From assembly GCA_963924565.1 (NCBI GenBank), contig OZ004615.1, positions 14,880,001 to 14,944,000 on the forward strand: a DNA stretch of 64,000 nucleotides. Reading direction: 5' to 3'. Shown here piece after piece: positions 1-64,000 of this stretch (within the stretch, counting starts at the first letter, position 1; each line of letters begins with the position of its first letter). A program made the translations under genes and the position numbers. The stretch comes from Ascidiella aspersa (taxonomy: Eukaryota). Below the pieces are notes generated by a model, which was not told where the DNA came from, did no database searches, and was given only the letters and a program-made list of their open reading frames with translations.

Positions 1-609
1 CTATTCAAGTGCATTGTTTTATCGTTACCGCTGGGCATCTAAAAAGGTTTGCAAATTTCCTGATAACGCCTAACTGTGTCTAGTTTGAAAATACAAAACA
101 CCTTAGATGATATTTCTGATATGAACACCAACTCAAACAATTACCTAAATGACACAACATACCACTGCGGATCATATGTCTCGTTCGCATTTGCAAGCAT
201 CGACCCTGTAATGCCCCTTTCGTTCGTCTGTCAGCGGCTTATCGCGATTATGTAAGGGAGATTAGACTTGCCACGTCGACTTGCATTCACTTTTGCAAAC
301 TGTCGACATTTCATCGATATCCAATTAACATTATTCTTTAAGAGGTTCTATAGGCTCGGGTTTTGTGCTACCAGAGTTTTCAAATGCCAATTATGACAGC
401 GTTTTCCAACCCATTTGTTTATGCTGCAGTATACTACCTGGAAACTTTAATGACGTTATACGTTTGTACTAATTGCTGCGTTGCGCAATTACAAATAAAA
501 TCAATTTTATTTTTAAACTTTAAATTGCGACCTAAGTTGCGATTGATTGGTGTCTTTTTGGTCGCATATAAACATGAATAGAAGTGTATTATGCAACTTT
601 CAGTTATCT

Positions 610-1281
610 TAGTGGTTTCCAACCTAAGGGGTTGTGACCCCGAAATGGGGTGGCAAGCAGTTGTCAGGGGGTTGTGTGTACTACTTAAACAAAAAAAAAT
701 ATTAAGAAAAACAATTTTAACTTAAATATAGAAGTAGAAGGAGAAAGAACAATCGATTTTTCCTTTACAGAACCAGCCGTGTTTAGGACGTCACCATTAG
801 TATTTTTCCTATAAAAGGCCGAAGCATAGTTTCAGCATAAAGGCCTTTTCTAATATAAATAGGAACGGTAACCATTCGACCATGGAAGACACGTTTTGCC
901 ACACCCGATAAAACTCTCTGTAACAAAATATTCCACACTTAGATATATTAAGATCACTTTTTCTATATTAAATCATTTGTTTTATAAACTGAAAACAAAA
1001 ATGCTTATTGTTTTGTTTAAGCTATTCTTGCAAGTTTACGGAAGTCAATTTTCTTGTTATGTCATGATGGCACAATTATTTTTTGTTTGTTTGAATAAAA
1101 AAGTCTTATGACGAAAATAGACCTTGAATTGTCGCTTTTAGTAACTTGTTTATGCTTTGGACGTATATCCGGGCATTCTTGCAAAATTTTGAAATATTTG
1201 TCTAGAAATTTGAACATTTTGCCTAATTGAGAATTATTGTAATCGGGTTTATGTCGACAATACAAAGCTTGGGAACCACTG
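610..1281. mobile_element. Degenerate hAT-type MITE
   Basis: Left end tagtggtttccaacctaaggggttgtgacccc, right end cttgggaaccactg. A similar degenerate copy lies at about 61975-62393. Confidence 0.55.
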
Positions 1282-3279
1282 CTTTCTACTTCCGTATGCA
1301 ACCTGATCTTCCGTATGCAATCTTAGAATTTTTTATTGATTTGCGTAAATTAATCGTTGCAATAGCTTTATTGTATATTTAATTATAATGTTATGCTTTT
1401 GTGTCTTGTCAGGAACAAAGCTCTTCGAAGTCTCTGCAAAGATTTCCATATACAGCATTGGTTTGTTCGATGAATTTGGACTTGTTACGGTGATATAAAA
1501 GGAAACTACTGCGGTTATGTCAATCAGAGACAAATGTTATTTTCTTTACAATGGCGAAGGTGCTGAGTGTGGTCAATATTTGTGTCAGATAGTTTGCAAC
1601 ATATTGAGTGGTTCAACTTGTACGCTAACCGCTGTAGTCACTCGCACAACATTTTGTTTAATTTATTGTCGCAATACATGTAAGTGATTATTGACTTTTT
1701 AAGTCATCAAACCGTCCTCGTAATGAATTTTTATATTTTCGCTGAATTACATTCCCCGATTTGAAGAATAAATTCAACTAATTGCATATAAATGTCAGGA
1801 CAATGTAATTTGCTGTTTTAAGAAGGACTTGGCTATTCTTTGACTCATATTGATTATGATGAGATTTGTCACTTTTATATGTAACATTAGAAACTATAAG
1901 GCGCTGGTCTAAAATCCTATACCACTTTGCACATTATTTTGGTTAGGGTCTGGTTTACCGTTTGGGTTAGGGCAGGGTGAAGTGTTATTATATTTCTTTT
2001 TATCAGTTTTGCCATTTTAATTTTGACGACTGGTTTCTGGATGTGGATTATTTAATCAATTGTGTTGTTATCAAAATTGATGTAAAGTACACAAAAAATT
2101 GATCACGTTATAGCGCAGGCCATTGAATGCTGATTAAATTAAAATACAGGAATATATAATTTTCAGTTGAAAATGACGAACAATGAAACGTCTTGCAAAA
2201 AACATGGTAACACAAAACCTTGAATAACAATCAGGGATGATTAACAAAGGATTTAAAATTGTAAAAAATCAGCAGTAGGAAACCACAGAACACTACGATA
2301 TTCGCTTATAAAATACTTGTATAGGTTTGTCCACAACTCGCGGCCTTTATTATGTAATTATATTTTGTTTACGATTCAAAGTTTAGCAATGCTTAATTTT
2401 TTTGTCCCAAACCTTATTTTTAGTACAAATTTAAAGTTGTAACAGTGGACTACATGTTTATGGCCCTCTCGCTCGCAGTACTTTTGTTATTAAAAACAAA
2501 AAACTATTTAATTACATTTATTAAAGCTAACGCTAAACGAATAATCAGCTACAAAAAGCTTCAACGACACCAAAGTGCAAAAACACATCACTAAAAACAA
2601 CGGATAACTGTTGTAAAAGATACGAGCTGGCGTCTTTTCGGCTGACTCATGCAACCCCTCTAGTGGTAGAAAACTAAACACCATCCCATTGTTTAGAAGT
2701 ATACGATAGCCTACCACAAAAGGGGATAACTGCGACTAAGCAGGCCAAATTCCCAAACGAAGAAAGTAGGTACTTTGGACGTATAGAAACGCTTCTAAAA
2801 TGTAATCGATTCTGTTTAATTATAGTGACAAAAGTTGCAGTTGTTATATCTCTTTGTTTTTCAGACATTAATATGTTTTTCAAACTTTAACGCAGTGGTT
2901 CTTTACCTTTCTTTTTTATCCCTTACACCACTTTAGTCGCTATTTAAACTACATTTCTCCTTAGTAAAACAGAACCTGCAAATATGTCAATACATAGAGT
3001 GCATAACCTCTTTAAAATCGCAAGTTTTAGCTGCAGTATTGCTACGAAATTATAAGTAATCAACTTTGCTGAAGGATATTTTAATGAAAACGGAATATTT
3101 AGTCGTATTAAATAACAGAAAGTACACACATTGCATTGTGGTGGAATAACAAGGAAGTGTACACTCCATTCAAAGTTTTATCTCGTTTGTGAAACAGAAA
3201 GCACTGTTTAGATTTTGAATTGGGGTCTGCTCATAACTGGCACAAATATTTTACTCCCAACTAAAACGGCTCCCACTGA

Positions 3280-3392
3280 GCCTGCGTAGTTCAGTAGGTA
3301 GAGCGACGGTCCAGGTTTGGCCGGAAGTCATGAGTTCTATCCTAACCGCAAGCTAGTAGTTTATCCAGCCTGGACTTGCTTGCACGAAAATC
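3280..3392 (+). mobile_element. tRNA-like (Pol III A/B box) repeat head, copy 1
   Basis: GCCTGCG-TA-GTTCAGTAGGTAGAGC-GA-CGGTC-CAGGTTT-GGCCG-GAAGTC-ATGAGTTCTATCCTAAC-CGCAAGC folds as a cloverleaf. It shares a 3' tail (tagtagtttatccagcctggacttgcttgca) with the copy near 41334-41407. Confidence 0.75.
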
Positions 3393-3688
3393 CTAATTAG
3401 GCCGACTAATTTCGGTAAACCTTTTCGGAGGCATCACGTGCATTGATATGACAGTTTTATCGTGAGTACCACGTGATTTCTGCGCAACTATTCAGCTTAG
3501 GGTCAATAGTGCTAAAGTTTTTTAAAAATCTTTTTGTAAGTTCGCCTTCTTAAGTTCTTATGCAGCGCTGCTTAAACGGTAAGCCATGGAACGTTACCAG
3601 GTGCCCCGCGGAAAAGCAAAAAAATTCTAAAATATAAATCATATGTTTTTTTATCATTTTTAACTTTCTCTTTCGGCTTGCAGTAGCG

Positions 3689-5154
3689 CAGAGGTTCCCA
3701 ACGTGGGCGGTATCGCCCCCTTATGGGCGTTAGTGAGTTACAAGGGGGCGTTTTGGGCCTTTCTCTCATTTAGGGGGCGTTACATAACAGTACGTATGCG
3801 CAGTTTTTTTATTACTTTAAAATAGTAAAAACATCACTGTAATATGTATTATTTAAGCTTAAATGACAACTTTAGTAATGCGAACTTGTAGTAGTTTCTG
3901 GCGTAATAATTGACTTTATAATGTTGGTTGTTGTTGCGTTTCACCGTTTTATACGCTGCAAAATGTTTGTTTGTTTAAAGCTGGGATAGGGAGCCTACGG
4001 CCCGCGGGCCAGATCCGCCAATGTAATTCATCCAGCTCGCCTTTTTTGGCAAACTAGACACGAGTCCATTTCATATACTTTTTGACTATTTTAACTGCTT
4101 TAGTGCGAAAAAATTTCGCGCTTTGGCGAATGATATTTCTACTTCCGGTTTGTTTACGTTTTGATGCAGTCTTTTGAAATAGATCAGCGCCTTTTTACCG
4201 TTGCTCTGTGAAAGGCTGCCAAGTGCGCGGATACACGGAAATTCTCTATTTTCGGCAATGTAATAAGAAGTTAATTTGAAAGAAATGCCGTTTTAAAAAA
4301 AAAATCGGGCCCGCTTCGCCAGGTGCACCCTTACTTAATAACTATCAAGGTTATCGCGTTTCCTCAAAGTAGTTTTATTGCACTTTTCATTAGTAGTATG
4401 GATGACGACGTGTGGACTCAAATTTTAAACCAAACAAACGCCTTTTTCGCGCTTTGCGCCAACACTTTACTGCTTCGTTAAATGTAATTAAACACGTTTT
4501 GAATGCAAAAGATCCGTCGCCCGCCTGATTCACAGAACTTGTTCTAACATTTTAATAACACAATTCTTAGTTACCATTTTTTTTTGAGTTTTGTTTTGGG
4601 CCGCGACTAGTAAAAGGTTCCCGACTCCTGATTCAAAGAAACAAACATTTTGCAGCGTATAAAACGGTGAAACGTATTGGTGTAGAACGTTTAATTTTTC
4701 CTGGTAATAGCATAACCTTGTGAAATAATATATGTATATTACGCATTAATCTTTTATGTTAAGCTAACGACAAAACTGGATTGCTATGGAACTATATGTT
4801 GAATCGTCAGCCGTTTTAACTGCAGTAGCGCAAAGTAGTTTGCATTAATGTGTTTAAACCTTAACGCAATTATTTTGTTTGTAAATTATATGTCCTGTTG
4901 TTACTCACATGCCCTAATTTTTAGAGTTACGCACCTACGCCATTAATTTAGTTCAATTTATAAACATGCTCACTAAAATGCTTATAGTGAATGTATGTTT
5001 GACAATCTAACACATCACTGACAGGTCATCGAAATGAAAGTATAAAGTTAGACAACGATTAATATAAACCTTTACTGTAAGCATATTGAGGGGTCGATAT
5101 GAAATAATATGGAGCCCAACGGGGCACTAGTGTAAAAAAGGTTAGGAAACACTG
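3689..5154. mobile_element. Non-autonomous hAT (Buster/Charlie-like) element
   Basis: TIRs cagaggttcccaac / gttaggaaacactg; perfect 8-bp TSD cagtagcg at 3681-3688 and 5155-5162. Confidence 0.85.
3981..4630. mobile_element. hAT MITE nested in 3689-5154; same family as 37224-38013
   Basis: Ends ctgggatagggagcc / ggttcccgactcctg; imperfect TSD gtttaaag / attcaaag. Internal segments (gacacgagtccatttc, tttcctcaaagtagtttt, ccgcgactag) match the reverse complement of 37224-38013. Confidence 0.75.
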
Positions 5155-8100
5155 CAGTAGCGCATTCATTCAATAGTTATTTAAAGCTAAAGCAGCTATA
5201 TGAAGCCTATAAGAACTTGAAAAAAACACTGATAAGATAATGTTTCGCCAACTATACCCAAATACTCGCTTTTATGCGTCTCGTGCAATTTACTACTATA
5301 CAATTACATGCATAACTACACAACTGTTCGTTTAGAACAGCACACCTTTTCTAAGATTATTCAGGTTATAGCGCCACGTTAGATACGTAAGGGTAAATAT
5401 ACAGCTATCCATGCACTCATAGAGGTGTCATATTCCTAAATATATACAGGGTTGGCCAATTAGGCTTACAGTTTTTAAACTTTTTTTAGCATTGAATGGC
5501 CACCACGCTCACCTGACCTGACACAAATGAGTTTCTTTTTTGGGGGTGTTATCTATTTAACCAATTTTTTGTATAAAATAAATCTATGAAGGCCTATGTT
5601 ATTTTAAGATTTGCGCAAACTTTTCACGTGGTCCGTGCGGTCATACAGCTCTTGAGTCAAAGAACTTCATAACATTTTTTCCCATATCATAATTCTGGGT
5701 CTGTAAAGAATACAGTTTTCTATAAGGTGATTTTTAAAAACCCAGCAGTTTGTTAGTGTTCATCACCGTGGTGCATTTTAGTAAATTTTGTGCCTTTTGG
5801 GTTGATTCAGTGCAGATGGCTGAACAATCATCTGCAAAAATAAAGTTAGCTAAAAATAGAGCTAATCATCTGCATTTTTTATTGGTAAATAATAGCATGA
5901 ACAACTTGTTTGTTGTTCTGTAAAAAGTATCTTTTTTTAATATTCATTATGCACAAAAATTGGTAATACTTTGGGTGTAATACATGGATTTTTTAGTGGT
6001 ACCGTTTTTTTAATTCATTGACCACAAGATGCTGCTGCAATTCAGTATATTTTGTGGCCTCGTCTGTGCTTGGTTAATTTAATGTTTAGAGATGTGTTAT
6101 GTTAAACGGGGGTTTAATCAAATATATATTAGAAAATTACCTATAGCGTTTGGTTTACTATTGTTTTTGCCACAATAAAGGTTATAATGGAAACCAGAAA
6201 ATTGTATATTATTATTTTGAGCAATGATTTGACAAGAAGGCAAGAAAATATTTTTAATAGACGAACATTCTTTTAAGACAAAAGACAGCTTCAAAACTAG
6301 CAAAACGTTGTAAATTGCTTTCCGCCCTTCTGAAATTCAATGCTTGTATTTCGTCATTTACATAAATCTGAAAAAAAGTTTGACAGATAAAAAAATACGT
6401 GTTTAATGACACTGCAAATTATGGCACGGGCCCTTTCAACTTCTGGTCCGTGAAATATGAAGAGGCGGCGGATCTGTTTACAATTAGGGGTAAAGAAATG
6501 CCGAGGCGATAATTGCCAATAGGCTGGCGAGAATGAGCGGCGAAAGTGCTATCTCGTACGTGAGCTGCGCTATCTCGTACGTGAGCTGCGCAAATTCTAC
6601 AGCGAACTCGTGACAAGTTTGCGCGCGTCGCCCATCGCCCCTCCCCCCCACACTTATTCAGGGAGATTCTTTAAAGGCGAGAAACGCCAGTTGTCAAAAG
6701 CGTTCGCGTCGTTGTTAAAACATGCCCAAAATAAAATTTAAATATTTTAGGAAGATTTAAATTTGTTTTCAGATTTTAGAACAATGGTTCCCACACTTTT
6801 ATGGCTTAAGGCACCCTCAGAGATAATAAACTTCTTGAGGCACCTCCACTATAATTTCCTTAATTGGTTTACTGATAATGTTACAACAAATGCATCTGGA
6901 ATACCACCATAAATTTTACACATGTAGTAAATATGGTTTGATTTATTTATATGCTTTACGTACAGAAGAGGCTTATCAATAGACAGAAATCAGAACTCCC
7001 ACATACTTCTCGGCACCATTGACAACTAAAAATGACATCTCATGGTGCTCCCAGTGTAACTGGTCTACAAAAAAATTTGTAGCATCCCTTATTACTTTTT
7101 ATGTATTATGGCTCAAAACGTGATTAGTTTGTAATTACAACTTTTATACTAAGTTAATGTGAATTTTAAGTTATATCTTGCTAAAATTTAAGGATCCAAC
7201 TGCACGTTTTATTACCAAATAATATTTTATGTACTTAATCTGGGCGTATAGTTTTATCCAAATGTGGAAATAATCTAAATTCAGAACAAAAAAATAACGA
7301 TTGTGTGTAAATTGTCTGCTGATCTCAAACGCCATCAGGTCGTTTTAAATAATTGCGAGCGAAATATGGTTGTGTATTTGTTTCCCATATAAGGTGGTAC
7401 CAAGCATGATTTACACACTGCCCTTTTGATATGGTGATATAAACGTTAGAACACGTTTAATTGCCGCACTTATTGTATCGCGATTACGCGCGCCCCTCGT
7501 AAGAATGCTATTACTTGCGGAACGCCGCAAACTGCTAGCAAATGTTGCCGTTATAGATGTGGTCGGTTTCGTGAGTTAGGTGTTTAGACTTTGTTACGTC
7601 ACAAGCTCTCGCTAATTGCAGAGTCGAATGTACTAATGGCGAACCCCGCCTTCAATGTCGGCACGGCTTAAATTGCGATTTCGCTTTAGCGAAGCCCCAC
7701 GTCATACAGACATGAGTCGCGACTATATATCTGGCGTAATTGAAGAAAATAAGATAGAGTCAGCCGTTCCCGGATCGCCTTTTAATAAACTGATCAATGA
7801 GGTAACTGCAAGGCATGTGTAGAAAGAGCTGCTTCGGGTATGCTGGTATGCGAAAAACAAAACAAAGAAGCCAGGTTTCTTATCGTTTTCAACGCGTCTG
7901 CTCTCGGTGCTGGAACAGTTCAGCGGACGGAAGCGTTTATTGGAGGCGACGGCGTGTCGATAACCGAACGTCGACGGTGGTTTCTGCAGTTATTTTAGTG
8001 CTTTACCGAATTGATAATGCGCATCCTCGTTTGCATTACATATCAATTAATATACGCTGCCTGTGTATATATTGTTCAGACAGGAGGTCCACCGTCGGAG

Positions 8101-9938
8101 CAGTGTAGTTTGCGAAAAATCTGCTAATAACGGAAAAGAAAAAACGAGATTTTTAGCAATACTTTACTTTAGCTGTGCGTAAGTTTTCTATATCGACTGA
8201 TGTAAACCATAGGGAAATGTATATTTTAAACGAGAAAGCGTCGAGACTTATAACAGAATTGCATTTTCGTAACCATAATAGTAACTTCGTTAAATGACTG
8301 CACTTCTATTCTGCATTTTGTGGGAAACACTAGTAAGAGTGTATTTTTGCAGAGTCCGATTATAGGCGTATAAAGTTTTTGTCCTTAATTTTGTGATGGC
8401 TTACAACGTCCCTATACTTGTTTAGTTTCGACACTACCAATAGTAATATCAAACTAATAAATAGGAGGTATTGGTACATTATGACCCATTTTCTATCCCG
8501 ATATTACTTTAAAATTGAACGTTTTTGTTTATCACTTTGGTATTCCTTTATTATTATTTATTGCCTTTATTATTATTCATTGTCGGAATACTTTTTACGC
8601 GCGCTGCACATGTTAGTGAACCAAAGAGCCTTTTGATTTAATATTTGCAAAGTTTTGAAAATTACCTTATAATATTTTTTAGATAATTATAGCGATTTTA
8701 AGGTAGACTATTAAAATCTTAATTATAGTGAAAGGAGTAAAACCCTAAATTAAATTAAACTACTTACATATGTTTCTGTTTTGTTGCGAGTTGTGATAAA
8801 ATCAGATCAAAAAATGGAAACGCATTTAAACCAGCCTTGTGCCCCCAGTTAAAGAATGACAGAGGTCAAGAAAGTTAGGGAGAGGTTAAGGTCGTTAGCA
8901 AGGCGACTTGACTTGTCGGCGGAACGTTATCTTCCCATAGGCGTGGTTTATTTTGCCCCTAAACGCGGGTAAGGGTGCTTATTAGTACACAACACTACTG
9001 ACAATATAATTAAAACAAATGGAACCAACAGTTCATCTAGCCTATAAATAGAAATGTTCGAGTTGTACCTAACGCGAATACGAGAAGGGCACGCTGTCTA
9101 AAAATGTTGAGAAATTTAGACGTAACGACCGAAAATAGGGCAGGATAAAGTACGGAATATATACTGTCTCTCTCTATAGTGCCTGTGTAGTAAATCGGAC
9201 ATCGGCAACTACAAGCGTTTATCATTAGCAAAACAAACTTTCAGAAACCGCATAGGCTCGCTTCAAAAACTTGAAAGATGATGACGCACCAAACAAGCGT
9301 CGGAGGCGAATCGAGAAAAACATTCTCCTGTAATCCCACGTATGTATGTCTATACCCTTCACTGCAAAATGGTGGCCCGCTGTCCGATGTGGAGCGTTCA
9401 ACTATAATTTTAGCAAAGGTCAGAATCATCGCGCAAGTATGTAAATTGACAATTCGCGCGGTGCAACGATCGACTTTCGCGCGTTTGGTGATAATGGCCT
9501 GATTTGTGAAAACGAAAATGCTCAACTAAATCGACCAGGAATACATTTTCGACGGCAATCGTCTTATTTTACAAAAAACATCGGTCGGCGTAATGCGCGT
9601 GCGTTCCTGGAATATCGCTTTTGTGCTGAAAATTTTGAAAAAAATCTAGACCTGTCAGACGTTAAATAATACTGACATACTTTCTTATATCCTAATAAAA
9701 AAATATAATCATTTTTTCTACTATAATATATCCCTTTTACATGGTTTGTTGTTGCGTCAGGGTAGAAATTCGTCGTATACCAGCACCCTAAAATAAACAA
9801 TATATTGTATAGCCAATGTCTATTATACGTCCTTGAGTATCAAAATTTCTCATTTTATTTTACCCTTAAACAAATAACATGGTTTTCGTATATTTGTTTA
9901 ATTTTTTAGCTAAAAAGATCGGTATTTTACACTTTCAG

Positions 9939-10453
9939 ATCTAGACTTGAGCGATTATCACGTCGTAAACAGCCGCGCTCGACAATTGTCACTTGTTTCC
10001 CGGGCGTCGCGTAAAATAAACAAGCAAAGCAGTTTGTGTGAACGACAGAAGCGAACAACTGTTAGCACCTCTTCCGCCCACCGCACCCCCTATCCCGGAA
10101 AGATTTGACGACCAGAAAAACCAGCAGCAGGTGAGGAAACTTGCGCCTCAAGCAAAAGAAAGAAGCATCCCGGCCCGGCATATATTGCCGCCCACTTGCA
10201 GGGCTACGGCCATATATTCGGGTGCAGCGAAAGTCAAGCAAAAGGCACGGTAGGGACAAAAAGAAGACGTTTACAAAGCTGGAAGCTCAGCGCTCAGACT
10301 GTCGGTAATTTATCGTTGTGAATATCGAAGAGCTTGTTCGGAAAAAAAATCACGAAGGAAGGACGATTTTGAAAATTTGTTTCAAAAAAAAAAACTTCTG
10401 AGAAGAAAATTACGGAAGTAGCACGGTTTAGCGGACTTTCTAACAGCAAAGAA
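9939..10453 (+). promoter_or_regulatory. GC/CpG-rich wnt3 proximal promoter and/or 5' UTR
   Basis: CpG-rich relative to the background, no ATG in 515 nt before the start codon, TATA-like catatatt at about 10179 and 10211, Fox-like gtaaaca/ataaaca near 9964 and 10016. Confidence 0.5.
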
Positions 10454-13400
10454 ATGATGTCCGCGCGGACTTTGGCCCTTTGGATCGCCCCCCTCTTTTG
10501 GTTCGTCTTCTTTCGCCTCGTGACGTCAAAGTGTGAAGCCCGTTCCGGTTCGCCGCGGTGGTGGTAAGTGCAATTGTCCATATTTGGATGCGCTTTTCTT
10601 CGATTTAAAGTTTAACACGCACTCGCGCCTGAGCGCGTATGTATAATGCCGTCTGATCTTTTTGAGTCGCGTAATTTGCGGCAATTAGTTCGTCCACGGA
10701 CGAGCGCGGTCATCGTTTGCAGCACGCCGACAATTTCCCTTCAGCCTCTTTGTACCTCATCGAAAAATCGCCCGCCGAAATGTCGAAGGGTATACAACAA
10801 GCACGCTAATCCGGCCGAGGCGTGGGATAGTGTAATTTAATTCACGTGTTCAAAAAAAATCCGCGCATAAGAACAACTTCGCAATAACTCTGGCACTCTT
10901 GTAGCGTAGGATGTAGTTACAACTCTCCTATGCCCAATTCTAAGTCGTTTGGAGAGGATAGCCCTTCGGGCGGAACATATTGTGCCTGACGTAATTGTCA
11001 ACTATCCTTTCACGGAACTTTATCGCTTGTCCTTGTGATTATGTAACACCTGCACACCCACGTGTCACGCCAGTCCCATTAATAAGAAAGGCGTTCGAGA
11101 AAGAAGTCACCAAACGACTTTGTTCTGTTTTTTGAATTACATTTAAAATAATTTCTAAAACTTGTTTTTTTTAACTAAGTGACGTGACCTATATTAAAAA
11201 GGATCGCTGTACAAAGTTACAAGTTAGGAGAATAACACGATGAAAAAATTCAACATTAAGTAAAAATGACCTAAAAACAACTTTGATTGTTGCGAAGCGA
11301 GGAAAATCGTCAGGCTACCGCAACAACGTTGCGCTCGTGTTGTTAATTAGTCAGCATTACGGAACAATAAATGGTAACTCTTTAAACACAGAAACGCGGA
11401 CGAAAAGTTTGCGTTTTATCTCAGGTCGATTGTGTTCTCTTGCGAGCTTTTGCAACTAGATCGCGCGTTGGCCTGGGGAGTGGGCTGCGTTCAAGTGCGG
11501 ATGAAAAACACTTACAGTACAAGCGTACAAGCACTGCCGCCGCTAATTTTCCGGCTTAGCGCTTCAACATGTATGTCGCTCGCTCGCCGCAGCACCCATA
11601 AACAGCGGATTGGCTGTGGTTGCTAACGAGCGCAAGCCATTGCCGAGCCCGCGTGTCATTCGCTGAAGAAAGACTTGCTTTCACCGCGAATCCTCGTTCG
11701 AGATTCGGGGTGCTTAGTGGGGAAAGCCGAAGGCATCCCGTAACATTTCGCCCGAGGTCGACCTCAAAGCCCGGGAGCCGCCCCCAAACCTCCTGCTAGT
11801 GATTGCAATCAAACGCTTAGCATTCTACCCTGCGTCGACGCGTAAACAAGGCATTTCATTACTTATGTCAGCCACCTCATCAGCTGGGTCACGTGGCGTG
11901 TTCGCGTAATGAGCCGGAACTCTTTACAACGGTTCGCGCGCCCATGCAATATCGTATCGCTCAACGTTGTACGGGTAGACGTGACAACGCGCATCGGCTC
12001 CGGATTCGCGTCCATCTATCTCCATTGAAAAGTGGCGTCAAAGTTGCGATCCCTGAATCCTTGAAAATTGGCTTTGGTGCGATAGCGATCTTCTCTTCTC
12101 GCTTCCTCCTTTCCTTCAGCTCCTCTGGCTGCTCCCACTGACGCAAAATAATCGGCCAGTTTAAATGGCCACTTCAAAAGCCGTCTACCGGTTTCCCTTT
12201 TCCGATTGATTTCATGTCGCTTCTCAACTCAACGTCTGTTGTTTATTCGACCGATCTTGATCTGGCTATAGGTTTCTAAATCAAACTATTTTAAAAGCAT
12301 TAAATCCGAGTGAATACTTTTTACGCCTTCCACTATATTACCACTGTAACAGGACAAAAAATAGGTGTTAGTTTTTGTTAGTCGAAAATGTAAAGCAAAC
12401 AAAGTTTTACGCCTATTGACAAACTAGCGTTTCAAAAATATACTTTTAGAGAGGTGTTTTTAATTTTTGTTAGCCTTAAAAACCGATATGACCATAATAC
12501 TGTACATGGTATAGGCATAAGGTGTTCTATAGGAAAAAAAAACTTGTTCAAAGCTGAGCTGCATTTGGTCTACTATTCACAACTAATGATATATATATAG
12601 GTGCAGTTCTAGCAATGAATGTAAAAAGTATTATAAAAAATAAATCATTGAACCCTGAATCACTCATATTTATTTGTTTGTCTTTTAATAATACCACGCA
12701 CCCTGGGGTAAATCATTTACCAGTTTAGGCAACAATGTTTTAGAGTAGCCTACTGTGTAAATTTAAAAATATGAGGTGCTAAACAAATCAATCAATATTA
12801 TCGATTGGAAGGTTTGTCCGCTTTGTCATAATTACATATCCACTTACAAAATCGCAACTTACAATTTTTTCATAAAATATAAATTCCATTCTATTTAGTA
12901 AAAAGTAAAACGACAAAGTGTAATAATTTGTTTAAAAACAAAAATAAAGCCTTTAAAACGCGACTCGTGGATCAAAACCGTCACTTACGAATCACCAATT
13001 TTCACCGGGACGGTATATTTCGTCCGAGTGTCTGCGGCTTGCGACCAATCACCGGCGCGGCCTCTCCCCCGAAATCGAGGCTTGTTACGATAATCGCTGA
13101 TTGCTTACGCTCGCGCGCATACAGGGCCGCTCCCCGACAATTTATAGAGACAACGTCGCGGCGCAGACCGTAATGTGAAATTTTCGCGCCCGTTCTAACT
13201 TACTGCAATGCACCGCTAAAAGCTATTTTGAACCGCGCTGATGGTACTTGTGAATCATTTTAGTGTAGGCCGGTTCGGAATATCGAGATTCTTAATTACG
13301 TTGTTTATTTAACATTGCCTCCATCTTCCGTGCTTTGTTGTTTCTATTGCGTCACTGCGCCACAATTATGGTAGGGAAGTTCTAAGCAAAACTAAGTTAT

Positions 13401-16400
13401 ATTGGCGTCAATTTGATGTCTCCTTTGATTTCGTTAAAGAGTCAAATAGGAAAGTTTATTTGGCACGTCGCGTTTCGCCAGCAAAACATCCGGAAATCGT
13501 TGTTAATGGGTCGTCGAGACATTTTTTCGGCTTTATGACGCATTTTTAACGTGGCCAGTCATATTTTGAAGAGTTGATTACAAAGCATATACGTAAAACC
13601 TGTATTTAACCACGGAGGATTACCTTTAACTAGCTAACAATTTTAGGACAACTTTTGTAGTTTTGTTTCCCATCGTGGTTTGAAAAATTAATAAAACCTA
13701 CCACACCTTAACCAGTTTCGGTAAATTGGGGTGCAATTGCGTTTCCTGAATTGCATAGAAAATGTGCGGATTGCACGGAAAATGGGTTCAGATTAGCACG
13801 GCTTACGCGCGCAAGACCAAATCCAGTGCAAAATCGATTTTAGTAGATCTTTAAAAGCGTTTACTGGAAAGTGAATTTATAATTTGTTATATATTATTAA
13901 GTTTTGTAACCTTCACAACTCCTGGGTATTTTTTGGTTTATCAAAACATAATTACTAAACCGTTTGGTCACGTTCACAGAAATACAAAATAAGTGCCCCA
14001 ATCACTGGCGCAGGTCAAGCTCAACGAAAAGCCGCTTTATCCCTCCCCGCACCAGCTACGCTTATAACGAAAAACGGCCACTTATAACTGACAGATGTTT
14101 TGGCGTCATTATAGAGCCACCAAAATGGTGCTTGTTTTATTTTGCCCGCGATCACCATGTGGTAGGATTTACAGACCTATTTCAAATGGTAAAGCGAAAC
14201 AGGCAAGCGAGTGGCTTATCGGGTCTGCTTTTCAGGGCAAAGCATTGTTTTTTTCACACTTAATACGGATTTTTACAAAGTTAAAAACGGTTATCGCCAT
14301 TTAATATTAGAGCAAATTTAACTGTTAGTTTATTACTTTGTATGACTCAACAGACAAACCCATGTAGCAATTTCAGGGCTTTTGTTAATGAATCGTATGA
14401 CCTTTATCCTTTTTATTGGTTTAAATAGGATTTTAATTAATAATTTTATTCTTGAGTGTGCATCAGTAAAGCGTCATTTAAACAGATTCGCCTTCACGTG
14501 TTATATCCGCTCTGATCAAATCTTTTTACACCCTTTTTATTTTCACATGGTATTATTGACAAGGTCCATTGAATGTTTAAGCATCATTAATGTGCTATCT
14601 ATTTTTTTCCAATCCTCGCTTTCAGGAGTTTAGCTGTATCCCCGGGACGGATTCGTACGATGTCGTGTTCCCAAGTGCCGGGACTCAACTCTCGTCAGCT
14701 TCGTTTCTGCATGATGAACCGCGCTTACATGGCGAGCATCGTCAACGGAACTGAGCAGGGATTCAAGCAGTGTCAGTTTCAATTTAAAAACAAAAGGTGT
14801 GAAAAAAACACTTGTTTGATGATACTGCGAGTGATTTTACTGCCGCTTTAGAATTGCAAACATTTCACACAAAAACCATATAATGGGTTAATCTCGACAT
14901 GTGACGTTTGTTACTCAATTTTAAATAGTCGGTCTGTTGGTTTGGTGTAAATAGTCGGTCTGTTGGTTTTGCTTGCTAGGTTTATCCTGCTAAAAGCAAC
15001 CACAAATGTATGATGTAAATTGTAAAGCATCTTAAAAAAATATTCTGAATAGAAACCCGACCTGTGTACTACGTGTTTTACATCGGTGCACTTAAGTATG
15101 CTGATACTTTATTATGTTTACTCAGGTGGAACTGCTCTACCACAGCAAACGAGCGCCGAGGTAGAAATAGGAGAAGCAGTATTTTTGGCAACGTGCTAGA
15201 AAGAGGTAAAGCAAGCCTATTTAATATTAAATTGTATGCAAGCCAATAAATATATGTTAAGGCTTTTCGAAGGCATGACGTGTATATATAGACCAGTGGT
15301 TCCCAACACGTTTTTAAGGCGACCCATTTTGAAAAAAAAAATATTTGGTATAATCTTGCGACCCAAGCAAATACAAGATTGCGTTGCAAACAAATTGCAC
15401 TACAAAAGCAGTTACTTTTACCGAAAATAATATGTTTAGTAATTTACTAATGAGATAGTTGTGCTCGCAAGGCGGTATTTTTCTTGAGCATATAGAGCAG
15501 GGGTGGACAGACTGCGGCTCTCGAGCCACATGCGCTCGCCGGCATGTGTTTTGTGGCTCTTTGTAAAATTCAAAAAACATTATAAAGGCTATTAAGACTC
15601 GTTTATGAACGTTTCGCTCTTTTTCTTTTCTTTATTTAGGCGAACATTTCGCTGGTGACGTAACACTAGACATATCATCCGAAGAGTTAGTTAACAGCAA
15701 GTCAATGCAATTTCATTGCTAAGATAGTAAGCTTTAGCTCACAATTTTGAGGCTCTTTGGTACTTTAAATTTCTGCAAATGGCTCTTCCATTGAATACTT
15801 TTGCCCACCCCTGATATAGAGTCACGCATGTCAGCTTTAACTTCCAGCCGGTTTCACTGTTTAGTTCTCATATTTTGTGATTATGATTTCCAGTTTTGTG
15901 AAAAGATACAATATGCCTGCAAAAACAAGCGACCCTCAAAAATAATCAGGCAACCCAACTTTGGGTCGCGACCCATGCGTTGGGAACCACTGATATAGAC
16001 GACTATAAATGGTATAAAAATAACGACAAAAAAATATTTCAGACAGCTTTTTCACAATTAGATTTTTATAATAATTTTTCATCGTCATAGTAGGCATATA
16101 GGTTAAGATATTTAACGCCACTATAGAATTTGTGTCGAAAATTAAGTACAATAGTTAAGTGGTTTTGCCACAACCTATATGTTTCGGTTTTAAAGACATA
16201 TTGCTCGGTTAGCTTCCTTTCCAAAAATAACTTTTCAAACAGAAACAGCAACAAAGTTGCTTGGGGTCAAATTTTTGCATATACTAATCGGGTATTAGCA
16301 AAACCAGCGGGCCAGACATCCATCAGCTTGGATTGTCAGCGCACAACTATTTGTTTTCGTTGTTAGGATCCCGGGAAGCCGCCTTTGTACACGCACTGGC

Positions 16401-18374
16401 TGCAGCAGGCGTCGCTCACTCAATTACTAAGTCCTGCTACAAGGGCCAACTCCTGGGATGCCGCTGCAATCGCAACGGTAATTTAGCACTGTTGTATGAA
16501 TATTTTTTGTTCCGTGATGTTAAGTTATGTATATGTATATTTAGCGCATAAAGTTTAAGCCTGTTTCTGTTTTTATTGTGATTAATATCTTACTAGTTCA
16601 AACATTTCGTTTGCATTCAATTGACCTATTATTCTTTTGCAATTTATTCAACTACTGAACTCGCGTGCTTTGTTGTTGTTTCTAAACACAGAAACAATTT
16701 TTTGATTATATTATTTTGTAAATTTAAGTACGTGGTTGGGTAACATATTACATAAATAAAATAAAATTTAAAATATAACCAAAAGTGCAATATAAATATC
16801 AAAGCCTATACAGAATTAGTTATCCTTTTGAACGTTTCGAATAACTCTTCATTCATTTTTAACATGTTGAAAATCAATAAAGAGATATTCAAAACGTTCA
16901 AAATGATACCTATAATTCTGTATGGGCTTTGAAAGCCTTATTGCGTCTTACTACAACCCCCAAGCATTATGCTCCATAACCAAAACCAAAATAAATACTA
17001 CAATCACAGCCCGGCTTCGCTCCACGTTTCCCGAGCAGCCTCCTCCTCCCCGCTCCCCCCGCTCCTCCACCTCCTCCTCCGATGACGTAGGGGAGGACTT
17101 CTGGCGGTGGGGAAGCTGCGACGAGAACATCGAGTTCGGCATCGCAAAGTCGCGCGAATTCGTTGACGCGCGGGATCACTCCAAGTCGGCGCGCTCGATT
17201 ATGAACCGCCACAACAACGAGGCTGGAAGAGTGGTGAGCACTTGCTGCAAGTTTTTATTTGAAAAGTTCCTTTTGTTATAACTGTAAAACTTTTACTTAT
17301 AGAGCACATTAACCCGGTACGTAGTGCTTCGAACGTTCGATGCCATACGCGATTGACAAGTATTAACGTTTATAAGTTGTTACTATTTCTCATTATTTCT
17401 TTTATGCAAGTACCGGTACACCCAAATACAACCAAAATGGAATACGCATTGATATATTCTGCAAACTGTCCCTGTTGAAGTAGTATATACTAACGGCATG
17501 GCGTTGTAACAGCTCCTTAAAATAACTTGCTTTACTTATTAGGCCTACAAATCATATAACTCTTCGTCGCAGGCTCTGAGGGAAAAGCGTCGGCTTAAGT
17601 GTAAGTGCCACGGCGTGTCCGGCTCGTGCGAGTTGAAGACCTGCTGGTTGGTGTTGCCCGACTTTAACTCGGTGGGCCACTACCTGAGGCAGCGCTACAC
17701 TGATGCGTCGCACATGAAAGTGAGGAGTTACAAGGGCGCGCGCGGTTGCGAGGACTACCTAACACAAAGGTAAGTTAAAATTTTGGTAGGCTACTTATAG
17801 CCAGCTTCAAATTGGTCTTAGGCTAATTGCATTATTTTTATTAATTCTAAACGGTAAATGTGCTAAGATGGATAACGATGCCGTTGAGGACAAATAACCA
17901 TCAACTATCGTTTTTCATTTATTTAGTGTTTTATTATATGTAATCATTTTCTAAATTATTCTATACAAGTATTTCGTTTATATATATTTATTTGCAAGTG
18001 GGGTACGTCCATGCTGAAAACAAGAAAGTTTAAATTTGGTTTACTCGTAAATTGTCGTGGGCTAATGTCGTAAAATTTAACCAAATCGCAGATACCCATT
18101 TCATGGACCCTACACGAAGCGGGACCTGATATACTACGAAAATTCACCGGACTTTTGCGACGAAAATCAGCAGTTGGGCATTAAGGGCACCAGGGGTCGG
18201 GTCTGTAACGCACACTCGGAAGACATCGACGGCTGCTTTCTGCTCTGTTGCGGACGGGGTTACGTCACCGTCCGTAAAACTCGCACAGAAAAGTGTAACT
18301 GCGTGTTTAACTGGTGCTGCACAGTCGAGTGTGACGACTGTGTCATTGAGTATGAGGAGCACACCTGTAAGTGA
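10454..18374 (+). CDS. wnt3: Wnt3/Wnt3a-subfamily ligand, 7 coding exons, 391 aa
   Basis: Exons 10454-10563, 14626-14796, 15126-15205, 16367-16477, 17010-17233, 17573-17769, 18092-18374; all introns GT-AG; total 1176 nt in frame. Signal peptide [20 protein letters not shown], then WWSLAV (Wnt3-typical), [54 protein letters not shown] (palmitoleoylated Ser retained), [24 protein letters not shown] and a C-terminal HTCK as in Wnt3/3a. Confidence 0.95.
15294..15992. mobile_element. hAT MITE in wnt3 intron 3
   Basis: TIR cagtggttcccaac / gttgggaaccactg; perfect TSD atatagac. Confidence 0.9.
15498..15813. mobile_element. hAT MITE nested in 15294-15992
   Basis: TIR caggggtggaca / tgcccacccctg; perfect TSD atatagag. 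Confidence 0.9.
16799..16932. repeat. About 130-bp imperfect palindrome (probable small MITE) in wnt3 intron 4
   Basis: tcaaagcctatacagaatta...ttttgaacgttt...aacatgtt...aaacgttcaaaa...taattctgtatgggctttga; symmetric about aacatgtt at 16861-16868. Confidence 0.8.
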
Positions 18375-19127
18375 CCCCTGAGGTTATCACGTTATCATCA
18401 TCGTCGTGCGCTTGTCATCACTGTGGAGAGGATCGGGTGCATCTTTATGGAACTGGGACAACGCTGATCGAACGCCCGTGTATAAGTTCCGATTCTGGTT
18501 TCACTGACAAGCTATTTTCGAGGGATAAAAATGCTACAGCTTACAGTTTCCTTTCAAAATATTTTACTTTTTTATTTCATCTTAAATCGTAATGTTCCAT
18601 GCTGCACATGAGCGGCCAAAGTGACCTAATCACCTCGACGTTTTCACACCATGGATTGCAATATGCGTTTGATATTATATATTTTTTTGGAAATTTTCGC
18701 CCTTCAATATCTTGCGTACTACTATTTATTTATGTCCCATTTAAGTTTTTGCTGTATGAAAATTCACGTTTGGCACTGCCGTTATTTGCTCGTATTTGCT
18801 GTTGCAATGCTTGTTGCTCAAATTAAATTTAAAAAAATATAGTTGTTTACAGTTAACACTAATTTCTGTGAATAGAAATCAGTGATTGTTGGTAGAGTTT
18901 TAGGGGATTACCCTTTTCTGTTCTTGTTCATAAAATACTTAAAAGGATGACGTTGAGAAACCATATGTTGTTTTAGTTTTGAACAGGCGATATGTTAAAG
19001 TATCCTTTGTATTTGTAAGAGATTTTAGATCATAGTTGTAAAAGGTTTCAGGTCACAATGTGTTGATATTTGGTGTTGCAAGGCAGTGTCCTCCACCCCT
19101 GGGCCCTGATGTAAAGTCAGATTTAGC

Positions 19128-19426
19128 GGCGCTCTTTCACTTATGTACGTGAAAAGGGCGCTCTTTCACTATTGTACGTGAAAAGTTATGCAAAAAAAAT
19201 AATAATAATACCGCATACCACAACGCATATTGTTTGGGTTAGGGTGCGGGTTAGCGTTTGGGTGAGGGTGGGTCAAGTAATATTATGTTTATTATTAATA
19301 ATAACTTGACCCACCCTCAACCAAACGCTAACCCGCACCCTAACCCAAACAATATGTGTTGTGGTATGCGGCATTTGAAAAAAGTTTTTTTTTATTAATT
19401 TTTACGTACAATAGTGAAAGAGCGCC
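19128..19426. mobile_element. Fold-back MITE carrying GGGTTAGGG, copy 1
   Basis: TIR ggcgctctttcactattgtacgt / acgtacaatagtgaaagagcgcc; nearly the whole element is self-complementary. The left end is tandemly duplicated (19128 and 19157). Confidence 0.85.
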
Positions 19427-19864
19427 AAGTCTTATAAGATTGCAAGACTACAGAACATATATATTTGAGCTTAATTAATCTTTGGAGCTAATATAAAATA
19501 ATTTTAAACACCATAATGATGTAATTTTAGGTATAATGTTTTCGTCTGGAATCCCGGGATTTCCGGGAATTTTCATATTTCAATCCCGTTTCCGTGAGTG
19601 AAAAAATCCGGGACAAAGAGGAACCCTAGTGCCAAATATAGTAATAAAAAAATGGCCTAGACAAAATACTTAATTTGTTATTCAGCCTTGCCATTGTTTA
19701 TTCACAATATTAAACAATTGCTACAATTACGACAAATAACAATTACTTTTGATATTATTAGATTATACTGTGGTGGAGGTTAGCGTTAACATAATTAGCC
19801 TTATATATTAATATAGTTTTTGGCCAAATATAAATGGTTTGCTTGATTAAATAAATAATTTTTT

Positions 19865-20134
19865 GGCACTCTTTCCCTATTGTACGTAAAAATTAATAAA
19901 AAAAAAATTTCTTCAAATGCCGCATACCATAACACATATTGTTTGGGTTAGGGTGCGGGTTAGCGCTTGGTTGAGGGTGGGTCAAGTTATCATTAATAAT
20001 AAACATAATATTACTTGACCCACCCTCACCCAAACGCTAACCCGCACCCTAACCCAAATAATATGAGTTGTGGTATGTGGTATTATTATTATTTTTTTTG
20101 CATAACTTTTCACATACAATAGTGAAAGAGCGCC
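19865..20134. mobile_element. Fold-back MITE, copy 2 (opposite orientation)
   Basis: Near-identical reverse complement of 19157-19426. Confidence 0.85.
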
Positions 20135-20704
20135 AATTTTTTTTATGTGCAAATAAACGTTTGTATTACTTGTAAAAAAGTGCTTTTAATATATATTAGA
20201 AATTAGTTACTAAACTTTGGCACGAAAATAAGTTATAACTCAGATAAAGTTAAGAGCAAGGTACCATTTGCTGGACATAAAAAATATAACTTAATTTTTT
20301 TTGCTATTTTAATAAAATAAAAACATATTAATGACTTATTTCATACAGAATCAAGTTTACCCGGGGCTAACGAGCAGTATTTTTTGCGTGGTAAGAAAAT
20401 TAATACTTGTTATACCAAGTCAGTAAGAGTCGAAAAGATGACTTTATAAAGGCAGTAAAACGTTAGCTAGCATTCTATAATGACCCTCCTGTTTGCAGCT
20501 TTGGACTCTTTGGAAGGGGATCGTTTATTACATTGAGTTGCTAAAATGGGTCGTGGTATGTATCAAAAAGGTTGAAAACCACTGGTATAAGGGTTTTACA
20601 AGTCTGCATTGTGTGGCAGGTGTACACCCGAGATTTGTTTTTAAATGTGGTTTGTATGCACATCTTAATTTTAAGAAAAAGTTGAAAAATTGTGTTAGGA
20701 TTCG

Positions 20705-20909
20705 GGCGCTGGTCTAGAATCCTTCACGACCGAGGTTTTATATTGCTAACGGTATTTGGGTTAGGGTGACATTTAGGGTTTAGATTTGGTTGGGTTAAGT
20801 ATTATTATTATATTTATTCTCACACATTTATGCCTTCCTTGCAATTTCAACTTTGATAACTCGCTTTGTTAGTGTTTAAATAAATGTGGTGAGATTCTAC
20901 ACCAGTGCC
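20705..20909. mobile_element. Related TTAGGG-bearing MITE family (TIR ggcgctggtctagaatc)
   Basis: Ends ggcgctggtctagaatc / gattctacaccagtgcc. Partial relatives at about 1900-2000 and about 21330-21503 (end gattctagactagcgcc). Confidence 0.7.
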
Positions 20910-22566
20910 AGGATTTCAAACATCAGATCTCACTCAAAATGCATTTTCTGCATACATAGTTGAACTTCTTTCCAGAAAAACTTGGTTCAGCTAGTGACAT
21001 ACAAAAACAATGTTTTAAGCTATAAAACCCTGTCAAAAAGAATTTTTAAAGGGGAATAGTTGAAAATTCTATCATAGAAGTACTATTGTGGTGAATCGAG
21101 TTAGGTGTATAAAAAATTTTTATGACAGACGAATAGGGTGTCACAGTTGTGCATTGTTTTCAAAGCATTTTTTTTCCGGAGAATTTAAATATGACAATAT
21201 CTTAAAAATGTAATGTGTTAGAGAAAAACTAAAGGTACTTTCGGAGTCAGCATGAAAAATACATCTAAAGTGAAATACTGATACTTGTTTAGAAAAAAAA
21301 TTAAAAATTGTTGACCAGTGATTAACGCAACGCACAATATTTGGGTTAGTGTGCAAGTTTGGGTGTCGGTGGGTCAAGTATTATTATATTTATTTAATAA
21401 TAATACTTGACCCAAACCCAAAACTCTAACCCAAACCCAAACTCTAACCAACACCTTAACCCAAATAATAATGTACTTTGTGGTAGGATTCTAGACTAGC
21501 GCCCATAATTGTCATCCAATATTTTGGCGACCAATTCAATTTGCCTTCTTATGGTGAATTACATTTAACACTCATTATAGGATGCATGTCAAAATAAAAA
21601 AAAGCTAGTAATCACACAGCCAACACTCGTGAAAACAGACTGTAGCCTCTAATTTTTGAACAGGCCACATCTGCTTTGACATTCAATATGTTGGTTTTCT
21701 GGTGTTAAATATTCCACGAAACTTGTAAAAATACATTTCTCCTGTAACTTAAAAAGGTTGCAGAAACGTGGGAGAATAATTATAATTACCAGAAGAGCCT
21801 TTTTTAATTAATAAGACACAAACCATTAAATCATGATGAAATTCACACAGAAACTGTTTTATTTTAATAGTCTGTTCAGAAATACCACTTTAAAGGAAAT
21901 ATTTACCCTGGGCTGCCAGTCTGTATTATTTGCACATCCAAGAATATCTTAAAACAATTTGTGTTTTTAGGCAAACAGGTTAAGATACAATCCTGAACAT
22001 TGACCATGTTCATAAAACAGTGATTGCATGCCTAATAAGTTGGCACTGACATCTCACAGCAAATTGCCATGAAATGCAGAATGACTGGGTTATTTAAGTT
22101 AACTTTTTGAAATACTGGTAGATTAGTGCCTCTACCTTCTTACCTTGAAACAATTTTTTTAAATGAGCGTTGGGCGTGTGACCTCAAAATTTGGGATTGT
22201 TCATTCAAGAACTCAACGTAAAGTGTCATAAAATGTAGACTGACTGTTTTTTTAATAGAAAACAATTTCATCTTTAGTACTAGCAGTAGTTATGGTATGC
22301 ATTAATTATATTGGCCAACATTGGTTCATTGTTAACCTCGGTAATAATTACTTTACTATATTGAATGTACAAAAAATAGTGCCTGTTTTTTTATTAACTA
22401 GACTTTAGAATCATTATTGTTTAGGTAATTCTGCTTCAAAAAATTGTGTTTTATGCATTGATACCAAACTGTAGTACATGTTTTTTATCAGATTTGTCTA
22501 AAAATTAAAACATTTTGTGTAATAGTGTAATTTAACAGATTTCTTTGAACTTTCTACAACACCAAA

Positions 22567-25500
22567 ATGGATGCTCTTTACCATCAAACAAATCGGTAAA
22601 CTTAAAAAAAAAGCTGTATATGTTTATGTTGTTCATTGTTTACTACTGCTGGGTGCCTACTGAGTGAAGAAGTGTCACAAATAAATCAACCATGAGAAAT
22701 GCTAAAAAATACAACATTCATTGACTAACAATGATTTTAATTTTTTGTAGTATGATACAGGAGGTGCAACATCACATGGGAAGATTGGAAACCGCTCCAG
22801 ACCATTCTTCTCAAAGTAATACTTTATAAAATTAAAATATACTTGCACTCTTCAGCAAAACATAATATTTATCCAACATTTAATTAAAATTAGTTTTGAC
22901 GACTTTCACTTTGTCAATAGTAAAAATAAACTGAACAATTTTTTTTATTGGCACACATTGCAATAATGCATATTTTTGTTGGTGTGCCTTGTAAAGTAAT
23001 GTAATGTAAGACAGTTAATATATTGATTCAAATAAAAGTTGTCATTCATAGAAATTCTCTTAAAGGGCCTTTCTGCTATTTGGCAAATTTATTTTTCAAA
23101 ACTAAAAAAACCTAGTCACTTACCTACATTGTTAATTTGTATCTGTGTTGTTTGCGAATAGTCATTGAAAGACAAATTCAGGAGCAGATCGACCAGATTA
23201 ATGGCAACTGCGAACGCTTGAATATTCTCGTCAACAAAGAACACCCGACAAGACGTCAAAACGCCAGAATGTAATTTAAAACAAAAAAATATTTTGTTGT
23301 TGGCGATCTTTAATACTGGTCATTTGTGAATTATTAAAGCTGTGTTGTATTGAAATATCTAGACATCAACAGTAAATGGATGGAATTGGCAAATTTTAAC
23401 GGTAGTCTTCCATTCAAAGAAATATTTCAAAATATTTACCCAATTTCTTGCATAGCTTTTTACCTATTTACACATTTAATTAATGGTTTGTTTAATTCTA
23501 TTGTTTAAGATTGCATTGGGCTATTCCAGCAGATAATTGTTTGCTAAAGCTAGATATTTTCATTGTTTTACCCCCAAAAAAGATTTTATTTTTATTTGAT
23601 ATAGGCGTGTTGATCAGGTGCGGTATGACTCTCAGCATATTCAAGCAGCCCTTCGCAACTTTCATCACCGGAGGGAAATGAGGGACCAACAAAAAATGGA
23701 ACGTCAGATTTTGCTCCGAACCTCCTTTAAAACGAATGTAATTTTTTTATGAATGATTTAGTCTTGTAAATTATTATGATTTGATAAACAGTTTTTCCAG
23801 TGAACTGTTTTAAATTGTTTTTTATTGACCATTGATAAGGTTAGTCTTTTATCTTTAAACCTCTCAGGTAGATTTTCGAAACAAAATATCGATTGTTAGC
23901 AAATTAATCTTCAATTCATAGATTACAATTTTTTTCCAAATTGTTGTTTTAATAAAACACTGCACAACTAAAAATGTGATCAGCTGTAATTCAGATTACC
24001 GATACAACTACAAAATAACTGGTAACCACCATCATACAAATTCTTGCAGCTCATTGTTATAATTGTAGCTCAATGATATGCACCATACATACCTTCATGC
24101 ACATTGTCATAGGATGAAGAAAACACTTCAATTGAAATGGACAGCGACTTAACTCATCATTCTGGGCTTATGAACGCACACAGAGGTTAGTCATGTTATG
24201 CCTGCCATATTTGAAAAATATAAACTTGGATTTGACCTCTAGTATATTATAAAGATGAAACGCACACAACGATTATTCCCGCACTTCACTAAGCCTTACA
24301 TCTCCGCATATGTGATAATTTATCATTCAAATATAAGATAGGCGATCCTAGCTACAAAGAATGCAGATTATTTTGCCTAAATGCAATGCTTCGTATGATT
24401 TCAGGCATAGATGACGTCCTAAATCAGGGATCGAGTATCTTGGAGAACCTAAAGGGCCAAAGAGGAATGCTTAAGGTAATCGTCCTTTGCTGACAATAAC
24501 TCTATTTAGATATATACTTCTAAAAGCGTTTATCAAATCGGTGTAACTTTAGGAACAAATATGTCAACGTTACTGGGATAATGTTGTTCATTTACCTTCC
24601 TTACTCTCTTTAAAAAACAACAAAAAAGGGAGATTACTAAATATCAATGTTTGATCAGTGTTTAAAGAAGTGTCACGAGGTCTGAGTGTTATACGCATAG
24701 GTGTACTATCCCCAAGAAGTTCAATCTAGGATCAGGAAAATTTAAATGGGGACGTAACTATTTGTTTGTTTACAAAAGTGCTGGCGAGATGCTCACCCAA
24801 AACCTATATCTTTTCCGTACATTTTTGACATAGTATGGACGGACGCCAGCCATAAGACAAAGATAAGAACAACACCAACGTATATATCGGAATAAGGCCA
24901 AAATCGGAATAAGTCCTAAATCCGTCGAAATAAGACCTAAAAGGTCAGAATCAGGCCTAATCAACACTTTAACTAACCCCAAACCAAACCCATAAGTACA
25001 TCACTAATTCCCCTAATAATTTCAACACTATAACCCATTTTCTAACCCCACCCATTACCCACCAATAACTCCAAACAGGACCAAAAATGTGGTGCCAAAA
25101 CAGCGGCGCACTGACGGCGCCGGTCAGACTCGGGCAGGGGTTTTTAAATTTTTTTTGCTCACGAGCCACTAAATTAGTAAAAAAATGGCTTTGGCCCATT
25201 AACGGTCGGTGAAAAACACCAAGCTTGAACAACAAAATAAATTAATTAATGCTTGTAATTATTTTCAAATGTGTTACGTCGCCCGATACTTAATGACATG
25301 GCTTGGGACCGCCCAGGCGAGTAGCTTAATATATATACAGGCGAGTGAAAGACGCACGCCTTCTGTAGCGCGGTTTTCTATTAAGAAAACGAAGGGGCGT
25401 CAACGCAAGAACACTTAACAACACATATACACACCCAGTGTTTATTTTAAGGTGTTTTGGGGGACCGAAACGGTCCCCCAAATTTCTCCAGCAGTTTCCC

Positions 25501-27413
25501 AAATTTTGGACTTGCAACTTTTTGGTATTTAAATGAAACACTTGCGGTCTCTTAAAACTACTTAGCGGTCACCCAAACCAAACCTTAAAAAAAGCCCTGT
25601 ACACACCAATTATGATCTTTCCGAGCCAAGCAACACGTGGCTGTTCAATTGTCGCAGAGGCCAAAACGCTGCAATTAAATATCACTCCAGCGAAAAATAA
25701 GCAATATTTGCGTACTATATAGCAACGTTACACGACATTCAAAATGTACAACATGTACATCATTCGAAACTCTAGCTTCGTTTAAGAAATTGCTTAAAAT
25801 GGCCACCGGTTAACCACAGTTACAAATCTTAACTTTGCTACAAAGCATTTAACAAGTTCTTACCGGTAATGTCAAGCCAAGCAGTTCAACATTGTCGTCA
25901 AATATTTTTGTTCCCTTGTGTTTGCAAACCGAACCGTTCGTTTCATTTTTTTTACCTTCGGCACACCAACACTTGAAAAAGCTAAAAATCGGCGTAACTC
26001 CTACGTAATATATATGTGTATCGACAACATCAGCAAATATCATGGGCGTTAGGCAGGCAACAGAAAAATGAGCGATTGCCTTGCAATAGCTGACGGAAAA
26101 CAGAGGGCTTTTAATAGCATTTGGAAAATGAAACTGGACATTGGTGCTTTGTTTTTTGTAGCTCCACATATTTTTCGAAACAACAACCAAGACTAATTAT
26201 ACTATCACAAAATGCCATTAATATATTTACAATGATATTTTTTTTTATAAGAAGGTAACATAGGTTTAAAAAAAGTTATACTTATTATTGAAGTTCCTAA
26301 ATTTACACCTGGAATATTGCATAAAAGGTCAAAATAGCTACCTTGATGAGATTTTCGCATTAATTCGACTGATTAAAAAGTACCCGGCCTGAACACAAGT
26401 AACACACCTACGGGAACTTCGCGGCACACCGGTTGCGGAGCAGTGGGAGCACTGTCCTAAACCAGGCAAAACTACTGCTCGCAAACAAAACAATAAACGT
26501 AACACTGAATAATACATAAGCAAGGCGATGGCTACGCTTGAACAACCTTCTCGGCACCCGTACCACACGTTGGGAGGCGAGAAATCTAATACATTGTAAA
26601 ACGAAATGATGTCACAAATATAACATTAGGTCGAGGTGTTTGCTATAACTGTCGAACTCTTGTGTGTTTATTATTGACATGATTTCTGATATCGCTTTAT
26701 GCAAAGCTCTGTGGCCCACTGAAAACAGCGTCATGGCCCACTACTGGGCCATGGCCCATAGGTTGAAAACACTGAGCGTCTAAACGTAGTCACCAAAACG
26801 GCCAATGCTAGACCGATGGCTCCCGATCGTCCAAACCCACACGTTCGGTCGTTATTTTCAACATTTCGGCCTTCTTCCGATGAATTTAGGACTTATTCCG
26901 ATGAATTTAGGACTTATTTCGATGAATTGAGGCCTTATTCCGATAAATTTAGGACTTATTCCGATGAATTTAGGCCTTATTCCGATGACTTTAGGACTAA
27001 TTCCGATGAATTTAGGCCTTGTTCCCACAGATTTAGATCTTATTCAGACGATTTTGATCTTACACTGTACTGGATATTACTGTGTATTCGGCTGTATTAT
27101 GTCGTTTGTCTTAGTACTATGGTTTACTTCTACTTAAGGTATTGTTGCTTTTTAGGTCTTATTGTGCGTTTTCGTACAAAACTGTGTATATTCAATAGTT
27201 TTCTTAGTAAGTAGTAAAAAATGATCATAATTGACAAAAATTCATTCACAGGGTGTGAAGACGAGAATGCTAAACATTTCCAACACCCTTGGTCTCTCAA
27301 ACACGGTGATGCGCCTAATTGAGAAGCGAACCACCCAGGACAAGCTGATACTATTTGGCGGGATGATAGTGACCACGCTGATCATGTATCTGCTTTGGAA
27401 GTTTTATACCTGA
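22567..27413 (+). CDS. gosr2: Golgi SNAP receptor complex member 2 (membrin/GS27, Qb-SNARE), 7 coding exons, 213 aa
   Basis: Exons 22567-22595, 22751-22815, 23162-23270, 23605-23737, 24113-24185, 24405-24475, 27252-27413; 642 nt in frame. Motifs MDALYHQTNR, MGRLETA, RQNARMRVDQVRYD, ALRNFHHRR, LGLSNTVMRLIEKR and a C-terminal TM match GOSR2. Confidence 0.95.
25436..25599. mobile_element. Short hAT-like MITE in gosr2 intron 6
   Basis: TIR cagtgtttattttaagg / ccttaaaaaaagccctg; perfect 8-bp TSD tacacacc. A near-identical copy lies at 34314-34490. Confidence 0.9.
26863..27055 (+). repeat. 21-bp minisatellite (tccgatgaatttaggacttat, about 9 units) inside a dispersed element
   Basis: Units start at 26876, 26897, 26918 and onward with period 21; this generates the SDEFRTY repeat ORF. 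Confidence 0.9.
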
Positions 27414-29432
27414 AAAAAAGCCGACGAAAAAGTTTTGAGTTGGGGACTACTTGCACGTTTCAATTATTTCGATTTAAAACGAAGTAAATGGTGACATGGT
27501 TTTATATTAAGCTCAACGATTTTTTGGGGTTCCTCTTTTCAGTCGCTAACCAAATGCTTATCTTGAACTAATTCAGAAAAAATAGTTGCATTTTACTGTT
27601 CCTTAACTAATTTGATGGTAGCATGGAACACATTCCGCCCCTAGAAGCAAGAAAGGTGCGATGCTATACGGTTGCAATTGATCAAACTTTTGTCCGCACA
27701 ACATAAGGTTGTGTGGTGCTTAACTATGCGACGAAATGGCTAAAAGTGTTTTTGTATACTGTAGAGCTGAAACGATGTTGACAAACCTTAATTCTTTTGT
27801 CACGGATTTGATAGCGCCCGATTTGTTTCATTTGTTTGTCGTTGTCCTATGTAAAATGTGCAATAGTACCGCGACCCGAAATATAACTGAAATACATAAC
27901 GTTGACTATAGCAGCCTACAACTCAAAAAGGAAAAACTTGTGCCTATTCCGCCATTGATCCAGTCATTTGCACCATGCCACACTGCGCCATTACAAGTTA
28001 CATAGGGTAAACTGTATCTTAAACTGGTTGGTGAAGTAACGTAGATTGAAATATTTTGGTGATCTCAACGTGGTATTATAGTAAACGTGTAAGTTTTTTT
28101 CTTTATTTGTGTTTCTTTCAAAATAATAGCTTGTGTCCAATTTGTTTAAAGAATGTGTATTGAAGTCTTTTCTGTTCAAGAATGCGTATCTCTTTCGCTG
28201 AGTGTGTAGGGGCCGCGACGTGAGACGTTTCACTTTTCCACGCATTCCGTTATTCTTACTCTTGCAGTGAAAAAACGCTTTTCACTTTGTTTGTGTTTAT
28301 TTAAAAAAATTATAACTATGTCGAGTCGACATGCGCTGCAAAATATATCATTGTTTACAAAATTACATGAACAAGCATCACGGGTATGAAATTGATAAAA
28401 CTAAATAAAAAACAACAGGCTTGTTTTGTAAGCACGAGTATATTATTACCTATAATTTTAGTTTTCCATTTGTATTGTGTAAAAGTTTGTTCCCCAATAT
28501 ATACCGACTGTGTAAAATATGAAGACCTGAAAGGAACCAAAGAGCTTATCTCATTAGGAGGAGAAGAAGACGCACGTTGTATGCGCCGTTGTCACGTTCC
28601 AAGAGCCTGTGGTTGGCGAACAACTTTAATCATATTTAATACAAAACGACATTGCGAAATATGTTTACCGTATGACTTACAAATATAGACAGAAGACCAG
28701 CTAGCCTGCTATCCTGTGTTACAACAGAAAGCATGCTTTAGTATGTTACCTTATAATTCAATAATTTTTTTGAAATGTTGAGTAACGACATGTTTGAAAT
28801 TGTCGTGTGTAAAAAAAAATATTTGCTGAACCGGCACCGAAAAATGTTCTTTAACTAAAAAATGGATTGTGTGGTTTCAAACATCTGTTCACAAAAATCA
28901 ACATCGAGCGGGTTTATTAACCTTTTTTAAAGCATGATTTTGAAACACAAATACTTTAACAATACGACACTGGTGAACGTGAAGAGATCCCATCTTTCGC
29001 TACACGATTTGGACAACATTTACATTGGAGTCCCCAAGTATAGATTCGAAGCTCAAGAGTCAAGAATGACATACAATTTAACTTAATTATATATAGTACG
29101 TTTGGAACACACATAAAGACCTAAAAGCAACAATACCTAAAGCACAAAAATCTATAAAACCAACGACATAATAAAGCCAAATACGCCGTAATATCTGCAA
29201 CAGAATAAGAACTTAATCGTCTGAATAAAGCATAAACCTGTCGGAATAAGTTCTAAATCTATCGGAATAAGGCCTAATAGTCCAAAATAACGCCTCAAGT
29301 AGAGGGTATGGGACGATCGGGTGCCATGGGTTGGGCATCGGCCGTTGTGGTGTCGACGTTAGGGCGCCCTAGTTTGAATGGCGTTGTTTGAGGATTCAAT
29401 GTCGCATATACGGCGAATTTATCTACCAAATA

Positions 29433-32400
29433 CACTGTCAGAACGGTGTTTAAATTTGAACACCAAAACGGTCTATACACGTTTAAAATCTAAACACTTA
29501 AACACCTAATTTAAACACCTTTGTGTTTAATTTTAGTTTTGGTGTTTAAATTATAAACACCTGAACGATTTTATGTTAAACACCTGATATTTTGACGTGT
29601 TTAACAACGATTATTGGGTGATTTTAAGCACAATTGACGAATTTAAACATGTTTACGATTAAACACTTCATAATTTAACACGTCAATTATTAGACATGTT
29701 TAATTCGATACATTCTTGTAAAGCATTAGCTCAAGTCATTTATGTTGAAGTTATAAGATGTTGATTAGGGGTATTGGTATTTTAAAGCACTGAACAGTTG
29801 TTTTATGTACGATTTCGTCAAATATTTAACTATACAAGTTTGCATGTATGATCGATTGATCGTAACAGATCACAATAAACGGAATGACTTAATTCATGGT
29901 TTCATTTAACATCTGTACGGCTTATTAGGCGTCATTTCATTTTTTAAATATAACGACAATCATGAAAATACGGGTTTGTGTTCTTGACGTGCCATTAAAT
30001 CCAATATTTGATTTCATTGTTGTCGCTTGCGAATAACTTTGTACCACCCAAGTAAAAAGCGAAGCTGTGCGGTCTTGCGCCGCCATGACCTACTTATTGC
30101 GCCAGCAATAAAATACGCGTGACGAAAACAATCATTGGGAATGATTTTTTTCTAGGGCAATGCTGTATCGCCGTGAAGCTTATATATTTTTCAAATTTAA
30201 ATTGTTTAACGTATGACGAATAGTAAGTATTATTTATTAAATGTTTGATTTACGATATATTTTAACTATTTATAGTAAATTTTGTTTTGTTATAAAACAA
30301 GTTTTTGTCATATTGTCCATATTAAGTACATTCAAAGAGACTTTAAATCTCTTTGGTACATTCAATAAATCAACTCATGATTGAAATTATTTGAAATTGA
30401 TTCGGTCCGATGAACATCAACAAAGCATATGTGACCAACGCGGGAATTCAAAATGCCGAAAAAAAGTTTGACTTTTAACCAGTACAAGTTATACATTACA
30501 GTTAAAGACGGTTTGGCGTATTTTTTGGCTTTCGAGTTACTAAGATTGAGGTAAAACAAATACTAATGTGTATAGTGGTGATTTATATATATATTATTTA
30601 TTTTAATTTGCTTTTTCATAAATGTGTAGTGATAATGTTTTATTAGCTGTGCAAGACGCTTGAAGACGGGCAGGTCTAGAGTGTGAAATTTATGTTTAAA
30701 AAAAGTTTTCCAAGCGAAAACGAAATGTCTGAAATTGGATTTTTGTTTCAGAATTTTAGGTATTTCATTCATAAATCCAAAAGCAATGAAAATTGTAAAA
30801 GACTACTTCATAATAGTTTGGTGCCATACACATGTACATGGAAAATTAAACGAAACAGGTTTGTAAGCTATTTCTTGTCTAAAGTAGCACTTTGATTATT
30901 CTGTTAACAATCAAGTATACTTTTATTAAATCATTATTTTTAAAGGTATTTAGATTACACTGCTTTGTTTCAGGGCAATCAATGACAGCAAACCATTTGC
31001 TCTTTTCAACTTCAGAAAAACTTGGTTCACAGGAGATTAGGTTAAAAATGTAAGTAAATTTTACTTACATGTTTTACATTAATATATTTTATTCCCATTT
31101 GGCTTTTATTTTGTTAGTAGCAGCCAGCAAATTATTTTTTTTTTATCTCTGTAAATTTTCTGAAGTACTTTAATATGTGTTTTAGTTTTAATTTATCATT
31201 TCCATAGTTTAAATCTTACATTGAAGCTTTAAATGTAAAATCTAATATGTAGTACTTTTGGTATGCTACTGACGCTTTAATAAAGTGATATAGTTTACAT
31301 AATTAGAGTTTTTATTTATTTACAGGAATTTTAACTGCAGTGTAAGATGGTAAAATAAAAGTCTGTGACAAAGTTCAAGTGGAAAACAACAAAAGAGTAT
31401 AGATCTACTAAAATTGATACACAAGGTAAACAAACTAAAATTTTCTTCTTCCCAAGTTCATTTATCGAACCTTAAAATTTGTGGTAAATACATATAATTG
31501 AATAGATATTTAATTGATGTGTTGTGTTCCATAAATTGTGTATAATGTTTGGTCTGCATGTCCCAGTAATGGGCGACTTTTTTTGGTCAGATTGTTTATC
31601 ACTAGTTTAAGCAATATGGCCAATGCAATATTCTGGCTCACATATTTACTTTTTATCTGAAATTATTTAATGATTTAATTGGGTTTTCATAGTAGGGTGA
31701 AAGATATTAAAACAATAAAAATGAACTTGTTTTGTAATCATTGCGATGTCTTTAGGTTACAGTGTAACATAAATAATACATTTTCTAATGCTATGCTCAA
31801 AGAGTACATTGCCACCAAACCTAGTACATGTCATAATAATATGCTTTTGTAGTGATTGGTGACAAACTAAAACATATTTTTATGACATGACATGTAGTGG
31901 TTCTGGTGAATAACTTGAAAAATATAAAGAGTTGTTCAGTGATAGTGTATAATTTAATCACTGCAGTGTATTATATTGATCTAAATTTTATTTCTTAGGC
32001 AGCCATGCTCAACTCGTCTTCTAAAAAGAAAAGCTCTTCGAGGCCTTTATTGGGCAAACCTTTGGAGTGGACGGCACAGCAGCTTTTCTGCATTGGTATA
32101 TTAGTGGATGGAATGGACATTAAATTTGTGGAAGAACAACACTTGTTGAACAAATTGTTTAGTTATATTTCATTGATATTGGAGCCTGTTAATATACACG
32201 GGATTTAAGTCATCCATCATCCTGTTGCTCTGTGTTTTTATATGTTTTTAAACAATGTACGAAAGGCCCCACCTTGAAAATTTGCCAAACATAGCAATTA
32301 TAAATATTAAAAAAAGGTTTCAAATTTGTAAAATATCTTCTTTTTCTCTGTTTTTCTTTTTATCACATACGCATTTTTGTTTGCATAAACACCTGCATTG

Positions 32401-32632
32401 TATTGAAAATGCGATATGTATATTATTACTCGTTTTGTTTGGTATAATAAAATTGTATACCTCATAATATATTGTGAAATTTGTTTGGAAACACTGAATA
32501 CTAGCATTAAACACCTGGCAGAATAAACGGCAAAAGCCTAAACACCTGGAATTTAAACATGTTTAATTTTAAACGTGCTGACATTTCGCCCCTTTCAGGT
32601 GTTTAATTTTGGTGTTTAATCGAATGACAGTG
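29433..32632 (+). mobile_element. 3.2-kb CACTG-terminated (CMC/EnSpm-like) element with decayed coding remnants
   Basis: ta|CACTGTCA ... TGACAGTG|ta. Dense subterminal taaacacct / gtgtttaa repeats at both ends (29445-29700, 32508-32620). The AT-rich interior has splice-like signals and broken ORFs. Confidence 0.75.
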
Positions 32633-32736
32633 TATAATGTGCTGGTGTATGTCGTTTAAACAAATTTTTGTTGGCTGTTTGATGCGTTTGTGTTGCCTGA
32701 CAGTCAAGACGTCTTATAATGCCTTTATCGACTGCT

Positions 32737-33798
32737 GTAGGTCGCATTTAAGACCGTTCGTATAATGTCGCATATACGGGCGAGTTTATCTAACTAATAT
32801 ACAAGCAGGTCTATGGGGACTCAGCCTTAAGGTTCAAGTAAGAACAACATCAACGTCGTAATAAAACCCAATATCCCCTCTCTTCACTTGCAGTCGTTAT
32901 TTTCGCCATTTAGGTCTTATTTGGATGAATTACGGCTGCTGGTTCATGTCTTAATCAGACGATTTAGATCAGTGGTTCCCAAACATTTTTGGCTCGCCGC
33001 ACACTAAAAAATGCTTGCGTGTGTGCCTATTGGTAATACAAAAACTACATTTTCCGAAATTACAAAAAGTTTCGCACACTAGTGTGCCGCGACACACAGT
33101 TTGGGAATCACTGATTTAAATCATTTCTGTCGTGCGTATTGTTGGTTATTTGGCTTTTATATGTCGTTGGTTAATTACTATGGTATTGAAGCTTTTCTGC
33201 GTAAGGTATTGTTGCTTTGTAGGTATCATTGTGTGTTCCCTTCTATGGCGTCGTAATTACGTTTATATGTCGTTTGTTTAAGTTTTCACATTCTTCTCAT
33301 CTTAAGTTGTTAAATCCAAACTTTTAGAACGAATCATAAAAACATATTTAAAGATTAAAGATGGAAAGAAAGACGCTAAAACACTTAATCGAAATTTTTT
33401 TAATAATAGATTTCATCTTGGGAAATTATTTATTTTAATATTAGAATTCTATTGGAAAATTGATTTACATTAGGCATTATGATTTTTCAGTTTTACATGC
33501 AGAATTTTCGTGTTGTTGATGTCAACATTTACAAAACCAGCAGATAGACGTTTCGTGGTGTCAAATTTTTGTCGCTTCTTTTGGAATTCTGGGCCATGTG
33601 CCACTAATTTTGTTTAGTTTGACGTGACAATGAAGTCATGAAAAGACGTTTTAACTATAAGGTTACACAAATAAATTATATTGGTCAACTAAAATGTAAG
33701 CAAGCGTTATTTCAACGCCAAACACAACACAGTACATTTGGTAAATAAACTTGCCCGTATATGCGACATTATGTGAACGCCCGTATATGCGACCTGTA
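32737..33798. mobile_element. Non-autonomous element with about 60-bp TIRs containing a doubled gtcgcatatacgggcg motif
   Basis: 32737-32800 is the imperfect reverse complement of 33733-33798. Solo ends occur at about 29398-29432 and 38192-38258. Confidence 0.65.
32970..33113. mobile_element. Small hAT MITE
   Basis: TIR cagtggttcccaaac / gtttgggaatcactg; TSD atttagat / atttaaat. Confidence 0.85.
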
Positions 33799-34313
33799 TT
33801 TATTAACTACTAGAGCAGAGGTCGGCAACTCCTGGCACGGGTTCCAAAAGTGTCACGCGAGATGATTTTTCAGGGCACGCACGCCTAATGATTAGACAGT
33901 TTTCGTGTCACAAAATGTGTGTCTGTTTGTATTCAACTTTGTTTTTTGTGGGCGTTAAACTTGTTGTTAACGACTACCGTTCGTTCGTATTACGCCACAA
34001 TGTGAAACTTGGCGTTCTACATTAAAAGTAAACACGTGTGTTTTTGTGCGACTGAGAAACCAAGCTAAAAGCGAAACTGTTGGTTTAACACTTAGGTATC
34101 GGCTGAAAAGCGTCGAAGTATATTCCAAAATAGTATTGTGCTCGTCCCAATTCGTTGTTTTTCAGCAGGGTTAGGGTATCTTTACAGAATTTAACATATG
34201 ACATTAGGGTTAATGGCGTTTTCCAAAATGCGTAAAATAGATGTCAGATCACAGAGGGGCTGCTGAGTCGAATTATGGACTCGGGTAAAACTACCGAGTC
34301 CGAGACGTGTGTG

Positions 34314-34490
34314 CAGGTTTTTTTTTAGGTTTGGTTTGGGTGACCGCTAAGTAGTTTTAAGAGACCGCAAGTGTTTCATTTAAATACCAAAAAGTTGCAA
34401 GTCCAAAATTTGGGAAACCAAAAACCAAAAAGTTGCAAGTCCAAAATTTGGGACCGTTTCGGTCCCCCAAAACACCTTAAAAAAACACTG
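34314..34490. mobile_element. Short hAT-like MITE (sister of 25436-25599)
   Basis: Perfect TSD cgtgtgtg. It lies inside an older gagtc/gactc-rich element at about 34253-34740 that ends in cacagccctg. Confidence 0.9.
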
Positions 34491-34828
34491 CGTGTGTGCA
34501 TGCGCAGGACAAAATTTCGAAACTGAAAAGGCAGCAAACTGTAAATTGTTAGGATGAATTAGGATATGGTGGCATATTTTTCATTACCCCATGGGTGGAT
34601 TGCTGGAATAATCATCGTATTTTATTTACGTAAATGGGTGAATACAAGCTGTAGAGTCTGATCCGGACTCAGGACTCGATGAAATCGCACATTTAACTGG
34701 AGTCTGACTCGGGGTGTTTTTAACCTACTGCACAGCCCTGGTTGCCAATGCAAAACCAAACAAAGAAAATTTTCGGCATGCGAGTTGTTGATATTTTGAC
34801 ATTATTCATAAACTAGCACGCTGTAGAC

Positions 34829-35802
34829 CAGGGGCAGGCAACTTCTCCAGTCGGCGGGCCTGATATGGTATAATTAAGTACTTGGCGGGCCGGATTACTG
34901 AATTGATACAATAACCGTACTGCCATTGCTTGCATGTTTTGTCGCATAATGGCGGCTAATGCTGTAAAAAAGTACTTGGGCATCCGATCCTTGCTAAATT
35001 AGCGACGCTCCTTGTCAACTTTACGTTTATTGGTAAAATCTAAGGGAAAATATTGATGTAAATTCTAAATCTAATTTGGGAACACACAACAAGACCTAAA
35101 AAGCAACAAAACCTAAAGCAGAAAAAACAATGATACCATAGTATTTAAGCCAAATTTGCAGTAACACTCACGACAGAGTAAGAACTTAATCGTCTGAATA
35201 AGACATAAATCTGTCGGAATAAGGCCTAAATAACGCCTGAGACTGTAGGAAGTAGGTATGGGACCTGGGACGATCGGCCGTTTTGGTGTCGCATTTTAGG
35301 CGCACTATAGTTTGAAGTGCGCCGCTGTTTTGGCACCTGACTTATTGGCCCTTCGGGGTTATTGGTGGGTAATAGGTAAGGTTAAACATTGGGTTAGGGT
35401 TGAAATTATTAGGGGAGTTAGTTATGTACTAGAGGTGGGGTTTAGGGTTAGGTAAAATGGTTTATAGATCTAATTCCGGTCATTCAAGTTTTAATCCGAC
35501 GGGTTTATGACTTATTCCAATTTAGACGGTATTACGACTATTAGGTGTTAGTCCTATTTTGGTCTTATTCCAACGTTGATGTTGTTCTTAGTTTGATCGT
35601 ATGGCTGTAGTTCTCTAGTTTCAACCCCAAATAAAGAACTAAAGAATACCTAACAATCACTATTATTTGACGTATTAGTGGGGGATTGCGGCAGACTGTT
35701 GCCGCGGGCCACATAATCATGTAAGACCAGAATCTGTCTGCGGGCCGCTCAAAGTCTCGTCGCGGGCCAGATCCGGCCAGCGGGTCGTGTTGCCCGCCCC
35801 TG
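34829..35802. mobile_element. hAT MITE nested in 33816-35829
   Basis: TIR caggggcaggcaac / gttgcccgcccctg; perfect TSD ctgtagac. Confidence 0.9.
35075..35620 (-). mobile_element. Bipartite dispersed element (degenerate fold-back arms with 21-bp units around a gcggcgcac/gtgcgcc core)
   Basis: Homologous copies at about 59115-59735 (complete), 24830-25112 plus 26775-27190 (split), 29095-29375 (one arm) and 32815-33245 (core deleted). Confidence 0.7.
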
Positions 35803-35838
35803 CTGTAGACGAAAGGTTGTCGACCCTTGTACTAGAGT

Positions 35839-37192
35839 CTAGACGAAATACCCGGTGTTGCCCTGGTTAAATAGTATATTTACCAGTTATTTTAACTGGT
35901 TAAAAATAAATTACACCAAAATAATAATCATAATGTACGAAGTCTTCCTGAATTTTGTCTGGTTAAACAAAATGAAGCAATCCAACTTACTGTGGGCTCT
36001 TTATCACTATTGCACATTATGTTGTAACATGTTCAACTGCTCGCCTCAGGTTGTGTTACGGATAGCGTAAGAACTTCGTAAGGGGCATAAATAATGCACT
36101 GACCATTTAATCACTAATCACGTGTTACCAGCATTGTATAACTTTCTTTCTGAAGCGGCGTGTTATAGCCGATAATTTAAAAATATATATTTAACATCAA
36201 ACCAAATTGCAACGTTGTGTGTTTTTTTAAATGGAACTACTAAACACGCAACCTTAGCTAAACACGTCTCGTAATTTAACGTAATGAAAACCCGTGACAT
36301 ATATAAACTGTTGCTACCAGGCATGGTAATATAAATCAAAAACAGCTTCTCTGGTAATTGTAATTGTTATATACCCGTGACATATGTCGATCAAACATTA
36401 CTAAAAAACGTAAAAAAGTCGTAGCATCAATTGTTCAAGTTACGCGAAATTCAAGCAAATACGTAATCCCGGTAGGTATCCGTACTGCATTCAACGAAAA
36501 AGAAATCCCATAGAAAAGTAAATTCGCTTAGTGTTTAAACCGCAGCAATAAACGCGATATTTTGCAAAATCAGTCCAAATGTTGCGTAGTTTATATTCGG
36601 TTAGGGTTGCTGTACGTTGTCTGTTTAAATGGCCTAATGCCTTATGAAAGAATGTTAAGGAAAAAGCTGCAATAAACGCAATATTTTGCGAACTTAGGCT
36701 CCATTTACGTGGTTAAACAAACTAATGCCTTATGAAAGAATGTTAAGGAAAAAGCTGCAATAAACGCAATATTTTGCGAACTTAGGCTCCATTTACGTGG
36801 TTAAACAAACTGTTGTTCGTTAACATAAATTATAATATGTGATGTGCTTTTTACGTAATTCAGGTACTATACTTCTTCCAACGAAGGACTAAATACCCAA
36901 CGGCTAAGCACGTCAAACATTTTTTAAGTTGAAAACATTAAAAATTATTTTTTATTAGGGCAATATACCTTATTTGATTTTTTATTTTAAGGCAGGTAAT
37001 TGCGCTTGAAAACGTTTTACGCGGTTACGTTAAGAAGTTTAAATATGTCGCGCGCGCGCCTGTGGAGAAGCGAGCACACGACGGGGTGTCGCGGTCCTTT
37101 TGTTAGTCGACGAAGACGTGGCTCTGCCAGCGACCGACCGGGCGAACATGCTGACGACTGACCCACAAACAATCCATTATATATATATAAAA
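35839..37192 (-). mobile_element. Non-autonomous Helitron-like element
   Basis: The minus strand begins t(t)tatatatataatggattgtttgtggg and ends with a GC hairpin (ccagggcaacaccggg), 8 nt, then CTAG; no TSD. Both termini deviate by a base from the canonical A|TC...CTAG|T. Confidence 0.55.
36634..36811. repeat. Perfect 88-bp tandem duplication
   Basis: ctaatgccttatgaaagaatgttaagg...gtggttaaacaaa starts at 36634 and again at 36722. Confidence 0.9.
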
Positions 37193-37223
37193 TAGTCGTC
37201 CGAATATGGGATAGTAGCTACAC

Positions 37224-38013
37224 CAGGGGTCGGCAACCTTTTTCTAGTCGCGGTCCTTAGTTACCTGACGGGGGCTTTAACCGGAGCACTGTGGGGTTTG
37301 TGTCCTGGCATTTTTTTCCCGGGTAAAAACGTTTTTTTTTTGGCCAGTAGAAAAAACTAAAATTATTACTACTACTGACACATATATATTATTTACACCA
37401 TAAACAAAAAGGTAAAAATGTTAACCTTCAGCCGATGCGCAGTTCAACTCTAGCCATACCTCCAAGTGGCGGCACCGTCTCCCTTTGGGAGAATAGTTGT
37501 CCTGAGGACTGGGCTCGAACACTACTGACACTTCAGGCATTCCCAAACTACTTTTTGGTCAATGGGAAGAATACGCCACTACATCTTTTACACTTCTTTT
37601 ACACTTTCTCTGCTTTCTTTTAGTAAGCAAAAAAAAAACAACGTCGTCATCCATGCTACTAACAAAACTACTTTGAGGAAACGAGATAACACTAACAAAA
37701 CTACTTTGAGGAAACGAGAAACTAGGGTTCGTTATCGTTTTTAAGTGCGGGCGCACCCGGCGAGCGAAGCGAGCGCGGCATTTCCTTTGAATTTAAGTTT
37801 TTATTACATTACCGAAAATTTTAAACATGAAAAGACAGCATCAAAACGTAAACAAACCGGACGTGCAAAGATCATTAAAATTTTTTGCACTTATGTAGTT
37901 AAAATAGTCAAAAAGTATTTGAAATGGACTCGTGTCTTGTTTGTCAAAGAGGCGGCGGGCCGGATGAGTTACATTGGCGGGCCGGCCCGCCGGTTGTAGG
38001 TTGCCGACCCCTG
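37224..38013. mobile_element. hAT MITE
   Basis: TIR caggggtcggcaacct / aggttgccgacccctg; TSD agctacac / tgctacac; internal 33-bp duplication at about 37657-37720. Confidence 0.9.
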
Positions 38014-40464
38014 TGCTACACCATCCGAATATTGTGACGTCACGATGAACTCATGATGTGACTTTCTTAACTGTCAGGCAATACATATACACATTACAAT
38101 GGCCAACCAAAATCTGTGCGAACACCATTCCGACGCCATACACCACACAGTATATTGGTTATATCTTGGAATACTAATTACTTAGTAGTCTGTGGTTAGA
38201 CAAGTTCGCCCGTATATGCGACATCGCCTCCTAACGGCGCCCGTATATGCGACCTACACTTTTTGTCGAATGGCGACGAAGGGTAACCAATGGAATGTAG
38301 AAGGAGACTGTTTCTCCACGAAGGCAATGTGTCAAGCAAATTTAACTCAATCGTTTACATTTTCAGAATCAAGCCACCAACTTTTTGGGAAGCCATCTGG
38401 ATTTAGACTGCGTCACAAAGTTACGTCATAAATCAAATAGTCAACAAAACATCTATTTCAAGTAAACTTGTGCTCAAAACGCTGTTTAAAGCCATTCTAA
38501 TCGCGCGAAGCGCTAAAAATTTAGTTTATTTGGTTTAAATTAGATGAACTTTTATTTTAAAGGGACACGTGATGGGATAGGCTATAAAAACTGAGATTCT
38601 CATATTGCTCGAAATAACGGGATTGGTGGTCTTAATAAGCACATAATTGCAATTCGTCGGTTATTATAGTCACACAGCGCAACACGCCAAAGTGCGCATA
38701 GCGCTTTTGGGTTGAATAGATTTCTTTAAAGGGCCAAAAAGTTGGAAAAACAGATAGAAGATTTTTTTTTATATTGAACAATAAATTTGTTGCGTGTGGG
38801 CAAACCTAATGATGCGTTTTATGACGTGACAAACTTATTTTTATCGCTGGCTTGGAATAGAAGGCTAACATTATTAAACTCTTTCTACTTAAAAGTAAGA
38901 GAAAAAGGTGCACCGCTACATTTGTTCGGACTTATTTATTACCGAACTGGTCGATCGTGAGTCTTTAATTTTTTTCAGTCGACCGCTATCAAACATAAGT
39001 TGGCTACCTCTGAGTTACTTCATTATTGTATCTTTATGTTCTTTGACGCCCATCACATTAATTATATGTTAAGCGGTCTTTGTAAAGCATTGTATTGGTT
39101 ATGTAGCTCAACACAAGGAAATGAAATCACCCAGTATCGCTTCCGCAGACGCCGAACAGACGTCGAGCAGTACAATGAAGACAACAGGTGCTATCGAGTA
39201 TGCTTATTTACGAGGGGCCCTAAATGGTTTACGATGCGCTTTTAGTGTCGCCTGAAACAGTTAAAACAGTGGTTCTCAACCTTTTTGTACCTGTGGCCCC
39301 TTTTTGATGCCTTTAAATAGTCGTTTAGGCTATACTGAAAATTTACATAACGTTGTTACAAAGTTATAATAAAGCGTGACGTCATAAAGAAATAACCTTA
39401 AGAACACGGCACAGTTCGTTTTCTTTGTTAAAATATTAAGGTTTAATTCCAATACGAAATCTAGCCTGCATTACAAGGGTGTTATTGATTCAAGCACAGA
39501 AAAAACACTACTATATCGTATAAGATGCCAAGCTTTTGAGTAGCTTCAGTTAAGTCGTTTTAGGCGCATGTTTAGTTTATTTAAAAAGAGACCATAATTC
39601 TACCGTTTTTCGACAGAGGATTGGCCTTCTCAGACAAGCAAAATTTATACACCTAAGACTATGTCTTTTCACAAAAAACTATAGACAATTACAAAAAACG
39701 TACGAGCCATCATCATTCTTCCCTAGACTAGAGCTTTTCAGCCTTTTTGAGGCACAGAACACTTTATGCAGTAAAGTAACTTTTTTATTACCAAACAAAA
39801 GTTTAAAATAATGCGACAAAATAAACATCATTGCACCAGTTAATTAATTTCTTAGTGTTTCGTAGTGCGATGTCTGGGTATGTTCGAATGAGCACAAAAT
39901 TGATATTTTTTGAAACGGAGAATTGATTAGCCCGGGCGTTATATTTTAGACACTTGTTATCTCAATAAACATTTTTGGCTTTATGTGCGATGCTATCCCT
40001 AATAGTCTCTTTGTTTTTTGATTGATTCGTCCACAATTACTCTGTTTTCATCTATAGCGGTCGGAGAACCGTTACACTACACGCGGACATAGCTTTACAA
40101 ACTATTAATGTCAAATGATTTTTTAATATACACAACCTGCACCTGCTGTTAATGCATCAGTGCCTTTTTTAATTGGGTCCGTCTAAATTAATATTTTTTT
40201 CTGTCGACCAGATGGCTGATTTGACCTACTGGAATATTCGGCGTAGAAAAGAAGGAACTGAGTACCTTCAATTTTAACACGTCATTACCGGTCTTGCGGT
40301 ACCGGTATTGTTTCTGGAGCCTCTGACAAAAAGAAGAAGATTACTTTGAAATCAACCCGCTGAGAGCCAGACCTGTATCGGCGTTCTTTTCCACTCCGAA
40401 AAGGTGATTAGGCCTACATCAAGTGTTTTGACTAGTTTTTTTGACTATTGCCGTCGAAGTTAAG

Positions 40465-43400
40465 ATGAGATTCCCATTTGCAATCTTTCTGGTGTCCTTT
40501 CTTTTCGCTGCCAATCAAAGTGATGCATGTAAGTTTTGGAAGACATGCATTGATGTTAAATAACCACGTTAATGAAAATCGTTCTATTTAGTATGTGTTA
40601 AGTTTTATTTAGCATGTCAAACGATAAAATCGATGCAACAGTATATAGCGGTCCATTTTTACTGGTAAATTATTTACTGTGATAACATTCCATATTTAAC
40701 ACCGCTTTCGTTCATTTGCAAGTTTCTCAAAGCATGTAAACGTAACAGAAAAAGTTCTCATAAACAAATCTAATAAAACAAGAACAAATTCTTGTTAAAA
40801 CGTTAAAAACATTGCCGCGATTGGGTATGGGTATTGAAATCTTTTTTCTGCCGGATGAAACCCAATTACACCCTCAATTCATATCAGGTGTGGCGTCGTT
40901 GGAATGGTGAGATCGATACCTATGCAAAAACTTTTTTTGGTCGGTGTTGCGCGATATTGCGTCTATTAAATTATATGAATACTTAAAACTTACATATTTT
41001 TTATTGTTTAAAAAGGTACTCTTGACAAAAGCAGCGTTTAAAACCTAGTTTAAATCTAAATAACATGGAGCAATCTAGAGAAGTTTAAAACTGCCGCGAT
41101 CACTTGTGAAAATAAATGTCGCTTTTCGCAGGCTTGCACCCTTATCTCCATATATCTTTTATCAAGTGTGGCATTGTTGTAAAGGTTTTTTTCTTGCACT
41201 ACCAATTATTATCATGAGAAATTTGTTTTTTTATTAATTATTCCTACAACACTGAAAGCCATTGCAGATTCAACGTTCGTTGATCGAATCTGTCGATCAT
41301 TGATGCAAGCAGGGCAGACTAGAAAAACAACTAGAATGCAGTGAGGTTCGAACTCAAGACCTCCGGTCAAGCCGGGACCGTCGCTCTACCAATTGAGCTA
41401 TGCAGGCTCAGAAGGGAACGAGTCGAGAAACAACCATTCGCCAATGCTTGATCACGCTGTTAGTACAAGCAACTTCATATTGAAGGGGATCCACAGTACC
41501 ATATCATTCTGCATAGCTCGGTGAATCTGCAATGGCTTTCAGTGCACTATTGATATGTAAGCCGTAATCGTTGGTCAAAAAGCAGCTTCAGAAAGGCTAC
41601 AGTTGTTAACACTCATATGTGTGTACATATGTTTCATTGTTATTCCTACAACTGTTTATTTTTGTGTGTAAATTATCCTAGCCTATGGGTAAAAAAACAT
41701 TCACATTTTTTAGATACACTGACTTGCGGTTCATCGGTAACATTAACGTAAGTACTACTTGTGATAGTTGTAATACTTTAAATTGTATTCTAGTCATAAA
41801 ATTTAGTTCGCAGATAAACCGTCTGTATAATTTTTCTTCACGAAGCTAACGAATAAAATACGCACATTTTAACGAACCATTTTTTAATTAAAGGTCGTAT
41901 GTTTTTTGTTTCAATGAAAGAAAGGCACTGCATACACAAGATTCTCAACACTGGCATTGATCTCTAGTTACACAACTTTGCAACTGATATTCTTTTTTAG
42001 ACTGGATGCGGCCGATCTGGTAAATTTGGGTACGACGAATGCAGCCAGGCGTTTTGTGGTCGCCCAGACCCAAGTGCTTTTCGGCGCCTTTAACCCAACG
42101 GACACTTGCTCCATTGACCAGGCTGATAGCATCACTTTTATGGCGTCCGAATGTTTCCCAAGCATTACTGTAAGTTAAGGGTATTTCACCTTTGAAAACC
42201 AGGGAGTTGGCTATATGGAATGCGAAACATCATGGAAATTTAGTCGACTCGCGCTTTGTTAAAAAACTCGGAAAATTAGACATGCCTTTTGTATTTCTAA
42301 TAGCTTAAATGTTTGCTTTCGTCTTATGTCTAAATCAGGGCCTACTTTCTATATTTTAAAGCCAAGACCAATATCTGAAATGCTAAATCTAACTTAAAAA
42401 ATGTCAATCTGTGTATGCGTTCAATATTTAAATCTCTGGAGTGAAAAACCAAGCAGCAATGCGACAATTACCACTTGCATTCATTCGCAGAGAGGAGCTA
42501 ACTTTGCCTTTACTTGGACGCTCTGGAAGGTTGTGGCCGACACAGACTTTCCAGAATCGATTGCGCGATACATCGATTCTTCGCTAGCCTTCACGTGCAA
42601 TTTTCCTCTTGAGACAGAGATTAGCGTTTCTATCCAACCCACTATCCGGTATGTGTAATGGAAGTAAAACAAACCTTTTCTGGATGCGTTGGTTTTTGTA
42701 CATTTTTCGAATGATTTTTTTGCACTTTAATGGAATTTTTTAACGCCTGTTGAGTTTGATTTCCTTAAAATGCAAACGTCGTTGTTTTTGCAACGTGGAC
42801 TAAATTAACCTAAAAAAATGTCGCAGTTGTCATAGATAAAATCTTAATACACATACGTCTGGCAGGATTTTGGTTTTACAAAATATAGTAAGATGTAATT
42901 TTTTTCACAGATCTACAGCCTTTGTTACGCAAGCCAGTGGAACTTTCACAATTACTGGCGGACTTTGCAACGACGACTTTACAATTCCGTTGGGTACAAA
43001 TTTGATAACTGTCCCTGATTACGTGAACATTCAGATCACGTTGGAAGGTGTTGGACCGTCTCTGCGTATTCGAGTGAGTTCATGTTTCAAATCATCTGGT
43101 AAAGAAACAGGATACCTTTTTAAGAGAAACGTTTTTGTTTTTAAATAAGATACATTGCGTAGGTAGCATTTTTATATGTTCGGTGGTACTCTTATGATAA
43201 GAATTTACGTCTACGTGTTATTGAGCGGCACCAATAACTTCCCTATGGTTGTACTTTGATTAAATCCTTATTTGGCTGTAGATAAAAAGATCTGCAGGAG
43301 TAACAATTAAAAAGATTGCTAGCCAGATGAATTTCACAGCTGGGTTTACGTCTGCGTTCTAGCGCGTTACATGATTGTTGTATTTCGTTTCAGGGAAAGA

Positions 43401-46400
43401 ACTGTTGGGTTGACAAGTCAGTCGAACTAAATACGACCTCCACGCCACGTTACAACATTATCACAAACTAGTAGGTTTATATTAGTTTAATTTTTATCCA
43501 ATAATGAAAGGCAGAAGCTATACAAGGTGGTTCTATATTTTACAGATAATGCTAACCAAAAGTTGCAAACTATTTTCCAACTTTGTTTCTTACGGCGATG
43601 TAAGCGACTGATTTTTTTTATGTTTTTCTTGATGTGTTAATTGTTCAGCACCTTTATTTGGAAAATATAGTCATGTGGCAATTTATCTATACTGCTAAGT
43701 ATCGTACTAATTGTACAGCATCATAAGAACTTCAAAATCATCTCCTTCAATTTTTTTCAAACTATTAAATATAGGCTTTTTTGTTTCGCAGAAAAACTTT
43801 TTTCTTCAGTTTGTTGGTGTAACCATAACTGTATACTTTTCATGACACACTATAACAGATGTCATAGTACTAATTCGTAAGTAAAAACAGCGCTGGTGAA
43901 CATTCTTTTAAGCGATCTTATTTAAATTTAGTTAATTTTTAATAATTTAAATTTTACTACATTTTGTGACCCTTGTGTTTAATAGAATTGTATTAAATGG
44001 AGTCAACATACATACGAAACAATTATAAAGACGTAAAACGGTATGAAGCCAGCGACACAAAAGGGGCTCAAACGTTTAGTTTGAATATTTCTTGGTTCTA
44101 TTAGCAAATAAAACCTATTACAACCTGCCGAAACCTTTCGGAGTTTAGTTTTAGCCCCTGGGTAAAAACGGTTGCCGAATGCGGACCCCTGATTTATAAC
44201 AAGAAACGTGCTAACAACTTTAACAAAAGTATCCAGAAAAATATAATGCTTAACACGTTATAATACAGTGATCAATAGTTTGTTTTGGCTACCAATTCAA
44301 AATGCTAATACAAAAATCTAACGATTTTCCACATATTACAGAAAATAATGAGAGTAACAAAACAGTCTTTTCGACCAAGTCGATTAGATAAAGTTATGGC
44401 GTCGTTTAGGTAACAGTAACGTCATTCTATATATAATTTTCAGGTTTGTCAGATAACAGGTTGCACCAAAACAATGCATTCCATATCGGGTGCCAATTTG
44501 ATTTAAAATCAGATGGGAATGTATCACATGTTGCAAACCGTGTTTGAAATTCTTTCGACTTAAATCACGAGTTTTTAGGGCTTAGGCTAACCCTTCGTTG
44601 ATTTGCATTAAGCTGTGAAAGTACTCCACTCACGGGCGAGACCATCAATGTCGAGCGACAAGTAGTCAAGAACGAAGTCGACGAAGAGTTTCAGATTCGA
44701 TTCAACACGTTCGTTTTCGCAGACGACCTTCATCCGACTACTCAATATTATGTGCATTGTCAGGTGGAGGTCTGCGACAACGACGGGGGTGATTGCCTAG
44801 CAGTAAGTGAAAAAGCTTTGTCACGAATTTACCTAATATTGCTCGAGGTTGGATTTTTATGTGTATGGCATATGGTATATAGATTTTTGTTACCAACTTT
44901 TCTACATGTGTTAAAAGTATACACATGTCATTGTTTGTTGGTAATTCCTAGTGTTTCTGTTCAAGCTCTACCATTCATTTATTTAGTGCAGAGGTACTAT
45001 TCTCACCTTACTAAATGTACTTTAGTTGTTGTAACAAAGCAAACAATATTTATTTTTAGAGGCGTGCTGCCCAACGTTTTCTTCTGTAAACAATTGTCGC
45101 CTTTGACCCTATAAATACCGCCATTGCAATACACTTCCAATAAGACAGTCTATGTAACGATCGCTTGTTACTATTTTGTCATATTAGACCGGTGGCTGCA
45201 AAAAGAGGAAGAGGCGAAGTGTTGTGTCGGAATTACCTACGGAAGCTGAAGTTCACCACGTTACAGTTGGACCCATCCAATTTATACCTGTTGATCACTG
45301 CGATAACGTAAGGAAATAATGAGTTCTTGCAATTTACCTAACATTTTTTTCTTGCAAGTTACCTGAAACCTCATTTCCACCAAACTCCGTTTCCCAATGC
45401 CTTTTCCGAGTCGGAATATCGGACCCACCAGTCGCTACAAGTTGTTGTTGTTGTTTTTATCTCGCGTCTGTAGAATGTAATGCACCAAAATCCTATGTTT
45501 TGGTGAAAAAGATAGCTTTATATAATAATAACGATTTTTTAATGGTCCTTTATCAAATGTGATACTACCAGCTTAATATGCGCTATTTTATTTATTATTA
45601 GCTGATTATGTTTTCAACCGCGATATATAGGCCTATGTTTATTTTTAGAAAAACGGTGGATGCGAGGAAGTGTGTGTAATAGATAAAGACGAACTCGGTC
45701 AGTGTTACTGCGGCAAAGGAGAGACACTTGCTAGCAATGGAAAAGATTGTATCGGTATGTGCAATATTATGAAATTTCAAGGGTGTAACTGAAACTGCAG
45801 TAACCGAAGATTTAAAATAGAAATTAAATATTTGCAACATGTGTAATAGAACAATTTTTATTCGACCCAAATGATAGTTCTTTCTTTATATTGCCAAAAA
45901 CTTCGATCCTAAAATATAACATGATGCAGACACTTCTGTTTAATTTGCACACGGTGTTTAGGAATTCCAAAGTCGGTCGAATATTTGTGCTTATATATGT
46001 GTTGGGCAAAGTTGTACGATGGGTAATCGTCAATTTTTATTAATTGTTACATAGTAATACTCCCTAAAATGCACTGTTTAAACAGCTTTCAAAGATCGTT
46101 TGGGCGTAAATTGAAACCATACGTTTCTTTAATACATATAGTGATATAACTTGTAATTAATAATAGACAAATGGTTTCAACGCAAATAGTGCCTTGATTT
46201 AGCACGCATATCAAGTCATTTAAAATCCAATTACGGTGTTATAATTCAACTATATTAGGATTTTAGGCATGCAAAATTATGTGTAAATACGACATCTAGT
46301 TTTTTATAAGGTTCTATAGAAAATTTGTCTCTTTACGAAAACTAGAAAATTTTGTACTTTCTTTTAAACTTTAATCTATCCATTCTTTCTGTGTAGGCTA

Positions 46401-46708
46401 ATTCAGAGTCGTAATCTCTATAACATGCGGGAAACAAGACATTCATTTTTAGAATTTTGTTTTTTATTCGGTAAACCACGGCAAACAGTTTAGGTAATCG
46501 ATTTATTTTTTTAGAAAACGAAGTACTACAGGGCGATACAGTGGTAGAGATTGACCCCAGAAGCAACAGCAATATCCTCAACCAGACTAGCAGCATAACT
46601 GCGATCTATTACATAGCTGGTATGGCCGCCCTATGTTTTACAATGCTTGTCGTTGCAATTGTTTTGTTTATCAACAGCAACAGGGGATCATATCGATTTA
46701 GCACCTAA
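40465..46708 (+). CDS. ZP-domain membrane protein (signal peptide, ZP-N/ZP-C, furin site, EHP, EGF-like, TM, short tail), 10 exons, 424 aa
   Basis: Exons 40465-40528, 41714-41747, 42001-42169, 42491-42648, 42911-43073, 43394-43470, 44613-44802, 45188-45307, 45649-45754, 46515-46708; 1275 nt in frame. Signal peptide MRFPFAIFLVSFLFAANQSDA; ZP-type motifs FTCNFP, KNCWV, YNIITNYC, FNTFVF, YVHCQVEVC; furin site CKKRKRRS; EHP-like VTVGPIQF; EGF DHCDNKNGGCEEVC..CYCGKGETLASNGKDC; TM AIYYIAGMAALCFTMLVVAIVLFI. Confidence 0.88.
41238..41652 (-). mobile_element. tRNA-like element, copy 2, inside nested inverted repeats and 13-bp direct repeats (intron 1 of the ZP gene)
   Basis: tRNA-like part 41407-41334 (A box TAGCTCAATTGG, B box GAGTTCGAACC). 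23-bp inverted repeat 41250-41272 / 41522-41544. Direct repeat ttattcctacaac at 41238-41250 and 41640-41652. Confidence 0.8.
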
Positions 46709-48229
46709 ATTGCTAACTTGTACATGTACTTCTGTTATTATTTTGTTTGGTGGCTAAAATTAACAGAAAAATTTAAATATTCAATTACCATGATTTAGGT
46801 CTCTAATAACTTATATAAAATGAACGATATGACCAAGACGTAAAGCACATTTTCCGTTTTAATATACGTATAATTATCAAAATGTACACTGTCTAATTGC
46901 GTCATGATTTTTCGTATTTCTGTCTTATTTATTCAAGACCTGTGCTGATGTGACATGTTCGACAAGACAAGTATAACAATTTCGCTTCTCAAAACATTTC
47001 CTACACAGAATTTGATTTACGTTCGAACTTCATGAGACATTAGTTAAAAATCTTCTTTCGGTCTGGAACAAAAATAAGTTAATTGGCGATCGCGAAAGGC
47101 TTTTGTCTTATTTTTAATATAAAAAACTTTATATTTAAAGTCCGAATCAAGTGTAAGCATTTAGCGGCTAGTTTTAATTCACGAGGCATAGGCTATTTGA
47201 AGACTCATTCTAGAATGTCATTTAACTAGACCGAAAGGCAACTAGTATATGTAAAATACAGATAATAACTATTATTTTGTGGTGATAGCATACGAACGAG
47301 AAAACGATAGTTATTCTAAAAAATATTTTTTTTGTCAAATTTTCTTAGTAAATCTATCGTTCATTGACGAAATTAAGTTAAGATCGTCCTAACGAATGCG
47401 CCCTAAAATTTATTAAAAACTAGAATCTTAGTGCACGCACCATTCTAAATTTCGACGTACAAAAAAATGTTTTAATGAGATCACCATTAGAGAAACCCAA
47501 TATAATTTGAAATATCTCTAGGCCATGAGCGTTAGAAACGGTACCCCGTCACCCTGGTTTGGAACCATTAAAATCGAACAAATTTCAGTTTTAAGGATTG
47601 TAACACAAATGTCGACATCGCGATGGATCATCAAGATCTAATGCTTTATAATGCAGTTGATAGGCATTGTTAACAGAACCGCAAATTTTATTCGATTTGC
47701 AATTTGAAACGGAATATCACAATTTGCATCCGCGCAAATCATAATAGCATAGACGACGCTTGTTAAAAACAAACCGTTCTGTTATATTTATATTTACAAG
47801 TTTATCACCAAAAGGCTATATTGCAAGCTTGTTTTGCTCTGTCGTAAGAATGTGGACTTTTGTAAATCTAGTCTATAAGCCGTAATTCCTTTTTATTTTA
47901 AGGTTAAGTAATTGAGACATTTTTATACAAGGTAAATTATGTTTTGGAGTTTAACCCAGTGTTCGCCCAAGTACAGCAAAACGGTAAAACAAAGCAATCA
48001 AAAGAACATGAAATCCAGCCGTTTAAAAGTACGAATTATTTCTCAGCCTTGTCTTTATCGGTCTGTTTTTTCCAAATTACATTTTTAATAAAAATTTCAG
48101 AAAAAACAATCTTGTCTCATTTTTCAATACTTTTTAAATTGCTTTGTTGAAAATTCTACGTTTTAAATGTTAACGACCTTGATGTGATGAAATTGTCATT
48201 TTGTGGTAAATTTGTTTCTCTATATAGAT

Positions 48230-49278
48230 CAGTGGTTCTAAACCGCCGCTCCGAAAGCCGCATGTGGCGCTTTACCACCTTTTTAGCGGCTTCTGTTAGG
48301 ATTCCCAAAAATATCATTGCCTTTTAAAAATATTTAATATTCAATTTACACTTTAATCCTTAAAAAATTCAGATACCATGTTTTACTTTAGAACAGTCCA
48401 TGAGTCTATTACCCTGATTCCAAAATCAGTACAGCACATTTCGGCAATAGTTTGTGATAAGCAAAATGTCGATTTTATCGATTATGATTTCCTTAGTTGT
48501 TTTGTTCGAAGTAGTCTAATACTCCGAAGTTTTAGATTGAAATTGTTCTCTAAAAGGCAACTTGCTAACTGAGAGTCTAAACCGATATTTGAGAAACTAT
48601 CGTGTTGTTTTTTCAATAATGGAAATCTGACAATTTGTCACGGTTATTTCCGTAGCCGTGCTTACGTTGAATTTTTAAATTGTAGTTTGTTTTCAAGTGT
48701 CTCTCGAACTTGTCTGGTTTTAGTGCAGTAGGTGCTCACACTTACAGACGGAACAAAAAACACACTTCGGTTTCTATTTTCATCTGACGGTATCACACGA
48801 GAACCAAATATGAAATATAAATCGTTATATTTCACTTTTTAAAGGCATAGGCCTACTGAAATGATATACAGTATATCGCAGTAATGTAACTTTAAATAAA
48901 CCTGAAATTAAATTACCGCTACAATTAAAATTAGGAGTTAGTGGAGCACATTTGTTGCGTACAACAAAACAAGGACTTTGTAATTGGTCTTGATTTTCCT
49001 CGATAAAACCTATAACTGAATAGGAACATATCAACGACTGTGACAGAACAACGGACGTATGTTGCGTCGGTAAGCCATGTCACAACTAAACTTTTTGCTT
49101 TCGCTTTTGAGCTCGTAACTGTAAAACTGTGTAAGAAATACATTTCAGCCAATTCTGATGTTACTCGAATTGGTGCATACGTCGACATTGAAGCGTGTTT
49201 TACATTTGACTTCTAGCCTCGATTAAGAGAATAATTAACTCAGCGTTTCCTTCGCGGATCCCAGGTTGAGAGCCACTG
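48230..49278. mobile_element. hAT-type ends between the ZP gene and ass1 (one old element or two fragments)
   Basis: cagtggttctaaacc at 48230 and ggttgagagccactg ending 49278; the flanking 8-mers do not match. Confidence 0.45.
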
Positions 49279-50922
49279 GTCTATAATGTTACAAACTTAT
49301 CATTGACACGCTTCAAAAATATCAATAAAAGTACTAAGAAGATTATGTGTGATAAAATCGACATTTTACTCTTCATAAATGTTTCGGCAATATCTTATGT
49401 TATAATCGGTGTAAGAATTCCAGTGAAGATAAAAACGATTAAACACCAATGAAAAAAATGGACAAAAATAACAAGGTGATGTTATAGACCAGTTAGCACC
49501 ACTAGGTGTTAAAGAGATATGAGTAATATAGACGAAATCTGTAATGTCAATACTCAAGTTTAATTTTACCATAGGAGTAGGATTGGCAAGCAGGTGTGTA
49601 CAAACCTCCGATTTAGGCGAAGACTGGTGTTTACATTTCTTCACGTTTGTGGAAAGAGGCAGGCCATACCCCATATATTGTATTTCTTTGGCGCAAACCT
49701 TTTTCTGTGCTCAATATATTTTTACTCGTTTTGCGGTTCAATTTATTCCAAAGATGCTATGCAAGCTATGACATATTCTGTAGAGTCAGTTTATAAACCG
49801 CACAAAGCCCAATTTATGTTAAATTAGAATATAAATGCCGTCATATCGATCAATATGCAAATCTCCTTTATTTGATCTCCTTATACATTTACGTTTCCTC
49901 AAAGTCCCATTTACGTATTTTTTTGCCAATTTAAACCTTATAAACAACTTTTTTGTGCGCTTTGCATTGCAGACTTGTTTCAGTTACATTTGCACACGAG
50001 CTTGTTCCAGAATAGAAGGTGTTCCTAATCTTAATTTTTAGTGACACAACGTTATTGCGTAAATTACGTCACACCGGGAACTATTCATACCACCTGGCAA
50101 ATAAAAATCGTTGATTGATCCACCTTGGCACAGAATATCACGCGATGTCAAAAACAACTTTCCAAAAAAGTTTGCTTTCTTCAGCGAGAAAATAGGATAT
50201 TTCAGAGTAAATAGAAAGAGAAATATTTCTAAACTAAAATGGAATAAGGTGATTGCCTAAAATGGACAAAATAGCTTATTTGTTAAAATTTATTTTTTGT
50301 AAACTGCGTGACCTTTCTGAGGCTGGCTATTTAATCGATTGTTAAAATTTAGCTGGGATTCTAACTATAAGCTTTAGAAACCACTAATTAAGACACATCT
50401 TTAAACATGATGTGTGGATATTGTTTTGTTTCTTTTTGTTTTATGCAAACAGTAAAAAACTCACATTATTTAAAAATAAAATTTACTATTACTTAACCTT
50501 TTCAGTGACAACATATCAGTGTGTCTATATAAAAAAGTGTCCAGCTAAAACATTGTATACCATTTTTTCCAAAACAAAACATTTTCATAGCGCATATCAT
50601 AACTGTTGCCTAAGACTAAAATAAAGTAACAAAATACGCGCTAGCCTCGCAGTTAGATTTTTTTTGATAAACTTTCTTTTCCCTTGATAAATGCAAATGT
50701 GTTGCCTCTAGTTGTAACTAACTTCATGAATTATATTGCGAAATGTTTTGTGACGTAAACTCTTTTAATCATTTCATTGCACACGAGAATTGTTTAAATA
50801 CACCAAAGCATTGGAAACGGGAGAATTTCCAGCCGTTGTAGTTTGAGAGATGGCTCGTATGTTTTATTTTTGAGCGGTGGTCATATTTTACACAAGAATC
50901 AAAGTGACATATTGCACGCGCC

Positions 50923-53900
50923 TTAAGATTTCTGCTGCTTCTCTTGCAGATCCTTGATTCGTTGATATTCCCTCAGACGCAGCGCGGTAATCTTTATGAA
51001 TCCCTCTGAATCGTGTGGCTCAAAATCACCAGCGACGTCCATGCTATTCAAAATTGCATTTTTTAAATATGCTTCCACCAAACTAACAAGGGTTTCTGCT
51101 TCAAGAAAAACTACAAACGGCCTTAAACCCAGGTGCTAGTTATAACCCTTTAAAACTAGCATTTACAGAAAACCCCTTTACATGCCAAATCCTACCTTTG
51201 GCCTTTCATCAGGAACTGTTAATATTTTAATTAACACCGGTAAAGCATTCAAATGCAATAAATTATAATGATTGTCTTAAAATTAATAAATAGTGGTGCC
51301 CTGCCTAACTGATACAAACGTTATTCCAAACTTACAAAAGTTGTTGTGAAAAGTAAAGTAGAAATGTTGACTAACAAGGTTTTAGGACATGCATGATTGA
51401 TGTGCCAGCGTAAAAATAAGTTATAAGAAATCTAAGTTTTTCTGAAGCGCAGCGTACCTGACTAATTCCTGGTTGTAGAGTGAAGTCGCGGATTCCCTGC
51501 CAGTTACGTAAACGCACCCCTTGTAAAGACGGAGATGAACAGTTCCCGACACCTTTACTTGGCTTTTAGCAATACATTCTCGAGTGTACTCGCATTCCGG
51601 ACTGAACCACCGACCTGCAACAGTAGGTGAGTATTTTAGGTTTGCTTTTTATAAACTTAAACGACCTTGGAATGGATTATAAACCATTTTTGTAACGTTT
51701 TACAATTTATCTCAATCTTTAAACTCCTACTCTTAACACTTAAGAAAATCTGGTAGCTATAACTAATAAAGTTAAGCAGAATTATCTTAACAAGTCTGGT
51801 GTTTAACAGAATTAAAAAAATAGGAATTTATTTTGTCAGCAATTTTAATCAATTCGGATACTTTTGGCAGACTTAGTGATGCTTAAGATGTAATCAATTT
51901 GCCTAACTTATTTTTAGGGATAATTAAATTTTCCCAAATTTGCCAAGGAACATATTTACCTTCATAAACTTGAATTCCAAACTGAGTGGAAAGGTGCTCC
52001 TTGATTCTCCGGACTTCCTTGTCCATGGTGAGTAGCTCAAGGTCCTCATGAGCGGAAAGAAGTATGGTTCCTCCCGGCGTTTCGTAGCAACCGCGGGATT
52101 TCATGCCGATGTAGCGATTTTCGACGATGTCGATTCGCCCGATTCCGTGCTTTCCACTTTATTAAAAGTAATTCTTTGTTAAACAAGTTATTCCGGACGA
52201 TTTTCCTCTCTTTTATTTTTCTCAACAAACAAATATAGCCCCGCCTATTTTAAAAATGCGTAAATTATACAAGTTATTTTCACTTCAATAAAATGAAATA
52301 GGCTTTCGTTTCGGTGTAGCAGTTTTTCTTGCTTGCTAAGTTCAGGCAAATTATTTTTTATATAAATGTTTTGCCCAGTTTCCTTAAATTCGGTGCACGC
52401 CTATTCCACGCATAAAAAACGCTGGTTAATCAATAAATAATTCTTTATTTGATTTAACAAATTTTACAAAATTGAATATTAGGAGTATTTTAAATAAACT
52501 TTCTCAAAATGAACATTTGATTTCAACCATATCGTCGAAAATTATAAATGATTGATAACTGCCATGAACATGGTCAACTGGGAAACCTAATGCTGTAATA
52601 ATCAACGGTCGACATTGTAAGTATCTAAATAACCCGTGGTTTATTTGATTTATGGATTACTTGCCCGACCTCGATTGTACATATTTGCATTGCGCCATTT
52701 GGTGTTGATTTTACGACACCAAACCTTAAGCACAAATAAACCGCCAAACAATGTCTTGGCTTTGTTGCTAACAAAACTTTTACCTGTAGGCTTTGCTTAA
52801 GGTCGGGCGCACTCAGGCACCAAGGGCGAATGGCGGTCAAATGGCGGTCAAATGGCGGCTGGCAAATATTGGTGGTGGTGACTTCGCAGATCGTATGGTC
52901 ACGTATGCACCTCGTATCAATTGGTATACTTCACCGGCCGCCACAAAAACTAATACTGTCGTTATAAAATGTGATTACGAAAGCCTAAGTCGCCCACAGC
53001 CACTTAAAATTAAACCAACAAAACCTCATTAAACACTTAGAACCATGTAATAAAACATTTCCGTGCCGAAAGACTGGCTCTAACCACCACCATGTTTGAG
53101 TTTCGGCATTAATGGCAATTGTACCTTGCGATATCGATACTTATATCGGCAAGATTTGCTACCTTAAAATAACTCTATTCGTTTATAACAACAATTCCAC
53201 ATGGGCCAAATATCTCTATGCCGCAAAAAAACTTCCGTCGCTAGAACATGTAATAAACCATAAATAATCCTTGTGGTAAACACATTTCTAAAGGAAATAA
53301 CTGGACCATTTTTTTAGATTTATTTAATACACTTCATGGCAACTTACGCGATTTTGTTAAGGTATAGGAACAGCTCCAGCGCCCCCGTGTGTTGAGATCC
53401 ATCGTCCTTGTTGGTGACCTTGACCGGTACACCACTCTCAAACTCGATGGTGATTTTTTCGGATTTGTCCGGGGCCTTTTCCGGGTCGGTTGTCATCTCA
53501 AACATATTGCTGCGATACTCGGTGTTTGGATCTTCCAACATTCCTGATTCGTAACTAAAAATAATTTTGGGGTTATTATTGAAAAGGTAGGCATCATAGA
53601 AACACGTGCTTATTGATTAAAACACTGCGCCGATGTCACGGATTAAAAGGTGAAAAGTATAGGGTTTGTTTTGTTTATAAAAAAGAGCTTATTTAGCTTT
53701 TTACTTCGTTGTGGGCTAGGTTGTTACCTTACTATTTAGCCTACAGAGGTTTGCTAAAATCTGTTGCCTCAAGCGCCGGTTCAAAATCTTACTTGAAAGG
53801 TGTGTTTATCTAAATTGTTATCGCGTTTGTTTGAGTTTATGGTTAATCGACGTTTTGCTTTTATTGAAGGCCCGTTGATAATCATTGTGATCTGTTTGTT

Positions 53901-56704
53901 AGTTTAGGATTTTGTCTAGAAAAAGTCTTGATTTTAATCTATTGTTTGCTATTTTTGTAGATGGGACCTCACAATAACAAACAATAACCATAATAATATA
54001 TAACACATTAGTTTGTATTCTAATGCCTCTTTGCACTATTTGTGCGCAGTAGGACTAAAACTGATTATAATTATAATTTGTAATACAAATCACGCTTATA
54101 CAAGGGTTGGAACTTGGAAGCCTTTTTAGAGAAGAGAGCCATAAAAGCTGCATATATTTTGTTTTATTTTCGTGAAAGCTTTATAATATTTTGATTTTTT
54201 TTCCTGTTTTTTCTGTTTATATTAAAAATGCTGATCATATTAGACGCAAAAAGTTCATTTGCTAAGTTGAACTTTCTGCCGGTTATTACAGAGGGCCATG
54301 GTACGTACCTGGTAAAAGCAATTTCTCCAAACGGCCCAGAAAAACCAACAAACAAATGAAAAAAATGCTACTATACGTTGTTTTAATATGAAAAAAATAC
54401 AGTTTAGAATGGGGCCATGGCCGCGTGCAGTTTTATTTGCAGCAATCATGCTCAGAAAGGACAGCTTAGATTTTTCCATTATCAAAAGATCCATATATGA
54501 CTCGCAAGCCATTAGTTGCTAACCACTGTGCTAGACCTACATATTTGGTAATAGGGAATCCGTGTATTAAACTCTGAAGAAATTATTATGATTAAGGAGA
54601 ACGCGAGTTTAATAAATCATGTCACGGAAACGTGTTTCAAAGATTGGTCGGCATATAGGAGAGGTCTCTTGTCGATCATTCGCACAATCGATCCAATGTG
54701 TATTTAAGCGGGCGCCAATGTTTGCTTTGTTTTTTCAATTGGCACGCATGGCGCTGTCATTTCGAATAGATACAGCATAAATATATTAATATGTGGTCTC
54801 TATGAGTATGTGGACTCCAAATCCTTTCATGAACGGTTTTATGTTAAAACGTTACATATTGTTCAACATATGAGACGCAATATTAACATACTGGACGACA
54901 AATTGCTTTACGCCTTGGTTTTAATTACTTCTCGCGACCATAATATCAAACGAACTTAACAACATTTTCTATTCTATAGTGTCATCTATTGTCACGTAAT
55001 TGAACAAAGTCAATTGTGTGCAATGAACTGGAATCCAAACTGCAAAACGAGCATTTAATCTGTGGTGACCTACCTAATGTGCATTAGGTTGTCGTCCATG
55101 CTCCACGGGTCAGACTTGGTGGCTTTAATAGGAATGCCGTTTTCTCGGGCGAACTGCATTAGATCCAGCCTGCCCTGAAAGCGCTTGAGAAAGTCGGCAT
55201 CCCGCCACGGCGCGATCATCTTAACTCCAGGGTAGAGCGAGTAGCAAGCGAGTTCGAATCGAACTTGGTCGTTTCCCTAAGTTGAGAAAATGGGTTATCG
55301 TATTATTTAAGGATCAGAGTTTGTTCGAAAAAAAGGACACCAAACATGCTAGAAAAATAATCATACCACACAAAAACTCTTTAAGGATCAGGGTTTTTGT
55401 GGGGCATCCCTTCAGGGTTTTTGTGGGGCATCCTTGCTACCAAATTCGATTTAATCTTAACGTTGTCGTCTGACTTTCTAAGGTATACCAAAGCATGGTT
55501 CAGATATATTGTACTGTATAAGACATATTAAGTGCATTCATCATATGTCGCTTTAAATATATATTTTTAATAATACAATATTGTGCCGTTGTCTACCGGT
55601 TCAAGTAAGTATACAGTCGATAATCAGAACTTTTGCAGTGCAAAATTCACTCAATAATTATAGCGCAAAAAAGCTTTTTTGTAAGGCGCAGCCAATCTTA
55701 ATTCCAAAGCCACGTGCCTTGCCCGTTGCTCCGTGAGAGATGTGAGTGGCGTTCTCTTCCTTGGCGCGGCCGACCAGCTTTCTGGCGATGCAGGGTCGGG
55801 CCAGGGCCGTACCAAGTGGGTATCGCCCCTCGTACCTGGCGTTAGCCTGTAGTCCAGGCCATATAAATTCCTCGACAAATTCCGCCCTACAGTCGTCGAT
55901 GTACACCTAAAAACACAAAACTTCCGGTTCGTTTAAACCTTAAAGGAAAGGATCCTTATTTTTAAGTAAACATTATTTAATTAGTTTGGCGAGTAGTGGA
56001 GATTTAAAAACTTTTATTTCAACAAATATATTTTCAATGAGAAAAACCTTATTTTTCATTTTTGACATTGTGTGTCATTCATTTTTGCTGTTGCTTCTCG
56101 TACGCACAAATACTGACAATTCGCATTTGGCAAGACTATTGGCTATGGCGACTACGGCCACATTCCGGCATCAACATAAAATTTATTAGACTTACAATGG
56201 AAGCTTAACAACATAATGTTTTTCACTTCGACCGCTAAATATATCAACACAAAAGACAATATTTTTACACATTACGATTTTTATTGTAAAGCAATTTTTT
56301 TTCAATATTGTTATCGTACCTTGAACCAATGCTCTGTTCATAATGTTTGTATCGAAATTGGTTATAGTTTTAATAAGGAAACCAACCTTTGCTGCTCCTA
56401 ACTTAGTCGCCTTTTCACGGGCCGCCTCGAAGTCTTCGACTTGTCCAACATTTGCCTAAAAAACACAAAATAAACATAAGACACCGAAAGGCAAAAAATG
56501 ACAGTAGCTATAAGTAGGGTTTTGTTTGAGAACCGGTAAACCACGAATTATAAAATTAGACATGGGATAAAACCAACGCAACGTATTGCGGTCTAAACTT
56601 ACCAGAAATGCAATGACCTTGTAACCCTTCTGTTTAAGCCAGACAAGAATGCAAGACGTATCCAAGCCTCCGCTGTAAGCTAGCACAACAGTTGGTTGAC
56701 TCAT
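50923..56704 (-). CDS. ass1: Argininosuccinate synthase, 8 coding exons, 414 aa
   Basis: Exons in transcription order 56704-56603, 56455-56387, 55906-55718, 55276-55074, 53554-53348, 52156-51960, 51614-51458, 51043-50923; 1245 nt in frame. Motifs [32 protein letters not shown]|[74 protein letters not shown]. Confidence 0.97.
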
Positions 56705-59114
56705 TTTAATTTGCTGTAAAATACCTTAAATCAAGCTGCGAAAATAGGGTTCGCGTTAGAACTGAGGATAACTGCGCCGGGTCGTCTCGCGTAAGTGATT
56801 GTACGTACTGGAGGGCAAATACGTTGTTGCTTTTTAAACAAAGTTGTGCTAGATGTCTGGCAAACTGCTGCCGGCACGTCGTTTCCATTATCGTGTTTCG
56901 ACATATTTCAAAATACGTGAAGTCGTAAACCTACTGCAGGGAACTTAACACGATATTTAATGGGAGACTACACTGCGAATGGATGGCAATTAAACTATTA
57001 TTTAATAGGAGTTCTTCCTTCTCATGAATGATATGCGCTTTCCGCATTACAGCTGTTACAAGCTTGCTTTTTTAACACAACTGAAGCGACTGGCGACTGG
57101 GCTGTGTGTGCTTTTGCAACGTTATTTATTCTGTCGCCATACATAGGGTGAAAAAAGCAGTGCTATAGAAAGTGCAATAAGTTCTCAATTTCCTCGCAAG
57201 CTTAGATTGGCCTTTATGTTCAACTTGGAACTTTTTAACTTGGAAATCTTAACTTAAATACTATACGATATGTATTTTGGAATCAATGTCGGCTTGGATG
57301 CGTTATGAGAACCAATTTTAAACTTTTGAATCCACAGTCGAATGCCGCACTTTTTCAACTAATTGAAGAAAGGTGAACAAGCTAACGGACCTTTTCTGGC
57401 GAAGAATGTAAACGAGACTGTTTCGTGTACTACTATATACTGCCTCAGGCGAAACAATCAGCATTTTTATTTTAGCTAACCAAACAACTATAGGCCTTTT
57501 TAAAACCATACCGCAACATTTAAAATAAGTTTTTTTTAACACGAAAGTGTAACCTGATAAAAAACACTCTCGCTTTTTGGTAAATCTAATGCAGGGGTTT
57601 CACACACGCGGCCCATGAGAACACTTTGTGCGGCCCGCGGCCAACATGAGTACAACCTATTAGTTTTTTTTAATACCCTATACAAAGATAAATTTAAAAA
57701 GGTGTTTTATTTACTGCGGTTTCTTGCTTATTGACCTATTAAAATTTCTAGTCATCTAGTTCAAGGTGGTCGACAGGCCTGCGAGCCACACGTGGCCAGC
57801 AACATCATTATCTGTGAACAATGTTCCTAGAATAAATATATATTAAAACCGAAAACGTAGTAAAGAGATAGTTAAACTATTTTTGTTATTTTAATTTTTT
57901 AATTTGTAATTACAACTTGATTCAATATTATAACCAAAGCTTTTTGAATTATTACACAACTTAATTACTAAGTGACGTTATTTTCGTGTACCAGTTTGGT
58001 CTTTGAAACTATTACCCCGTCAACTCTGTCTATTCGGTGAACAGCTTGCCGGCTGGATCGCTCATGTTTCATTTTAACTTCCCGCCGCGTGTTTGAAATT
58101 AGTTCGTCGAATGGCCGATTTCGTAAGTCGTTTTGTGCGTCATGTTTCCAAACGAATTAGTAATTACTAACATCAGGCTGATAAATATCTTAAATCGTTA
58201 AATCAGCAGTCTCACTGTTCATTTCTGGAGTCAGATCGCGTACGTTACGGAGGTAATTAATTGTACGTATATCGTGAGTACCTGCTGTAAGTACTGTTTT
58301 TCGTTTGTTCGTTTGCAATAAATATTCTTTTATTGTGGCTCTCACCCACATTCGCAAAAAGCAATCATTTATATTTTTATTAGTAATATTTCGTAGGGTA
58401 GTTAAAGAAGTTACATTGTGGATATGTTAATACAAAGAGAGACCCTCCGTTGGAATGGTCAATATTATACTCACTTATAGATACCGTACCAATGGTGCAA
58501 GCTTTGAAGAAGCTATTTGCAGTCGCTTCGGCTGCAAGTTTGCACACAACCCAGCTCGTATATTCTACGGCTTAGTTCAGAATTTGTCTTTGAAAACTAT
58601 GAAAGCAGCAGTCAATACCACAGTTTTCAAACTGCATTGAACACTGTGGGTATAGCAGCTCCGTTTGCCAAGTAGCACGTTTTTTAGGCCAAACCAAACG
58701 TGCAATACGTTTCCGCTTCACAACAATGGACAAAAATGCCACTTCTCAACTTGGTGAAAATAAATAAAAGTTAATTGCGTTTGCAATAGAGGTAAGTATT
58801 CCAGCGAAACTGCCCTTGAAACATATACAGTAATTGCAAATTTTAAGTTTATAATGGACAAGGACAATATCGCCGTCTTGTTTTTCTATCAAAGTGTTAT
58901 ATTGAGCAACGTTTTGTGCTTTCTCAATGCCTATTTAAGTGTTATTTCACTGTATATGATAAAACACTTATATTTTATTACGTACTATACCACTCTTAAA
59001 AGGAAATTCCTCGTTTTTCGCACACTTGTTCGCTGATTTGCTTTATGTTCTCCGTGGTCTCTTTTTTGTTGAAGTGTAAGTGGCTTGTATCGTTATATAC
59101 CGAAAAAATTATCA

Positions 59115-59735
59115 CATAGGGTCTAGTTCAGCCATAAGCCCGAAATTAGAACAACATCAACGTCGCAAAAAAATAAGTGCGAAATAAAATCAAAGTAGGA
59201 CTAAAACATTATTGTCTAAATAACGTATAAATCCAATTAAGACCTAAACCAGTCGGAATGAGACCTAAATGGTCAGAAAATGGCCATAACATGTTACCTA
59301 ACCCCAAACTCAACCACTAACATCATCACTAACTGATATAAAAATTTGAACCCTAACCCAATTTCTAACCCTACCCATTGCCCGTTGCTAACTCCAAAGA
59401 AGGGAAAACAATCCGGTACGAAAACAGCGGCGCCCCAGCACGTAGTTCAACTATTAGGGCGCCAAACGTCAACAACAAAACCGGTTCTAGACAGGTGTCC
59501 CCTAATCGTCCTCTCTATAGTTTTAGGTGCTATTATGTGCATTTGGAACTTATTCTACAGAATATAGGACTTATTCCGGCAGGCAGAGGTTTTGTTCAGA
59601 CGACTTTTGGTCTTGTTTCGTCGTGTTATCACTGCATATATGGCATTGTTATCTTATTGGTCTTAATGCTTCAGTATTATAGATTATTCTGATTTACATA
59701 TGGTTGCTTTGTTGGTCTTATTGGTTGTCCACAGT
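59115..59735 (+). mobile_element. Bipartite dispersed element, complete copy
   Basis: cagccataag..agaacaacatcaacgtcg..taagacctaaa..accctaaccc..aaaacagcggcgcc..actattagggcgccaaacgtcaacaacaaaaccgg..ggacttattccgg, colinear with the other copies. Confidence 0.7.
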
Positions 59736-60989
59736 TAAGTTCGAACTCGTCCCATTTAGTTTTGTTATAAGCTATTTGTTATCATTGCATCAGCTTTTAC
59801 ACAAGAAAAGGCAGCTGATCGCCTTTGAAACGATGTTCTGCTACCATTATAATTTTGTCTGGGGAAACTGCCCCGATGTAATTAGCACTTATCCGTGTCC
59901 TTCTTGAAACACTCGCCAAAAGGGAATCCGATTGTTTCACAACAATTATCTGTTGCTGTGCCAAGCATTCGGTACTCGTCTTTAAAACCTCATTGAAGCC
60001 ACTCGACAAAAGAACAAAGATTTTTACCAGTCCCTTAGGAAGTAAATTTATTCTTAAAGTTGGGACATGCTTGTGTTGCATGGCTACGTACAAGTAGAAC
60101 GTACATTTCGTTTAAAAAGTACTTGGTTTAGCCTTATCAGTGATGAAAGTAATTGATTTAGTGTCATCAGTAATGTATGCAGAAAATAATGTTTAACTTT
60201 TCAAAAACAGGCATATCGAATAAATTGTGATCACAGCATTTGGATGTAGTTGTTTTAACCTAATAACATAAAACAGGTAATTTAAATCGTGTGTAAAAGT
60301 CACAGATGTTGAGAAAAATGTAAAAAAGGGCTATCAAAAATTTTTAAAAGGCTATCAACGGAGAGTGTTTTTTTTTTATTTGATTAACGATAGTGACCTT
60401 GAGGTTTAACGCCCACTCTGTAATTTATCTAAGTTTTATTTTTGTCTTCAGTTATAATTTTATGTATAGGCCTTTGTGCTGAATGCTAATGCATCTCTAA
60501 AGAATAGGATTTTTTATTAAACGTTCAAGTTAAACAGTTTTGGCCACCAGTATGTCACAGAATGACACGTCCTTGAATAGCCGATATTCTATTTTACTGT
60601 TATGCCTTGACAAATATACATCGAATATCTTTGAATAAATGAAATAAACATGTTTATTAACCACTATAGTCCAATAGTGTGAAAGTGCTGCTTAACGTAC
60701 ATGCTAATACACGACGTGACAGTCGATGTGTGCAAGTCATACCAGACCATTTGATTTACGTTTTTAACGACATCAAACGTTTGGCCCTTATGAAAATTTA
60801 ACAATAAAATTAGTTTACCAAGCAAAAATAAAAGTTATGAAATGAATTTGGTACGTACGTCGTCAATCGTTCTTTAAAAGAACATGTTTTTTAATAGTTT
60901 GGAGTTCCATGCACTTTTAATGTGTAAAACTTTTATTTATCGAAGCAGACGTTCAATTAAAACTTGCTGATCTGCCAAGTATTAGTGCA

Positions 60990-62774
60990 ATGGGCAACGC
61001 GTGTGGTTCAACTCCATCCAGTAACAACCAAGTCAGTTGTAGGAAACTTTCGAAAGATCAGACAGCAAGGAAAGCGCAAAGCAGAACGGGCAAAAATGTG
61101 AATACCGGAAAAGCGGAAATTACATCGCGCAGGAATACGCTCGGGGAGAAAACAAAACTAAGATCAAGAAGAAACACGGTCGCTTCAAAAATACGACCAA
61201 TACAAGTGAAAAAAGAAGAAAATCAGGAGCAAAAAGGACAGATTGCGGATTGCAAGGTACTATCAAATGCAATTCCGAAAATCCCAATTAGGAACGATGA
61301 AATCGTTTATTCTGAAAGCCGCAAACTGCCAAAGCAGCCGCCTAAAGTTCAAAAGAGGCTGCAGAATAGGAGAAAAAATAACAAGCAACAGGCGTTAAAG
61401 GCACCTCTGCAGGCATCCTCCTCTTCACAGTCTGAAGGTTGTTTTACGGGAAAGGTAGGAGTGAAATTGAGGAAAAAGGTTGAAGATGATTCCCAAGTGT
61501 CTAGACACGGTTGTTTCGCACATTGGCAAAGCGAGGAAAAGAGGTAAAAATGAATCAGTATAACACTATAATTCATCATTTAGTTTTCGCAACTTACCTG
61601 TTGTAAAGAATACTTCCTCGCTGTTTAATGTCAAACTTATTTTTATTCAAAGTAATAAAGTTACTCTAATTAGGCTATGTAATATTAAAACTATTGTTGG
61701 TGGGGTAAGGGCTAATCTAAAGGTTTATATTTTAAACCCTATTAGATACTTTAAACGACAAATACTAAAACCGTGGCATGTGGCTTTTTTGTGACAGATG
61801 TTATCGCTATAGAATATGCATAGTAATTATGCAGCTAAACAGCTTCTATCCTATTTGCACAATAATATAAAGCTAATACACATTACATTACGTTACGTTT
61901 TGTAGAACGAAAGGGATAACTTTGACGTGATGCATTAGCCATTTATACACACAGTTTTAGCATTTATTATTGATAGCCTTTCGCATACTAAGGGGGTTGA
62001 GACCTCCAAAGGGGTCGCAAGAGGTTGTTTAGGAGGTCGCTGTGTACTATTTGTAAAAGAAAAACTTGACAAAAAATTGAGCTATAAATTTAGTAGGAAA
62101 TTGGTAAGAATGAGCAAAACAATCGACAGTTTAACAACCGACAGGTGCTAGAACAACCGACAGTGCTAAAACTTTGGTAAAGTTAAACCGTTACTTTAGT
62201 AATTGTGGTGTGACAGGGTAAGTCTTGACATTATGGCCAAATTTTAATACACTTTTTTAAAATGTGATCATTATGCCAAATTATACATTATCGAAATACG
62301 GTTTTGCGTAATTCACCTGAATTGTAGGGTCGCCTATATTTATTAGAAACTTGGAAAGGGTGTCGCTACATATACAAAGGTTATACATCACTGGTTTACG
62401 CAGCGCATTGACAACTCAATTTATATTGCTCCACAGTGTCCAGTAAAACTATACAGTTTCTAATTGTTTTCCTTGTGCTTTTTGACTAAATTTTTGCGGG
62501 TTCTCACCGCAAATGCCACAGGCTCCAATTGGAATACAAAAAGACGGAAGACAAGATCCGGAGTTCGCTGCGAGAAGAGCAACGCGCAAAAGCGGAAACC
62601 GAAACGTGGAGGGCGCGGTTGGAACGCTTGTCAAAGGAACATCGAAACGGACTTTTTCACCAATCGTACGCGATGAGACGAAAGTTGCGAAGAGCCGAAA
62701 ACCTTCTTTCCTTCTACGAGGGAAGAGCGAAGAAAATTCACACCACCAACAGCAAGCTGAGAGGTTCTTTTTGA
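60990..62774 (+). CDS. Unrecognised Lys/Arg-rich protein, N-terminal MGNACG, C-terminal predicted coiled coil, 2 exons, 268 aa
   Basis: The 185-codon ORF ends at donor AG|gtaaaa (61543) and joins in frame at acceptor cacag|G (62522) to the ORF ending TGA at 62774; 807 nt. No family recognised. Confidence 0.6.
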
Positions 62775-64000
62775 CCAATATCAAAAAGTCTGCGTAAAAG
62801 TTGTAACAATTACACTCATGCATATCCTCTAACACAGTATTTAACCAATTTAAAAAATCTTCAATATTTATAGTTTTAATGATTGCATTAGGCTATAAAG
62901 TACTTAGCTAACTGGAAAAAGGATTTGTTTATTTTAGGGATAAGGGTTTTGTAAAAAAATAAATTATATTTAAAATAGTTAATTTAACCTTGAATAGTGC
63001 AGGGAAAGTTGGCTAAAATTTACTTGGCTGAACCGAACCTGTAACCTGACAATCAAAATTCTTAAAAGTAATCGCCAATGCAACGGGATGCTTTCGTAAA
63101 AACTGTCATTTGACGTAAAGTAAAACTAAATGTCTGATGTAGTAAGACTTCGTGACCTTGTTTCGAAAACATTAGAAGAAATGGAATGTCCGTTCAAATC
63201 GCATCGAAGCCGATACCGATGCCAAATGGTAGTATCGGTACTCGTCCGATACTAGGGTGGTATCGTTGCCGATCCGATGCCAAATTGATGTACGACTTTT
63301 AGACTTATTTTGTGATCCAAAACAGAAATCGATATATACCTTAAAAGGTATTAACAAATTATCAAACAAACTTAGGCTAGTCAGAGAGGGTAACTATTTT
63401 TTTACGTGAAAGCAAGTGAGGCCAATAAAACTGGAAATATTCTTTTGGGCGTTTCGACTTTATCTTCTTCTGTGTTTGTTCAAACATACTATATTAGTAA
63501 TAGAGTCATTTTGTATAAGATTGCGTTACTTCTTGACGAAAATAACGGGTATTGGCACCAAAAACAATGCCGAGTTCGGACATAACTATAGCAGTTGCTA
63601 TTTGTCGAATATTGGGATAGTATCTGTCCCGACCCGATTCCAATTAATTTGTGCATTTTAATCATTGTTGACAAAACTCAGCTTTTTTCTTTTTGTAATT
63701 TAATCAGAAAACAATTTAAAGCTGACGCTAAGGCAAATTTTGATATATCAACATAGAAAAATTGCTGTTGCAAGTTTTAACTTTACCAATATTGCTTATT
63801 TTAATCGTATTAATGACCTAATTTAGTGTCGCATATGACGGCGGTAGCTTTGTAAAAAATGTGTGCTATCGGAACAAATGGTAGATTTAAGAATATCCAT
63901 AGTGCTAATATAAGACATTCAGGCCAATCGGATAGCAAAACATACATGGATTAACGCTTTTGACAAAACTTGCTTAGGTCTTATTGACACAATGCAACGT

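Follow-up and report, generated by a model that had tools for sequence, protein, structure and literature searches.

Organization of the insert and its empty allele

We analysed a 64,000-nucleotide stretch of Ascidiella aspersa contig OZ004615.1 (the window), which carries a 402 bp insert bounded by two copies of a 13 bp target-site duplication (TSD), here called A. The copies of A (41238..41250 and 41640..41652, + strand) are in direct orientation and identical at 13/13 positions. Between them lie two arms of one repeat unit, joined head to head. The inverted arm (41250..41509, − strand) corresponds to unit positions 1-250 in tRNA sense, matches the subfamily A consensus at 91.6% and has its outer end in end zone E1. 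The direct arm (41518..41640, + strand) corresponds to unit positions 223-350, that is B′ and the tail from E1 to end zone E2, matches the same consensus at 93.0% and has its outer end in E2. The extension that the earlier note had assigned to the element does belong to it. By sequence comparison, a block of the tail (41593..41617, + strand) resembles sequence from the 3′ end of PLE-A, a Penelope-like family, and 5 nt of the block are missing from this copy. Aligned to the unit, the copy has gained 11 nt near 41276-41286 and lost 5 nt near 41599.

Repeat search and unit alignment showed that segment B (41250..41275, − strand; unit ~223-250) occurs in both arms. B (41250-41272) and B′ (41522-41544) form a perfect inverted repeat of 23 nt, or of 26 nt at 96%, and the first base of B is the last base of A. 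This repeat is beyond chance: both arms contain the same segment of the family unit. A second inverted repeat, C (41395-41405) and C′ (41509-41519), matches at 11/11 positions. Where the arms meet, C′ (+ strand) repeats a short piece of the tRNA 5′ part, which junction search and unit alignment found there in this copy only; the C′-B′ junction occurred once in a genome-wide search of 308 Mb. C′ overlaps its neighbours by 1 nt and 2 nt, and the ~8 letters beyond them would match the 350-nt unit on either strand by chance at an estimated rate of roughly 1%. Short templated pieces of this kind were also present at the junctions of copies L008, L016, L275 and L282, and C′ is likely a template-switch by-product.

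The inverted arm contains a tRNA-like cassette (41333..41407, − strand) with A and B boxes and a non-standard anticodon loop, which scored 36.8 bits (E 4.8e-6) with the Rfam tRNA model. ARAGORN made no tRNA call here and called tRNA-Thr in an older copy at 3279-3355. The acceptor stem is broken by two substitutions at 41335-41336, where ~95% of the family reads carry the pairing letter. Directly 3′ of the tRNA body is a T5 run (41323..41327, − strand), placed like a Pol III terminator and located in the loop of a 9-bp hairpin predicted by folding to compete with the acceptor stem; runs of T4 or longer follow the tRNA body in 112/124 family copies. The U segment (41408..41509, − strand; unit 1-100) lies upstream of the tRNA in the DNA; folding predicts that it pairs, across E2, with the preceding unit's tail. 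All repeats and the minus-strand tRNA-like body described in the earlier note were thus recovered, and its view of the element as non-autonomous agrees with the lack of any ORF of at least 110 aa overlapping the insert. The T5 run, the two acceptor-stem substitutions, the 11-nt insertion and the 5-nt deletion are additions to that description.

An older, decayed relative in direct orientation (copy 1; 3100..3460, + strand, approximate boundaries) has the order tail end, U, tRNA, mid, start of tail. It is 81.7% alike over 3276-3384, and the present copy resembles it at ~80% over 97 nt.

In another A. aspersa sample (run X2, contig 9), 41232 is joined to 41640 with flank letters between, and this empty site holds A once. 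A is a true target-site duplication, and the insertion is polymorphic between samples. The suggestion that A belonged to the element did not survive this result, nor a search for A after 31 other ends of that type, which found none (best 9/13). The DNA upstream of copy 1 resembles the continuation of A because, in sense orientation, it aligns to the junction of the unit itself (a score of 477 versus 105 for the reverse strand). Where TSDs were found in the family they were 11-18 bp long, and those of 12-18 bp have 70% A+T. DIRS/Ngaro elements and Helitrons are not known to make a target-site duplication, whereas the insert has one of 13 bp with an empty site, which argues against a derivative of either. 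No RNA read (run X8) was 99% alike to this copy and none lay on its flanks. We conclude that the locus is the integration scar of one family copy and that the insertion process likely left the nested inverted repeats behind; nothing suggests that the locus by itself has a function.

A tandem-prone family with two 3′ end zones

The family unit is 345-357 bp long, tandem-prone and contains a tRNA. A search gave 976 exact 22-mer matches and 367 more for a motif of the younger subfamily, and the copy number is about a thousand or more. Ends were mapped in 82 insertions taken in chromosome order, giving 115 3′ ends; a few loci in this sample are segmental duplicates (L210/L235, L246/L250 and L248/L249). 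As many as 96/115 3′ ends fell in two zones, 247-260 (E1) or 330-352 (E2), ~82-97 nt apart. Thirty-three insertions were head-to-head, 49 single-direction and none tail-to-tail, and E1 was paired with E2 in 23 of the 25 head-to-head copies having both ends in zones (binomial p 1e-5). TSDs of at least 12 bp flanked 34/82 insertions as compared to 5/400 swapped-flank controls, and 20/82 crossed the unit junction. Only the 3′ ends are fixed in this family; inversion points and arm lengths differ from copy to copy across the 82 insertions. The arrangement of nested inverted repeats is thus not a constant feature of the family. With 49/82 insertions in single orientation and variable arms, the family also differs from MITE or foldback elements, which carry fixed terminal inverted repeats at both ends in all copies.

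The earlier note had called for a genome-wide search to define the true ends; in the sampled insertions, 5′ ends do not gather at the tRNA 5′ end. Only 3/115 5′ ends lay at the tRNA start (95-107) against 4.2 expected, with a broad spread instead, and no A-rich or simple-repeat tail was seen in the copy ends inspected, in keeping with the claim that this is not a plain SINE. The family thus lacks two hallmarks of SINE2 elements (tRNA at the 5′ end; A-rich or simple-repeat tail, or a LINE-derived 3′ end, the LINE side being judged from 30/1374 loci). A 5′ pile-up at unit 1-3 was rejected as mostly a unit-boundary artefact. The idea that RNase P cutting or Pol III initiation leaves 5′ ends at the beginning of the tRNA was rejected as well, since no such ends gathered there.

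In the youngest subfamily (C), 19/28 insertions have a TSD, the copies are 90-100% alike to their consensus, and one array consists of 11 full units, nearly identical to one another, together with an inverted 5′ arm. The family is young, polymorphic and 350 nt in unit length. Family-like contigs were also present at low depth in runs labelled organism B and marine metagenome, from a relative or by carry-over, and these runs were left out of the evidence. A prior description of the family was not found in the openly accessible literature searched.

Relation to Penelope-like elements

Penelope-like elements (PLEs) are known for partial tandems, an inverted 5′-truncated copy and an optional tail at one end (PMC8557442; PMC3846280). 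Reverse transcription begins internally at two positions, both strands undergo cleavage and extension (PMC11167929), and the pLTR is sufficient for mobilisation in trans (PMC3846280). The family shows the pattern of a non-autonomous PLE derivative: partial tandems with an inverted 5′-truncated copy, variable TSDs, two 3′ starts and an optional tail at one end. PLE-A, a young family of the same genome, encodes RT with a C-terminal GIY-YIG domain, has a hammerhead core, and carries in its linker a CxxCxxCxHH motif as described for Neptune/Nematis. Its two end zones are ~78-82 nt apart. Among 28 complete inserts, 18 were head-to-head, 14 of those 18 being E1+E2 and none E2+E2, although the loci were chosen mostly by a motif next to E2, so that the E2 count is inflated; 22/28 had a TSD of 10-22 bp. 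The Penelope-like reading proposed earlier is therefore the best one, given two-zone ends, head-to-head copies and TSDs as in PLE-A. The insert itself has no RT and GIY-YIG ORF; the ORF of an autonomous PLE is present in the separate PLE-A family.

The subfamily A tail matched PLE-A at 26/30 nt just before PLE-A E2 (score 38, 0/500 shuffles; z 4.4). Eight of nine other PLE termini were not significant against the unit tail in the same scoring and one reached 9/500; under laxer scoring, another terminus (B2) likewise gave 0/500. The 3′ similarity to this autonomous PLE is thus short, and it was significant in subfamily A and not in subfamily C (tail z 0.6), which weighs against the link. Values for U (z 1.2 and 0.8) and for the sequence before E1 (z 0.4 and −0.5) were low, and an apparently colinear homology of these two to the PLE-A ORF start was rejected as not significant. 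Descent of the tRNA by sequence from the hammerhead was also rejected, there being no similarity (z −1.1). The main E2 of the unit lies ~15 nt past the position aligned to PLE-A E2.

No closer PLE driver was found among about 70 GIY-YIG/RT loci examined; 129/268 RT and 150/211 GIY-YIG candidates were scored, so a closer driver may be unseen. The RT matches were PLE-A (mostly 79-100%) and others, mostly at or below 60%, a variant-tail pattern search gave 94 matches, only PLE-A-like, and a search with protein representatives gave relatives up to 57% identity and no clade name. We consider mobilisation of the family by PLE-type machinery highly probable, while the chance that PLE-A itself is the current driver is about even.

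Several known systems resemble the family in part. EN+ PLEs (Penelope/Poseidon, Neptune, Nematis, Naiad; PMC8557442, PMC3846280, PMC11167929) share partial tandems, 5′ truncation, a head-to-head copy, a tail at one end, variable TSDs and two 3′ start sites. In contrast to them, the unit has no ORF and no hammerhead, carries a whole tRNA-like cassette, and has a tail of 82-97 nt as against 30-40 and TSDs of 12-18 bp as against 8-10 bp in the Adineta examples. The Chlamys non-autonomous PLEs such as MRC1 are likewise non-autonomous, with a pLTR, head-to-tail multimers and 3′ similarity to an autonomous family; MRC1 is green algal, and the parts of its description consulted mention no tRNA-derived portion (PMC8557442). 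Schistosoma Sm-alpha/Sj-alpha, as far as covered in the sections of a review (PMC6765202), also have a Pol III-type promoter inside a tandem unit, where the upstream unit would transcribe the downstream one; there, however, the hammerhead is active and the mobilising enzyme unnamed, whereas the present unit has no hammerhead and a measured PLE signature. TRIMp3 elements (Helenus, Ajax, Cassandra; PMC10886601) similarly place a small-RNA-derived Pol III cassette in the terminal repeat of a non-autonomous retroelement. They use LTR machinery, PBS and PPT, with a 4-5-bp TSD and, in Helenus, two direct LTRs, unlike this unit with its TSDs of 12-18 bp (11-18 bp over all those found), only 3′ ends fixed and PLE-type head-to-head ends. 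From SINE2 elements, which it resembles in short length, tRNA-like A/B boxes, TSDs and about a thousand or more copies, the unit differs in that its tRNA is not the 5′ head, T5 follows at once, and two fixed 3′ zones take the place of an A-rich tail.

The tRNA cassette, alternative explanations and proposed mechanism

Family copies form a full cloverleaf with intact A and B boxes and score up to 55 bits as tRNA. The tRNA part (unit 103-176) showed 0/74 differences between subfamilies A and C against 47/275 elsewhere (p 1e-5), the last difference being at 97 and the next at 177; a recent module exchange could have left this block unchanged. The closest candidate source among the few isotypes sampled was host tRNA-Lys(CTT), at 52/74 letters. 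A T3-T4 run follows 219/335 sampled host tRNA loci; the family T5 equals or exceeds most of the host runs in length, so read-through may be rare. A predicted, covarying hairpin with compensatory pairs encloses the T5 run, and a tail-U helix across E2 is predicted, also with compensatory pairs; the covariation comprises a few events at the level of subfamilies, and the relatedness of the copies can by itself outscore the shuffle control. Covariation of the acceptor stem was significant over all copies, absent among old copies and confounded by CpG decay. Family RNA reads in one cDNA library were ~20-fold scarcer than DNA reads per million and came from both strands with no defined ends; as a test for circular RNA, this low two-stranded signal does not separate circles from tandems.

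One alternative is an ordinary tRNA SINE, mobilised by a LINE, whose copy here underwent an L1-style 5′ inversion. The inverted arm, its short overlap and the microhomology at the junction fit twin priming, and the A+T-rich TSDs of 12-18 bp, the tRNA-Lys-like part and the 1374 LINE-like RT candidates of the genome are in line with this alternative. We nevertheless regard it as improbable: the tRNA lies mid-unit with no gathering of 5′ ends there, no A-rich tail was seen, 33/82 insertions are inverted, and the inverted arm begins at a fixed zone with E1 paired to E2, while twin priming would start at variable internal sites; moreover, no tail match was found in the 30 of 1374 LINE-like RT candidates that were compared, from 6 groups. 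Still less credible is a fixed cassette in which terminal A repeats and nested B/B′ and C/C′ act as an RNA switch. The repeats do exist, and a read-through transcript of the locus, from either strand, is predicted to pair B with B′ and C with C′. An internal minus-strand transcript starting at 41407 would, however, contain neither C′ nor B′, both being upstream, and the proposed mutually exclusive folds fail for it; the acceptor stem is broken in this copy, and run X8 gave no RNA read 99% alike to this copy or on its flanks. As a family feature, the cassette is refuted by the unique junction, the empty allele and the survey of 82 insertions.

Metazoan non-LTR retrozymes (PMC7229834), with tandem units of 170-400 nt, long TSDs and PLEs as proposed drivers, match the family in size, arrays (11 near-identical units), TSD length and PLE co-occurrence, and subfamily C has a CTGATGA heptamer. 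Retrozymes are defined by a type I hammerhead in each unit and abundant circular RNA, replicating by circularisation and rolling circle; no hammerhead was found in the unit. A descriptor scan of the subfamily A unit and this copy found no core (stem II and GAAA) at 0-1 mismatch on either strand, and 2 matches at 2 mismatches against 1.0 in shuffles. The scan recovered the PLE-A hammerhead as positive control, and Rfam scans found no ribozyme family. Subfamily C was covered by folding, which predicts a helix between the heptamer and the tail that includes a compensatory partner and explains the heptamer better than a hammerhead does. The decayed hammerhead-like core suspected earlier is the PLE-like tail block with its 5-nt deletion. 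We rate a retrozyme origin as very unlikely. A more serious competitor, though still short of even odds, keeps PLE-type mobilisation and takes the template as Pol II read-through RNA (from host introns or a PLE-like promoter), the tRNA cassette being retained for TFIIIC chromatin opening, a short tRNA-like product or by recent module exchange. The conserved T5, the absence of a 5′ pile-up at the tRNA start and the low two-stranded RNA signal favour it, against which the difference-free block closely follows the tRNA limits (97/177 versus 103-176) and the hairpin over T5 covaries. It departs from the mechanism below in the last step only.

The preferred reading, to which we give a probability of roughly 80%, is that the insert is a head-to-head copy of a ~350-bp tRNA family, likely a non-autonomous PLE partner and likely copied by a PLE RT/GIY-YIG enzyme with two start sites inside the RNA. 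Starting from an insertion missing in the other sample and from the E1/E2 pairing shared with PLE-A, the enzyme would nick both strands ~13 bp apart and prime cDNA at each nick, from E1 and from E2. Here, the E1 cDNA would have run 250 nt and the E2 cDNA through E1 and ~27 nt further, giving B/B′, before jumping briefly to the tRNA 5′ part (C′) and joining the other arm. As template we propose a read-through transcript of tandem units, or else a circle, since most inserts have U ahead of the tRNA and the predicted partner of U is the tail on the other side of E2. The last step is the weakest, and we propose it tentatively from sequence features: the cassette would serve as a Pol III promoter through its internal A/B boxes, T5-stopped transcripts would fold as a tRNA mimic, and in transcripts that run past T5 the hairpin over it would form and open the acceptor stem, sparing them from tRNA processing. 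If Pol III began, or RNase P cut, at the tRNA start, 5′ ends of long copies should pile up there, and no such pile-up was seen.

We regard the family as a likely analogue of SINEs that depends on Penelope elements. A fuller version, which we find doubtful though worth stating, makes it a Penelope parasite comparable to SINEs and TRIMp3, with a complete tRNA-mimic gene and T5 terminator in place of the PLE hammerhead; the covarying hairpin would turn read-through RNA away from the tRNA fold and thereby preserve multimeric templates, and a single RNP would use E1 as the cDNA start on one target strand and E2 on the opposite one. Metazoan retrozymes have been proposed to be mobilised in trans by PLEs (PMC7229834), and in a few cases such mobilisation is shown by structure (PMC3846280, PMC8557442); a tRNA-promoter partner of PLEs was not found in the literature searched. 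Annotation is at risk of filing such copies as SINEs or satellites, given their tRNA-like scores and the one ARAGORN call. The repeat family may represent a type of short mobile element that has so far gone undescribed. Its occurrence beside a young PLE of the same end anatomy offers a minimal substrate for PLE enzyme recognition, and opens the question why both carry the tail at one end only (E1+E2 in 23/25 and 14/18 copies).

The flagged copy and its empty site

All the pieces that the earlier note had listed at window 41238-41652 (A, B/B', C/C' and a minus-strand tRNA-like body) were found in the sequence. The 13-bp direct repeat A lies at 41238-41250 and 41640-41652, and the tRNA-like body (Rfam tRNA, 36.8 bits) at 41333-41407 on the minus strand. 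Counted in tRNA sense along a repeat unit of about 350 bp, an inverted arm (41250-41509) runs from unit position 250 to 1 and a direct arm (41518-41640) covers unit 223-350, with C', 11 nt from the 5' portion of the tRNA, between both arms. The copy is a head-to-head insertion of the E1+E2 type, E1 and E2 being the two 3' end zones of the unit. The inverted pair B/B' (26 nt, 96%) is the unit stretch common to both arms, and C/C' measures 11 nt.

Repeat A had been taken as probably part of the element. When public data were compared with the locus, a contig from another sample labelled as the same species (run X2, contig 9) joined 41232 to 41640 with flank letters only between them, so that the whole insert was absent and A was present once. 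Run X1, possibly the sample behind the assembly, entered the insert from either side. It follows that A is a target-site duplication (TSD) and that the insertion is polymorphic; A was also found behind 0 of 31 other E2 ends. The likeness of the continuation of A to DNA upstream of copy 1, an older relative at window ~3100-3460, is better explained if this upstream DNA is the sense homologue of the junction between E2 and U (unit 1-100).

Transcription from the internal promoter would proceed from 41407 in the direction of 41323 and leave out both C' and B', so that the fold switch proposed for C/C' would be possible only in read-through RNA from outside. RNA run X8 gave 0 reads on the locus flanks and 0 reads 99% alike. 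The C'-B' junction occurred once in the genome (308.6-Mb, 75-contig animal assembly), and the nested inverted repeats are not a fixed architecture of the element: the locus is the scar of an integration and shows no sign of having a function of its own.

Elsewhere in the window, 277-nt inverted arms (95%), each with an internal 90-nt hairpin, form a MITE- or foldback-like element at 19152-20139; 21-bp tandem arrays of one repeat family, in both orientations and with common flanks, occupy 26842-27072, 29155-29311, 35142-35247 and 59232-59624; an 88-bp sequence stands twice in tandem (94%) at 36622-36797; and an open frame at 44602-45114 matches the ZP-C (zona pellucida) domain (E 7.9e-6). Two small contigs (L052, G000:C11:2088-5303; L051, C35) carry intron-free bacterial-looking genes, possibly from co-assembled bacteria, which by eye we take to be UvrC-like and Rho-like.

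A dispersed family with two 3' end zones

The first look gave 3487 candidates for the region, of which 40 were scored; 30 of these loci were mapped. In them, the order along the unit (tRNA sense) is U (100 nt), the tRNA-like cassette (103-176), T5, mid, E1 (~253), tail, E2 (~335-352) and the next U. A 22-mer from the 3' portion of the tRNA had 976 exact genome matches (control 0) and a motif of subfamily C, the youngest, had 367 (control 1), both being counts of units and not of insertions. The names PLE-A, E1, E2, U and subfamilies A and C were coined in this analysis.

Insertion ends were surveyed from the first 100 listed matches on contig C1, chosen without regard to likeness to the flagged copy. 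Merging of neighbours and exclusion of L003, L007, L028, L115 (the same insertion again) and L106 (a duplicate) gave 82 insertions, still including a few segmental duplicates. Outer 3' ends (n=115) fell at 247-260 in 53 cases, at 330-343 in 12 and at 344-352 in 31. Thirty-three insertions were head-to-head, 49 single-direction and 0 tail-to-tail; where a head-to-head copy had both its ends inside the zones (n=25), E1 was paired with E2 in 23 cases (p 1e-5), and 8 further head-to-head copies had at least one end outside. TSDs of 12-18 bp flanked 34/82 insertions (5/26 old, 11/20 middle and 18/36 young copies), as compared to 5/400 swapped-flank controls. The 5' ends were scattered, with 3/115 at the tRNA start against 4.2 expected; the SINE pattern of copies starting at the tRNA 5' end was not seen, and the family is, as suggested earlier, not a plain SINE. 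Subfamily C showed TSDs in 19/28 loci and copies 90-100% alike to their consensus; in one array, 11 full, near-identical units follow an inverted arm.

In some older relatives, L050 (G000:C5:33670692-33673847), L045, L040, L102 and L108, the unit repeated in tandem is shorter, ~139 bp, and comprises part of U, the tRNA and T4. Runs X3 and X6 also showed it, as a joint that 'goes back 112'.

Comparison with Penelope-like elements

The integration anatomy of the unit points firmly to a Penelope-like element (PLE). GIY-YIG and RT searches of the genome revealed several PLE families with hammerheads in pseudo-LTRs. The resident autonomous family PLE-A, a candidate driver of the unit, encodes RT with a C-terminal GIY-YIG, has 94 tail-motif matches (with pieces that match a single reference copy at 86-100%) and shows the same anatomy, with two end zones ~78-82 nt apart. 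Of its complete insertions, most selected through a motif beside E2, 18/28 were head-to-head (14/18 of these E1+E2, 0 E2+E2) and 22/28 had TSDs of 10-22 bp. DIRS elements and Helitrons are not known to form TSDs.

The unit tail matched PLE-A in 26/30 letters directly before PLE-A's E2, a score reached in 0/500 dinucleotide shuffles; of nine other PLE termini, eight were not significant and one reached 9/500, and under laxer scoring PLE-A gave 1/500 and one other terminus 0/500. By z score, subfamily A's tail aligned with PLE-A at 4.4, as compared to only 0.6 for the tail of subfamily C. Similarity of U and of the pre-E1 region to PLE-A was not significant. As for a LINE partner, twin priming is a route to L1-style 5' inversion; the tail match was absent in 30 LINE-like RT loci (of 1374 candidates).

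A PLE-A tandem array of period 3422 with an inverted arm lies at L082-L083 (G000:C2:30626000-30645999), its copies having RT and endonuclease in different frames; L081 has both in one frame, but is 5'-truncated. At least five more hammerhead-bearing PLE families were seen (L093, L096, L131-L170), several with two 3' end positions ~70-85 nt apart and head-to-head copies.

The tRNA cassette and a proposed mechanism

The cassette forms a full cloverleaf in family copies (up to 55 bits), and since its anticodon loop is non-standard, decoding appears unlikely. It is conserved: subfamilies A and C differ at 0/74 tRNA positions as compared to 47/275 elsewhere (p 1e-5). A run of at least 4 T follows it in 112/124 copies, in the position where host tRNA genes have theirs. 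At G000:C3:31.38-31.61 Mb (L285-L296, L301-L304), genes resembling tRNA-Lys(TTT) and tRNA-Glu, along with variants, form a large tandem cluster.

In longer RNA, the acceptor 3' strand is predicted to pair with sequence just behind the T run, giving a 9-bp hairpin whose loop contains the T run (pair probability 0.97-1.00, as compared to 0.00 for the acceptor stem). Among 139 copies, one of its pairs was U-A in 92, C-G in 29 and U-G in 9, and was unpaired in the other 9. From 26 natural copies, RNAalifold predicted this hairpin as well as tail/next-U helices enclosing E2, two pairs showing double changes (in 6 copies and in 7); 95.2% of cells were paired and 6 pairs had double changes (2/500 shuffles, a control that relatedness can beat), and a wider hand-drawn structure gave 52/500 by the same measure. 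The covariation amounts to few subfamily-level events and is thus only suggestive for the hairpin and the tail-U helices. No hammerhead core was found in the unit, and the decayed hammerhead-like core suspected earlier was dropped. RNA reads, from a cDNA library that would miss an 85-nt product, amounted to ~37 per million as compared to ~750 for DNA; they came from both strands and had no defined ends.

We infer that a PLE enzyme would bind a tail-U structure within tandem read-through RNA and nick both target strands ~13 bp apart. It would prime cDNA synthesis at internal sites of the RNA, using E1 for one target strand and E2 for the other, and both products would then be linked, in some cases with small templated segments like C'. 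This priming scheme is modelled on an anole PLE, for which PMC11167929 reports that in vitro both strands were cut and extended, that two internal start sites bound the tail, that RNA downstream of the start was required and that hammerhead cleavage was dispensable. A different model, set out in PMC3846280, may also apply: head-to-head joints would arise by self-priming on an antisense template. For priming at E1 and E2, the template may come from Pol III transcripts that read through T5 and are protected by the hairpin switch, this being the least certain step.

The family behaves as a non-autonomous PLE, as the Penelope-like reading had it, and resembles such elements in tandems, inverted arm and one-sided tail (PMC8557442 and PMC3846280). 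In contrast, it does not belong to ordinary SINEs nor to hammerhead retrozymes (PMC7229834), Sm-alpha-type repeats (PMC6765202) or TRIMp3 (PMC10886601). No description of a tRNA-bearing PLE partner was found in full-text searches of a library that does not extend to Dfam, Repbase Reports or the bulk of closed-access papers on SINEs. The family behind the flagged locus is likely a PLE-mobilised, tRNA-cassette-bearing retroelement, and as such the logical counterpart, for the PLE machinery, of SINEs, of hammerhead retrozymes and Sm-alpha-type repeats, and of TRIMp3.
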